Origin: Octopus vulgaris
Lineage: Eukaryota
Assembly (NCBI GenBank): GCA_951406725.2
Contig: OX597819.1
Coordinates: 91,326,001 to 91,390,000, forward strand
Reading direction: 5' to 3'
Length of the DNA stretch: 64,000 nucleotides
Shown: positions 1-64,000 of the stretch, one piece after another
Layout: each line of letters starts with the position of its first letter
Position numbering within the stretch: the first letter of the stretch is position 1
The notes under the pieces: generated by a model
Database searches by the model: none
Told to the model about the DNA's origin: nothing
What the model saw: the letters and a program-made list of their open reading frames with translations, nothing else
Translations under genes and position numbers: made by a program

Positions 1-3000
1 GCATGTGGGCAATATGTAATACTTTTATTTACCAATCTAAAATAATTGGAGAAGGCTGGATATATCTATTGCAATTATACAACACAGCAATTATTTTGCT
101 GCCACCACGGAGTGCTGAAATGTGGCATTTAATCAATAGTGAGGAAATACCACATAAACAATCTAAATTGAAGACAGAAACACAGTGGAAGGTTAAATGT
201 TTCCAGGATTGGTGAGAAACACCTAAAGCTATTTTTTCTCTTTTTTAAACAAGATTACATGTCTTGAAATAGAATTAATTCAAACCTAAATTTCGAGTAG
301 CAACCAATGTTCACTATACTATCTAAGGAAACATTTTTATAAAAGAAAAAAAAATGAAGAATTTTTAAAAAATGTTTATAAATTAAATTATATTAAATCA
401 AAAATAAAAGCAAGATCAAATCATATAGATATATGAAAATTAAGACAAAATTGTGAAAATTAATGGGGAAAAGTAGCACTGTTTCTTAAAATATTTGAGA
501 TGAAGGTATGTTAGAAAGAAAATATTAACAGGTGTATGAAATAAGGAGGTTATAATTTATTCCCACTCAAAAGTAGATGTGTTAGGACACAAAACACTGC
601 ATTATTTACCATGAGGACTCTCATATATGGACTGGTGTTTATATTGCTAGTGGGGAATCATCGTTAACTATCGCAAAAGAGAAAGTTGTATTTGAAAAAG
701 GTATATTCCAGGAAGTGATTTTTTTTTTTACCCCATGGAAATATGAAAGTGTCTCAGCATGTAGAGTTAGATTGTTTAGCATTAGACCAGATATGTTCAA
801 GCAGGCCTATGATCAACGCCTTTTTTAAATACCAACATTTTTTTTTTTAGCGTAAAAGAAGCTCAAAGGAATTAAATTTCCTTCATTTAACCACCTTAAT
901 GTTATGATTATAATTATTTTACGTATTCTATTCTATATCACACTCGATGTAAGATGAAAATAAAAAACAAAAAACTTAATGCTTTAGTAATTTACCCTAT
1001 TAAATGTCACCTTTGCTACCATAAAAGGAATTATTACTTCATTTTTAACAATTATCCTAATAATGCCAATAGTATAGAAACATTACTTACAAAGGATTTT
1101 TTTTCCCCATTTTGTAATAGGCATGAAATTAAAAGAGCAAAGTATAAATATTTTGCAAAGAAATGCACTGGTTTCTCTTAGAAATTCTGTTATATTTTCA
1201 GTAGATAGATTCAGTTTTTGACAAAAACATGCTTCTTTCATTTACTTTATTGTGCTACATTTGAGTAAGTGTTTTATCTCTTCTTTACTTTTTTTTTTTT
1301 TTTGGTTGGATGACCTGAATAACCAATCAGTGCCTACGCTCTCAAAATTTATTAGTTATTCAGTAGTACATTTGTATTTTGATGAAAAGAGGTTACAGAG
1401 AACCAGTTACAACTTTATGAGGTCCTTTCCACAATGATCTGACATACTGTTTGTTATTTTTTGGGGGGTTTTTTCTTTAGAGCTTAAACATAAGCATTCT
1501 GACATATATGTTGTATTTGCATAATAAATAAGTAAATAAACGTAGAGATTTTCACTGAATAGCATTGTTAATATCTTACAATATGTAATATATGTATCCT
1601 TTTCCTGACAGCAGAAAGTGAATTTTCAATAAAATCAATACTTTTATGTTTTGAAAACCTTCCACACAGCTGCACAGACTGTCATATTTATTTTCTTTAT
1701 GATTCTAGAAAGCTCAAGCAGTTAGGTTAATGCTGAAAAGACAGTCTATATAATATGCTAAGTACACAGTTCAGAACTTCAGGGTTTTGTGCTCAAACAC
1801 ATCGGTGTTTCTTTTCATTCATGTCAGTAATATACCATAGGTAAGAAGACAAAGACTTCTTTGTGTTAAACAAAGAGAAAACAAGAAAAAAAATATTCCA
1901 GAAAACAAATGGTGAAATGTTACACTATCGATAGAAGTAATACTAGATTGATCAAACAACAAGAGTTACAATCTATTTTTATGCAAGTAAAGTCTGAACT
2001 TCACTTTAGTTTCAGAGGCTCTGGTTTCCATTTTGACTTCTTAAACCGAACAGCTGTTTAGATAAGATGTTATTTTGAATACATGTCTAGATAGGATTTC
2101 TCATTATAGAAAAAAAAAAGTGTACTTTGAAATGATGCTGATGATGGCATCTGGATACTTTTTAAACTCGATTAAAGAAAATTCTACCATTTTCTAGAAG
2201 GAATTTTAAGAAGTAAAATCTTTGTTTGCTGGAAATCTTTTCAAGATAAAGTACTTTCTACAACTCTAATTATAATACTGACACGTATAATCATACTTGA
2301 AGATAATTACATTCGTCTATTTTGTTAGCTGCTCCAAAGAATTTCCTACAATTGAATTTGAATTTATGTGCTACTAACCAATTCATGATTTTCTGAATCT
2401 AATTAAAAAAAAAATGCCTCATGAGCTTTTCATATAATAACCTCTATTGAAATTAGACAGCAGTCTAGCTTCAGTACCTAACTATTTTCTCTTTCAGAAT
2501 TACTTCACAACACAAATGATAATAAGTCAATGTTGCAAAGAATTTGCCTCTCTAAGTAAGATAACACTATTGGGATATACTACTCCATACTAGCATGGAT
2601 AGACTGGAAAATTCTACAATCTGTAAAATTCATAAGCTTTTCTTAATCATTACAAAGACTTGATTCAGATATTGGACCAATAGATTTGAATCAATTAGTC
2701 CAATATCTGAAAGCATTCTGATAGGTTTAAAATTCTGTGTATGTTTGTTTAACCCTTCTGTAACCATATTTCTATTGTTTCAATTATGAATTTAATAAAA
2801 TAACTTTGTCGTTATTAATGTGGAAGAGAGAGACCCAGGAAAACATGGGAAAAGTACTGAAGGGCAATCTCAAAACGTTAAACCTTACAAAGAGGATGAC
2901 AGAGGACCAAGATATGTGGCAAATTTCTGTACTCAAGAAGACCCACCCACCACAACAAAGCCAAGGTGCCACATAAAAAGCAACCACTCTACAGAGTATA

Positions 3001-3154
3001 CTGGGCACTTAGATTCTGCAGTATCAAATCATGTGCTTTGTTACAGACAGTGCAGAAATACAGTGAAATACAATCATTGGAAATATATGAAACAATAGAA
3101 TAAATTGTTTTCTCGGATCTTTAATTCTAGCAATCTCAGCGTAGATCTTTCTGA

Positions 3155-3545
3155 AGCTGTGTGATTAAGAAGCTTGCTTCCCAACCATATGGTTGTGGAC
3201 TCAGTCCCATTGCATGGCACCTTCTACTACAATCCTGGGCCAAGCCTTGTGAGTGAATTTGGTAGATGGAAACTGAAAGAAGCCTGTATATCTATAAATA
3301 TGTATGCATCTGTGTGTGTATTAGTGTGTACTTTTGTTGAGAAATCACGTGATGAATGTAAATGAGCATCATCATCATAAAAGCAAGGTTATTCATTTCT
3401 TTAATTATGGAAAAATATTACCTTGCTAGAAAATAGTTGAGGGTTGGCAACAAGAGGGGCATCTGGCTGTAGAAAAACTGTATTCCATCAACAAATTCCA
3501 TCTGACCCATGCAAACATGGAAAAGTGGATGTTAAATGATGGTGA
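3155..3545 (+). mobile_element. Degenerate tRNA-derived CORE-like SINE with RTE-like tail
   Basis: Head gctgtgtgattaagaagcttgcttcccaacc...cagtccca and body ccttgtgagtgaatttggtagatggaaactgaaagaagcc recur many times in the window. Confidence 0.75.
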
Positions 3546-4749
3546 TAAGATATCATTATTGTAATTTTCTCCAAAAATTATCTTGAAAAATCATTTTCAG
3601 CTAATAATATATTTTATGTTTTTCATATATGTCTAGATATAGTTAAGCATAGAAAAGTGCTTTTTTTTATATATAATTTTTAAATGTTTTAATGTAATTT
3701 CAAAATGTGTAATTTGTAATTAAAAGAATCTTTTTAAGAGTCAAACATTGATTTAAGCACTAAATATTATAAGCAGAAAGTGATTATGCCAGGTTCAAAC
3801 CTTTTCCCTGGAGTTTTAGCAATGTAGGTATAATTAAGAATCAAAATAAAACTTTACAGTGCAGACCACACGAATAAAACATCAACATAAATATACCATA
3901 ATAGGAGATGGCAGAGACAATTAAAAAATGGCTGCATACTTCACACAGAAGTCAAAAGAATTTAATACCATGAACAAATCATTTTTACAATTTTTGTGAA
4001 ATCTGTCTGTCTGTGACATAATTTCTGGTTGGGTTCACAACTCTCCCTCTTTCTCCCATTGTATGTATGTTCACAGGCACACACATTATATTTCTCAGCA
4101 CAGTTGTCAAATATATTAAGCTACCACTTTTGAAAATAAAAATAAAAGTCTCAAAAAAGTTAATTTTGAAGTGAAAAAAAAAAATTATGAATCTCCATTC
4201 TTTGAATTCAACAACTAATAAATGAATAAATAATAGTTTTTCTTTGTTAAATTTTAATCAGTTGCTTTCTTTACCATACTACTAACATGTTCACATATGG
4301 TCAGTTGTATCATTCTCAGTAGAGTTTGGGGATCTGTCAAAGGTAAAGATTTTTGCCAGTTAAAGTCAATTTACTATACCAAATAGACCTAACAGACAGC
4401 CTAATTATAAAAATGTTAAATTCACTGAAAACATTGTCTACGTAGACGTTGTTGATTGTCAACATTTCCTGTCTGTGATTTGTTGTACATAATGTCATAT
4501 ACAGAAATAAAAATGAATAGAAACTAACTAATATATATTTTGACCTATTGACTGTTTCTTTTATTTCGATATTGTTTTACACTGTGAAGTATATTTGCCA
4601 TCTAAATATGGCTAACTACTAAGAGTGGATGTTACTGTAGCTTGTAGCCCCAGGAGAACATCTTCTCTAGCTGGCTATTGACACACTTTCTGTGCCCTAT
4701 CGGTATTTGCAAAGGGAGGTCATCCTTCCCTCGTCAACCTAAGTGATAC

Positions 4750-4792
4750 GCACGGACTGCAGTTTCTGGGTATTGACCTGTCATCAGCGCAC
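4750..4792 (-). ncRNA. Minimal type I hammerhead ribozyme
   Basis: Minus strand GUGCG-CUGAUGA-ca GGU caau ACC ca-GAAA-C UGCA G-UC-CGUGC; 5-bp stem I (2 GU), palindromic ACUGCAGU stem III; base of stem II mismatched. Confidence 0.75.
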
Positions 4793-4860
4793 GACAATCA
4801 CAGGTTTTCGATGGAAGGGTCCCAATGCAAATACATATATCCTTTTTCCAGTGATCTTGA

Positions 4861-4980
4861 AAAAGTGTTAACAAGCAATAATAAATCTCTGAACAAGGTA
4901 TAGACAGTAACTGCACGACAATGTGCAGTTACTGTCTATACTTTGTTCTGAGATTTATTATTGCTTGTTTTACACTCTTT
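4861..4980. repeat. Near-perfect inverted repeat (arms 4861-4916 and 4923-4980, 6-nt loop)
   Basis: acaagcaataataaatctctgaacaaggtatagacagtaactgcac / gtgcagttactgtctatactttgttctgagatttattattgcttgt. Confidence 0.95.
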
Positions 4981-4997
4981 TACTTAATTTTTTGTTG

Positions 4998-5039
<42 letters not shown>

Positions 5040-6335
5040 CTATATTTCAGTGAAACAAAGTATTACTTACTCTGGGCATAAGCCACAGGTCATGCACTAG
5101 TTATAGTTAGACTCAACTAACCCAAATTTGTTAACTGCCAGCATCTTTCAGGCTGAAATATGATACTAATCAGTGAAATATCAATATAGCTAGGATAGCT
5201 TTTGTTCTACACCATCAGTTGTTTTATCAATAGACCTTTTAAAACATTACACTTATTACAAACAAATGTTACCATACTAACCTAAATCCTTTTCCTAACT
5301 CTTCTTTATAAAGATAACTCTAAATCTAGCTATTTATAGTTTGAGCTGAATAAAACTAAAATAACAACATCAACAAAAATAATAGCATCACCTTCACAAT
5401 ATGTTTTGTTGCATTCATTTGTAGCACTTAGGCTTTCTATAAAACAATGAGAAGATTTATCGAAATATTTATTTTCCTTTAATGAGCATATTCCAATAAA
5501 TACAGAATGTAATGGCTTTTCCTAGTTTTTCTTCTACATTTAATTTATTTATTTGTAAAAATCTGGAATAACAGAATGGCAACAACAAACTATTTTAAAA
5601 AAAAATACAAACAGAGATAAAATATTTCTTTGAAGGGAAAGCAGGGAAAATAATTTTCACTTCATAAAAAGTCTCCTGTGTTCTTTAAGATAAACAGCTT
5701 CTGGTTCATTGGGACTAAATAAAAGTGGTTTTCTCTCACCAGTGAAAGTAAAGTGATACATAATTATACACACATGTTCAATTTACTCACTGAACAGAAA
5801 CTACATTCTGAAAATATAAGCTACATACTATGAAGTGTCTCTATATCAAAGAGACAAAGTTACTCTTGATCACCTTGCGGAACATATGGAAAACTACTTT
5901 TTTAATACTTATAAATGATAGTGCAGTGAATTTACAGAAGCAGAAAACCAATAACAAAGAATTTATGGAATAATTTTTTTCATTGCTAGGTTAGTGTTTG
6001 AAACATAAATCAACATGAAATTTTGGTGGGAACTTTTAACACGAATCACTTTCAAACAGAAAGGATTGAACTAAAGTACTAATAGTTTCCTCAAGAGATT
6101 TAGTATCAAAATGGTTAATCTTACTTTAATAGGATTACTGCCATACCTGACTGACTGTTGAGTCAATAAATTAAGTATCAGTAACATATTGGGATCAGGT
6201 CAATGGTCTGCAAACTATATCTGTACAGAAATTTCCTGTGTTATGTCAAAAGAATGCGAGGAAAATTAGTTGAATTGTAACAAGACAGGAAAGAGAAATA
6301 GATACTATCGCATTTAGTTTGTATATCAAACAATA

Positions 6336-6706
6336 TTCTTTTATTCTTTTACTTGTTTCAGCCATGCTGGAGCACCGCCCTTAGTCAAAGAAATTGACCT
6401 CAGGACTTTTTCTCTGTAAGTCTAGCCCTTATTCTATCAGTCTCTTTTGTCAAACTGCTAAGTTTCGGGGACGTAAACACACTAGCATCGGTTGTCAAGC
6501 GATGGAGGGGGGACAAACACAGAAACATATATATATATATATATATGACAAGCTTCTTTCAGTTTCCGTCAACCAAATCCACTCACATGGCTTTGATCAG
6601 CCCAAGGATATAGTAGAAGACACTTGCCCAAGTTGCCACGTAGTGGGACTGAAACCAGAACTACGTGGTTAGGAAGCAAGCTTCTTACCACAGCCACACC
6701 TGTGCC
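6336..6706 (-). mobile_element. CORE-like tRNA SINE, near full length
   Basis: Reverse complement of the recurring head (ggctgtggtaagaagcttgcttcc), cttgggcaagtgtcttctac core and aagtaaaagaata tail. Confidence 0.85.
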
Positions 6707-7077
6707 TATAAAGTTAAATAACATAAAGGTTTCTTTTACCTCTCTCAGAAACTATTGGTAATATTACAATTGACTCAATCAAGTATGTCTATGAAACAAC
6801 AGAAAAAAAACACCCATTGTATCAAAGAAATCAATATCAAGTCAACAAGAGAGCCTCTACATGATCACATATTTTACTAGAAACCACAGCTATAACTTCA
6901 AAAATCACCCTAATATCTTAAATATAGAAAAGACATCTTACATAATTAGTCCAGGATAGCCCTAAAAAGGGAGAATGGCCAGTGAGAATGCCTTTGAATA
7001 TAGGCCTCAATTATGCAAGCCCAATATGGAGAATGTTAGCATTGGATACAACAAAAGAAAATGTAAGTTATACATAT

Positions 7078-7296
7078 TTATTTCTTTATTGCCCACAGGA
7101 GGCTAAACACAGAGAGGACAAACAAAGGCTTAAGTCGGTTACATTGACCCCAGTGCATAACTGGTACTTAATTTATCGACCCCGAAAGGATGAAAGGCAA
7201 AGTCAACCTTGGCGGAATTTGAACTCAAAACATAACGGCAGTCGAAATACCGCTAAGCATTTCACCCGACATGCTAACGATTCTGCCAGCTCGCCG
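7078..7296 (-). mobile_element. tRNA-derived SINE with Meta-like domain
   Basis: cccagtgcataactggtacttaatttatcgaccccgaaaggatgaaaggcaaagtcaac; homologous to 27823-28058. Confidence 0.85.
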
Positions 7297-7336
7297 TCCG
7301 TAAGTTGTACATATGCTAACTGAAGACCATCTAAAG

Positions 7337-7967
7337 CAGAGATTCTCAACATGGTACATTCCCACCAAAGGAGCACTGGGCATGTCAAAAGGGACATTAG
7401 GCTTTAGGAGGCAGTGAGGTAACACAACTAACATGCTAAATTTTACATGTAGTAGTAATTTAATATTGTATATGATAAAACTAGTAATGGTCATTTGGTC
7501 ATTAAAACAAAATGAGATCTCATCAGGCACAAGGAAGTCAAACTTACAACTTAATTTTTTTTTTAATCATGTCACTATTAAAAGCTTAATACAATCCATT
7601 TTTAGAGTAAAATTTATAATTATCATCCGTGTTAAGTTAGATAACAAACATAGTAAATTTTATCTATAGAAGTAATTATAGAACATATGATAAAACTAGT
7701 AATGGTTATTAAAATAAAGTGAGATCTCATTAGGTACAAGAAAGTCATTAACTTGCAATGCTTAAAGTAAACTTACAACTTTTGTCTTTGTCAGTTTATC
7801 ATTTCACTGTAAAAACTTATACAATCCATATTTAGAGTAAAATTTATAAATTATCATCCATGTGAAGTTAGTTTAATTGTGATACCTCACATACCACTTA
7901 AGTGAGTGCTAGGCATAACAACTACTTAAAAGAGGGACTCTACAAAGAAAATGGTTAAGAACCACTG
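7337..7967. mobile_element. Degenerate hAT-like MITE with internal ~215-bp tandem duplication
   Basis: Ends cagagattctcaaca / ggttaagaaccactg; partial TSD atcta; ~7470-7660 is repeated at ~7685-7870. Confidence 0.55.
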
Positions 7968-8647
7968 ATCTATATCACGAGAGAAAAATACTGTAAAGTA
8001 CAACTGCAATCATACATTCTGGTTTTGCAATAGAAGTTATTTATATCACCATAATTATCCTTCACCTTTTGCTTACTTGTCTCAGTCACCGAACTATGGC
8101 CATGCTGGGATACCACTTGGAAAGGTGTTTTTCTTTTTAGGGGTGGGGGTTCAGTTGAACAAGTCAGCTCTAGTACTTATTTTTTAAGTCTGGTACTTAT
8201 CCTATCAGTTGTCTTCACTGAATCACTAGGTCAAAGGGATGTAAACAAACCAACATCAGTTGTCAAGTGGTAGAGTGAGATGGAGTGGGTGGAGGGCAAA
8301 CAGACACGAAAACACACACACACACACATATATGTATAACAGGTTATCACAGTTTCCACTTGCCAAATTTACTCCCAAAGTATTATTAGTTGGCCTGGAG
8401 CTATTTGTGGAAGTCACTTGCCTGACTGAACCCAAAACCGTGTGGTTGCAAAATGAGCTTCTGAATGACATAACCACGTCTGTATCTAACTACAGATCCA
8501 GAAAAAAATGAAAAGTTAAGCCAAATCTACTCAGAAAAATTCAACAAAAATACTCATGCATAGAAAACCAGGAAATGACACTGAAAAAAACTGACTAGTT
8601 GAGGATGTGATTCACAGTTATCAGCTTCACGCAGTACAACAGAAGTT

Positions 8648-8965
8648 GTGGGACTTAGTGGTTAAGGTATTCGGTTCATGATCATAAGGTCGCAAGTTCA
8701 ATTCCCAGTGGTGTATTGTGGCCTTGAGCAAGACATTTTATTTCACATTGCTCCAGTCCAGTCAGTTAGCAAAAGTATGTAGTACCTGTATTTCAAAGAG
8801 CCAGCCTTGTCACATACTGTGTCAAACTGAATCTCCTTGAAAACTATGTTAAGAGTACATGTATCCATGGAGTGCTCAGCCACTTGCACATTAATTTCAT
8901 GAGGAATTTATTCCATTGATTGGATCAACTGGAACCATCGTCATCATAACTGACAGAGTGCCAGT
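8648..8965 (+). mobile_element. tRNA-derived SINE (second family)
   Basis: A box cttagtggttaag, B box agttcaattcc, then ccttgagcaagac; homologs at 22785-23035 and 63680-63998. Confidence 0.8.
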
Positions 8966-9337
8966 CACAGTACTGTAAAACTACTCACCACCAGACCAGC
9001 TTAAAATCAGTAAGAAAGAAGAATGCATTCCATGAGAAACAAAGATGTTTACAAGCACATCTGTGCTCTAGGTTTTAGGCCATACTAAATGTCACAGCAG
9101 CATAGATCCAGAAATCACCATCATATGTCTTGATTGCAATCACACTCCACATGCTTTCCCACACACTTCTTCCAATATACAGCTAATCCTACTAATCTAA
9201 ATATATAGTACCTATAGAATAGCCCCAGGAAAGTGAACAGAATGTCTGCAAATCCAATTTTAACAGTGAACAAAGGCCTTTGAAACTATGAAAGAAAAAC
9301 AAAGGATGATAATGATTTTATATATATGTATGTATAT

Positions 9338-9560
9338 CATTATCATCATCATTTAACATCCGTTTTCCATGCAAGCATAGGTTTGACGGTTTGACCGGGG
9401 TCTGGGAAGCCAGGAGGCTGCACAAGGCTCCAGTCTGATCTGGCAGTGTTTCTACAGCTGGATGCCCTTCCTAATGCCAACCACTCCATGAGTGTAGTGG
9501 GTGCTTTTTATGTGCCACCGGCACAGGGGCCAGAGGAAGCTGGTAACGTCCACAATCAGT
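9338..9560 (-). mobile_element. RTE-LINE 3' tail / RTE-related SINE
   Basis: (cat)n-ttaacatccgttttccatgc...gctggatgcccttcctaatgccaaccactcc; same sequence lies 3' of the RTE ORF at 54244-55345. Confidence 0.8.
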
Positions 9561-9689
9561 ATGGGCAGATTTTTGAAATCCAATTAATCTTTATACATTT
9601 ATACAATTATACAAATATACTTTTCCAAGGAGATATGATAACCCTAATAACAGATTGTTTATAAAGCTTGAAACACATGTACCACGATA

Positions 9690-9900
9690 TCCTTTGTGTT
9701 CTGATTTTAATTCATATTTGATATATATATATATACTCATTACATGATCATGCCAGCACACATTTCTTACTTGCATATAACACCGGATTCCCAATTTTTC
9801 TCTCAACACATGCAATTTGTAGCACATGCACACTGATGTTGAGTAGCCAATAGAGCATGCTAGCTTCATTTCTTTCTAATATTTACATGTCCTCTGTTTT
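9690..9900 (-). pseudogene. Decayed RTE ORF2 C-terminal fragment
   Basis: ORF 9591-9869 includes LREKLGIR...WHDHVM, resembling the translation around 54790-54900. Confidence 0.5.
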
Positions 9901-10102
9901 CAGGACCAGGCCAACATATATGTATTATGTTTATACACACACATACATACATACATACATATATACATACATACATCTACACTAAACAAAAATGAGCTAA
10001 GAGAAATAACTCAGAGTAGCCAGTGGCATGAATATGAGCATAGACCAAAAACCAGATTTGCCAAAACTTTAAAGTCACTATCAACATTATATATAAAATA
10101 TA

Positions 10103-10937
10103 TACTGTATTTACCAGTGTGCAAGACATACTTTGTTTTTAAATGTATTGAAAATTGCCTCACATCTAATGCAGATTTAATAAGGATGGGACACCGGATA
10201 TCAAAGGCTAGGGAAAACAGATGAGCATAACTCTGCTAGGTACAATATTTGCTACTAATAATAAAATATTGAAAACAAGCCAAATCATCACAGACTGTTA
10301 GCACAAACTTATGAAAAATTGCTTTTAGTACATCACAGTAGTATTGTGGGGTCGTTGCCTCATCTCATTATATATCCTTCCTCAGCATACATAACCCATA
10401 CCTGATATGTATCTTACATTATTTACTGATTCAATTAAGTATCTTTACAAAACATAAATGGAAAAATTTTCCTAGAAAGATGAAAGGAATATTAAATTTT
10501 TATCTGCCAGTCAACTATTTGCAACAAGTGGATGACAACAAAACCATAGCAGTGGCACACCACCTTGGTGGGTGAGCGCTGTTACACAAAACATCACAGC
10601 CAGCTTCACATCCTGAATGGCAATTTTCTTAATCAAAATATAATAAACAACTATACAATGGAATTGTAAAAAGATGAAGGTATAATATGATGCTCTTAAA
10701 ATGTCGTTTACTTATGCTAAGTTAATGGTTTCAAACTTTATTACAGTATACTGTCACAGCATTGCATTTATATACACAGATTTATATAGTTTCCCCGTAC
10801 AAAACCACTTCAAAACATCTTTCAATAAGTGTATGATAAAACATACTACGGTTTTTTTTTTTTTTCCACAAAATATATTAGTAAATTAAGCATGTACCTT
10901 ATGCAAGAGTGCATCTTATACATCAGCAAATATGGTT
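10103..10937 (+). mobile_element. Highly decayed pogo/Tc2-like DNA transposon derivative
   Basis: Degenerate TIRs tactgtatttaccagtgtgcaagacatac / gtgcatcttatacatcagcaaatatggt; internal YLQQVDDNK resembles the pogo LQPLD-NK motif. Confidence 0.35.
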
Positions 10938-11139
10938 TGGTATGTTGGCACTTAGCAAACAAGTTTGATGAGCACCAACGCATCAAACTCTCTGACCTTG
11001 AGTCACTCTGTTACTTCTGCTAAATATTTATAAAAATATACATATGCTTATATTTTGAGTTCTATTTTTCTTATTTGCACCAACACACACACACACATAT
11101 ACGTATATATATATATATATATAAGAGACGAAAGTGTAC

Positions 11140-11830
11140 GTACACCGCTATATATATATAAAATACAAAATGGGACAAGAACGCAAGACATCTGGACAGT
11201 TAGGTGATACAAAAATGGGACAACAAAACATCCAGATAGACGATACAAAGAAAACAAGGATGGGTCATTCGAAGCTTTCTTTCCTCAGTCGAGTACCAGA
11301 TTATCTTCACAATTTCGGCTGATTATACTCGAGATTGCTCTAATCCGGCCAGCCCAAAGGAAAAACTAAGCTAAGAGCATTAGATTCCTTGGCAGAAAGC
11401 AGCAAATGTATACAAAAACAAGGACGGAAAAAAACAGACAATGTTACACAAATACAATAAAAATAATAACAGGACATAACAACAGGTATCTTTCAACCAA
11501 GGACGAATTAAGTTAAGCTGGCGTGTGTGGAAATGAAGCCTTATGGCAGGGACAAAAGATTTCACAGGCACAGGGAGGAATATCGACCAAGAAAGAAAGA
11601 TCAGGCTTGGCCAAACACCAGTCACATGGGAAGAGAAGAGAGGGAGGTAGAGGCAGTGGGACAAAAGAATTAAGGAGGGGCGAGAAAAAAAATGATGGAC
11701 ACAGTGAAGTGAAAACTGGAGGGAAAGTGAGTGAGAAGAAAAGGCAAAGAAATGTAAGAGAGGGAGAACGAAAGAACAAAGAGTGGAATGAACAAATAAG
11801 CATGAAAGGGCTGATAGACAGAAATAGAGT
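11140..11830. mobile_element. Unclassified dispersed element inserted in (TA)n
   Basis: Homologous to 61565-62105 (gtcattc...cagtc...ggctgatta...aaggaaaaactaagct...gagcattagatt). Confidence 0.7.
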
Positions 11831-11878
<48 letters not shown>

Positions 11879-11929
11879 TTAAAAAAAAGTGTGTGTGTAT
11901 ATATATATACACACACACATTAAAAAAAA

Positions 11930-12150
11930 GGCAGTGAGCTGACAGAATTGTTAGCATGCTGGGCAAAATGCTTAGTGATATTTCATCTGCTACAACGTTC
12001 TGAGTTCAAATTCTACTGAGGTTGACTTTGCCTGTCATCCTTTTGGGCTCGATAGATTAAGTACCAGTTGAGTACTAGAGTTGATGTAATCGACTGTCCC
12101 CCTCCCCACCAAATGCAGGCCTTGTGCCTATAGTAGTAGAAAGGATTATT
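11930..12150 (+). mobile_element. Meta-like SINE
   Basis: ggcagtgagctgacagaattgttagc...gttctgagttcaaatt...gactttgcctgtcatcctt. Confidence 0.8.
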
Positions 12151-12244
12151 ATTATTAAACATATAAGTGTGTTGGCACTTATATGTTTGATAAGTGCCAA
12201 TGCACCACACTCTCTGACCTTGAGTTATTCTGTTACTTCTAAAT

Positions 12245-12583
12245 CATCATCATTGTTTAGCATCCGTTTTCCATGCTAGCATGGGTTGGACAGTTCAACT
12301 GGGGTCTGGGAAGCCAGAAGGCTGCACCAGGCCCAGTTTGATCTGGCAATGTTTCTACGGCTGGATGCCCTTCCTAACGCCAACCACTCCGTGATTGTAG
12401 TGGGTACTTTTTACATGCCACTGGCACAGAGGCCAGGCGAGGCTGGCAAACGGCCACGATCGGATGGTGCTTTTTACATGTCACAGCCACGTTCAGATGG
12501 TTCTCTTACATGCCAACAGCACTGGTATCACAGCTACAATTTCCATTGATGTTGATCGATTTCGATTTTGATTCTGATTCTCA
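12245..12583 (-). mobile_element. RTE-tail element with 6-bp TSD
   Basis: TSD ctaaat at 12239-12244 and 12584-12589; interrupts the second copy of a local duplication. Confidence 0.8.
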
Positions 12584-13407
12584 CTAAATATTTATAAAAA
12601 TATGAATATACTCATATTTTGAGTTCTATTTTTCTTGTTTGCATCACCATGCCTATATATATCATTAGAACTACAAGAGAAATTCTAGACTTGGAAACAA
12701 AACTCACAATCAAGAGACTTTAATAAAAGTTTCAATATCAAGTAGAAAACATAAGTACACTTCCAGTTTTCAAATGATGCTCTTTAGTACTACAAGCATT
12801 GTGTAAGAAGTATGGATAATAAATTTCAACATTCAGGGGCACAATTACCATTTGATTGATTCTCTTTTGTCCCAATGTAATAAAGAGCCAAATTTCAGCA
12901 CCTGGGCAAAACCAGGTACCTTTGCTTACAGATTAATATCATTTCAGTTAGCCTTGATTCATAAAGTGTCTTGGCTATGGATTCATAAAGTATCTTCCAG
13001 AATTAAGGAAATTATTCAAATTATATATAATTAGGTTGCTAATCTAGCAACTAGTCTATTTGACCACCTACAATTGATCTCCAGAAGAATATTTTGTACT
13101 TATTTTTTCTATCAATCCTTAAATGACAAAAGTTAAGAACACCACATGGTGACATGTTACAATAAGAATTATGACTGATCCAACAAGGGAACTGTTATGC
13201 AATCACCTAACCTGTTAAAAACAGGAGAAATCTCCCTCAAATCACACCCTAAATAATAAAAAGGATACATTAGATAATGTGGTCCGACATGCACTGTACT
13301 TAGTAAAAGGATGGGATGATCATAATTGAAACAATTTTGATTATGGATCTGCTTGATCAGAACTAATTTGGAGCTTAGCAACAACAACAAACATTGAAGT
13401 AGATATA

Positions 13408-13790
13408 TTCTTTTACTTGTTTCAGTTATTTGACAGTGGCCATGCTGAAGCAGCACCTTGAAAAGTCTGTTTAGTTGAATAAATTGACAACAGGACTTGC
13501 TTTTAAGCTTAGTATTTATTCTATCGGTCTCTTTTGGCAAACCACTAAGTTACAGGGGTGTAAATATGCCAATTGTCAAGTGAAGATGGGGAACAAAAAC
13601 AGACACACATGCATATATATATGCGTGTGTGACGGGCTTCTTTCAGTTTCTATCTACCAAATCGACTCTCAAGGCTTTGGTCAGTCTGAGGCTATAGTAG
13701 AAGACACTTGCCCAAGGTTCCATGCAGAGGGATTGAAACCTGAATCATGTGGTTGAGAAGCAGGCTTCTTACCACACAGCCGTGCCTGTG
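13408..13790 (-). mobile_element. CORE-like SINE
   Basis: Same family as 6336-6706. Confidence 0.85.
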
Positions 13791-13809
13791 TCTATATATA
13801 TATATATAT

Positions 13810-13980
13810 AGGGAGAATTCACAAAAAAAAAACAAAAGACGAAGGCAGGTGATGTGGACAACAAACAGATGTATTAATTTAATGCTCGGGAAGTGAAAAA
13901 GTCTTTAACGTTTCGAGTTTACGCTCTTCCACAGAAAGAAACAAGGAGAGAAAATAAAGAATGTGTAGTGGCTAGCGATC
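13810..13980 (-). mobile_element. Short Penelope-like element with variant HHR (13903-13938)
   Basis: Minus strand CUUU-CUGUGGA-A-GAGC guaa ACUC-GAAA-CG-UU-AAAG; homolog of 42424-42597; flanked by TA-rich sequence. Confidence 0.65.
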
Positions 13981-16900
13981 TATTATATATCTATAATTAG
14001 TTTTTATTCTCATCATATTTTGACTCAAGGCTACAAATATCTGAGTGGAAAGTAAATTATATCAACCACACTTGATTGATTCCTATTTTATGAACCCAAG
14101 AAAAACCAAAAAGTAAGGTCAACCTCTGTGACATTTGAACATGTAGTGTAAAAAGGATTCAAATACATTAAGGCATTTTGTACACTAGCCTACCACATTA
14201 GCTTCCACCACTACTTTCCTTTTCATAATAATAAAATTCATTCATGAAGAAAGAGACAAAACATTCTTTTTTAAAAAATAATATTTAGAATAAGCTTAGT
14301 AAAGTTTGAAGAAAGTAAGTGGAGAAAAAAAGCCTGAAGTGGAATTTAAGTATTATGAAGTTCTAGATTAAAAAAAAAAGACAGGATAAGGGAATCTTTT
14401 GAGGCATAATGTATTTAGAACTACTTTATCCAATATATCCATTTTGTTAGGTGGTAGAACAAGTGGGAGGGAGGTGTAGTTGTTTAGGTGTATTTCAAGC
14501 AGGTTGAGCAACCGGGTGGAAGGGCCTTTTTAGCCCATCACATTACAAAGTTGAAATATGAATTAGGATTTAGGTTAAAATTACACAGTCACTTATAATT
14601 TTATATTTCCATTCTATCTAACTTAGGAACTCTTTAAAGAGTAGCGAGGCCTCTTTGTAACTATTGGCTAAAAGAATATCACCAGATTTAAGATCTTCAT
14701 GCTTCTAATATTGAATCAATTTCTTTATTGCAGGTCAGATAACATACAAAAATTGTAGTATTATAATTAGAAAAGCACTTGAAAAATGAATATTAATCAA
14801 CGCAACTGGATGACAATAAATACAACGCTGTTGAATGCACTCGTCCAGAATATACATTTTCAAAAGAAAAGATCAAAACAGTTCCTTCTTTAAACAAATG
14901 AAATATTCTAGCGACGAATCTTCAGAAACAATTTTAACCCTATTTAATAATGTAAGTTATCACATGAAAAGTATATTGCATCTAAAGTTAACTACTTTTT
15001 CTGTTACTTCAAGTTCCTCTCCGAAAATGCGTTCGCATACCGAGACTGTTTTCGATACTAACGGAATTATCGTTGGCGTTTATATATTAAACGAAGGGCA
15101 GTCAACAGAAACATTCGAGCGTTTTAAACGAGGATTCTTTTCATCCCACTTTCGCCTAATATTCTTCGAATCGCCATATTAAAGCCAAAATAATTCCAAG
15201 GGGAGCTAATTATTTTTGTCTTTTAACGTTGCCTGAATTTCGAAACAATATTTTTATAAATATCATTTGTTTTGATTTCCAAGACGAAAAGAGGGGAAAA
15301 AACACATTTGTACGGAATACAACTCGTTGTTAACCCTTCAAGAGAATATCAATTCCGTCTTTCTCCTCAAAAAAATATTTATACAATTAAAATATATATT
15401 TCCACAATTAAAATATAAATTTATTTCGACATATTCGGCACGAAATAGTAAAAATCTTGTGATGTGTAGAAGTTCTGATTTGAAATATTACGATGCGATT
15501 CCGAAAACGATTTCTAAGAAATCGTTAGAAATATAAAATAAATTCAGAAATATCAATGAATGTTTTGCAAATTAAAATACAAAAATGAGAAAGAAAGAAA
15601 GAAAAAAACAATGAAGAATGGATGTAGCACATTAACTTATTAACATTTTCAATGAACCATTGTCAACCTCAATAACAATCTTCGTGAAATTTGATACGGA
15701 AAATTCCAAAAATTGCTTAAGTTATGATAAACAGCTAGAGTTAAGATTTGGGACAGAATCCGAAATGACATTTCATATACGACAAATACGAACACTTAAA
15801 ACAGAAGGCAAAAATGATAACAAGAAAAGGGTTAAGGCAGAAACAATGCCGTTTCTAAAAAGGAATGGCTAATGTCAGAATGGCCAGTTTGGTGCCACTG
15901 CAGAAAATGAAATATTCTTCTAAAGTAAATCTAGATTACAATGAGTGAACAGCGTAGTAAACGGTGAAACTGAAGGTGATATCAGCGAATACATACATAC
16001 ATATACATATATACATTTCATATATATATATATAACAAGATTATTGTATTAAATAAATAAGCTACACACATTACATGTATATATGGATGGTTGGATAGGT
16101 GGATGGATGTTTATTTTAAATTAACATCTATGTAATGATATAGATTTGTGTTGGAGTGTATATGTAAAAACATACACATGCGTGCGTGTGCGTGCGAGCA
16201 TGCATTTGCATGCATGAGTATAATTGCAACATTGTTAATTAATAATACAAGTTTAATGGAGTGTGTCATTGATATGTAGTCACAGGTCCAGAATGAGTTT
16301 GACTAATGACTAGAAGCATCCCAACCATGACCATCCCGTCAGTTAATCAGATATCGTGTATCTTTTATACGTTATTCAGATGTAACCTTAGAGAGTGGGA
16401 CATAATTAAAGGGGGAATTTGGCTGCTATTTCTAGCAGGTCGAGCGTGCGCGAGTATTTGTGTCCATGAGTTAATGTCAACGTGCGTAAGAAGTGTTAAT
16501 TTAATGTTTGTACATGATCTGAGTCACTTGATATGAAATAGGTTAATGTAAATGTACATATGTACGTGTTAAAGCAAAATATTAGCACATGATTTAAGGT
16601 GTGCATGTATATATATATATGTGCTTGCGTGTGTATATGCGTGTGTCTGTGTGTGTGTTTGTATGTTTGAATATTAAAAAAAAATGAAAGAAGGATGACG
16701 TGTGACGTGGCATGTCAATATCTGGAATAATAAAAAAAAAAACATCGGATTCGGAAAAGTTAGAACAGAAAATGGGTAAGGCCATTTCAGTGCGAAGAGT
16801 TTATAAAGGAGCGTCGTTCGTTTTTAAAGAACTGGGACCATGTCGGAAGGCGTTGCGTGAAAGATCCAGCATGGTGCAAGGAAGAGAGGAGCAGAGCTTT

Positions 16901-19435
16901 GGCTGTGTGGGTATTGTGTAGAGTCTGCGAGGGTATGCTTGCATGCATAATTCATATACACACATGTATGTATCGAAGTGTGTCGTATGTTGTGTACATG
17001 CACATATGTAAGCACACTAACACATACACACGTGTGTGTATGCTAAACGGTCACGGGAAAACGGGAAACTGAAGAACGACATAAGACTTAGCGTCGAATA
17101 AAAAACAAATTCCACTCTATGTATTGAGTACTTATCTCTCGTGTTTGTAAATTTACTGTGTATATATGTGTATACATACATGCAAAGATTCGTGCGTGAG
17201 CGTGCGCGCGTGTTTATAAGTGCACTTATGTATAAGGAACGTGTACGTCGCTATTTTTGCTTGCAGTAATGTGATAAAATGTATATTTATGCTAGTGATC
17301 ACAAGGTCGGAGACTGGGTCGGGTTTCTTTCTTATCGTCCGATTCATCCGTTTAAACACAACAGCATAAATGATTGAATAAAATGGTCATAACGCTTTCT
17401 AACTTTAACATTTGTAGTTTTCCAATACATAATACATAAAACTTAAGAGGTAGAAATTAAATCTTGTAGATTTAATAAACATTCCAAAAAGTTGGGGTTT
17501 TTTTTTTATTCCCTCTTTTTTATTTTATTTTCGGTTTACATGCCGAACATTTGAATTACTTTTTACAGAAAATGCTGTTTAAAATAAATACAAGGAGCGC
17601 AATAGTCATTCTGACTGAATAATTATATTTATAAAGTACATAGAAATATATTTGTCAATCGTATGTACGTGCGTATACGATTGCAAAATCTAAGCACATA
17701 CTAAGTTTGATCGCATTAGATTATTCTTTTAAAGTGCTTCTTTATTGCGAAATTTGAAAAACCGGCAACTCTTTTTTACCAGAAAAAAAGTTCTAGTTGG
17801 ATTGAAAATAATAGTCTGTGGAGGATAGCTTAGTTCTAAAGAAAATTAAAAGGGACAGCGAATGGAATGAATCGGAAAAGGCGCTTTCAATGTCATGTTT
17901 ATTTTCATTTATTTTTCTTTTCTTTTTTTAGAATCCTATGTTTAGCACGTTTCACAAAAAGAGTAAGAATTGTATATTTCAATAATTATTTTTCTATCCT
18001 AAACTGAATACAAAGTAACCGTTCTTTCTAAGTAAATGAACACGGAAATATAAGGACTCTCCCATAGAAAGATGGATTATATTTCACAGACGGACTGAAT
18101 ACAAAAGGGAGCAATTGGCTAACAGAATGGTAAAGTGTACGGATGAAAAGATAAACCGGCCGGTAGAATTATGAGGTGAAAGACATTTATGAACGGGACT
18201 CGATGGAAACGTAACTGAACGAGGGAGGAAGAGGGGACAGATGGACAGTAGACAGAGTTAGATGGATAGACTGGCGGATAGGGTCACAGGGATGCAATCG
18301 ACACACGGAAATTTTATTTTATTTCTTTCGTAAATTTGTTTGGTGGTGAGGCAAGCTACCACCCAAACATTTTTCTCAGTTTCTATCATCCAGGAGAATT
18401 GATTCAATTGGGTACAACTGAATATCAGACTAGACGGGCAGACTGTACTTGGAAGAGTACAATACTGGTGGCATTAGATGACGAGGTTAGATGGACAGTG
18501 AAAGACTGGGTGGGTACACAACACGGACAGTGACAAGACAGAGACAAACGGACAGTCGTTACAGATAAACAAAACGGAGGTTGAGCTGTCAGACGGAAAA
18601 TGTTTAATGGGCAGACAGGCGAGTCGAGTAGATGGATAAGATATAGGCAGACAACAATAAGAAAACATATATACATAGGAGATAGGTATCTAGAATAAAA
18701 CAAACTGAAAATAGATTGGAATCGCAAACATGGGGTTAGAAAGTTGAAGTTTAGAGAAGAGAAGGAACGGATAGGCAGGGAGCAGGCAGGCAGACACATG
18801 GGACCACGAATAGTCGGACGATAGCTACATAGAGAGAAAGAGGCTAGGTAATGTCAAATATTGAGACCGAGTAAAGCACTCAGCATTCATACATAGGCAC
18901 TTAGAAAGGCATGGATTAAAATAATGGACATAGTTTAAGTGGGAGCAGGTCTGACATGCAAATGACATGAGACATTACAATAAATACATCAATGAAAACC
19001 CACGCACAGAGAAAGTTAAATAGACAGACAGATAAACATGAAGAGAGAACTAACCGAACACATAGATAAAGGAACATTCAGGTAAACATATAAAAGCGGT
19101 GGGTCTAAGTTGTGATAGTGAATGTAAGTGAGTTTAAAGAGAATAATGTTTGAAATATTTGGCTGTGGTCAGAGTATGAAACGAAGAAAGAAAAGAAAAC
19201 AAAACTCATGACAGAAAGAAGGAAAAGTAAAGGGCACAGAGAGAATCGGGAAGGAAAAAAAGAGAAAGTAAAAGAATGTCTCACCATTTAAATTGGTACG
19301 AAAGACCAAAAATTGACGCTGGATATATAAAAGTGTATATAAATATTTGTATATACACACCACACGTATGTAACGTATATTCCTGTGAAACGTCAAAGTA
19401 GCAGTGCGGCTGCTACAACATTACAGACACTTGAA

Positions 19436-19452
19436 GCAGCGCCACCTGCAGT
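19436..19452 (-). promoter_or_regulatory. Candidate CTCF-like motif
   Basis: Minus strand actgcaggtggcgctgc is close to the CCASYAGRKGGCRS consensus; single motif match only. Confidence 0.35.
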
Positions 19453-19469
19453 TTCAAGTTGATCTTCAT

Positions 19470-20026
19470 CTAGTAGTAGTAATAGTAGTAGTAATAGTAA
19501 TGTTGGTCGCGGTCGCGGTGATAGTAGTAGTAGTAGTAGTAGTAGTGAGTGCGTTGTTGTTGTTGGTGGTGGTTGTGGTGGTGATGTTATTGGTTGGGAT
19601 CGTGATAATAGTAGAAGTGGTAGTGGTGATGGTTGTAGTAGTAGAAGTGGTAGTGGTGATGGTTGTAGTAGTAGTAGTAATAGTAGTAGCCGAGGTGCTA
19701 GTAGTATTGGTCGTAGTTATGATGGTTGTAGTAGTAGTAGTAGTAGTGGTAATCAAAAGTTATAGTAGTAGTAGTAATATACGCTCATTTTATGCTTTCC
19801 TCCCACTTATTTTTTATTTATTTTCTTTCACGGGTTGTGTCTCATTCTATCTATCTAGCTGTCTATCTATCTATCTATCTATCTATCTTTTTTTCTTCCT
19901 TCCACGATCCCTTTTGATCGAAATTCTCCACCACCCCTTTTTTTCTTCTTTCCTTCCCAAAAAGAAAAGCTCTACTTTGTATTTTGTCCCCTCTGTGTTC
20001 AGCCCTGTGTGGCTAATAAAGAAACA

Positions 20027-20067
<41 letters not shown>

Positions 20068-20299
20068 CTTTCACATTTATTGCTCTTCAGTCACTGGTAC
20101 TATCTCTTTTTCTTTTGTCTTTTTCCCTCTCTCTCTCTTACTGTATTTCTCTTTCATTGCTCTTCTCTTTTCACTCGTATCATCTCTTTCTTTTCTTCCT
20201 CTATCTCTTATTCTTCCCTTTTCTCATTGGCATCACCTCCTATCTTTTCTTCATTTATCACGGTCTCTATCTCTCTTTTTTTCTGTCATTCCTAATTCA

Positions 20300-20332
<33 letters not shown>

Positions 20333-20345
20333 CTATCTATCTATC
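19470..20345. repeat. (GTA)n/(GTG)n then (CTAT)n and CT-rich low complexity
   Basis: Direct reading; explains ORFs 19404-20483 and 19466-19756. Confidence 0.95.
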
Positions 20346-20733
20346 CATCTATCTATCACCGTGTTTCTTTTATTATTCTCTGTAATTCTTGTTATTTTTT
20401 TTCGGTTGTCTCATTTTCTTTCTTCACAGCTTTTCGTGTTCCTTTATCCTTCTAATAAACTAAATAAACAGAAGCAACAATAACATTTAAAAAGAAAAAT
20501 AACTATCGTTCTCAGTATTCATATACGCAACCTCTCTCTTTCTCGTTTTCCACACCGTATTCTTCAATGTCCTGTCACACTTTTACCATTATCTCATGAT
20601 TACCTTTTTTTACTCTCTTCCATCATTCCTTACTCTTTATTATTCCTTCACGCTTATCTACTTTCCCGCTTATTTTACTCACCGTCTCCCACAAGTCTTT
20701 CTTCATCATTTTTAATACACCTCAGAATCTGAT

Positions 20734-20769
<36 letters not shown>

Positions 20770-21978
20770 CATCATCAATTTCAAAGTCAAACTGCACCAT
20801 CATCATCATCATCGTCATCTGTAATTGCTTATTGTCGGGAAAACTATTATTTAACGCACACACACACACACAATAATGTTTCGTTTTGAATATGTTACGA
20901 TTACATTCATATTAAAATTTATGAATTAAAGACTTCTTGCATTGATAAAAAGCCCGCAAATCTGCCGAGGAAAGCTGAATCAATTGAAATTATCCACAGT
21001 ATTCATAACTGGTGCTCATTTTAAAGTTTCCGAGGATTTAGAAAAAGCGCAGTTGACCACAGAGAGATTTTCCTTTTCTTTTCTTTAAAGAAAAAGTATC
21101 AGTGACTTTTTCAGGGATTCCGTGCATAGTAAGATGAATTGAGTACTTAACCCGAATAGCGTAGCTAGCGGAGGGTTGGGTGGGAGTGATCCGCAGAACG
21201 GTGCTTTTAAGGTGCAGGCACTTTTGAGTCTGCTGTATAAGCTTCTCCAAGGGACGATGGCGGGGACGAGAATGGCAGCAACCTCAAAGGCTGCCCCTCG
21301 CAAGACACACTACTTAACAACCCGAATGTTTGCAAAAGGAACTCGGGGTTACCCAAATAGTGTGTGTGTGAACCCAACAAAGTGGTCGTTCGAATTGCGT
21401 GAGAGAGCAGTTAAATTTCTCCCCTATCATCTCTTAAATTACGAAAGGACACGATTGCTTGTTCCTGTCCCTCTACAATATATAGGAAATAATCAAGCAT
21501 GCCTTATTCAAGATAAACATTAAGTTCCTTGTTTTTATATATTAATTTCCTTTTCTCAGTACGAAATACACCTATAAACAACGTTTTATTTTATATTTGA
21601 TTTTTTTTTAGTCGTGTAAGACCTATAATCAGAGGTGTTCCATTGATGATGACCATTCGGTCATAATTTCTGGCAGTGTGTTAACCAGTAGAGTCTTTGA
21701 TTTTGGGGGCTGCTCTTTCAACCCGGACAAAGCGTCAGCGAAGGAAAATGAAGCAAAGCAAGGGTTTATCGAACAAACCTATGACCAAAGGCGTTTTAGG
21801 CATGCTTTTAATAAATCTAGAACTTCTTGTCGCTCGCGTGATATATATATATATTGGCCTGCTCGCTTAGCCCGCGGGGTGGCGTCATTCGAAGGCTAAA
21901 ACAATGCGAACGCATTGTGACCAGCGATGTGTAACAACATCTGATGGTCTGGTCGGTCACGTGCGTATATATATATAT

Positions 21979-22040
<62 letters not shown>

Positions 22041-22075
22041 TATATTATATTATATTATATATATTATAATGGAAG

Positions 22076-22154
22076 GTGAACGTGACTACGAAGTTTCGTC
22101 GACAGTGGCTCGTCTGACGAACTACTGCCGGCGAAACTCTGAAGTCGCAATCAC
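22076..22154. ncRNA. Imperfect 79-nt palindrome made of two head-to-head hammerhead halves
   Basis: Centre at 22115; plus strand CUGACGA..GAAA-CU cuga AG-UC, minus strand CAGACGA..GAAA-CU ucgu AG-UC. Confidence 0.6.
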
Positions 22155-22784
22155 TTAGCATTTCGTTTGAATAAAAAAAAAATACATTCTATTCACTTTA
22201 ATGCTTTTTAAGGCATTCCACACGATACCCGAAACAGAATTTAACTAATTTTAGAATATAAATTCGTGGAAGCGACGATATCCAACTATAAAGCCAAACA
22301 CGAAGGAAAAGGGCCGTGAAAATGAAACAGGCGCTGGCATAGCCTGTGTATGGGAAGAAGTTTGCTTCCAAACCACATAGTTCCAGAAAAAAAGTATGAA
22401 GTCACGTTACTGACTGTACCTCTCCCCTCTCCCCCCACCTAGCTTGCATGCACTGGAGCAGCAGAATAAAACTTTCAGCGAAACAACATTCACTGAAGTC
22501 GCTAAAGTCCTGAAGCATAAAATAAAAGTCAACAATGCACTCGCCTGTTGAGAAAGGTGCATTGTTTTAGGAAAATTATATGGTTGGAGCTGCTATTGCT
22601 ATTACTGTTACTGCTTAACCCAGTGGTCCCAAACCACCAGGCCGCGGACCAGCAGTGGGTCGTGGATCATTTAGTACCGGGCGCACAGAAAGGATAAATT
22701 AAAAATTTATTTTTATATTTTATTGACCATACCAGTCTGTAGGACGTTTTTGCATTATATATGTATTATTATGCAATACATGAA

Positions 22785-23035
22785 AGCGCGTGGCTTAGTA
22801 ATTATGATATCCAGCTCCCGATCGTAAAGTCGTGAGTTCGATTCCTAGCAGTGCGTCGTGCTCTTGAACAAGATACTTTATTTCACATTGTTCCAGTCCT
22901 TTCAGCTAGCAAAAATGATTTGTACATGTAATTCAAAGGGCCAGCTTTATCCGTGCATGTGTTTGTGGAGCCCTCAGCCACTTCCACGTTAATTTCTCAA
23001 GCCGGCTGTCCCGTTGATCGGATCAACTGGAACAT
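22785..23035 (+). mobile_element. tRNA-derived SINE (second family)
   Basis: gtggcttagta...gagttcgattcc...ctcttgaacaagatactttatttcacattg; matches 8648-8965. Confidence 0.8.
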
Positions 23036-23171
23036 TTTATATAAGTGGAATTTAAATAATGGTAAAGTATAAATTTATTATTTGTGGGAACGACGATAAC
23101 CAAGTTTTTACTCTCTCATTTACCAAAACCAACCACGAAGAAAGAGACTTGGGAATGAAATAACAAGCAGT

Positions 23172-23400
23172 CGCAGACATGGCTGTGTGGTAAGAAGTTT
23201 GCTTCCCAACCACAAGGTTCCAGGTTCAGTCCCATTGATTGTCACATTGGACAAGTGTTTTCTACTATAACTTCGGGCCGATCAAAGCCTTGAGAGTGGA
23301 TTTGGTTGACGGAAACTGAAATGTTTGACGGTCCTCACTGTATTTCTTTCCAGTTGTCTCATACGATCTCAGCCAATCACTTTTGTGCTTGACAATTGCG
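23172..23400 (+). mobile_element. CORE-like SINE
   Basis: ggctgtgtggtaagaagtttgcttcccaaccac...ggttcagtccca. Confidence 0.8.
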
Positions 23401-24317
23401 GGTATCTTTGTTTTGTCATTTACTTGTATTTCTTCATGCTCAATGGATTCCAACAATGTAAGTGGTCTTCCTATGTGTTTCTTTATCAGCCTTTTGGCGC
23501 TCAGCAAGTCCGTCCTGAACATACGATAGATTTTTCAGTACAAAGATACCGTGTCTGGTGTTAATGTAGGTATCGTTGTCCTCAAATGACGACTCATAAA
23601 TTGTACCAGTTATTTACCAATTTGTACCATTTAAGTATTTCCCAAGTCTAACAGTGCCGGAAAGGAGGTCTTTGTTTTTCTAGCTTGTCCATTTGGTTGT
23701 GGTAATCATGGACTGGATGTGATATGGTGGCAGTCCAACGTTTTGTCAATGTTTTAAAATTCTTCAGATGATTGTGAAGCATTATCCAAAATCAGAATAT
23801 CTGGTTTTCCATATCTATCAAAAAAAAAAAAGACTGATTCCAGCATATTTATGACAGTAAAAGTGATTTGATCTCTTAATTGCATTACCTGAACAAATTT
23901 GGAATAATAAATATAAAATCATCAGCATTGGTTGAGAATAAAGCAACATCAACCTTTGACCAAGGACCTTATAAGACAGTAAGTAATGGGTCATTAGTTC
24001 TGAATTTAACACATGTGGTACACTATACAACAGCCTCCAGTATTTTGTGGTTCATGCTAGGCCAAAACAGTGCATCTCAGGCTTTCTACTTACTTCTTAT
24101 AATGCCTTGATGTGACTGGCAAAATTTGTCCCCTGCTTCACTTCTGAGCGATTCAGGGACGATTACTCTATTCCTTTTGAAAAGCAGTTGGTCGCGATAA
24201 ACAATGTCATTCAAGAACTCCGAATAACTCTTGAGCACAATGTAGCGTTATCAGATTATCACTTGGACTGGTTGTTGTTTGAAATTAATGGAGACATTAA
24301 AAATTAAGCTGATAATG

Positions 24318-24520
24318 TTGGCTTCAAATTCTGGCACATGACCAGCAATTTCACAGATGATTACATCGACCCCAGTGTCCAACTAGTGCGTATTTTATCG
24401 ACCCTGAAAGGATGAAATGTGAAGTCAACCTCGGTGGAATTTGAGCTCAGACGATAAAGACGGACGAAATACTGCTAAACATTTTGCCCGGCATGTGTGT
24501 GATTCTGCCAGTTCGCCGCT
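24318..24520 (-). mobile_element. Meta-like SINE inserted in gypsy pol
   Basis: gattacatcgaccccagtg...ttatcgaccctgaaaggatgaaa. Confidence 0.8.
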
Positions 24521-25180
24521 TTATAGTGAGCTGATAATATTAACATCTTGAAATTCATCTTAGACAGAATCTTAAGGCTCATTTAGATATTCATTAGAAA
24601 CAGTTTCATCAACGATTAATGCTCTAGAAAGAGTATCATGTACATGTAAATCTTTCTCAGGTTGTACGTGATTCTGAGATGTCTTTGCATGAGTAAAATC
24701 CTTTTCCTTACTCGTTGTGCGAATAGACAAAAATTCTTCCGGAAAATCTATACTAATGGTTTTTGATCAGTTTCAACCAATACCGCCTTTATGTACACAT
24801 ACTTGTAGAACTGTCTACACCCAAAGACTATGACTAGCAGTACCTTCTCTAGTTGTGAGTAGCTGGGGTTTTTTTTTTGGGGGGGGGGGTTACCGTTAAT
24901 GTACGTGATGCATAGGTGATAGAATGATTATCTCATAATATTATGTTCCTAGACCATCTTTTGAGCTGTCTACAGAAAGTATGCTTGTTTTCTTGGCATC
25001 GGAATACTTTAGAACTGGAGCGTTTGTTATCAGATCTTTTACTTTATCAAAGCTCTTCCGGTGAATATAATTCCATGCAAATTCTCTGTTATCTTTAGTA
25101 AGCTCATGTAATGGTGCTGAAACGTTACATAAATTAGAAATAAATTCAGCAATATACGTGGCCATTCCTATAAAACTAAG

Positions 25181-25400
25181 TAGAAAGGGTGCTGAAAAGT
25201 TCCTGGCTTTGGGTAAAAGAAAATACAAGAAGATCAGTTAATTATGATATTATCTAATATATCCCCCTCTCAGATTCACTCACTTATTGCAGTGACCCTT
25301 CACTTTTCCTAAAACCTACAAAAGAACTCGGAAGGTTGGGCCTCCAACGAGGCCTGTCACGACACCCTTAAAGCCAGGAATTTTTCAGCACTTCCTTGTA
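25181..25400. mobile_element. Mariner-like MITE inserted in gypsy pol
   Basis: TIRs ta-gaaagggtgctgaaaagttcctggcttt / aaagccaggaatttttcagcacttccttg-ta, TA flanks. Confidence 0.85.
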
Positions 25401-26479
25401 TATGTTGCTTGTTTGTGGGTTCTGGTATCTCAACAACTGCACTCAAACGCTCCAGGTTTGGCGAGTGAGTGACGAATAAATATATGACCACCATATCTAA
25501 CTTCGTCTTTGGTGATTTCTGCATTGTCAAGGTTTAGTTTAAGTCTTGCTTGATTAACACGATTATTGACTTGTTTCAATCTCCTGTCATGTTCTTTGTT
25601 GGAACTACCCCCACATCAATTCCTTCACAGTTAATTTCCATAGCTCGTTTTACTTTTCCTGAGCAGCACAAACCAAATAGTAAATGCAGGAAGCGACATC
25701 TGCCAAACAAAGATTTCATTTCACAGTTTTGAGCTTTCCTCTTCTAATTGCATAAGCCAGTAAATGTGTCATGCATCTAGTTTGGCGAATTAGGTTGCAT
25801 TTCCTATCTGTGCAGCAACTTTTTCATGTATCATAGCTGGGTGATGTTTACGCATAATAACTTTGTTGAGGTCATTTGAATCAATGCAGATCCTTATCCT
25901 GTCGTGTTTTTGTACTGTGATCATTGAGTTGATCCATGCTATAAGCTCACGCTGTTGACAATGGTGTTAAGATGATCCATGAGATAAAGTTCAACTTTCT
26001 CTGAACTTGATCGCAAATAGCGTATTGAATTCTTTGTGGCAGTTATGACTGGCGTAGCATCAGGTTTTAACTTAACTGAGTGTAGACCGGATATTTTTCC
26101 AAGACCTTTATATAGATTTGGGTAATCTAGCAATGAGTTCACGGAGTTTACTTCAAGTCTTTTTAATAAATCTAATTTGCCTCATGCATCTTTTCTCATG
26201 ATAAACGATGCTTCTGATCGACGACTTGAAATATATTTCATAACTTTGTTATGCTTACTGTTGCTTTTCAGTCGGAGATTAGTTGACTGTGATGGACCTG
26301 TGAAAAACGAGCGCTGTAAAAGTGCGCTGTTTGGAGTAATATTTCCTTATGATGCAATATAAAGTTTGAAGTCAACGCTTTGTCTGTCTTCTACTGTAAT
26401 GAGTTGCCTCCAGTCAGATGTTATAGCATTTCTTACATATCTAGGAATAAATATCAATACGAATCGATTTCCTGTGTTA

Positions 26480-27790
26480 TTTCTGACACAACTTGCGATT
26501 GTTTAGAACCATTTGCAAAATGGTTTTACTTGCGGCATTTTGCACATTTTTTGCCATAAGCAAGACATTGTTTAGATGGATGGCTACCTTTACATCTACC
26601 ATATGAATTGATACGGTTGTAGCGGTGATTCGAAACCTAACCGCTAGATACTGGATTAGATACCACAAGTGAACCACCATAGTTTCACACGATCGGTATA
26701 TAAGCCGTCCAATCAGCGTGAGGTTGTGGCATGATATGTTTTTTTATAAAGGCTCTAAAATTTGACTTCTTGTCCCCTATAAAATCCGTTTGAGCGTTCA
26801 ATTCGTCGCCGAGTGCTGAAGATGACTGACTGACTTACACGCCTTCACTCTTGTCAGGCAGACAGCCCGCCTCGGAGATTTGCACATATTACTTCGTGTG
26901 TTTTTGGACAGACTGCATGTTGTAACTCAGATAGATTTCTATATTTTCAGAGCGCTTTTCCTCTCCTCTCATGTGGCAATTATGAATACCGTTCATTGTA
27001 ATTTGCTAACATATATTTTTATATATTTATATCCGGCAATAAACATTAGAGTTAAATGTTCGTGGGTTTGCTTCAGTTATGCTAAACGTTACCTTCCCCT
27101 TACAATGAAATGTCCAGCAACGACACATTCTCCGCAACCCAACTCAAGCGACAAGCAAACCTCTCGCAACACGATCATTTCTTAGGCTTTTTCTTTGATC
27201 TTTTCTTGATTTTTTTTTTAGTTTTGTTTGGTGGGGGGGCATTTGTTTTTCTCGTTTACCAATAATATTTGTTTTGCGTCACGGTTGAGAATTAAGGGTC
27301 TTCTGTGATGCCTTTCACCAGTGTAATGCTTATTTTAATAAGCTCTGAATTTATCCTTTTTTTATCCTGAAGCAGTAACTTTCGAGCATCTTTGTTTCGT
27401 ATTCGTTCTTATCTCTGATTATATCACCCTGTAAATTCCCAAATATACAGCATTTATTTTTTAGTTTAATGTCTGAAATGAATCGAATTTCTCCGATAGT
27501 AACTGATTTCTGCTAAATAATGATTGCAGAGATATGTGATGTTTATTTAAGGGCGACAGTAATCTTGGAATTTCGTTTTAACAGCGGTAATCTTGTTTTT
27601 ATCGTCTTGGCTTTCAAACTCAAATTAGTTGAATACCTATTGTACTTGGAACCCGGCAATGCGGAGATAAGTTGCATCCTGCACATTTCCTTAATTTTCT
27701 CTGACTCCTGCAGTTAGCGCATATGAATCATAATGCTCCCATACCTATCAGTTTTCATCTATATTTCTTTCAAAGTGCGTGATTTATTCG
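26480..27790 (-). pseudogene. Gypsy gag remnant
   Basis: ATYLRIAG..VFN*FEFESQDDKNKITAVKTKFQDYCRP (~27550-27675) and zinc-knuckle-like CLAYGKKCAKCRK*NHFA (~26515-26570). Confidence 0.8.
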
Positions 27791-27822
27791 CGGTTTCAAA
27801 CTCACATTGTTTAGACCGATTG

Positions 27823-28058
27823 AAGGCGGCGAGCTGGCAGAAACGTTAGCACGCCGGGCAAACTGCTTAGGGGTATTTCGTCCGCCGCTGCGTTCTGAGT
27901 TCAAATTCCGCCGAGGTCGACTTTGCCTTTCATCCTTTCGGGGTCGATAAATTAAGTACCAGTTACGCACTGGGGTCGATGGAATCGACTTAATCTGTTT
28001 GTCTGTCCTTGTTTGTCCCCTCTGTGTTTAGTCCCTTGTGGGTAGTAAAGAAATATTA
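27823..28058 (+). mobile_element. Full-length Meta-like tRNA SINE with 13-bp TSD
   Basis: TSD tttagaccgattg at 27810-27822 and 28059-28071; B box gagttcaaattcc; CpGs intact. Confidence 0.92.
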
Positions 28059-28231
28059 TTTAGACCGATTGTATCTGGTAGATTATGTCAGGATACTTTA
28101 CTTTCAAACGATTTGCCCGCGCACTTTATGAGCACATAAATTAAATTCAGCAAAACAAATAAAATTGAAAGAGAGAATAACTATTTATCTCTGAGTGTGT
28201 CTTCTTTCTTTCGTAGCTGGAGATTACCATA

Positions 28232-28242
28232 TTCTGACACCA
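28232..28242 (-). promoter_or_regulatory. Primer-binding site of the gypsy element (tRNA-Leu type)
   Basis: Minus strand TGGTGTCAGAA, complementary to a tRNA 3' end ...UUCUGACACCA, upstream of gag. Confidence 0.7.
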
Positions 28243-28277
28243 TATTTTGTTGTTATAACGACCCAGAAACTAGATTA

Positions 28278-28687
28278 GGATCTTTTCGGTTTGAACGGCA
28301 GTTTTTAACATAATTTTCACGTAACTAAACACTTTTAAACTTCGTATACTGGTAGAATGTATTTATAAAACATCTTTTTCTCTTTGCTTTATTGAGAAAA
28401 TTCTATAGTTTGTAAGATATTTGTTGTTTTTTCTTCAATTTCTGCAATTTCAACCAATCACTGACGTCCATTGAGGTAAACAACTTTCTGTGCCGTATGA
28501 ATACGTCCCTTGTTTAAGAAACAGATTGGATTCATTTACATTTGTGAAGAAAAAAAAGATGCCCTTCCCCTACCCCTAACCCTAAAATAGATTGAAATGC
28601 AATAGATCGATACTAGGGTCATGACTATGGGTGACAATTTCATATGACACCGCTAGAAAAAAACTGCCATTCAAACCGAAAAGATCC
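28278..28687. mobile_element. MITE with 29-bp TIRs and 8-bp TSD (Merlin-like or hAT-like)
   Basis: TIR ggatcttttcggtttgaa(c/t)ggcagttttt with one mismatch; TSD ctagatta at 28270-28277 and 28688-28695. Confidence 0.9.
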
Positions 28688-28691
28688 CTAG

Positions 28692-28729
<38 letters not shown>

Positions 28730-28869
28730 CATTATTATTATTATTATTATTGGTTAAGTGAAAAATAAGGAACAAGTAATCTTACAATTGAAAGGAAGTT
28801 ATTCAATACTTTATGTTAATGATGAAGATTTTTGCGTCAGAAACGTGATGTTTATTGTCAGAACACAAA

Positions 28870-29170
28870 GCAAATTTTGGAAAACCAGAACTGAAACTTT
28901 TAGAATTTTATAAATTCATCGAATGTCTACAAATTTTCTGTGATATTTCCAGATGTTTGTATTAGTTTAAGAATGTATTTAGCAATCTCAGTTGCAGTGG
29001 CATCAATAGAAAGCTCCTTTAGGCAAAATCACAAATATTAAACACTTTTTAATGTCTACCATATCTCAAACTTGACTTGCTGATTTAGGAAGATTATGTA
29101 ATGGAGTCAAGCAGTGCCAAAGAAATTGATATTGATAGTGTTGCTAACAATACATTATCATTCATCAGCA
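28870..29170 (+). pseudogene. hAT transposase C-terminal dimerisation-domain fragment
   Basis: SLRMYLAISVAVASIESSF..IKHFLMSTISQT*LADL..KEIDIDSV matches the hAT SVASxERSFS..LRSTMSQxRL motif, with frameshifts. Confidence 0.75.
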
Positions 29171-29689
29171 TTGGACTAACGATTAAGGCAAATAAACACG
29201 TGCTAGGGTATCAGGGAAAGTGGGGAGCTAAAGCAATATTCAAAACGGTTTATATGATCAGAAATATAATTTTGAAGTGTTCATGGTGTCATTGTGAGGA
29301 TCGTATGATCAAAGACTTTGCAATTCAAAAAAGTAGGGAAAAAAGTTTCAAATATAAAGTGGAAGTATACAAAAATAAACATTATTTTCCATCTTACTGT
29401 TAATTTTGCTTCATTTTGAAAAATAAAAAATGATTTTATGGTTGATTATTATTTACATCTTGAATTACATATATATGAAAGCACCAAAATCTTTGTAAGT
29501 GCTTCAGGTCTCTATGAGTCTTGATCCAGCTCTGTCTCTCATCCCTTCATAGGAGTGAATAATTCATTCATTTTACAAGTAAAACAGACAGACCCCAGTA
29601 AAAAGTTGAAGAATACCAAAGACTTATATGTTTGTTAGCTTTGTAAAATAATAAAATGGAAGGAGTTCCTTTTTTGTTTTTTTCCAGGT

Positions 29690-30600
29690 AGGGTGCTGTC
29701 AGATATTCATAGGTCCTTTGGCTTTTCCAAACCTGAAACACTAAAACTAATGAACTGACTTATCATCTGCTCTCATAGGTCTTGGTGATTTAATATTTGA
29801 TTTAACTTCTCCAGTTTACATTGAGGCTCTGGAAACTTTTGAATAACAGCTTGCATGTGTTAAGGTAGTTTTAAGATTTATGAATCTTAAATTTGTGGTA
29901 TTAAAAGCTTTGTTATCGGCTGGTGTATTGATTTGATGTATTTGTCCATACTCGTATTAGTTCAGCTGGCTCATTAGGCATCTGCCATGACTCAAATTTA
30001 CATTTACTAGTGTATGTCTGGGTGAATTGATTAGTGTCTTGTGTTATCAATGTTCAATGTTTGTAAGAAGTGATAATCAATTAATGAGAGCTGTGTGGTC
30101 ACAGTATTTCCTCAGAAATCTGTTTATATGGTAACACTACATAAACCATCTACTTTAATTATATTTAGGTCATGGTGTTGTATTTTGATTACCTGCCCTG
30201 TTTTGTTCTATTTGGGAGGATGGAGTCTAACTTGTTTTCAAATTGTATCTTATCACCAACTGAAAGTAGTAGAAATCAAGTGTGCTCTGCCCATTGCTCA
30301 GCATCTTTCATGTGTCAGTTACAGAGAGCAATTATAGAATTTCTTGCTTAGAGTTATATAAATGATATTTGTCTGGTGGTATTGGAATGAGATCTCATAC
30401 TGGTAGACCAAAAATACATATTACTGCTGAGAGCTTTGACCTTTGACTCCCTGATTGGTGTACTTTGATATTGCAATATGGCATGTTGAAACAAATGAGT
30501 GTTGGTGTCTTTGTTTTGGGTTATGCAACTAATAATCAAGTGTTCGATTGTTTAACACTGATTCTAATAAGACTACTGATAAAAATTAGTGGTGTACACC
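29690..30600 (-). pseudogene. Possible very old LINE ORF2 fragment
   Basis: Only GKAKGPMNI (cf. KAPGPDxI) and ELIRVWT motifs recognised; extent uncertain. Confidence 0.3.
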
Positions 30601-31253
30601 TGAGCTCTTTAGGCTCTTTGATTTTGCAAGTTGCAAGGCAGCCTTTCTAGTGTTAGTGCTATATAAAAGCACCCAGTATACTCTGTAAAGTGATTGGCAT
30701 TCGGAAGGTATCCAACAGTAGAAACCATGCCAAATCTGAAACATTAAAGTATAACACAGTCCTCTTACATGTTAGATCCTGTCAAACTGTCTAACTCAAG
30801 CCAGTATGAAAAGCAGGTGTAAAATAATGAAGTAATGTATATATCATGTAATATGGCTAGGTTATTTATCAGCTTCTTATCCAAGAAGTCAAGCACTTTA
30901 GAATGCTAAAGCAGTTACAGTTATTTTTATAAGGAAAATTATTAATGTACAGCTTAACTGTTTACTTTAAGATTTGTTGACAATATTGTTTCTTCAACTT
31001 ACGGGTAAAAATTAATTCCATTTCATTTCCTGTTCTCCTATGAACTACTGTACATAATGAATACAAGCTTAGAAATAACATTCCTTTAGCTGAGAATCAT
31101 TGCACTTTAATGAAACTTCTGGCCTAGAGTCCTGAGCAATTTTAAATGGTATTTGATTAACGGTCTTTGAATATAGTTCGAGTTTTTTCGAGTAAATGTA
31201 TGTGTGGATATGTGCATGCACACACACACACGCACTCATGCACACACACACAT

Positions 31254-31288
<35 letters not shown>

Positions 31289-32221
31289 CTACCTGGTTGA
31301 AAACATATGAAAGTTGGCAACAGGAAAGGCATCCAGCTGTTGGAAATCTACCCCAACAAATTCAGACATGGGAAAGTGAATTTCAGGATGATGATGATAA
31401 TATTTGTGCATTTGTGTGTGCGTGTATATGCGTTTGTGTGTGCGTGTGTGTTTGTGTAGTGTATGTGTATATGTGTGCATATGAAAGAGAGGGGGAGAAA
31501 GAGAGAAGATGGAGAGGGAGCTATTTGTTTCTGGTAGAGTGTATAAAGTGTTGACCTACTGACAGACTGGATCAATGATTTCTCTCCTATCACTGAGACC
31601 TTCCTGTGTCTTTGACTCTTAATAAAAATCATGCAACTTCCAGTGTCCCAGTAATTCTAATCTCAATGAACAGAAACCTTGAAAATTCTATGAACTGAAG
31701 AAATGATAAGCTAGTTTCCTTTAAAAAATTTCAAAATACAGTCACTGCACATCTCAAAATGAGGTACCCTTAACACATCATCACACCCACATTGATTCTG
31801 AATAACACATGGCTAAAATCACTACATATGGCCTTAACTGTAATTACTAAAACATACTGAAGAACTTAGGAACTTCTAGCTGCTGTTTGGCCTTGTCTCT
31901 GATGACTGTTGGTATGCTGATAACAAATATACTAAATTGATAAAGTAATTAATGAAACAATTTTATCTGGGAAGGAGAGCAATGGAGGTGGTCTGCCCTG
32001 GATAGCATTTTTACAGGGGTAGTACTTTCAAGTCTGCTATGTACCCCTTTTTACCCTATAAAAACTATTTGGTACCTAACTCATTAGGCAGATTGCAGAG
32101 ACACACTGTGGGGGCAGACCATTCAGGCAGACCACTGTAGGCACTCAGGTAGATGATCTCAGGCACTCAGGCAGACCATGTTGAGCAAGAGACAACTTTG
32201 GACACTCACACATGATGTACC

Positions 32222-32450
32222 TATTTCTTTATTACCCACAAGGGGCTGAACATAGAGGGGACAAACATGGACAGACATAGGTATTAAGTCGATTATATCG
32301 ACCCCAGTGCTTAACTGGTACTTAATTTATCGACCCCGAAAGGATGAAAGGTAAAGTCGACCTCGGCGGAATTTGAACTCACAACGTAACGGCAGACGAA
32401 ATACCGCTAAGCATTTCGCCCGACGTGCTAACGATTCTGCTAGCTCGCCG
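32222..32450 (-). mobile_element. Meta-like SINE with TSD
   Basis: TSD acacatgatgtacc on both sides. Confidence 0.9.
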
Positions 32451-32535
32451 ACACATGATGTACCACAGCCAGCTGACACATGGCATAGTTCTCTCCTCCT
32501 CCTGTAAAATATTATATCTACATCTTTCTTTTTCT

Positions 32536-32943
32536 TATTTCTTTATTGCCCACAAGGGGCTAAACATAGAGGGGATAAACAAGGACAGACAAACGGATTA
32601 AGTCGATTACATCGACCCCAGTGCATAACTGGTACTTAATTTATCGACCCCAAAAGGATGAAAGGCAAAGTCGACCCCGGCGGAATTTGAACTCAGAACG
32701 TAAAGACAGACGAAATACCTATTTCTTTACTACCCACAAGGGGCTAAACAGAGAGGACAAACAAGGACAGGTGGTTTAAGTCAATTATATCGACCCCAGT
32801 GTGTAACTGGTCCTTAATTTATCGACCCCGAAAGGATGAAAGGCAAAATCAACCTCGGTGGAATTTGAACTCAGAACGTAACGGCAGACGAAATACTGCT
32901 AAGTATTTCGCCTGGCATGCTAACGTTTCTGCCAGCTCGCCAC
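32536..32943 (-). mobile_element. Dimeric Meta-like SINE with a single TSD
   Basis: Two head-to-tail copies (one 5'-truncated) flanked by ctttctttttct. Confidence 0.85.
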
Positions 32944-34308
32944 CTTTCTTTTTCTAGCTAGCCAACTCACTTATTCATGTCCATCAATAAATATGTTAAA
33001 AGTTCGTAAGTTTGCTTCATTTATTATAAATGCAGTCAGATAGACCACATGACAATGGTCTTCTACAATACAACACACCTCAACAAGCAATCACTATTGG
33101 TGAGCAAGCAACCTCATGACAAATTCAAAGCCTTCCCCCAACCTAGTTACACCACTGCATAAAGATTAATATTCATTCTGAGAACCAGGAAATTCTTTGG
33201 TCCCAAACCTAGGACCAAGTAAATCCTACACTAGTTTACTGATTGCATATCTGGAAGGGGTAAAAGAAAGGAAAGAAATAAAGCCAAATGTCTGATAGAT
33301 ACATCTTCACTCATCAATACTCTATAAAATGGTTGGTGTTAGGAAGGGCATTCTGCTGTAGAAACCAAACCAAAACAAGCAATGAAACCTGGTACAGTCC
33401 CTGGCCTTGCTATGTCCTGTCAAACTGTCCAACCCATGCCAGCATGGAAAACCGACATTTAATGATGATGATGATGATTTAACTCTAACTATTCCACAGT
33501 CAGAGAAGTCCTATAAAGTCTATGGATACTACTCTGCTATTTTAGTGGGGGTGAAAAATTACAAAAATGAAAATGCAAAGCCCAAAACTATAAATACTGT
33601 ACAATTGATTTCTTTCCCAAAGTGTTGCATTTAGGGAGTAGGTGGGAAGATGGAGAGAAATGAAGTGTATGACATACATGCATTTCCCAAACCTATTAGC
33701 TTCATAAGTGAAATGAAATTGCTTTTATCTGGAATATATAAAAGAAATCATACAGAGGAATCATCCCATTTCTCTTCTAAAGAGAAATAATTATATTTAT
33801 TTTTGACAGGCATCAGACCTTAAATTTATAGGCAAGGGGGTTAATGGGAAATGAAATATAAACACATCTCTACTTTAGAAATATCTTATTTCATGGATGA
33901 ATGCTTATTGTTGAATACACACAGGACACACACACATACACATGCATGCACGCACGAGCACACACACACACACCCATTAAGAATGCCTTTTACAATATGG
34001 AAAACTCCAAATATACATAATACTATCTTAGGTTTACTTGCATGGAAAAAGTAATGTAAAAACAGTGATAAAGCAAAAAAAGTTGGTGAGATTATTATCC
34101 AACCCTCTGTATTATTAACAGTCCTTCTTCTATACCCAAGGTGAACATTTAAATACACAACAGGATGGTAGCTGTGGTAAGGTTGAAATTCTTTGGTGCC
34201 TAAACCATTCACCTATTTATTTTTTTCTCCTTTCTTTCCATGGCTGCTACATACAACACTATTTAGCTGCCATTCTTCTGTTTCAGTTGCTATGTTTGTA
34301 TTATTAGC

Positions 34309-35038
34309 TACCATGACACAATATTCCATTCTGCAATAGGCACCAGGCATGAAATTTTGGGAGAAGGGGCTAGTCGGTTACATCGACCCCAGTGCTCAAC
34401 TGGTACTTATTTCATCAACCCCAAAAGGATGAAAGGCAAAGTCGACCCTGGCTAGAATTTGATGGACAAATGCTGCTAAGCATTTTGCCCAGAATGCTAG
34501 CGATTCTGCCAGCTTGCCACCTACCATGATACAATGTTGGCACCAAATCTTGGCACAAGGCCAGCAATGTTGGAAGAGGGATAAGCTGGTTACATTGGCT
34601 TCAAATTTTGGCACAAGGCCAACAGTTTTAGGGAAGGGGCTAAATCAATTATATTGACTCCAGTGTATAACTGGTACATTTTTAGTGAGCTCAAAAGAAT
34701 GAAAGGTAAAGTCAACTGCATTGGTATTTGAACATAGAACAAAGTCAGAAGAAATGCTGCCTAATATTTTTCTCACATGGTAATGTCAGTACCAGCTTGC
34801 TACCTTACCATGACACAATACTGGTTTCAAATTTTGGCACAAGGCCAGCAATTTCAGGGATTACATCAATCCCAGAGTTCAGTAGGTACTTATTTTATCA
34901 ACCCTGAAAAAATGAACGGCAAAGTCAACCTTGGCGGAATCTGAACTCAGGATGTAAAGATGGACAAAATGCCACTAAGTATTTTTCTCAGCGTGCTTAC
35001 AATCCTGCTAACTCACTGCCCTTTACCATGACATAATA
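34309..35038 (-). mobile_element. Three tandem Meta-like SINEs separated by a repeated ~15-bp spacer
   Basis: taccatgaYaYaat at 34309, 34522, 34806 and 35024. Confidence 0.8.
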
Positions 35039-35139
35039 CGCAGTAAGAAATAGCAGCTAAATTTCTTTTAACTTACATGCTGTCATCTTAAAAAAGGAAG
35101 GAGATATGTGTATGGAGGATAATATAGTTCTGGATAAGA

Positions 35140-35480
35140 GCAGGCATGGCTGTGTAGTTAAGAAGTTTGCCCTACAACCATGTGGTTTCAAGTTCAGTCC
35201 CACTATGTGGCTCTTTGGGCAAATATTCTCTATGGTAAGTGAATTTGGTAGATGGAAACTGTGTGGATGCTGTGTGTGTGTGTGTGTGTTTGTCATCTCA
35301 CCACTACTAGACAACTGATATTGTCTTGTTTACATCCCTGTAACTTAACAGTTCAGAAAAAGAGATCGATAGAATACATCCTTGGCTTAAAAAATAAGTA
35401 CTGGGGTCGATCCATTTAACTAAAATTCTTCAAGGCAGTGCTCCAGCATGGCAACAGTCCAATGACTAAGAACAGGAAAA
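35140..35480 (+). mobile_element. CORE-like SINE
   Basis: Head, (TG)n and tail match the family. Confidence 0.8.
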
Positions 35481-35799
35481 AACTGATTTTTATTAGATAA
35501 GCTTCATTGAAGCTTCAACAAAGATGGGATAGTTGTGACTGGAATGTCTCTGATCATAAGTCTGTCCCAAACTGGACTGACTTAGGGCTAAAACAACAAC
35601 TACAACTGTATCACATATTTGTATCAGCTAGCAAGCATCCACTCAGCATTATCCCTCTGTATCTTCTGCCTTGTTGTCTCAGACACCATATTGTATCAGC
35701 TGCTATGCTTATATCAGCTGCCATTCGGTTATATAATATCACACAACTGTATTACAGCTATGTATCATATTCTATTCCCCTGTATCACTCTTTCTCTGT

Positions 35800-36260
<461 letters not shown>

Positions 36261-37159
36261 CTGTTGCCATAACCCAGTATCATACCTTTGTAAATAAAGG
36301 GTAAAGATACCCCCTTTAGTCATGAATGATCATGAGATTGCATCTAGAAAGTTACCCTCTGAGGCACAAGTCTGGGCAAGGTCATTTATGGAAGACCAAC
36401 AGTCAGCAATGCACATCAGTCTCCTCTCTCCACGACACCAATGTTATCCAGGGAAAGGCAAAGGCTGATACAGCTGGGCACCAGTGACATCACAACATGA
36501 AATAAAAAATGTCTTGCTCAAAAACACAACACACTGTCTGGTCCAGGAATCGAACTCACTACCTCATGATTGTGAGTCCAATGCTCTAACCACTGAGCCA
36601 TGCACCTTCACTTCTGTATATACCATCCTAATTTTATTAACAAATAGGCACAGATGTGGCTGTGTGGTTGAGAAGCTTGCTTCCCAACCATGTGTTCTCA
36701 GGTTCAGTCCTAATATCTATCTAAAGTACCACATGCTTTGGGCGAGTGTCTTCTTCTCTGAGTCTTGGCCAACTAAAGCCTTGAGAGTGAATTTGGTGTA
36801 TATAAACTGAAAGAAGCTCATTGTATGTACATAACTATATGTATTGATACTTATGGCATCAGTTGCCTAATCTGTGTATCACAGAACTGTATTACACTTC
36901 TGTACCATTTACTTTCACTGTGTATGACATATCCATCTGCAACACATCACCGTATCATGAGCCAACAAAGTGTGTCTTTGTATGGTTGCTTGATCTGGTA
37001 GAAATAGCTGCCAAATCTCTTTCATAATGCATTCTGCTGATTTAAAAAAGGGGGAAGAAAGCACGTTAGATAGTGTAGTTGAAGATGGATTACATCTCAA
37101 GGAAAAAAAAAAATTTTGAAAATGGTTTACAGCTGGAAAGCTGGGGGCTAAACAACATC

Positions 37160-37351
37160 AATAGCAGCAGTAACAACAACAACAATCACCAGCACAACCA
37201 TTGCCACCACCACTGCCACCACCAATACCACCACTGCTACCACCACCACCACCACCACCACCACCACAATCACCACCACCACCACCACCACCACAATCAC
37301 CACCATACCACCACCACCACCACCACCACCACCACCACCACCACCACCACC

Positions 37352-37385
<34 letters not shown>

Positions 37386-37406
37386 TGATCATCATCATCA
37401 TCATCA
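37160..37406. repeat. (CAC)n/(CAT)n microsatellite
   Basis: Direct reading; explains the poly-His/Pro/Thr ORFs. Confidence 0.97.
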
Positions 37407-37947
37407 AAACAAAAAAAAGGAGAGGATAGGTTTGGCAAGACCTTTTTAACGAACAAGGTAGTGAGTCTCTATGTGGTTGCATGATCTGCTAGAAATAACT
37501 GCCAAATTTGTTTCATAATGCATCCTACTGGCTTTACATAGCAAAAAGAGTGAAAAGAACTCTGTAAAAAATTATCCAGGATAGTCATAGCAAGAACTTT
37601 TTGACCATAGATCTGCTGGATCAGAGCAGACCTAGAGTTAAATAACAAAACCATTGGTATCAACTTGTGTTCTACAAAATTGTATCATCCAACTGTATCA
37701 TACTCCATTATATCAGAAAGCCATTAAAGGAATTTCTAGGTAGCCACACAACTTACTAGAAATAGCAGCAAAATTTCTCCCAAAATCACACATTGTTCTT
37801 TTGCTTTTTTTTAAATTCACATCCCAATCACATGGTTTCAGGTTCAGTCCCACTGTGTGGTATCTTGGGCAAATGTCTTCCACTATATACTCAGGTCAAC
37901 CAGAACTTTATGAGTAGATTTAGTACATACTAATTGAAAGAATCCTG

Positions 37948-37995
<48 letters not shown>

Positions 37996-38179
37996 GTGTG
38001 AGAATCATAAGCATGTCATGCAAAGTGTTTAGAGGTATTTCTTGTAGCCTTACATTCTGAGTTCAAATTCCGGCAAGGTCAACTTTCCCTTTCATCCTTT
38101 CAGGGTTCAATAGACTAACATAGCACTGAGACTGATGTAAAATTTCAGGCCTTGTGACTATCATAGGAATAATATATAT

Positions 38180-38275
38180 AGGTGCAGGAGTGGCTGTGTG
38201 GTAAGTAACTTACTTACCAGCCACATGGTTCCGGGTTCAGTCCCACTACATGGCTCCTTGGGTTAGTATCTTCTA

Positions 38276-38312
<37 letters not shown>

Positions 38313-38450
38313 TCCCCCTAACATTGCTTGACAACTGATTTTGGTGTGTTTACGTCCCCATAACTTAGCGGTTCAGCAAAACAGACTGATAGGATAAGTA
38401 CTAGGCTTACAAAGAATAAATCCTGGGGTTGAATATAAAAGAATAAAAGA
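38180..38450 (+). mobile_element. CORE-like SINE
   Basis: ggtgcaggagtggctgtgtggtaag...ccgggttcagtcccac. Confidence 0.85.
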
Positions 38451-39179
38451 ATGTGTGTGTGTGTGTATCTGTTTGTGTGTGTGCGTATATACAGGCATAC
38501 AGTATTTGCATGGTTGTGAATGTGTGTGTATCTCCTTGTCTCAATCCGTGTGATTGTTGTAAATGAGTGTCACTGTCATGCAAGCAGTGTCATTCGTTTC
38601 CAATGTTCTGTAAAAACATGTCTGGCACTGAAGGAATATCACCTTGCTTGGAAGCATGGTGGGATGGTTGGTAACAGGAAAGGAATCTGGCCATACAGAA
38701 TCTGCTTTCAATGAACTCCACTCGACTCATGCAAGCATGGAAAAGTGGATGTTAAGGTAATGATGATGATGATGACGATGACAATGATGATGACGATGAT
38801 GTTGATGATGATGAAACAGAGAAACTCTAGGCCCTGCAAAAACAAAAAACAAAAAGAAAATCAAAATTCATCCCCTGCACACGTGTACACATACACACAC
38901 ACACATACTTTATAAATGACAAGATGCAATAGAGTCTACATCCATCCATATAATGCTTCTTCATCTTCAGTGATGCTGGATGAATTAATGATGTTTTAAA
39001 ACCATCTTAATTTGATTAGCCCTTTAACATTCAGATTACTCTGTTAAATGTGAATGCTTATTTGATGATGTGATCGTTTATTTCTTTGAATGACATTATA
39101 GGGTAGGTGTGAGAGACTGGATCTGGCCAGTTTGAACTTAGAACACATAGAATATTTGGGCTGGACTTGGCTGGTTTAA

Positions 39180-39484
39180 CCCTTTAGTGTTTAAACCGGC
39201 CATCCAGCAAAATGGCGGTGCCCCAGCATGGCCACAGCTCATAAGCTGAAACTAGAATCAATCAATCAATCAATCATATCCGGCTCAAATATTTTACATG
39301 TTTTATATTCAAACTGGCGATATCTAGCCTTTAAGCACCTACCCTACATTGAGACTCTAAAAATAAATAGTGACATTATTGAAACCTCAAAGCTATAAGA
39401 TAATGCATGATTAATTCAAGTTGATGATGATGAATTTGAATGAAGAAGTATTACATTTAACAGAATAATTTAAACACTAAAGGG
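39180..39484. mobile_element. piggyBac-like MITE nested in an older, oppositely oriented relative (~39019-39498)
   Basis: Perfect 16-bp TIR ccctttagtgtttaaa with TTAA on both sides. Confidence 0.85.
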
Positions 39485-40044
39485 TTAAATGCTAAAGTCC
39501 AGCACCTTTTTAAATTCTCATAGGCTTTCCTGTATGAGAAAAGCTGCAATAGTTAATGTAGTCTGGAGCACACAATACCAGGAAAAATACAATCTGGTCA
39601 CAGCTGCAATGCCTTTGGTCTTGTCTGCTGGATCAAGGTTTGACTAGAACAAAACAACAACAAACTCTATAACAGTTGTCATATCTATATTGTCATACAT
39701 ATGTATCAAGCTTCAATAACAGCTGACATACTTCTCTCTTACCTGCCATAACACTATATCAGTGGACATACCTATCTATGTCACACTTCTTATATTATTA
39801 ATCTATGCTATCCAACAAAGGTGTATCTATACAATAGTTCGATCTGCAAGAAATAACAGCCAAATTTCCCTCTAACTGCACACTATCATCCAAAAAAACA
39901 ATATACATATGAAAATTGATTGGATGATCTCAATTCAAATGCTTTTGATTAAAGGCCTGCTGGATCAAGGTTGACCTGTGGTCAAATAACATATATAACT
40001 TTGTATTATCCATCCATCCATTTTCTCCACCCACTATTCCTGCG

Positions 40045-40960
40045 GTCAGTTTGTTGACTAAAACCCTTCAAGGTGGTACCACTGCAATAACTTAGCCATT
40101 CAACAAAAGAGACCAATAGAATAAGTACCAGATTTTTAAAAAAGTACTAGGGTCCATTTGTCTGACTAAAACCCTTCAAGAAAATGCCCCAGCATGGCCA
40201 CAGTAACTTAGCAGTCCAACAAAAGGACCCAATAAAATAAATACCAGATTTATAAAAACAAAAAATCTGCACCAGGGTTGATTTATTTCACTAAAACTTT
40301 TCAAGATGGTACCCCAGCATGGCCACAGTAACTTAGCAGTTCAACAAAGAAGAGCAATAGAATAAGTACCAAATGTTTTTCAAAATCCAGTACTGAAGTC
40401 AATTTGTTTAACTCAAACCCTTCAAAGTGTTGCCCCAGCATGGCCGCAGTAACTCAGCAGTTCAACAAAAGAGACCAATAGAATAAGTACCAGATTTTTA
40501 AAAAGATCAATACCAGGGTCAATTTTTCTGACTAAAATCCTTCAAGGTAGTGTCCCAGCTTGGCCACAGTAACTTAGCAGTTCAACAAGAGAGACCAATA
40601 TAATAAGTTCCAGATTAAAAAAAAAAAAACACAGCACTGGGGTCAATTTGTTTGACTAAAACCCACAGTAACTTAGCAGTTCAGCAAAAGCAGCCAATAG
40701 AATAAGTACCAGATTATATTTTTAAAAAACCAATACTAGGATCCATTTGCCTGACTAAAACCCTTCAAGGAGATGCCCCAGCATGGCTGCAGTAACTTAG
40801 CAATTCAACAAGAGAGACCAATAGAATAAGTACCATATTTTTTTTTAAAAAAAAAAGAAGAAATTAACCTAGTACTGGGGTTGATTTGTTTGACTAAAAC
40901 CCTTCAAGGTGGTGCCCCAGCTTGACCGCAATCCAATGACTGAAAAAAGTGCTAAAAAAA
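40045..40960 (+). repeat. ~120-bp tandem satellite derived from the CORE-like SINE tail (about 7.5 units)
   Basis: Unit gactaaaacccttcaagg..ccagcatggccacagtaacttagcagttcaacaa..gaccaatagaataagtacc. Confidence 0.92.
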
Positions 40961-41029
40961 TAAGATATACCATATCAAGTGAATAGGTTTCTATGTCATA
41001 CATCTGTATGTTTGTTCCTTCTTGACCCA

Positions 41030-41312
41030 TGCCTGGCTCATAACGGGTTGGTTTCCCGGTTTCCTTGGTGTAAAGATTCCCCACCTGGACAGGACGCTGG
41101 TCTGTCACAGGTGAGCTGCAAGATGCAGGAGGAAAGAGTGAGAGAAAGTTGTGGCGAAAGAGTCAGCAGAAGTTCACCATTACCTTCTGCCCGGAGCCGC
41201 GTGGAGCTTAGGTGTTTTGCTCCTAAACACACACATCGCCCGGTCTGAGATTCGAACCCACAACCCCTTGACCGCCAGTCCGCTACTCTAACCATTAGGC
41301 CATGTGCCTCCA
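41030..41312 (-). mobile_element. tRNA-derived SINE (third family)
   Basis: Minus strand tggcctaatggttagag..gggttcgaatctc; homolog of 47066-47350. Confidence 0.85.
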
Positions 41313-41340
41313 CTATACATGTGTATCTTGCTGTAATACT

Positions 41341-41555
41341 TATTTCTTTATTGCCCACAACGGGCTAAACATAGAGAGGACAAACAAGGACAGACAAAGG
41401 GCTTAAGTCGATGACATCGACCCCAGTGCATAACTGGTACTTAATTTATCGACCCCGAAAGGATGAAAGGCAAAGTCGACCACGGCAGAATTTGAACTCA
41501 GAATGTAAGGGCAGACGAAATACGGCTACGCATTTCGCCCGGCGTGTTAACGTTT
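41341..41555 (-). mobile_element. Meta-like SINE, 5'-truncated
   Basis: Matches 27823-28058. Confidence 0.88.
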
Positions 41556-42332
41556 CTAATACTGCCAGCTTGTTATATCAGCTGCCATTCCTCTTTATCA
41601 CATATTTCCTGTCCTAACTTCATCCTCATTGCATCAACTGCTCATCCTCTTCAATACACACTTCTGATCTCTGTTTTATCAGCTGCCATGTTTCTTTTAT
41701 AACATTTATTGTCAATTGCCATCTTCCCTGTATCAGCATTTATATCTCTTTATCATATTGCTGTATCGGTTATCATTGTATCAATTATCGTAACACTCTA
41801 TAGGATGTCATACATATTTATTACACGTTTATTTTTTTCCCTATCTTTTTCTTGTTTCAGTCAGTTGACTGTGGCCATGCTGGGGCACTACCTGGAAGGA
41901 TTTTAGTCAAATGAATCAACCCCGGTATTTATGTTTTGTTTTCGTTTTTGTTTTATTTTAAAGTCTGGTAATTATTCTATCAGTGTCTTTCGCCAAATTC
42001 TTAAGTTACAGGGACGTAAACAAACCAATACCGGTTGTGAAGTAGTAGGGGTAGTAATAGGTAGCAAACACAAACACAAAGATAATCATATAGGCACACA
42101 TACATACATACATATATATATATTTAGAGAGAGAGAGAGAGAGAAAGAGAGACAGAGAGTGGGTGTGTGGTGAGTAGCTTGCTTACCAACCATATGGTTC
42201 TGGGTTCAGTCCCACTGCATGGCACCTTGGGCAAGTGTCTTCTACTACAGCCTTGGGCTGACCAAAGCCTTGTGAGTGGATTTGGTAGATGGAAATTGGA
42301 AGTAGCCTGTTGTATATATATATACATATGTA

Positions 42333-42404
<72 letters not shown>

Positions 42405-42423
42405 CAGTCGCCATAATGCATCA

Positions 42424-42595
42424 TTAGCCACTACACACATTTTTTTCTCTCTTTGTTTTTTCAGTGTCCCTTTCTGTAGAAGAGCGTTGGCTCGAAACGT
42501 AAAAGACTTTTTCTATTCCTGAGCGTTATACTAATACATCTGTTGGTTTTGTACACCACCTGTCTTCATCTTTTGTTTTTTTTGTAAACTCTCCC

Positions 42596-42597
<2 letters not shown>
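42424..42597 (+). mobile_element. Short Penelope-like element with variant HHR (42470-42505)
   Basis: CUUU-CUGUAGA-A-GAGC guug GCUC-GAAA-CG-UA-AAAG; embedded in (TA)n; homolog of 13810-13980. Confidence 0.7.
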
Positions 42598-42632
<35 letters not shown>

Positions 42633-42904
42633 TATAATAATAATAATAATAATAATATAGGTAAAATTAATTAATAATTTTACCAAGTAGTCAGTACGTT
42701 TAAAAAAAAACCTTTTTCGGTGAATTATACAAAATATTCTATAATTATATACATAATTATAATCAGGGGTCAGCTAAGTGGCTCACCATGTACTGAATTA
42801 GAAATAGACGCTAATGTCTTTTCAACTACCATAAAAATCTCTGAGACAATAACACACTTTTATGTAGGCAAAAAGAAAAATGATGAATCCACACGACTTC
42901 AATT

Positions 42905-42970
42905 AACCATGGACATGTTTCGAATTTAAAGTTAAATTATATTTACCTGTTATTCTCCTCAGTGTGGTAC
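42905..42970 (-). ncRNA. Minimal type I hammerhead ribozyme, copy 1
   Basis: ACCA ca-CUGAGGA-GAAU(26 nt)AUUC-GAAA-C AU G-UC-ca UGGU; palindrome ACAUGU. Confidence 0.7.
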
Positions 42971-43434
42971 TCCAAGTTATAAATTTGCAAGTGCTAGGAT
43001 TAAATATGCACGTGACCAAGCATTATCACATAACTAATATTCAACCGCACTCCCAAAAACATACAGCCGAATGTGATATATATTTATCCTTTATACCCAC
43101 AAGTGTTACAACCTATCCTGCAGAAAAACTGCAGTTTCGATCATGGAATAAATTATAATTTTAATAATAATATAGGGTAAAATTAATTAGTCAATTAATA
43201 ATTAATAATTTTACCAAGTAGTAAGTATGTCAAAAAAACCTTTTTAGGTGAATTATACAAAATATTCTATAATTATATACATGATTATAATCAGGGGTCA
43301 GCTAAGTGGCTCACCATGTACTGAATTAGAAATAGACGCTAATGTCTTTTCAACTACCATAAAAATCTCTGAGATAATAACACACTTTTTTATGTAGGCA
43401 AAAAGAAAAATGATGAATCCACATGATTTCGATT

Positions 43435-43500
43435 AACCATGGACATGTTTCGAATTTAAAGTTAAATTATATTTACCTGTTATTCTCCTCAGTGTGGGTA
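43435..43500 (-). ncRNA. Minimal type I hammerhead ribozyme, copy 2
   Basis: Core, stem II and stem III identical to copy 1, offset by 530 nt. Confidence 0.7.
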
Positions 43501-43632
43501 CTCCAAGTTATAAATTTGCAAGTGTTAGGATTAAATATGTATGTGATCAAGTATGTGTTGAGGCACTTAGCTGACCCCTGATTATAATTATGTATATAAT
43601 TATAGAATATTTTGTATATATATATGTATGTG

Positions 43633-43719
<87 letters not shown>

Positions 43720-44227
43720 ATACCTGAAATTTACAGAAAAACAAAAGCTGAAAACAGGTGTATAAACAACAAGCAGGTATATTAGTTTGACATTGTCCCC
43801 CCAGCATCGGTTGACAACCGACGCTGGTGTGTTTACATCCCCATAACCTAGCAATTCAGCAAAAAAGACTGATAGAATAAGAACTAAGCTTACAAAGAAT
43901 AAGTCCTGGGTTCGATTTGCTCGACTAAAGGCGGTGCTCCAGCATGGCCACAGTCAAATGACTGAAACAAGTAAAAGAATAAAAGAAAAAAGACAACGAA
44001 TATGTAATTTCATTTAATTAGTTAAGTAACTAAAGTCCCTTAAGGGATGCGACCGTCCTAGTACACTGGTTTATACCAGCATTCAGAGAAAACCAATTAC
44101 ATTAGTTTATCACCAAAATGTATAGTTATTTAAATAAACCTTTTTAAATAAGAAAATGAAGAAAATTAATAAAAATTTATGTACAGATGTTTTTATTTAA
44201 AGACATTCAAATAAATAACTTCCTCAT

Positions 44228-44330
44228 GAAATTTTCCCTGAGGATATACCCAATTCACTGGTTTCGAATATGGAATTTTATTTCTGAAATTAAAGAATTG
44301 CGCATGGAAACAGCTGTAGGTAGGAGTTTC
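44228..44330 (+). ncRNA. Minimal type I hammerhead ribozyme between inverted repeats
   Basis: GAAAUUUUCC-CUGAGGA(44238-44244)-UAUACCCAAUUC..GAAUUGCGCAUG-GAAA-C AGCU G-UA-GG ua GGAGUUUC; palindrome ACAGCUGU; 63-bp IR arms 44138-44200 and 44337-44399. Confidence 0.75.
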
Positions 44331-44399
44331 TATGCATTAAATGAAAACATCTGTACATAAATTTTTATCCATTGTCTTCATTTTCTTATTTATAAAGGT

Positions 44400-44443
44400 A
44401 TATATATATATATATATATATATCTCAAGAGAGACAGAGACAG

Positions 44444-44506
<63 letters not shown>

Positions 44507-44603
44507 AAGAGAGAGAGAGAGATAGATAGATAGATAGATTAGATGGATAGATTAGATGGATAGATTAGATAGATAAATTAGATGGATATATATATATATA
44601 TAT

Positions 44604-44673
<70 letters not shown>

Positions 44674-44718
44674 GAGATGGATAGATTAGATAGATAAATT
44701 AGATGGATAGATAGATAG

Positions 44719-44814
<96 letters not shown>

Positions 44815-44970
44815 TAGTTAGGATAGATAGCTAGCTCGATAGATAGATTAATTAGGATAGATTAGATAGATAGATAGATATATAGATTAAATAGATAGAT
44901 AGATAGATTAGATGGATAGATAGATAGATAGATAGATAGATTAGATGGATAGATAGGTAGAGAGATAGAT

Positions 44971-45057
<87 letters not shown>

Positions 45058-45058
45058 C
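44400..45058. repeat. (TA)n/(GATA)n microsatellite complex
   Basis: Direct reading. Confidence 0.97.
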
Positions 45059-45489
45059 TAATGAGAATAAGTGAGCAGACCAGCCAGATCTGGATTGGAA
45101 GCATTTGTGGATGGCTAACTGAGAGAAGTAGAGGCTATTGTGGAAGGGAAAGAGGCAAATAAAAAAAAAACTGTAAATGGTTGAGCTAGTGATTGGAGAC
45201 TGTAGTTGGCAGAAACCATTGCTATTTTGGTAAGTTTTTGTGATCTTTTGGATGTGTTCTGGAATGCCTGCTGTGTGCTAGCAGAGCTGTTCCAAGCACA
45301 TGAGTTGCACTACAATGTGAGTCTTGCTTGAGAATTGTGTAGAGGCTCAAGTAGATCCCAATTCGTAGGGAAATAAATTTTTTTTTAATTTCTTTATCTG
45401 CCTTTGTGTATTTCTAGGATGGGAAGTGTGGTTGGTGTCATGAAGAATCTCCGGAAACTTGTTTAAATTTGCTAAAACATGAAACTTCA

Positions 45490-45605
<116 letters not shown>

Positions 45606-45982
45606 TTGAATACAAGCATTTGTATGCATGCGGTATGTGTGTATGCATTGCATGATATAATGTTAACTTACCATTTTAATCAAGGTCAAATGTTTAGTAG
45701 CATATCATTATTACTACCATTGTCATTGTCACTGCCACCACCACCACCATCACCACCACCCACAACCACCACCAAAACTACCACCACCACCTACATCACC
45801 ACCACCACCACCACCACCACCATCATCTCATTTAACAAGGTCAGATATGATATGATATCCAAAATGGTTATTATAATAGTACAACTTATGAACTCTTGAA
45901 ATGCGAACCTATTCTATTTTCTGTTGAAAACCAATAATTCAAATGATTTAGCCATTTAGACCCTGGGCACAAGAATATATAT

Positions 45983-46031
<49 letters not shown>

Positions 46032-46131
46032 TGCACATGCACACACACACATAAATGTATGTGTCTGCCTGTATATGTGTATATATACTTATAAATACAC
46101 AGACACACACATACATACATACATACATATG

Positions 46132-46164
<33 letters not shown>

Positions 46165-47010
46165 ATTCATATGTAAATTATATAATGTGCTATCTATTCC
46201 TTTCCCCACCTCTGTCCTATGGTGAAGAACAATTTAAGCATTATCATTATTTCCTATGGAACTAATCTTCCCTGGCTGCTGTTGCTGCTGCTGCTGCTGC
46301 CAATATTAAATCAATAAATTGCTAAAAACTCTCTTGTATCTAGGAAACAGGCCTGGCATCAAAAGAGCCAAGGGAGAATATGGCAAAGACTAAGATACTG
46401 GTAAATGTAGCGATGACCTCTTACAGTCCAACAGCAGCAACAATGATGGGGTCTTTTTTTTACAGAAGGAGGAGTTAGAGTTTTTTTTGTTTTTTTTTTC
46501 TGAAATTTTTAATTACAAAACTGGCTAAATTAAGTTGAGTCTGAGTTCACTGCAGATTATTATGGACTGAGAAAAACTACTGATGATGAAGTGAAGATTG
46601 GAATTAATATGAAGTAGTACTGATATTTTTCCTTTTTTTGTTAAATTATTTTATAATATTTTATATCAATTTTTTTTAATGCTATTATGAGTGGAATAAG
46701 GTTGGACAAATTTTCAATATTTGCATAAAAATTGTTCAAACATTTCTGTAGTAACTTGAATGTGTCAACTCTTGCCAAACAATCAAGTGGAGAGTTATTG
46801 TTGTGATTACTGTTGTTGTTACTTTGCTTCGTGTTAACCCTGATAGGCAGAACTATGATCAAAAACACATAAGGCATGACCATTCTGTCATTTTTTGGTA
46901 TATATCTAGGTCAATATTATTGCAATGTGCCTTTCTTAATTTAATGATGAAAGTGTGTAATCTAAGGGAATGTAGCAACTATTTCCTGCAGGTTGAGTGA
47001 TTGCATAGAT

Positions 47011-47657
47011 CAGGGGTTCTCAACCATTTTTTACTCATGGACCCCTACTATTTTATTTTGGTGGAGACACATGGCCTAGTGGTTAGAGCAGCTGACTCAC
47101 GGTCGAAGGATCGCGGGTTTGAATCTCAGACCGGGCGAAGTGTGTGTTTATGAGCAAAACACCTAAGCTCCATGCGGCTTCAGCAGAAGATAATGACGAG
47201 CTTTTGCTGATTCTTTTGCCACAACTTTCTCTCACTCTTTCCTCCTGCATCTTGCAGCTCACCTACGATGGACCGGCATCCCGTCCAGGTGGAGAACCTA
47301 TACACCAAGGAAACCAGCCCTATGAGCCAGGAGTGGCTTGAGAAGGAGGAACTATTTTATTTTGGTGGACCCCCATAGCCATTTGATGCTTAAAAACTAG
47401 TTTTATATATACTTTTTTCAAAATTCCTATTCTATTTTTCACACATTAACTTTTACAGGCTGAACTGCAAAATGTTAAAGGAAAAAACCTTACCCGTTTC
47501 TTGCAATACATGCCAATATATGTATTTAAAGCAAAATGTTTGCAGGGACCCATAGAATACTATTGTGGATTTCCCACTTACTATTTTGTTGTGTGGACCC
47601 ACCGAAACTCTTATATGAACCCTTAAGGACGATATGGATCCTGGATGAGAACCACTG
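47011..47657. mobile_element. hAT-like MITE containing a nested SINE
   Basis: TIRs caggggttctcaacc / ggatgagaaccactg; 8-bp TSD gcataga(t/g). Confidence 0.8.
47066..47350 (+). mobile_element. tRNA-derived SINE (third family) with 19-bp TSD
   Basis: TSD actattttattttggtgga at 47047-47065 and 47351-47369. Confidence 0.92.
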
Positions 47658-48117
47658 GCATAGAGTCTCCCTCATTTACTTATTAGTTCAGGCATTAGTG
47701 TCTTCCCTTTATCTAAGGGGATACTTGCCAAGGGTCTGTAGTTCCCTCTGGGTTGTGCTGCATGCATACAATCAACCAGGCTCTTGTTTCCAGTCCATTC
47801 TTTCATGTTGTCAGTCCACAAACATCTTTACTGGTTTCTTGTTCTCTTCCTCTTTGCACTCACTGTCAGGGTAGTCTTGGGTATTGTATATTCAAAATAT
47901 GATCAAAAACATGATAGCTTTGTATACTTGATTCTCAACAGGGTGTATCTTTGGACTTTCAGCTTTTCTATAATTGCAGTGTTTGTTATCTTGTCTTTTC
48001 AATTTATTCTGCTCAATCTGTGAAAGATTCCCATCTCAAATTTTGAAGATGCATCTGAGCTGAGCAAAAGGATAAACCTTTAAATTTATAAATTAATAGA
48101 TATATATAACATATAAA

Positions 48118-48330
48118 CCCTTTTGATAACAAACCACCTGAGACTAATCCTTGGTTGCATGATATCAACTTCCTATTTTATATTAAAGCCTACCATTGAA
48201 ACTTTATGTTAATCTAAGTTCCAAACATTAGCTTAATAATGGCAAAGTTATTTTACTACATTCTGTATTATTTTCAAAATTAATGGAGACAAATGCAGCA
48301 TGTTTCAAGAGGAATATAGTAACAAAAGGG
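48118..48330. mobile_element. piggyBac-like MITE
   Basis: Ends cccttttgataac / gtaacaaaaggg-ttaa. Confidence 0.6.
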
Positions 48331-49613
48331 TTAAATTATAATTTTGGTATTATGGCTTATATCACTTTTTTTCTTCAAACAGATTTTTGGAGACTTTGTC
48401 AATTGGCAGTTTCAAATATGAATGAGGACTGAGGAGAAAATCTTGCCTGTGAGCAAAGTGTTTCCTACTTGGCACAGACACTTCTTTGTTAACTTGTTAG
48501 GATAGTTACTTCAGTAACACGACCTGGGAGGGGAGAAGTCATAGTTGGTAGTTGGGGAGAGGGTTCCACCCCGAGCAACTCTTTTATGGGAGTGACACTT
48601 TTGAGTCTGCTGTATAAGCCTGTTTATGGAGCAGGGGCTGCTAAGGCAGAAAACTCAAAGTGCCACATACTCTAGCTATACACTGAGATACTTGAAAGGG
48701 TATTGCTGGTATGTGTTAGTATGGGTTAGATTGGAAATTTAAAAACAAAACCCTAAAGACATGTAAATTGGAATGTTATATGATGAATTAGAGCAGGACT
48801 CATTATCGCTTGTATTTTCCAAAATCTTGTCAGCTTCCTGGTTAGCTTTTGCTAATTCTGGGAATGTGGACATTTGCCATTGTTTTCAACTAGCTAGACG
48901 TTAAGTCTGCAATTTAATTGCTAAACAGGAAATTCTCACTGCCAGCCATGACTTATACACTGATTACCATCGATAGTTTCTATGAATGCTATTAACTATA
49001 ATTTTCTGGTTTTCTTTTTATTATTTTTAATGTCTTGCTATTTTGGCCCTCATAGCACTCCTGCATATATATATCTGATACTGACCAATCAAGAATGAAG
49101 TTGTTTTAATAAAACTGTCATCATCATCAATGTTTTAATATCCGGCTTATTTTTTTTTGTTTTTTGTTTTTTTGCTCAGAGTGGCAAGGGTTGGCAGGGG
49201 TCTATGCCATACAGCATATTGCCACACATTTCACATTGTACTCATTTCAATGTTTTATCAACTTGTCAGGTCAATAAGGCACTGCAATCCAGAGATCTAA
49301 TCTCACTGCTCTCCTTACATTTTTATTCTTCCTTTTTCATTAACAACAAAATAACTCTTTTTTCCACTCAACATATCTTCTATTCACAAAACCATATAAC
49401 CTGCTTATTGGTTCATCAATTCAGTAAAAAAATATCATTTTAAACAATAACAGGCAGACCTCGTTGCTTTGCCGACCTTCCGTTGCCTAGAAAATATATT
49501 TTAATTAGAGTAAAAAAAACTCTTGATAAATACTCTGAAATTATTCTTCAGTCGTTCACCCTCTTTTTTCTATCCTTTTATTTATTTATTTATTATCATC
49601 ATCATTGTCATTA

Positions 49614-49659
<46 letters not shown>

Positions 49660-49894
49660 TTTTATAATTCAATTAATTGATTCTTGTTTCTCTCAATATG
49701 ATATTAATATATCTTGCACCAATTTGGACATCAAACGGAAGTTAAGAGAAAAAAGCAAAAAATTATTTTTGGTGATTCAGAATATTATTTACAAAAACCT
49801 GAGATAACACAATCAATCCAAACACTTTGCTTAAACTGAACAGTACCTAGGAACCACTCTCACATTGGCAGAGAGGTAGGTGCAAGCTTTCCTA

Positions 49895-50285
49895 TGTTCT
49901 CTCCTCTTCTTCCTACTCCTCCACCTGTTTTTTTTCTTCCTCCTCTTCCCCCTCCTGTTTCTTTTCCTCATCCTCCTGCTTCTTTTCCTCCTCCTCCTCT
50001 TCCTCCTGTTTATTTTCCTCCTCCTTCTCTTCCTCCTCCTTCTACCCTCTTCCTCCTCTTCCTCCTTTTCTTTTCTGCCTTCTCCTCTTCCTCTTTTTCT
50101 TCCTTTTCTTCCACCTTTCCTCCTCCATCTCCTCTCCTTTTCCTCTTCCCCTTTCTCCCCTCTTCTTCTCCTTGCTTCCTCCTCCTCCCCTCTTCCTTCT
50201 CCTCTTCCTCCACTATCCCTTCTCCTCCCTGCCTTTCCTTTGTCCTCTTCTTCTCTTCCCCCTCTTCCTTCTCCTCCTCTTTCTA
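49895..50285. repeat. Polypyrimidine (CCT/CTT) low-complexity tract
   Basis: Direct reading. Confidence 0.95.
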
Positions 50286-50839
50286 CCACTACCAAAACCA
50301 CCAACAAGTACAACAATAACAAATGTTCTGAAAATTAATTATTTGAGATAAAAATTCATACAGCAATACACAGTATATTAAAGACTCGGATCCTTTGAAG
50401 TTTTACTGTAATTTAAAACAACCATTTAGGCACACACATACCGCAACCTCTCACCCATCCACCCACGCACACACGTACATTTATATATTATCACATAAAT
50501 ATATATGTATATCTATGGCGCAATAGATAAGGTGGTATTACAGGTTTGTGTCCTGCCAGAGGATGGTAGTACCCTACCATGGGCATAGCTTGCAAAATGA
50601 AAGAGGTTAAAGAATGTGTGTGTGTGTGTGTGTATACATAGTCCACTCTGCTGCTTGGTTGGTGTTATGAAGGGAATCCAGCCATAAAAACCCTGCCAAA
50701 ACAGACTACAGAAGTCAAGTGCAGGCTTCTGACTGGCCTGCTCCTATCAAACTGTCCAACCCATGTCAACATGGAAGGCAGACATTATTAAACGATTATG
50801 ATGATGATGATGAGGATGATGGTGATGATGATATATACT

Positions 50840-51718
50840 CAGGGTGTAGTGAATAGACTGTTGTCTAAATTATACAAAAATGGAAAATTACACTGACATC
50901 TCATTTTAACAAATATATTTACCAAAATTACATAAAAATATCTTGAAATACTAACGAGTAAATTTATTCAATAAATTGGTTTCAACCACGGCCTCCGGAT
51001 GGCTTCAGAATCTCTTGCAACTCTTTTGAAAAGTCTCTTTGTTTAAGTCTGTGAATGCCTCCATAATCCTTGCCTTCAGTTCATATTTGCTGTTACAAGG
51101 AGTTTTGTTGGTCTCTTGTTCAACTGCAACCCACACATAATAATCAAGGGGGTTGCAGCCAGAGGAGTTAGGTGGCCAGATGTTAGGATGTGGTGACAGG
51201 AATTGTCTGACAACAATGAATGGGTCCTCTTACTTGTGTGGCATGATGTAGTGTCCTGTTGCAAGACATAGGGTCTTCCAGCAGCCACCCTCTTGACCCA
51301 GGGCAACACTACCTCCTCCAGGCACTTGATGTAGGCCTTTGTGTTAAGTCTGAGGCCGTATGGGAAGATGAATGGAGGCATAACGTCACCATCACTAGTG
51401 ATCACTCCAAACATTATAATGTTGGCTGGATGTTTGATTTTTATCACTCTTGGTACACATCCTCAGATTTCACTGTCTTCAGATTGACATCCAAACACTC
51501 TGAAATGTTTGTGTTGGAGCTTCTGGCACAAATGCCAAGCAGTACAGCATGTCATTTCCAAATTTCTGGCAGAGTAAATTGTGTCATGGTGATGTTTTTC
51601 TCACAGAGAGTGCCCAACTGGCCCTACTATACTGTGTAGTCAACAAAATCAAAAACAAACAATGTGCATGCACGAAATTAAAATTATAAAATGGTGACAA
51701 TTTACTCACTGCACCCTG
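50840..51718 (-). mobile_element. Internally deleted Tc1/mariner element, maT/DD37D-like
   Basis: TIR-like ends cagggtgtagtgaatag / tttactcactgcaccctg-ta; ORF 51076-51447 KHPANIIMFGVITSDGDVMPPFIFPYGLRLNTKAY..YVLQQD, followed by frameshifted WPPNS..NPLDY. Confidence 0.85.
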
Positions 51719-52130
51719 TATGTATACTCATGCATTATCATCAACATTTAACGTCCATTGTCCATGCTGGCATGGGTTAGATGGTTCGATCAGGATTAGC
51801 AAGTTGAGGAGCTGCACCAGATCCAGGGACACAGAGAACTTTACTTCCCTGTCTTGTTTTCTCTGGAGGCTCTGTGATCTCTGAGACAAAACACCCAGCA
51901 TCAAGTGGACTATTGTTAACTGATCGCAATCAACTGCCAGCTCTGCCTCTGCAAAAAACTGCATATCCTCCAACAACCCGCAGTATCCATCAACAAGAAA
52001 CACGATTTATCTTATTGCTGTCACCAGATGTATTCCCTTCTGGCAAATTTCGAACCTCTGACTACCGACAAACCGGTATCAGCTGCACCAAGGTCACCAC
52101 CACCAACTAACTCCATGAGCAGGACTGCCA

Positions 52131-52218
52131 ATTACCAATTCCCAATGCTTACCAAAACCCAATGCTTACAAATCCCCAATGCTTACCAATTCCCAATGCT
52201 TACCAATCCTCAATGCTT
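52131..52218. repeat. 17-bp minisatellite (about 5 copies)
   Basis: ttaccaattcccaatgc repeated. Confidence 0.9.
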
Positions 52219-52219
52219 G

Positions 52220-52540
52220 TTATGCACATGTATACTCATGCATGCACATGTGTGTGTGCACATGCATGCATGTGTGCATGCACACTAGTATGCATGTGTG
52301 CATGCACACTAGTATGCATGTGTGCATGCACACTAGTATGCATGTGTACATGCATGCACACATATATACATATGTACATATAAATGAATATGCATGTGTG
52401 TACATGTGTATTGCATGTGTGTATGCACATGTATGCATGCGTGTGCATGCATGCATGTTCATTCATATGTGTGTCTATGTGAGTGAGTGTGTGTGTGTGT
52501 ACCTGTGTGTGTGTATGTGTGTATGTGGGTGAGTGTATGT
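52220..52540. repeat. (TGCA)/(TG)-rich low complexity with a 24-bp unit
   Basis: tgcatgtgtgcatgcacactagta x3. Confidence 0.9.
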
Positions 52541-53182
52541 GCAGCCCATATACAGATGTGAGCACTAGAATCAATACAGACATGCATGCAAAACCATATG
52601 AATGCAGTATTTTCCAACTAACTGTTACCAATATACCAACATCAAACCACAACACTGTATAACCTCCTGTGACCAATCGCAGCCCACCTTACAGTAATAG
52701 CAACCAGCTATTCATATTCAAAATGGCTGAAGACTAGCATCACACTTGAAACTCAGAATACCAATGAATTTGAATCAAACTGTTTTGATCCAATACATGT
52801 AACTCCTAATAAATTTGTTCAGTGCCCTTCTTTCGTTTATCCACTCACTCGTGTATATTATATATATTTGTATATATATATTATTTAGCTATTTACATCT
52901 GGATAGTCAGTCTAAACAGACTGAAGGGGGTCTCCTCCATATATATTTTTTTTCTCCCTCTCTCTTTCTCTCTCTCCCTCTCTTCGTCTCTCTCTCCCTC
53001 TCTTCGTCTCGCTCTGCTGGATGATTGGTGTTAGGAAGGGCGTTGAGCTATAAAAACCCTACCAAAACAGACACAGAAGTCTGGTGCAGGCTCCTGTCAC
53101 ACCATCCAACCCATACCAGCATGGAAGGTGGACATTAAACAATGATGATGATCATCATCATCATTTTATATACATACATACA

Positions 53183-53213
<31 letters not shown>

Positions 53214-53329
53214 GCGTATACATGCAATGGGCTTATTTCAGTTTCTGTCAACCAAATCCACTCACATGGTGCCACAGTGAGATTGAACCCAAAATCATAT
53301 GGTTGAGAAATAAACTTCTAAACCATATA

Positions 53330-53830
53330 GCAAGGCTAGTGCTTCTCACATCTGTCCATTTAAAATATGAAAAGATTCTTCTTTGTGTGCCCTGCCTACA
53401 TGTCCCGGCAAACATGTCCTCTATTCATCACATATATGACTTAGGAAGCTATTGGATTGGTTTCTCTGTAACCACCTAGCAAGTTCATCAAATATCTTCT
53501 CTCACCTACTATCTTCATCTCAAGGCTTTGACCTCTCATATGATGTCCACTGAACATATTCTGTTGCCTCCTTATGCTGTTACAAAAATTTCGAATGATT
53601 TCTGCTCATCAAAGGCTTTTGACATTTCTTATTCTATTCATACCGGATATCTTCAGCATTCAACATTTATTTCAAAGAACCACATCTCCATAGCATTGAT
53701 AGGTTTTTACATAAGTTTACAGATGTTCAAGGTCACACAGACATATACAAAGATTTGTATGTGTACACCTAAGACTGATTTCGTCACTCTTATTGAGAGC
53801 TCTTTTATGATTAAATTCTACTGATACTCC
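53330..53830 (-). pseudogene. Old RTE/BovB-like ORF2 C-terminal fragment
   Basis: AMEMWFF..LKISGMNRIRN resembles AFEMWCxRRMLKISWxDRxxN. Confidence 0.45.
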
Positions 53831-54036
53831 AAAAAATTAAAATAGATATGATAGGTATATGCATGGCAGTATTTTTAAGAAATTCGTTTCTCAACCTTGT
53901 GGTTTGAGGTTCAGTCCCTCCATGTAGTACCTAGGAAACATGTCATCTACTATAACACTGATCTGACCAAAGGCCTTGCAAGGGGGTCTGGTCGATGGAA
54001 ACTGAAAGAAGCTCATTATATATATATGCATATATG

Positions 54037-54140
<104 letters not shown>

Positions 54141-54159
54141 ATGTATGTATGTATATATG

Positions 54160-54215
<56 letters not shown>

Positions 54216-54243
54216 TATATATGTGTGTGTGTGTGTTTTGTAT

Positions 54244-55345
54244 ATCATCATCATCATCATCATTTAACGTCCGTTTTCCATACTGGCATGGATTGAACTA
54301 TTTGACTAGAGTCTGGGAAGCTAGAAGGCTGCACCAGGCTCCAGTTTGATCTGGCAGTGTTTCTATACCTTGATGCCCTTCCTAACACAAACCACTCCAA
54401 GAGTGTAGTGGGTGCTTTTTACGTGCCATTGGCACAGGGACCACAACTACAGTTTCCATTTGTCATTTGATTTGATTTAATTTTGATTTTGATGCGCTTA
54501 ACTCAATAGGTCTCCTCAATCATGGCATGTCGTCCTATGATCCAGAGGTATTTTTGAGTGGGCTGGTTATGCAAAACTGGTGTAAGTTATAGCTGTGATC
54601 TCACTTTATTTGCCAGGTCTTCTTAGAACAGCATATCTCCAGAGGTCTCGGTCTTTTGTCATTGCCTCTGTGAAGCCCACCATTTGAAGGTCATGCCTCA
54701 CACCTCATCCCATGTCTTTCTGGGTCTCTCTCTAATCCGGATTCCTTCCACTGTTTGGGAGTGGCACTTTACACACAGCTCTCCTCATCCATCGGTAGTA
54801 CATGACCATACCAATGCAAATGTCTCTCTTGCACACCACATCTGATGCTTTTTATGTCCAACATTTATCTCAGGGTGCTTACATTCTGTCTTGTGTGCAC
54901 ACTGACATTACACATCCAGCGGATCATGCTAGCTTCATTTCTTTCGAGCCTATGCATTTCTTCAGCAGTCTCACCCCATGTTTCGCTGCTGTGAAGCATG
55001 GCTGTTCGCACATATACATCGTACAATCTACCTTTCACTCTGAGTGAGAGGCCCTTTGTCCCCTGTATGGGTAGAAGCTGTCTGAACTTCACCCAGCCAA
55101 TTAATATTCTAGTGGTAACACTCTCTAAGCATCCACCCCCACTACAAACTTGGTCACCTAGGTAGTGGAAGCTATCAACTACTTCTTGTTTTTCCCCCTG
55201 GAGTGTGATGGAATCTGTTTTCTGAGCATCTGTGGTGTTTATTGCCCCTGTGCATCTGCTGCACATGAAAGCTAATCTTCCTTTAATGTTGTTGCATCTC
55301 TTATGTGTCCATAGCTTACTCTGGGTATATCTTAGGGAGTTTCTA
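54244..55345 (-). mobile_element. 5'-truncated RTE-clade LINE (ORF2 C-terminus, 3' UTR, (GAT)n tail)
   Basis: ORF 54865-55266 EVVDSFHYLGD..KGRLYDVYVRTAMLHSSETW..RLERNEASMIRWMC, followed by WYGHV and RPRKTW. Confidence 0.9.
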
Positions 55346-55369
55346 CCTACACCTTTATATATATACCAA

Positions 55370-55905
55370 CCAATCGTGGCCGTTTGCTAGACTCCTCTTC
55401 CCCCTGTGCTGGTGGTACGTAAAAAACACCCACTACACTCACAGAGTGGATGATGTTAGGAAGGGCATCCAGCTGTAGAAACACTGCCAAACCAGACTTG
55501 AGCCTGGTGCAGCCTCCATGGCTTACCAGACCCTGGTCGAACCGTCCAACCCATGCTAGCATGGAAAACGGACGTTAAATGATGATGATGATGATATATA
55601 TATATCATCATCATCGTTTAGCGTCCGCTTTCCATGCTCGCATGGATTGGACGGTTTGACCAGGTCTGGGAAGCCAGGAGGCTGCACCAGGCTCCAGTCT
55701 GATCTGGCAGTGTTTCTACAGCTGGATGCCCTTCCTAACGCCAACCACTCCGTGAATGTAGTGGGTGCTTTTTACGTGCCACTGGCACAGGTGCCAGACG
55801 AGGCTGGCAAATGACCATGATCGGATGGTGCTTTTTACGTGCCACCGGCACGGGGGCCAGGCGAGGCTGGCAACGGCCACGAACAGATGGTGTTTTTTAC
55901 CATCC
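55370..55905. repeat. Tail-to-tail inverted pair of RTE-tail elements
   Basis: ~55370-55595 (+) is the reverse complement of ~55605-55820, separated by a short (TA)n. Confidence 0.9.
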
Positions 55906-55906
55906 G

Positions 55907-55961
<55 letters not shown>

Positions 55962-56630
55962 ATGTATGTATATATGCATATGTATATGTATATATGTATA
56001 TGTATCTATATATATGTATATATGTGTATATGTGTGTGTGTGTTTGTGCATGGGAGTGTTTGTGTTTCCTAGTCTTGGCATTGTGCAGTTGTTGTAAAAG
56101 AGTGTCACTATAATTCAAGCTGTGTCATTCATTTCCAGTCTTCCATAAAAACATGTCTGGCCTTAGGGAAATATTATTCTACTCGGTAACAAATAAGGTT
56201 TGGTGACAGGAAGGGCATCCAGTTGTAGAAAATCTATCTCAATGCGTTTCCTCTAACCCATGCAAGCATTGGGTGAGTGGGCAGCAGAATGAAGTTGATG
56301 ATGACGATGACAATGGTAATGGTGATGATAATGATAGTAATGATGATCATGGTGATGATGATGATAATGGTGGTGGTAGTGGTGATGATGATGACAACAA
56401 CGACAATGATAACGATGATGATGAAGTTGAGGATGATGATGACGATGATGATGTTGACCAATGATAATGATCTAATGGGGCAATCCTACTAATATCCTTT
56501 TTCGAAGGACTGTATACATATGGGAGTGTATAATTTTACATGGAAATGTGCTTCCTCTTAAAAAATATTTTATTTTATTTTTATGTCTCTGCATTTTGCC
56601 TGATTCAGACTTAATGTCATTGACCACTGA

Positions 56631-56705
<75 letters not shown>

Positions 56706-57019
56706 ACACACATATATATTTATATATATATATGTATATATATAGAATACATAGATCCAGCTTTTCATGTGAACGCACAATCCCCTTAGCATCATTTTTC
56801 AAATGCTATCTATTCCCATTGATCATCCATTGACTACTGGAAATGTTTTCCGTCTAACATAGAATCAGAAATGGAAAATAAATCTAATTTCATTATATCC
56901 TTATACACTGTGCATTAGAATGGCACATCTTTCAATCTCTCAAGGTTTACATCCATTCATCCATCCATCAATTCATCCATCCATCCATCCATCCATCCAT
57001 CCATACATACATACATACA

Positions 57020-57048
<29 letters not shown>

Positions 57049-57050
<2 letters not shown>

Positions 57051-57950
57051 TGGGTCATTTCATAAATAACATGGTTTTTTTCAAATCCATGAACTGAAAG
57101 TCAGAGGGGGAAAGGATAAACTACCTGCATCAGCTTGCTATAAAGGCAGGTAGTAATTTTACCTGGTACTTATTCTTAGTGCAAGTTTTAAAGAGCACTG
57201 TTCGATTTTAACAGTTATTTTTTCAAAGCTATAATGGATGTGACAAAGGAGCATATTCGGCATATTTTGCTTTATGTGATCATAAAACCAACAACACAAC
57301 AGAAAGTGTGAGTACAATCCCAGAAAGTTAATGAGATCAATTGCAAAAGATCTCCATGTGTCAGAAGGAACAGCCAGAAATGTTGTCCACAAAGACATCA
57401 TTTATAAGTTTTATATGATGAGAAAGGGTCAATTTGTTAGAAAAAGTAAAGAAAATCACTATAACAGATCTAAAAGGTTTTTAAAGAAACTGAAAAATTT
57501 AGCAGATTTCACTTGGTTTTTCTTAAACGAGGAAAACTTTCACCAAGATCAAAATATCAGCAGGAGAAATGACAGATGGTTATGTGCAGACCCTTCTGAA
57601 GTTCCAAGTGTTGTGCATACAAAATTTTCCTGCAACTGTCATGGTTTTAGGTGTTGTCAGCAATGAAGGACATGTGATGCCTCCTTACTTCTTTCCACAA
57701 GGCCTTAGAGTCAACTCTGCCGCCTACATTGAGGTCCTGGAAACAATTGTTAAACCCTTGTTAAACTGTATGCAATGGAAGGCCACATGTGTTTCAGTAA
57801 CACTCTGCATTGTCACACATGGCTCCAGTAACACAGGAATGGATGGCTGAAAATTTTCATGATCACATAGCTCTTAGCATTTGGCCTGCTAATTCCCCAG
57901 ATTTCAATCCATTGGACTATTACATGTGGAGCATTGTTAAGAGAGAAGAT
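57049..57950 (+). mobile_element. Decayed Tc1/mariner transposase, maT/DD37D-like
   Basis: MRSIAKDLHVSEGTARNVVH HTH; FPATVMVLGVVSNEGHVMPPYFFPQGLRVN; WPANSPDFNPLDYYMW; frameshifted. Confidence 0.88.
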
Positions 57951-58015
57951 ATATTGTGAAGGATATATCATAAACAATTAATAATTGTGATTTATTCATA
58001 ATTATAAACACTCTT

Positions 58016-58016
<1 letters not shown>

Positions 58017-58064
<48 letters not shown>

Positions 58065-58130
58065 TATACACATATATATATACATATATATACATATATA
58101 TATACATACATATACATACATATCTATACA

Positions 58131-58165
<35 letters not shown>

Positions 58166-58174
58166 CTATGTATA

Positions 58175-58221
<47 letters not shown>

Positions 58222-58297
58222 GTATATATATATATGTATATATATATGTATATATATATGTATATATATATGTATATGTATATATATATGTATATGT

Positions 58298-58364
<67 letters not shown>

Positions 58365-58425
58365 ATATATATACATGTATGTTATGTATGTATGTATGTA
58401 TGTATGTATGTATATATGTATATGT
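58017..58425. repeat. (TA)n/(TATG)n microsatellite complex
   Basis: Direct reading. Confidence 0.97.
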
Positions 58426-58674
58426 ATCCTGTTATTCTGCACTGGCTACAAGACACTGGTATCTATCAGAAAATCACTGTTGCTATGACTGAAATCGTAT
58501 AATTTACTGATTCCCAATTAATGAAATGGTGTTTTCTTGCCTATGCTCCAGTGATCCTATTTCATGAATACAATTGTATTTGTGTCAGAGTCATATAAAT
58601 ATCAAATACATAGATAAAGACATACGTGGGCGTGTTTGAATGTGTTTGTTTGTTTGAATATGTATGTATATATG

Positions 58675-58728
<54 letters not shown>

Positions 58729-59275
58729 TGTGTGTGTATGGAATTTTGTCAGAGAACAGGTTGAGGTTTCAAAGCGACAAAAATACCTTGACACAAATTA
58801 AATTTAAATGTTGAAGTGAATCTAACAGTTTTTGTGTGTTTTTTAAATGGCTTATAAACACCTGCAATGCTGCAATTGTATATATATTCTTTTATTCTTT
58901 TACTTGTTTCAGTCATTTGACTGTGGCCATGCTGGAGCACTGCCTTTTATTTGTACAAATTGACCATAGGAGTTCATCTTTGCAAACCTGGTGCTTATTC
59001 TATTGATCACTTCTGTTGAACTGCTAAGTGACAGGAACATAAACACACCTACATCAGTTGTTAAGCGATGGTAGTGGTGCCAAACACAGACACAAGCACA
59101 CACACATAAATATATACATATGTATATATATATATATATATGAGTTCAGTAAAAATTTAGATTCAGATGAATACGGTACTTAAGTTGAGGCACCAGAATT
59201 TAGTACGGTATTATCCATACAATTTCAAAGTATGGTGATTAAAATCAAAATAAGCAACAAGGCTATCCAGAGGTA

Positions 59276-59403
59276 ATGCAGTACGATTGTTTCATGCGAC
59301 TCCATTTAATTGAACAATGCAATCATTACATCAATTTAAAACATGCAGCTGAAGATTGCTCTACATTTTAAATTGATGTAATGATTGCATTGTTCAATTA
59401 AAT
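59276..59403. ncRNA. Hammerhead ribozyme split by an inversion with a 38-bp duplicated loop
   Basis: Plus strand AUGCAG-CUGAAGA (59343-59355); minus strand GAAA-C aauc G-UA-CUGCAU (59293-59276); perfect IR 59304-59341 / 59366-59403. Confidence 0.75.
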
Positions 59404-59722
59404 CGCTTGACAACTGGTGTTGGGGTGTTTATGTTCCTATAACTTAATGGTTCAAGAAAAGAGATTGATAGAATTAGTACCAGGCTTTAAAAAAATATGT
59501 ACAGAGTTCAATTTAAGTAAAAGATAATATATATAATATATGTATATATATTATCTTTTACTTGCTCCAGTCATTAGGTGGCACCACCTTGAAGAACTTT
59601 TAGTCAGATAAATTGAACTCTGTACATATTTTATTAAAGCCTGGTACTAATTCTATCAATCTCCTTTCTTGAACCACTAAGTTATGGGAACATAAACACA
59701 CCAACACCAGTTGTCAAGCGAT
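59402..59722. repeat. Inverted duplication of a SINE tail
   Basis: 59402-59515 is nearly identical to the reverse complement of 59609-59722. Confidence 0.88.
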
Positions 59723-59762
59723 GGTGACAGACAAACACAGACAAAAAGACACACACTTACAT

Positions 59763-59841
<79 letters not shown>

Positions 59842-60963
59842 AATTATAAATGGCAATTTCTTTCTGTCTGTCTGTTACCATCATAGTGCCTAAACCACTA
59901 AACAACCAAATGAAACTTTGCATACATGCTACAGTTCAATTATAGGCTAAATGGGAAAATTATATGACAAAATGAGAAGGTTGCAAATGAGAAGGTTGCA
60001 AAAAGTACAAGTCTAAGGGAAAGGTAGTAGCAGAGAGTGGGTGACTTATATCAGTGAAGGTGAGAACAGCAGTAAGAATGGGATGATAACGTTAATTCAG
60101 CTATCATATACATATGACGCTGCATACATACTTTTGTAAATACATATACATATATAACACACACATAGAAGGTGGTTGTGAGGAATAAATAGCTTTAAGT
60201 AGGGATAAGGTACATGGCTTTTCTGCTGTCAACCTCAAAGAAACACTCACACACAGACACATACACATACATACATACATACATATATATACATATGTAC
60301 ATACATACATACATACATATGTCTACTATACACCATTTTAAAATCGTGATTACCTGTGTGTACATTTGTAAATGTGTGTGTGAGTGTGTGTGATGTCCTA
60401 TAACTTTCTCTCTCTCTTCTTTTGTTGGGTATTCCCTGTTGCTGTCACATATTATGATATTCTAAAATTACGTCAAAATTTTCAAATTTGGTATATTGAA
60501 ATAATTCTATACATTAAATCTGATTTTGTCATTTATTTGTTCCAGAAAAATTGCAGAAAAATGTTACTGCGGTTTAAAATTTAATCGATTTTACCTAATC
60601 AGAAAACAGAATTTGGAAGCTGGCATTTTCTGCATGATAGCTGTCTATCACGAAATGAAAGCACAATCATTAGGAGGAGGAGTTTTTTATTAAACAAAAG
60701 CAAAGCATTACAATGACCAAAGTTGTATGAACTTCTGAAGTTTTAATGAATAAAGTCATGTGAAACAGTCAAACAGACATGTAAATAATTTGAAAAGATA
60801 AAAATTCCTCAACAAAGATTTTGGCGAAAAATTGCACAAATCTGTCCTAATCAACGGGCCTATCTGTTGAGGAAGGCATGCTCTGACATGGAATGAATAA
60901 AAATTTATATAAGACATTTTATTGTAAAAATTGCCTGGCAATGACGGGCTATTCAGCGAGTAT

Positions 60964-61520
60964 ATCATCATCATCATTTAATGTCCGCTTTCCATGCTAG
61001 CATGGGTTGGACGATTTGACTGAGGTCTGGCAAACCAGACTCCAATCTGATCTGGCAGAGTTTCTACAGCTGGATGCCCTTCCTAACGCCAACCACTCCG
61101 AGAGTGTAGTGGGTGCTTTTACATGTCACCGGTATGAGGGCTAGTTTGGTGGTACTGGCAACGGCCACGCCCAAATGGTGCTTTTTACGTGCCACCTGCA
61201 CAGGAGCCAGTCCAGCGGCACTGGCGACGACCTCACTTGAATATTTCACATGCCACCGGCACAAGTGCTAGTAAGGCGACACGGTAACGATCACACTTGA
61301 ATGGTGTGCTTAACGTGCCATCGGCACGAAGGCCAGCTTGTTGCTCTGGCAACGATCTCACTCGTATGGTACTCTTAGCGCTCCACTAGCAACGGATGCC
61401 AGTCACCGAATTTGATTTCGACTTCGATTTCACTTGCCTCAACTGGTCTTCCCAAGCAGAGTTTAGTGTCCAATGAAGAAAAGGCACGCACAAGTGGACT
61501 GGTTACACCCCTAGCATAGG
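60964..61520 (-). mobile_element. RTE 3' UTR/tail element with internal ~65-bp repeats
   Basis: Matches 54244-54600; gtgcttttacgtgccacc repeated. Confidence 0.85.
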
Positions 61521-61564
61521 GGTGTATATATATATATGTATGTATATATATATATATGTATAAA

Positions 61565-62104
61565 ACTTATATATAAAATGTACAAAAGGGAACAAGAACG
61601 CAAACTACACAAAGAGACGACACAAAAAAACAGACAGGTCATTCAAAGCCTCTAATCTTCAGTCAGGAACCGGATCATCTTAGCAATTTTGGCTGATTAA
61701 TCTTGATATCGCTCCGATCCAGCCAACCCCAAGGAAAAACTAAGCTCCGAGCATTAGATTTCTTGGAAAAAGGATCGAATGTATACGAAACAAAGACAGA
61801 AAACTGGACGATGCCACACGAATATAAATACAAGAAACAAAAAATAAAAATAAAAAACAAGAATAGTAATAACAGGACAGCGGGAGTCTTACGACTTCAG
61901 ATAATTTAACTTATCTTGGCTGGCGTATTTTGAAAAAATGCCTTTGCGGCAGACGGAGACAACAGTGTTAACATGGCAGCGGTCAAAGGCGAAAAGACCA
62001 GTTGAACAGCAGTCACATGACAGGAGGGAAGAAGAGAGAGAAAAAAAGGTTGGGGGCAAGGAATCAAAGAGAGAGAGAAAGAAAGGGACAACAATGGTGC
62101 AAAG

Positions 62105-62105
<1 letters not shown>
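61565..62105. mobile_element. Unclassified dispersed element in (TA)n
   Basis: Homolog of 11140-11830. Confidence 0.7.
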
Positions 62106-62139
<34 letters not shown>

Positions 62140-62145
<6 letters not shown>

Positions 62146-62326
62146 ATTCTATATTTAAGAGATGAGGAATTATGTACACTATTTACATTTGATGGATATT
62201 TGCCCTCATCTGGTTTGCTGTTAACACAACGTTTCAGCTGATATACCCTCCAGCATTCATCAGGTGTCTTGGGGAAATTTTGAACCTGAGTTGTCATTCC
62301 TAAGGTATTTTTTGATGTTGTTGTTA

Positions 62327-62373
<47 letters not shown>

Positions 62374-62520
62374 CGAACTCAGAAACTTGGGGTTAGTAGC
62401 TCGCGCTCTTAACCACTATGCCCATGGGCATATGGCATAGTGGTTAAGAGTGCAGGCTACTAACCCCAAGATTTCAAGTCCAATTCCAGGCAGTGACCTG
62501 AATAATAATAATAAAAATAA
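62140..62520 (-). mobile_element. tRNA-headed SINE-like element carrying an HHR, with a head-to-head inverted second head
   Basis: Minus strand: A box ggcatagtggttaag, B box gagttcgatt, (AAT)n, then HHR; a plus-strand copy of the head at 62426-62520. Confidence 0.75.
62223..62268 (-). ncRNA. Minimal type I hammerhead ribozyme
   Basis: GACAC-CUGAUGA-au GCUG gaggguauau CAGC u-GAAA-CG-UU-GUGUU; palindrome AACGUU. Confidence 0.7.
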
Positions 62521-62667
62521 CATGTCTGGCCATGGGGAAATGTTACCTTGCTTGGAAACAGGTGATGGTTGGCTATACGAAAGGCATCTGGCTGTCGAAA
62601 ATGTGCTTCAAGACACTGCATCTGACCCATGCAAGCATGGTAAAATAGACATTAAAATGAGCATGAT

Positions 62668-63072
62668 ACAGATGTGGCTGTGTGGTAAGAAGCTTGCTTC
62701 CCAACCACATGGTTCCGGGTTCACACCCACTAAGTGGTACTTTGGGCAAGTGTCTTCTACTATAGCCTAAGGCCAACTAAAGCCTTATGAATGGATTTGG
62801 TAGATGGAAACTGAAGGAAGCCTGACGTGTCTATCTATATATGTATATATTTATGTGTGTGTGTGTGTGTTTGTCCTCCCATCATCATTTAACAACCAGT
62901 GCTGGTGTTTTTATGTTAGCGTAACTTAGTAGTTCAGCAAAAGAGACCAATAGAATAAGTACTTGGCTTACAAAGAATAACTCCTCCTGGGGTCAATTTC
63001 TTTGACTAAAAACCCTTTAAGGCAGTGCTCCAATATGGCTGCAGTCAAATAACTGAAACAATAAAAGAATGA
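62668..63072 (+). mobile_element. CORE-like SINE, full length
   Basis: Head, core, (TG)n and tail all present. Confidence 0.88.
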
Positions 63073-63679
63073 AAGAATATATTAAATAGATGGATGGATG
63101 ACAGACAGACAAACACATAGATAGAGATAGATAGACAAATAAATAGAGAGAAAGAGAAAAAGAGAGAGATAAAGATAGATATACAGAAATATACCATGCC
63201 AGCATGAGACATAAATGTTTGATGATGATGATGATGATCATGATGATGATATATGAGTGTGTATGCAAACATATATAGACATACATAACACACAGACAGA
63301 CAGACAAACAGACAGACACACACACACACACTTACATATATATGTATACATAATTGTGACTTTTGGGATTAATAATTTCCAAGTTATATTCAATGTAGTG
63401 TAGGAAGAAAGAACAATATACTAAATATTAAATTACATATGTGGAAGTCTAATAAATTTGTTCCTACATTCCAGACTAGCAGTACCTATGCCATTTTATC
63501 TATATACTTAATGTCAATGACATAAATTACTTCAAACAGCCACCAAGTTAGGGAGCCTATATGTGTGATCACTCACTCTGCTAGAAATACCAACCAGCTC
63601 TCCCTCGTATTATACTGTTCTGTTTTATATAAGTGCTAAGTACTTTAGTTTGTGTAGTCCTATGGCCTGGCTCTTCGTT

Positions 63680-63998
63680 GGTTATGATGACAAGGGTTCC
63701 ACTTGATCTGATCAATGGAACAGCCCACTCATGAAATTAAAATGTAAGTGGCTGAATAATCCACAGACTCATGTACCCCTATCATAGTTAGGAGATCTCA
63801 GGGAGATTTAGTGTGACACGGAATGTGATAAGGCTGACCTTTTGAATTACAGGTGCCACTCATTTTTGTCAGCTGAGTGAACTGGAGCATTGGGAAATAA
63901 AGTGTCTTGCTCAAGGACACAATACATCATTGGGAATTGAACTCACGACCTTACAGTCATGAGACAAATACCCTTATCACTTACCCACATACCTTCAT
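63680..63998 (-). mobile_element. tRNA-derived SINE (second family)
   Basis: Reverse complement matches 8648-8965. Confidence 0.8.
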
Positions 63999-64000
63999 GT

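Follow-up and report, generated by a model that had tools for sequence, protein, structure and literature searches.

The hairpin locus

The window analysed here is a 64,000-nucleotide stretch of Octopus vulgaris DNA, and it holds an imperfect hairpin that lies on contig C6 of a 2.8-Gb genome. The stem is 39-41 bp long. As originally predicted, its arms are organized around T22115: an arm-versus-arm comparison gave matches at 29 of 39 positions, and folding of the region as a single hairpin gave z = -4.30, a value equalled by none of 200 shuffles. The axis corresponds to core position U4 of a hammerhead ribozyme (-18 relative to G12), so that two hammerhead units are indeed fused head-to-head at the core. 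The long, direct arm occupies 22112..22193 of the plus strand and consists of a minimal type I hammerhead unit followed by ∼47 nt of 3′ tail. The short, inverted arm occupies 22068..22118 of the minus strand and carries the same unit, as also seen in the arm comparison. A profile built from 35 window-like copies, with the window itself left out, recovers the two arms at E = 1.3e-18 and E = 7.4e-10, respectively. At the junction (22112..22118), the arms have a 7-nt overlap in common, GTC-T-GAC.

The tail is found on one arm only. The right arm runs to ∼22193, and the left arm stops near 22068, where its tail ends ∼16 nt past the cut site and gives way to AT-rich repeat. This adjoining microsatellite of (TA)n, (TAGA)n and (TTATA)n (21966..22067) is likely the target site of an insertion. 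A target-site duplication was searched for at the window locus and none was found, in an old copy whose left side abuts microsatellite. Mismatches between the arms comprise nine transitions and two transversions, and G-U pairs are split five to four between the strands, as expected of neutral decay. In sequencing runs from organisms A and B the hairpin was recovered without differences, and runs X5 and X6 left it partly uncovered and were uninformative. Among the public runs listed as carrying the sequence none was of RNA, which says nothing about its expression.

The surrounding sequence is rich in repeats. Very high-copy pieces flank the hairpin at 21854-21956 and 22347-22386, with depths in the millions and in the hundreds of thousands, respectively. 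Four other hairpins in the window (4880-4960, 55558-55640, 59315-59400 and 62386-62470) fold more strongly and have no hammerhead boxes by eye; the last of these looks derived from a common SINE-like repeat. The 105 ORFs of the window gave a single Pfam match, to PF17919 (RT RNase H; E = 6e-8) at 24944-25237 on the minus strand, which is likely the remnant of an LTR retrotransposon. Pfam identified no host gene among these ORFs.

Hammerhead cores of the two arms

The core boxes were found on each strand as originally read. On the plus strand (22114..22146), CUGACGA (22114-20) is followed by the 12 nt of helix II (22121-32), GAAA (22133-36), helix III as CU-CUGA-AG, and UC, with the GUC cut site at 22144-46. 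The minus strand, from 22116 to 22084, reads CAGACGA, 12 nt of helix II, GAAA, helix III as CU-UCGU-AG, and UC, and again includes GUC. The plus arm thus has the CUGANGA and GAAA boxes, the NUH cut site and the type I order, and in the minus arm U4 has changed to A. Where the original prediction spoke of ribozyme halves, we find nearly whole type I hammerheads that miss most of the 5′ strand of helix I.

Both arms are predicted to be catalytically dead, with no self-cleavage. Only two of the four helix II pairs remain in each, and in the plus arm the 10.1-11.1 pair has been lost (A-C). Hammerhead folds are predicted at +7.7 and +4.4 kcal/mol, compared with -45.7 and -41.4 kcal/mol for the hairpin. 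The proposal that the hairpin blocks catalysis therefore holds in part: the hairpin is predicted to exclude the hammerhead fold, but it is not required for silencing because helix II is already broken in each arm alone, and the hammerhead fold is predicted to be disfavoured even for either arm by itself. Rfam hammerhead families had no match at the window locus even at E ≤ 10, and nothing in the window reached the Rfam gathering level.

A dispersed hammerhead repeat family

The two arms are members of a dispersed repeat family whose layout is that of a type I hammerhead. Five degenerate patterns matched the genome 4, 6, 14, 13 and 16 times, and their reversed controls 1, 0, 0, 0 and 0 times, so the motif is present beyond chance; members found by such patterns lie on many contigs. 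A pattern running from helix III through the cut site into the beginning of the tail had 976 matches in the genome (control, 0), the majority of which are sister subfamilies with other helix II sequences. By comparison, a DNA search with the hairpin as query, a method that misses old copies, returned only its own locus. We fetched 134 loci, of which 56 retain at least six of the seven bases of the 5′ box. The window-like copies among them were chosen with window-derived patterns, and the conservation of their core is therefore inflated and partly selected. The hammerhead ancestry that had been proposed is upheld by the helices of this family, as well as by the leave-window-out profile. Looking for non-inverted relatives with a stem I was a check proposed at the outset; such relatives exist, with a helix I of 3-4 bp.

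Family members also correct the original reading of stem II as three pairs around a 6-nt loop. Among the 17 copies of the window's length class (12-nt), helix II is 4 bp around a 4-nt loop, with pairs 1 to 4 formed in 11, 14, 16 and 14 copies, respectively. Pair 2 is C-G in 14 of these 17 copies and is flipped to G-C in 14 of 28 copies of the main sister class. Likewise, pair 3 of helix I is U-A in 8 of 17 window-class copies and A-U in 17 of 28 sister copies. Compensatory change between subfamilies thus supports both helices, through two events only. In the best-kept copies helix III is a palindromic decamer, CTTCGAAG in 19 of the 28 sister copies. Both window arms deviate from the decamer at one or two bases, and the difference between their third loops, first taken for variation that keeps the structure, is better read as decay of this one palindrome. 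The subfamilies also differ at the core: an extra base follows A9 in the sister subfamily, and the window subfamily has none between 9 and 10.1.

Two further members were noticed in passing. At 10057-10087 of the window (plus strand) lies another fragment of the same hammerhead superfamily, which retains helix III, the cut site and the first part of the tail, with a TA run at its end (sister profile, E = 0.009). A third window-class unit occurs at L013 1220-1309 (minus strand), ∼200 nt from the main copy at that locus and on the opposite strand.

Membership of a repeat family bears on whether the hairpin could be a microRNA precursor, original or recruited. Its stem of 39-41 bp and its z-score of -4.3 would suit one, and octopus has many novel miRNA families (PMC9699675). 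The top Rfam match is the mir-981 / mir-76 precursor (RF01926) on the minus strand (16 bits, E = 0.2), which is similar in hairpin size and has a 12-nt exact match to one arm. However, the gathering threshold is 51 bits and the true mir-981 locus lies elsewhere, on C4, at 63.3 bits. The 12 common bases omit the seed, which differs, and include arm-specific substitutions, and the sequence is explained by the repeat family. We have therefore dropped the mir-981 identity as a likely chance match. In organism C, a ∼42-nt piece of the right arm (22133-22174) is unchanged where the flanking contig has 14 differences in 175 positions, but this piece was recovered by exact 31-mers, so its identity was selected. 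The wobble pairs, at five to four, have no strand bias. Finally, six 12-mers from the arms were absent from the literature searched, a weak negative because MirGeneDB and data S2-S4 of PMC9699675 were outside its scope; six were likewise absent from the searchable supplements of that paper, whose data files S1-S4 lay outside the search. A microRNA origin is, on balance, highly improbable.

Recurrence of the head-to-head form

Head-to-head arrangements recur throughout the family. With a cut-off above the 99th percentile of the scores of 913 controls, an inverted arm adjoins 44 of the 134 loci, the window included, and 9 of 36 in the window-like set. An earlier test of 50 loci had found nine with controls inflated by microsatellites, and a retest of the same number found 16. 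When a sister copy served as query in an independent DNA search, a short inverted arm lay beside 9 of 40 scored copies. Other hammerhead families here also occur head-to-head, including 4 of 30 loci of Rfam Hammerhead_1, as well as L112 and L262. The palindrome at L262 (4630-4745) is near-perfect and young, and comprises an unrelated hammerhead with 8 nt between the cores.

The positions of the axes are informative about how these palindromes arose. In 34 of the 44 loci the axis falls at -30 to -10 relative to G12 (C3 lies at -19 to -21), and the full range is -63 to +6, with junction sequences that are mostly unlike. Axes near the start of the core but at different bases indicate that each palindrome was likely built at insertion and not copied as a unit. 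The palindromic form is thus multicopy in the sense that it recurs, but not as one multiplied unit. The arms are typically unequal: one long and one short arm were seen in 21 of 29 sister palindromes (30 were examined and one was dropped for a poor arm), by a measure of the ends that is rough in AT-rich flanks. Insertion into microsatellite, (TA)n or other, was judged by eye at many loci in addition to that of the window. The idea that inverted arms start at the cleavage site was considered and did not hold up, as only 4 of 44 cases have pairing that begins at +14 to +17.

The original prediction envisaged a one-off inversion seeded by the palindrome in the core. As stated, this is not supported: about one third of examined loci are inverted whatever their junction, and the GTC-T-GAC overlap is accordingly at most a junction microhomology. 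A related account is that a single hammerhead copy was later folded back on GTC-T-GAC by a local DNA template switch, or that the palindrome moves as a MITE. The 7-nt junction overlap common to both arms would fit it, as would the proposal of self-priming at such palindromes (PMC3846280) and the slightly greater similarity of arms within a sister copy than across copies (0.78 versus 0.755, P = 0.001). Yet the inverted loci make up one third of the total, their axes spread over 70 nt and their junctions mostly differ, and in 8 of 25 copies the arms disagree at a two-state site. A MITE would have a fixed length, equal termini and the same junction; here the outer ends are unequal in length within a copy, the axes range as above and two thirds of copies have no inverted arm. 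We regard fold-back or MITE origin as improbable in the extreme.

Probable links to Penelope-like elements

The sister subfamily connects these hammerheads to protein-coding elements. Some of its copies share upstream sequence, of up to ∼0.9 kb, and at L152 this sequence runs into a decayed ORF. When the C-terminal 58 residues of that ORF were used as a query, the sister hammerhead was found 0.9-1.4 kb downstream of the endonuclease end and on the same strand at 7 of the 30 loci fetched, the query among them. An intact 1,091-aa ORF at L252 (900-4172), matched in its RT or endonuclease by three of the seven (L249-L251), is of the Hydra type, with RWR, DKT, CxCX5C, CxxC and CxH motifs, and is a relative with 39% identity over 61 residues. 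Hydra-clade Penelope-like elements (PLEs) are described as having marks of the RWR, DKT, CxCX5C, CxxC and CxH type and as inserting in (TA)n (PMC8557442). By these motifs alone, the decayed RT/GIY-YIG ORFs linked to the sister subfamily would be assigned to the Hydra clade. The decayed endonuclease end had no match in a protein database search, Pfam recognises neither this end nor the 1,091-aa ORF, and the 7 kb fetched around the L252 ORF contains no match to the hammerhead pattern. The L252 ORF also has long asparagine-rich inserts, like those of Adineta Penelope elements (PMC3846280).

Promoter-like sequence lies upstream of the sister hammerhead. Of 10 sister copies with an upstream extension, four have a TATA box at -54 to -59 and a fifth has a variant. 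The box stands ∼35 nt before C3, a position from which we infer that transcription would start a few bases before helix I.

For the window subfamily the connection is indirect. Its 36 copies gave no convincing ORF link and no shared upstream sequence. With a sister-only profile, matches to the window arms are weak (E = 0.17 and 0.53), and 25 of the 36 window-like copies match at E ≤ 1. The link from window to sister subfamily therefore rests on their common helix III and cut site and a similar tail. One ORF-linked candidate in the window subfamily, L282, was discarded because other repeats separate its hammerhead from the ORF, and the ORF fragments near L030, L069, L145, L161, L167 and L282 were judged to be independent neighbours.

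The lack of ORFs and of shared upstream sequence in these 36 copies would also be expected if the unit were a protein-less repeat, such as a retrozyme or a short parasite, mobilized by PLE enzymes, with its hairpin formed in the same way. Retrozymes have themselves been argued to derive from the pseudo-LTRs (pLTRs) of PLEs (bioRxiv 10.64898/2026.07.22.740005; PMC7229834). Non-LTR retrozymes are tandem monomers of 170-400 nt with a hammerhead in each, whereas the window contains no tandem monomer and the locus has no second direct copy nearby. Moreover, the sister subfamily shares this helix III and cut site, and its upstream sequence continues into an ORF. A retrozyme-like unit thus seems unlikely, and we favour a PLE terminus.

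Several other sequences were considered as the parent and set aside. One PLE family that is young and retains an intact 781-aa RT + GIY-YIG ORF (L134 1245-3590 and L186-L191) carries another hammerhead and was ruled out. In its pLTR, CCAAT and TGACGTC motifs are repeated and a TATA box and a likely intron are present; the hammerhead there has U in place of C3. A 1.4-kb stretch common to L157 and L162 proved to be a Tc1 element. At both loci (on C1), the Tc1-type transposon directly follows the long end of the sister unit, at ∼+145 from G12, and is 82% identical over 1.4 kb; the transposon may have targeted the TA end by chance, or the two loci may share a composite.

Interpretation and proposed mechanism

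We conclude, with a probability of about 0.85, that the hairpin comprises two decayed copies of a dispersed hammerhead repeat arranged head-to-head, that the repeat is likely the pLTR end of a PLE, and that the copies were likely joined at insertion into a TA-rich microsatellite. It is an ordinary fossil rather than a novel ribozyme.

A plausible course of events can be outlined from published PLE biochemistry. Purified PLE protein nicks and extends both target strands in vitro, and it starts at two internal sites that bound the tail, with no need for hammerhead cleavage (PMC11167929). If the TATA box of the sister subfamily is a guide, the element RNA would begin a few bases before helix I. 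Each of the two nicked target ends could then prime reverse transcription, one at a near and the other at a far start site within the tail. Both cDNA copies would run off the 5′ end of the RNA and be joined there via a few matching bases, e.g. GTC/GAC. Such run-off and joining would account for an axis at the beginning of the core and for one long and one short arm. Since then both arms have decayed, mainly by transitions. The priming steps in this outline are reconstructed from DNA fossils alone.

More tentatively, such stumps may be a fossil record of PLE integration, in which the two nicks are primed on separate RNAs, with near and far starts and run-off before helix I, so that a single palindrome can combine arms from different subfamily variants. 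We consider this possible, at somewhat less than even odds. It would follow from two RNA templates that different variants meet in one palindrome, an outcome that self-priming on a single template cannot give. The arms disagree at the two-state site in the 8 of 25 copies noted above, compared with 6 A-T changes among 696 bases in conserved columns. This disagreement is a weak hint of two templates, as the site may mutate fast and its linkage to a second site is loose. A literature search for PLE integration by twin priming or inversion, judged by titles, found none.

The single locus, an old stump with roughly a thousand relatives or more, matters little. It does carry a caution, in that stumps of this kind resemble microRNA precursors or designed ribozyme pairs. 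As a set, the family could bear on how PLEs make head-to-head ends, for which self-priming on an antisense template (PMC3846280) and priming at both nicked strands (PMC11167929) are the alternatives. Younger families are better suited than the window copy for testing this mechanism, and L262 is one such.

Comparison with known systems

The closest parallels are the inverted pLTRs of EN+ PLEs (Arkhipova et al. 2013, PMC3846280; Craig et al. 2021, PMC8557442). The first of these studies describes inverted pLTRs that meet head-to-head at a palindromic junction, carry the tail on one side and contain a TATA box with an initiator, and it proposes self-priming on an antisense template for them (PMC3846280). 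Like these, the window copies are inverted and joined at their 5′ ends, with a palindromic overlap at the junction. Further likenesses to pLTR insertions in the same two studies include the one-sided tail, a pLTR in which an initiator-like site follows a TATA box, and insertion into microsatellite. In contrast to the insertions described there, that in the window is ∼125 bp with no ORF, its axis lies at the first core bases and no target-site duplication is left. As for the Hydra clade of PMC8557442, the link holds for the sister subfamily only.

The hammerheads themselves are comparable to the minimal type I hammerheads of metazoan PLEs (Cervera and de la Peña 2014, PMC4209133). That study describes dual hammerhead motifs in PLEs on opposite strands 100-700 bp apart, whereas the cores in the window overlap, with a spacing of zero. 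Unlike the hammerheads described there, helix II here is 4 bp, and both window arms have lost pairs from it; the extra base between 9 and 10.1 that is typical of PLE minimal hammerheads is missing in the window subfamily. Nonetheless, the likenesses extend to the core boxes, G10.1-C11.1, the short helix I and the palindromic helix III. The genomic setting is also alike, with many variable hammerhead families per genome that are mostly solo.

Follow-up and report, generated by a model that had tools for sequence, protein, structure and literature searches.

In the 64,000-nucleotide stretch of Octopus vulgaris DNA analysed here (contig OX597819.1, positions 91,326,001 to 91,390,000; hereafter the window), the two parts of a hammerhead ribozyme lie on opposite strands, and the question arises whether a single ribozyme has been split by an inversion beginning at its own 5' edge, as was proposed in a preliminary description of this DNA. 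The perfectly duplicated 38-mer on which that proposal was built is indeed present: 59304-59341 and 59366-59403 form an exact inverted repeat of 38 bp, the runner-up within 59200-59450 being 7 bp long. Joining plus 59343-59403 to minus 59303-59276 through this repeat yields 89 nt with a perfect 6-bp stem I, CUGANGA and GAAA boxes and a GUA triplet, and the plus piece starts, as stated, at the ribozyme 5' edge. Compared with L036, a colinear copy occurring naturally, the reassembled sequence has 2 differences in 89 positions (+1 and +77); here +1 denotes the first base of stem I, and the predicted cut follows +83. The locus is composed of the following features.

59110..59141, no strand: TA-rich microsatellite, the insertion target, where the long arm has its 3' end; TA runs are also found at the ends of family copies
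59137..59341, minus strand: long arm, a 5'-truncated element 3' end (+24..+228, with optional tail); 95.6% identity to the colinear copy L033 over 205 nt
59276..59341, minus strand: hammerhead 3' part, from motif search and comparison with family copies
59293-59290, minus strand: GAAA box of the hammerhead 3' part
59288, minus strand: base +77 of helix III of the long arm, where the palindrome is broken; it differs from most other copies (four runs)
59284-59282, minus strand: GUA triplet, the predicted cut lying between 59282 and 59281
59281-59276, minus strand: 3' strand of stem I
59304..59341, minus strand: first copy of the shared 38-mer (+24..+61)
59342..59342, no strand: junction base fitting the natural continuation of neither arm
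59343..59403, plus strand: short arm, element +1..+61, without the usual +62..+125 end; 59344-59403 (+2..+61) is identical to L033 at 60/60 positions
59343-59348, plus strand: 5' strand of stem I, in the short arm
59349-59355, plus strand: CUGANGA box, in the short arm
59366..59403, plus strand: second copy of the shared 38-mer (+24..+61)
59402..59722, no strand: neighbouring unrelated repeat, an inverted pair (59402-59515 and 59609-59722, 96%) whose left arm lacks its outer end

The two arms are the only matches of the window to L033. Since both copy the same element positions, the pieces overlap by 38 nt, and the minus piece extends 139 bases further, to the element 3' end at ~59137, where its tail is 97% identical to the best relative. 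Hence, instead of one ribozyme divided by an inversion, there are two overlapping partial copies with their 5' ends together and one base between them. The locus most probably represents the 3' end of one Penelope-like retrotransposon in two copies, both 5'-truncated and placed head to head. The exact junction is found at a single place in the genome, and no further copy of this family was found within the window. An RNA reading through the locus is predicted to form a single long hairpin (-55.2 kcal/mol).

Colinear intact copies, for which a genome search had been advised, were found. Among 125 whole hammerhead motifs in the sampled loci the core boxes are intact in 85, and a palindromic helix III is retained in 56 of these. 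At stem I pair 4:86, 91/125 motifs have C-G and 18/125 have U-A, one compensatory change in a second subfamily. The family ribozyme, to judge by its motifs, matches the dimer-type hammerheads of Penelope-like elements (PLEs) as presented in the parts consulted of PMC4209133 and PMC6765202. In the long arm of the window the change at +77 abolishes the palindrome of helix III on which dimer folding relies, and the predicted self-duplex amounts to -0.1 kcal/mol for the window reassembly versus -12.0 kcal/mol for the family form. The free-energy minimum fold is not the hammerhead (-18.7 versus -13.5 kcal/mol when constrained), the unconstrained folds of the window and family sequences alike being of another shape, and an Rfam scan of the window up to E 1 returned no hammerhead family, only hairpin-driven miRNA matches.

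Several other features of the window are of related character. At 4748-4793 (minus) another family is represented by a type I hammerhead motif that is compact and complete, its helix III being palindromic; an inverted pair that terminates in a TA run (4860-4980) lies ~65 nt away. The region 42636-43618 is retrozyme-like: a unit of ~515-530 nt is repeated there in tandem (90%), hammerhead boxes are present on the minus strand, and an inverted partial copy is found at 43550-43618. The arms of an inverted pair at 44118-44419 have diverged (70%) and enclose a hammerhead-like motif at ~44232-44325 (plus), and this is possibly what the preliminary description counted as a second breakpoint inside a ribozyme. 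Other common repeats likewise form inverted pairs with microsatellite ends outward (59402-59722, 58877-59111, 55365-55829 and 62342-62520).

To which group the element belongs was judged from copies elsewhere in the genome, where one 24-mer of its 3' end has 3,366 exact matches. Walking upstream from the ribozyme leads through ~3 kb of non-coding sequence to a remnant of a GIY-YIG-type endonuclease and to pieces of reverse transcriptase (RT), all in the same orientation. L126 carries, in this order, an end piece in inverted orientation (-371..+125), pieces of RT, the endonuclease, ~3 kb non-coding, ribozyme and 3' end. Thus the combination of RT and GIY-YIG endonuclease that defines EN+ PLEs is present in L126, interrupted by stops, and absent from the window copy. 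The RT and endonuclease pieces match 711-aa single-ORF relatives (E 1e-36; 34% and 37% identity to P0003). Against Pfam, the family pieces had a GIY-YIG match below threshold (E 0.01) and none to RT, and no GIY-YIG match was obtained for the 711-aa relatives; the identity of the RT is based on motifs together with an Atlas lead (RVT_1 in 12-42% of the members of some matched clusters). A PDB sequence search with P0003 produced no match.

More specific characters point to the Hydra clade of PLEs. The DKG to DKT change is present (L126:6379-6984 minus), as are the CxCX5C linker, CxxC and CxH in the endonuclease (translations of L132, L108 and L124), and (TA)n insertion is found in the window and in family copies. 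In the region of the RWK motif L126 is without the N-terminus, and the relatives read RWR. The hammerhead lies in the terminal repeat, as in EN+ PLEs, and an inverted 5'-truncated copy with a one-sided tail, described as typical of PLEs (PMC8557442, in the part consulted), is found here too, the inverted partner being present in 76/155 copies and tail-less in 61/76. On these features the family fits the Hydra clade as defined in the same part of PMC8557442, and the family or its ribozyme may already be contained in supplementary files S1-S2 of that paper. An RT-endonuclease ORF in L085 was considered as the ORF of the family and rejected, being part of a different neighbouring element.

The family copies contain further peculiarities. 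The 3-kb non-coding region includes degenerate internal tandem repeats (~0.8-0.9 kb, 66-75%; L087:6240-8320 and L086:7441-8556) and, in the same loci, an A-rich antisense frame resembling a decayed ORF. Long asparagine-rich stretches separate RT from endonuclease (L132:5544-6143; L136:212-1420); such stretches have been described for rotifer Penelopes (PMC3846280, in part). Remnants of two other Penelope-like families were noted at L085:1200-3550 and L092:8345-8849, one of them joined directly to a copy of the present family.

The frequency of the head-to-head arrangement was estimated from sample A, i.e. 155 copies chosen by queries 3' of +85 (the 3' tail), with query-source loci and duplicates removed. 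The first genome search, biased to query-like loci, was excluded from the frequencies, and 29 loci from an upstream query were left out of all counts, a few of them serving as the reference panel. The arrangement, taken for a snapshot in the preliminary description, is not rare: it is published for PLEs and was met in the 76 copies of sample A that carry an inverted partner at the 5' end. Since about half of the sampled family copies thus lie back to back, the present locus is an ordinary one and, as far as its sequence can tell, an inactive fragment, neither strand of which would yield a whole ribozyme. The same numbers bear on the possibility that the locus is an assembly artefact at a hairpin. 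Neither junction is bridged among the listed contigs of 4 runs, the loose-end tables of these contigs hold only the natural continuations of the arms and no breakpoint spectrum, and the inverted structures of PLEs are a known source of difficulty in assembly (PMC8557442, in part). However, contigs break at high-copy repeats, and the same architecture recurs throughout the pairs of sample A with differing junctions and diverged arms, so that an artefact is extremely improbable.

The geometry of the pairs suggests how they arise. Partners end at +105..+135 in 61 of 76 cases, beyond +135 in 2, within +1..+104 in 4 and upstream of +1 in 9, and the arms have two preferred 3' ends, at ~+120-125 and +205-240. 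In 58 pairs consisting of a tailed and a tail-less arm, the tail-less arm reaches more than 10 nt further 5' in 24 and the tailed arm further 5' in 13, the two being within 10 nt of each other in 21. The 24 pairs of the first kind are not simple fold-back copies, and both arms are therefore likely to have been copied from RNA. Nevertheless, near-symmetric pairs are in excess (19/65 within 8 nt versus 5.1 in shuffles), so palindrome-aided joining or fold-back also happens; fold-back self-priming also explains the near-equal starts in both of these counts. At subfamily-diagnostic positions the arms of a pair mismatch in 8.7% versus 14.4% in shuffled pairs, a likeness that agrees with a single template. 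Arm 5' ends cluster a second time at -110..-134 (~22/155 main arms), which may mark a transcript start or a stall site or reflect residual divergence from the reference.

The two arms, their element positions and family, the RT and endonuclease remnants elsewhere, the pair frequency and the two preferred 3' ends being observed directly, the following course of events may be proposed. Both strands of a cut TA repeat would each have primed reverse transcription, and the two unfinished cDNAs would then have been joined, ends together. The outer 60 bases of the short arm and the neighbouring repeat's outer end would have been lost jointly, later or at insertion: the short arm stops at +61 with 2 bases common to it and that repeat, the left arm of which likewise lacks its outer end, and one deletion at this 2-base microhomology would explain both. 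The ribozyme seems split because it is located 40-230 bases from the start points, where many cDNAs stop. A reverse-transcription origin of the inversion, which the preliminary description had put forward, is thus retained as the most likely one, with both DNA strands primed; the part that made the ribozyme edge its cause is not.

A point against this explanation is that the short arm ends at +61, unlike the majority of partners and like the 4 of 76 that end within +1..+104; internal priming is possible at this locus. Classical twin priming on one RNA has to be weighed here: the second strand would have been primed at +61 via the 2-base match and copied to +1, while the first cDNA ran to +24 and the target DNA was deleted. 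In LINE-1 twin priming a 5' inverted piece is produced by second-strand priming, and the arms derive from adjacent parts of one RNA. The microhomology at the internal end of the short arm, the few other partners that end internally in TA runs (L269, L306) and the identity of the arms across their overlap would agree with such a course at the octopus locus. Yet the 38-nt overlap would require the same RNA stretch to be copied twice, most family partners start at a fixed terminal site, and the truncation of the neighbouring repeat at the same point is explained by a single later deletion. Moreover, the arms in this family, unlike those of LINE-1, overlap over long stretches, and terminal sites are usually the starting points of both. 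Twin priming is accordingly regarded as unlikely, and priming of both DNA strands at terminal sites remains the preferred explanation.

Whether the 5' edge of the ribozyme caused the breakpoint, through a structure-induced stall and template switch at stem I, was judged from the positions of arm ends in sample A (138 arms carrying the anchor of an anchored alignment) and in sample B (99 arms, the first exact pattern matches along contig C1). The first base of the short arm is +1 itself, +1..+6 and +19..+24 match in inverted orientation at 5 of 6 bases, and arms starting at +1/+2 were seen at several loci of the first, query-biased search. In the unbiased samples, however, no excess is found at -3..+3, where 1 of 37 ends (3.0 expected) and 0 of 29 ends (2.4 expected) fall, respectively; the junction of the locus is unique in the genome; and an apparent +6 peak of 14 arms proved to be an artefact of a second subfamily absent from the reference panel, gone after anchored alignment. 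A causal role of the edge is hence highly improbable. The recency of the event, which had been deduced from the perfect arms, fares no better: the identical 38-mer occurs in 19/125 unrelated copies, and over this stretch the arms are identical in 4/12 other pairs, so that recency is unsupported.

A different position of the ribozyme, the cut site, does attract the 5' ends of copies. The signal was first seen in sample A, where 15 of the 75 ends within +1..+96 fall at +81..+85 (3.3 expected), L176 being entered four times, which leaves 9 loci. In the hold-out sample B, 8 of 38 ends (7 loci) lie in the same interval, with 1.65 expected (Poisson P 3e-4); the region +90..+97 is also dense, with 7 ends of sample B in +92..+96. 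Genome-wide pattern counts, restricted to starts with all three preceding bases mismatched and including two control positions, agree with the samples and gave 20 starts at +84 (18 after removal of one insertion in an untruncated copy and of twins), 12 at +85, 8 at +87, 3 of which resemble one-base deletions, and 4 at +78. The +78 pattern is longer, and fewer exact matches are therefore expected for it. Arms beginning at the cut site make up a few percent, often both of a pair: in L402/L403, L176 and L319 both arms start at +84/+85. The perfect both-arms-at-cut pattern has no exact match in 416 loci, L402/L403 fitting it with one mismatch.

This excess is likely a footprint of self-cleavage in vivo, and run-off at the end of a cleaved RNA would be a reasonably probable explanation of the cut-site starts. 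Stalling of RT at helix III or stem I is an alternative, and several +81 junctions are equally well explained by 3-base microhomology. Immediately 3' of the cut there is a 4-base palindrome, at which symmetric joins were observed in 19 loci, as against 3 loci at the 8-base helix III palindrome, located 8 bases away from the former; the length of the palindrome alone is therefore insufficient as an explanation. In the second subfamily the 4-base palindrome is abolished by the stem I change.

The comparison with known systems, made against the parts of the cited papers that were consulted, places the octopus family among the following elements. With the EN+ PLEs of the Hydra clade (Craig et al. 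2021, PMC8557442) it shares the C-terminal GIY-YIG-type endonuclease with DKT, CxCX5C, CxxC and CxH, the hammerhead near the 3' end, TA-repeat targets, the inverted 5'-truncated partner and the one-sided tail. Hydra elements, however, tend to be <3 kb in all, whereas in the octopus family the non-coding stretch separating endonuclease from ribozyme already takes up ~3 kb, and L126 measures >6 kb from the RT piece to the 3' end, insertions included; the tail is ~85-120 nt versus 30-40, the helix II region is ~58 nt, and no intact ORF was seen in the sampled copies. Head-to-head inverted ends, with palindromes at many junctions, are shared with the Penelope of Adineta vaga, in which this arrangement is the most frequent one (Arkhipova et al. 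2013, PMC3846280). Self-priming was proposed there, in contrast to the many octopus pairs that are not simple fold-back copies.

The likely copying of both octopus arms from RNA agrees with what is published for Poseidon of Anolis, PAc (Frangieh et al. 2024, PMC11167929): its purified protein both cuts and extends the two strands, from two start sites, and needs no ribozyme cleavage to do so. Extension of both cut strands, two start sites, AT-rich targets and uncleaved RNA as the main template are likenesses to the octopus family; unlike there, the PAc ribozyme overlaps the ORF start. For PAc, a search for RNA-seq reads ending at the ribozyme cut site is reported to have found none, whereas the genomic copies of octopus have an excess of 5' ends there. 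Metazoan PLEs carry hammerheads of type I (Cervera and de la Pena 2014, PMC4209133) that likewise have a 6-bp helix I and a short palindromic helix III, described in the part consulted as suited to dimer cleavage; the octopus ribozyme departs from them in its long helix II region, and the window copy in its missing palindrome. Animal non-LTR retrozymes (bioRxiv 10.64898/2026.07.22.740005, in part) share the hammerhead and the link to PLE terminal repeats, but the octopus family has no short tandem non-coding unit and is tied to RT and endonuclease remnants.

Taken by itself, the locus leaves the existing picture as it was, since this head-to-head form of insertion has already been published for Penelope-like elements. 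The census of its family, on the other hand, bears on how head-to-head pairs form and on the role of the hammerhead in endonuclease-bearing PLEs, which is described as unclear (PMC8557442, in part). In the literature covered, neither in-vivo ribozyme activity nor two-RNA, two-strand priming was found for a coding PLE, nor was a cut-site excess of ends for genomic PLE copies. Because the excess of cut-site starts is countable, the role of the ribozyme becomes testable from genome sequence alone, on thousands of copies. It seems somewhat more probable than its opposite that the ribozyme of a Hydra-type coding Penelope cuts its own RNA in vivo and that two RNAs are held at one insertion site; if true, the octopus genome would record both ribozyme activity and two-RNA, two-strand priming.
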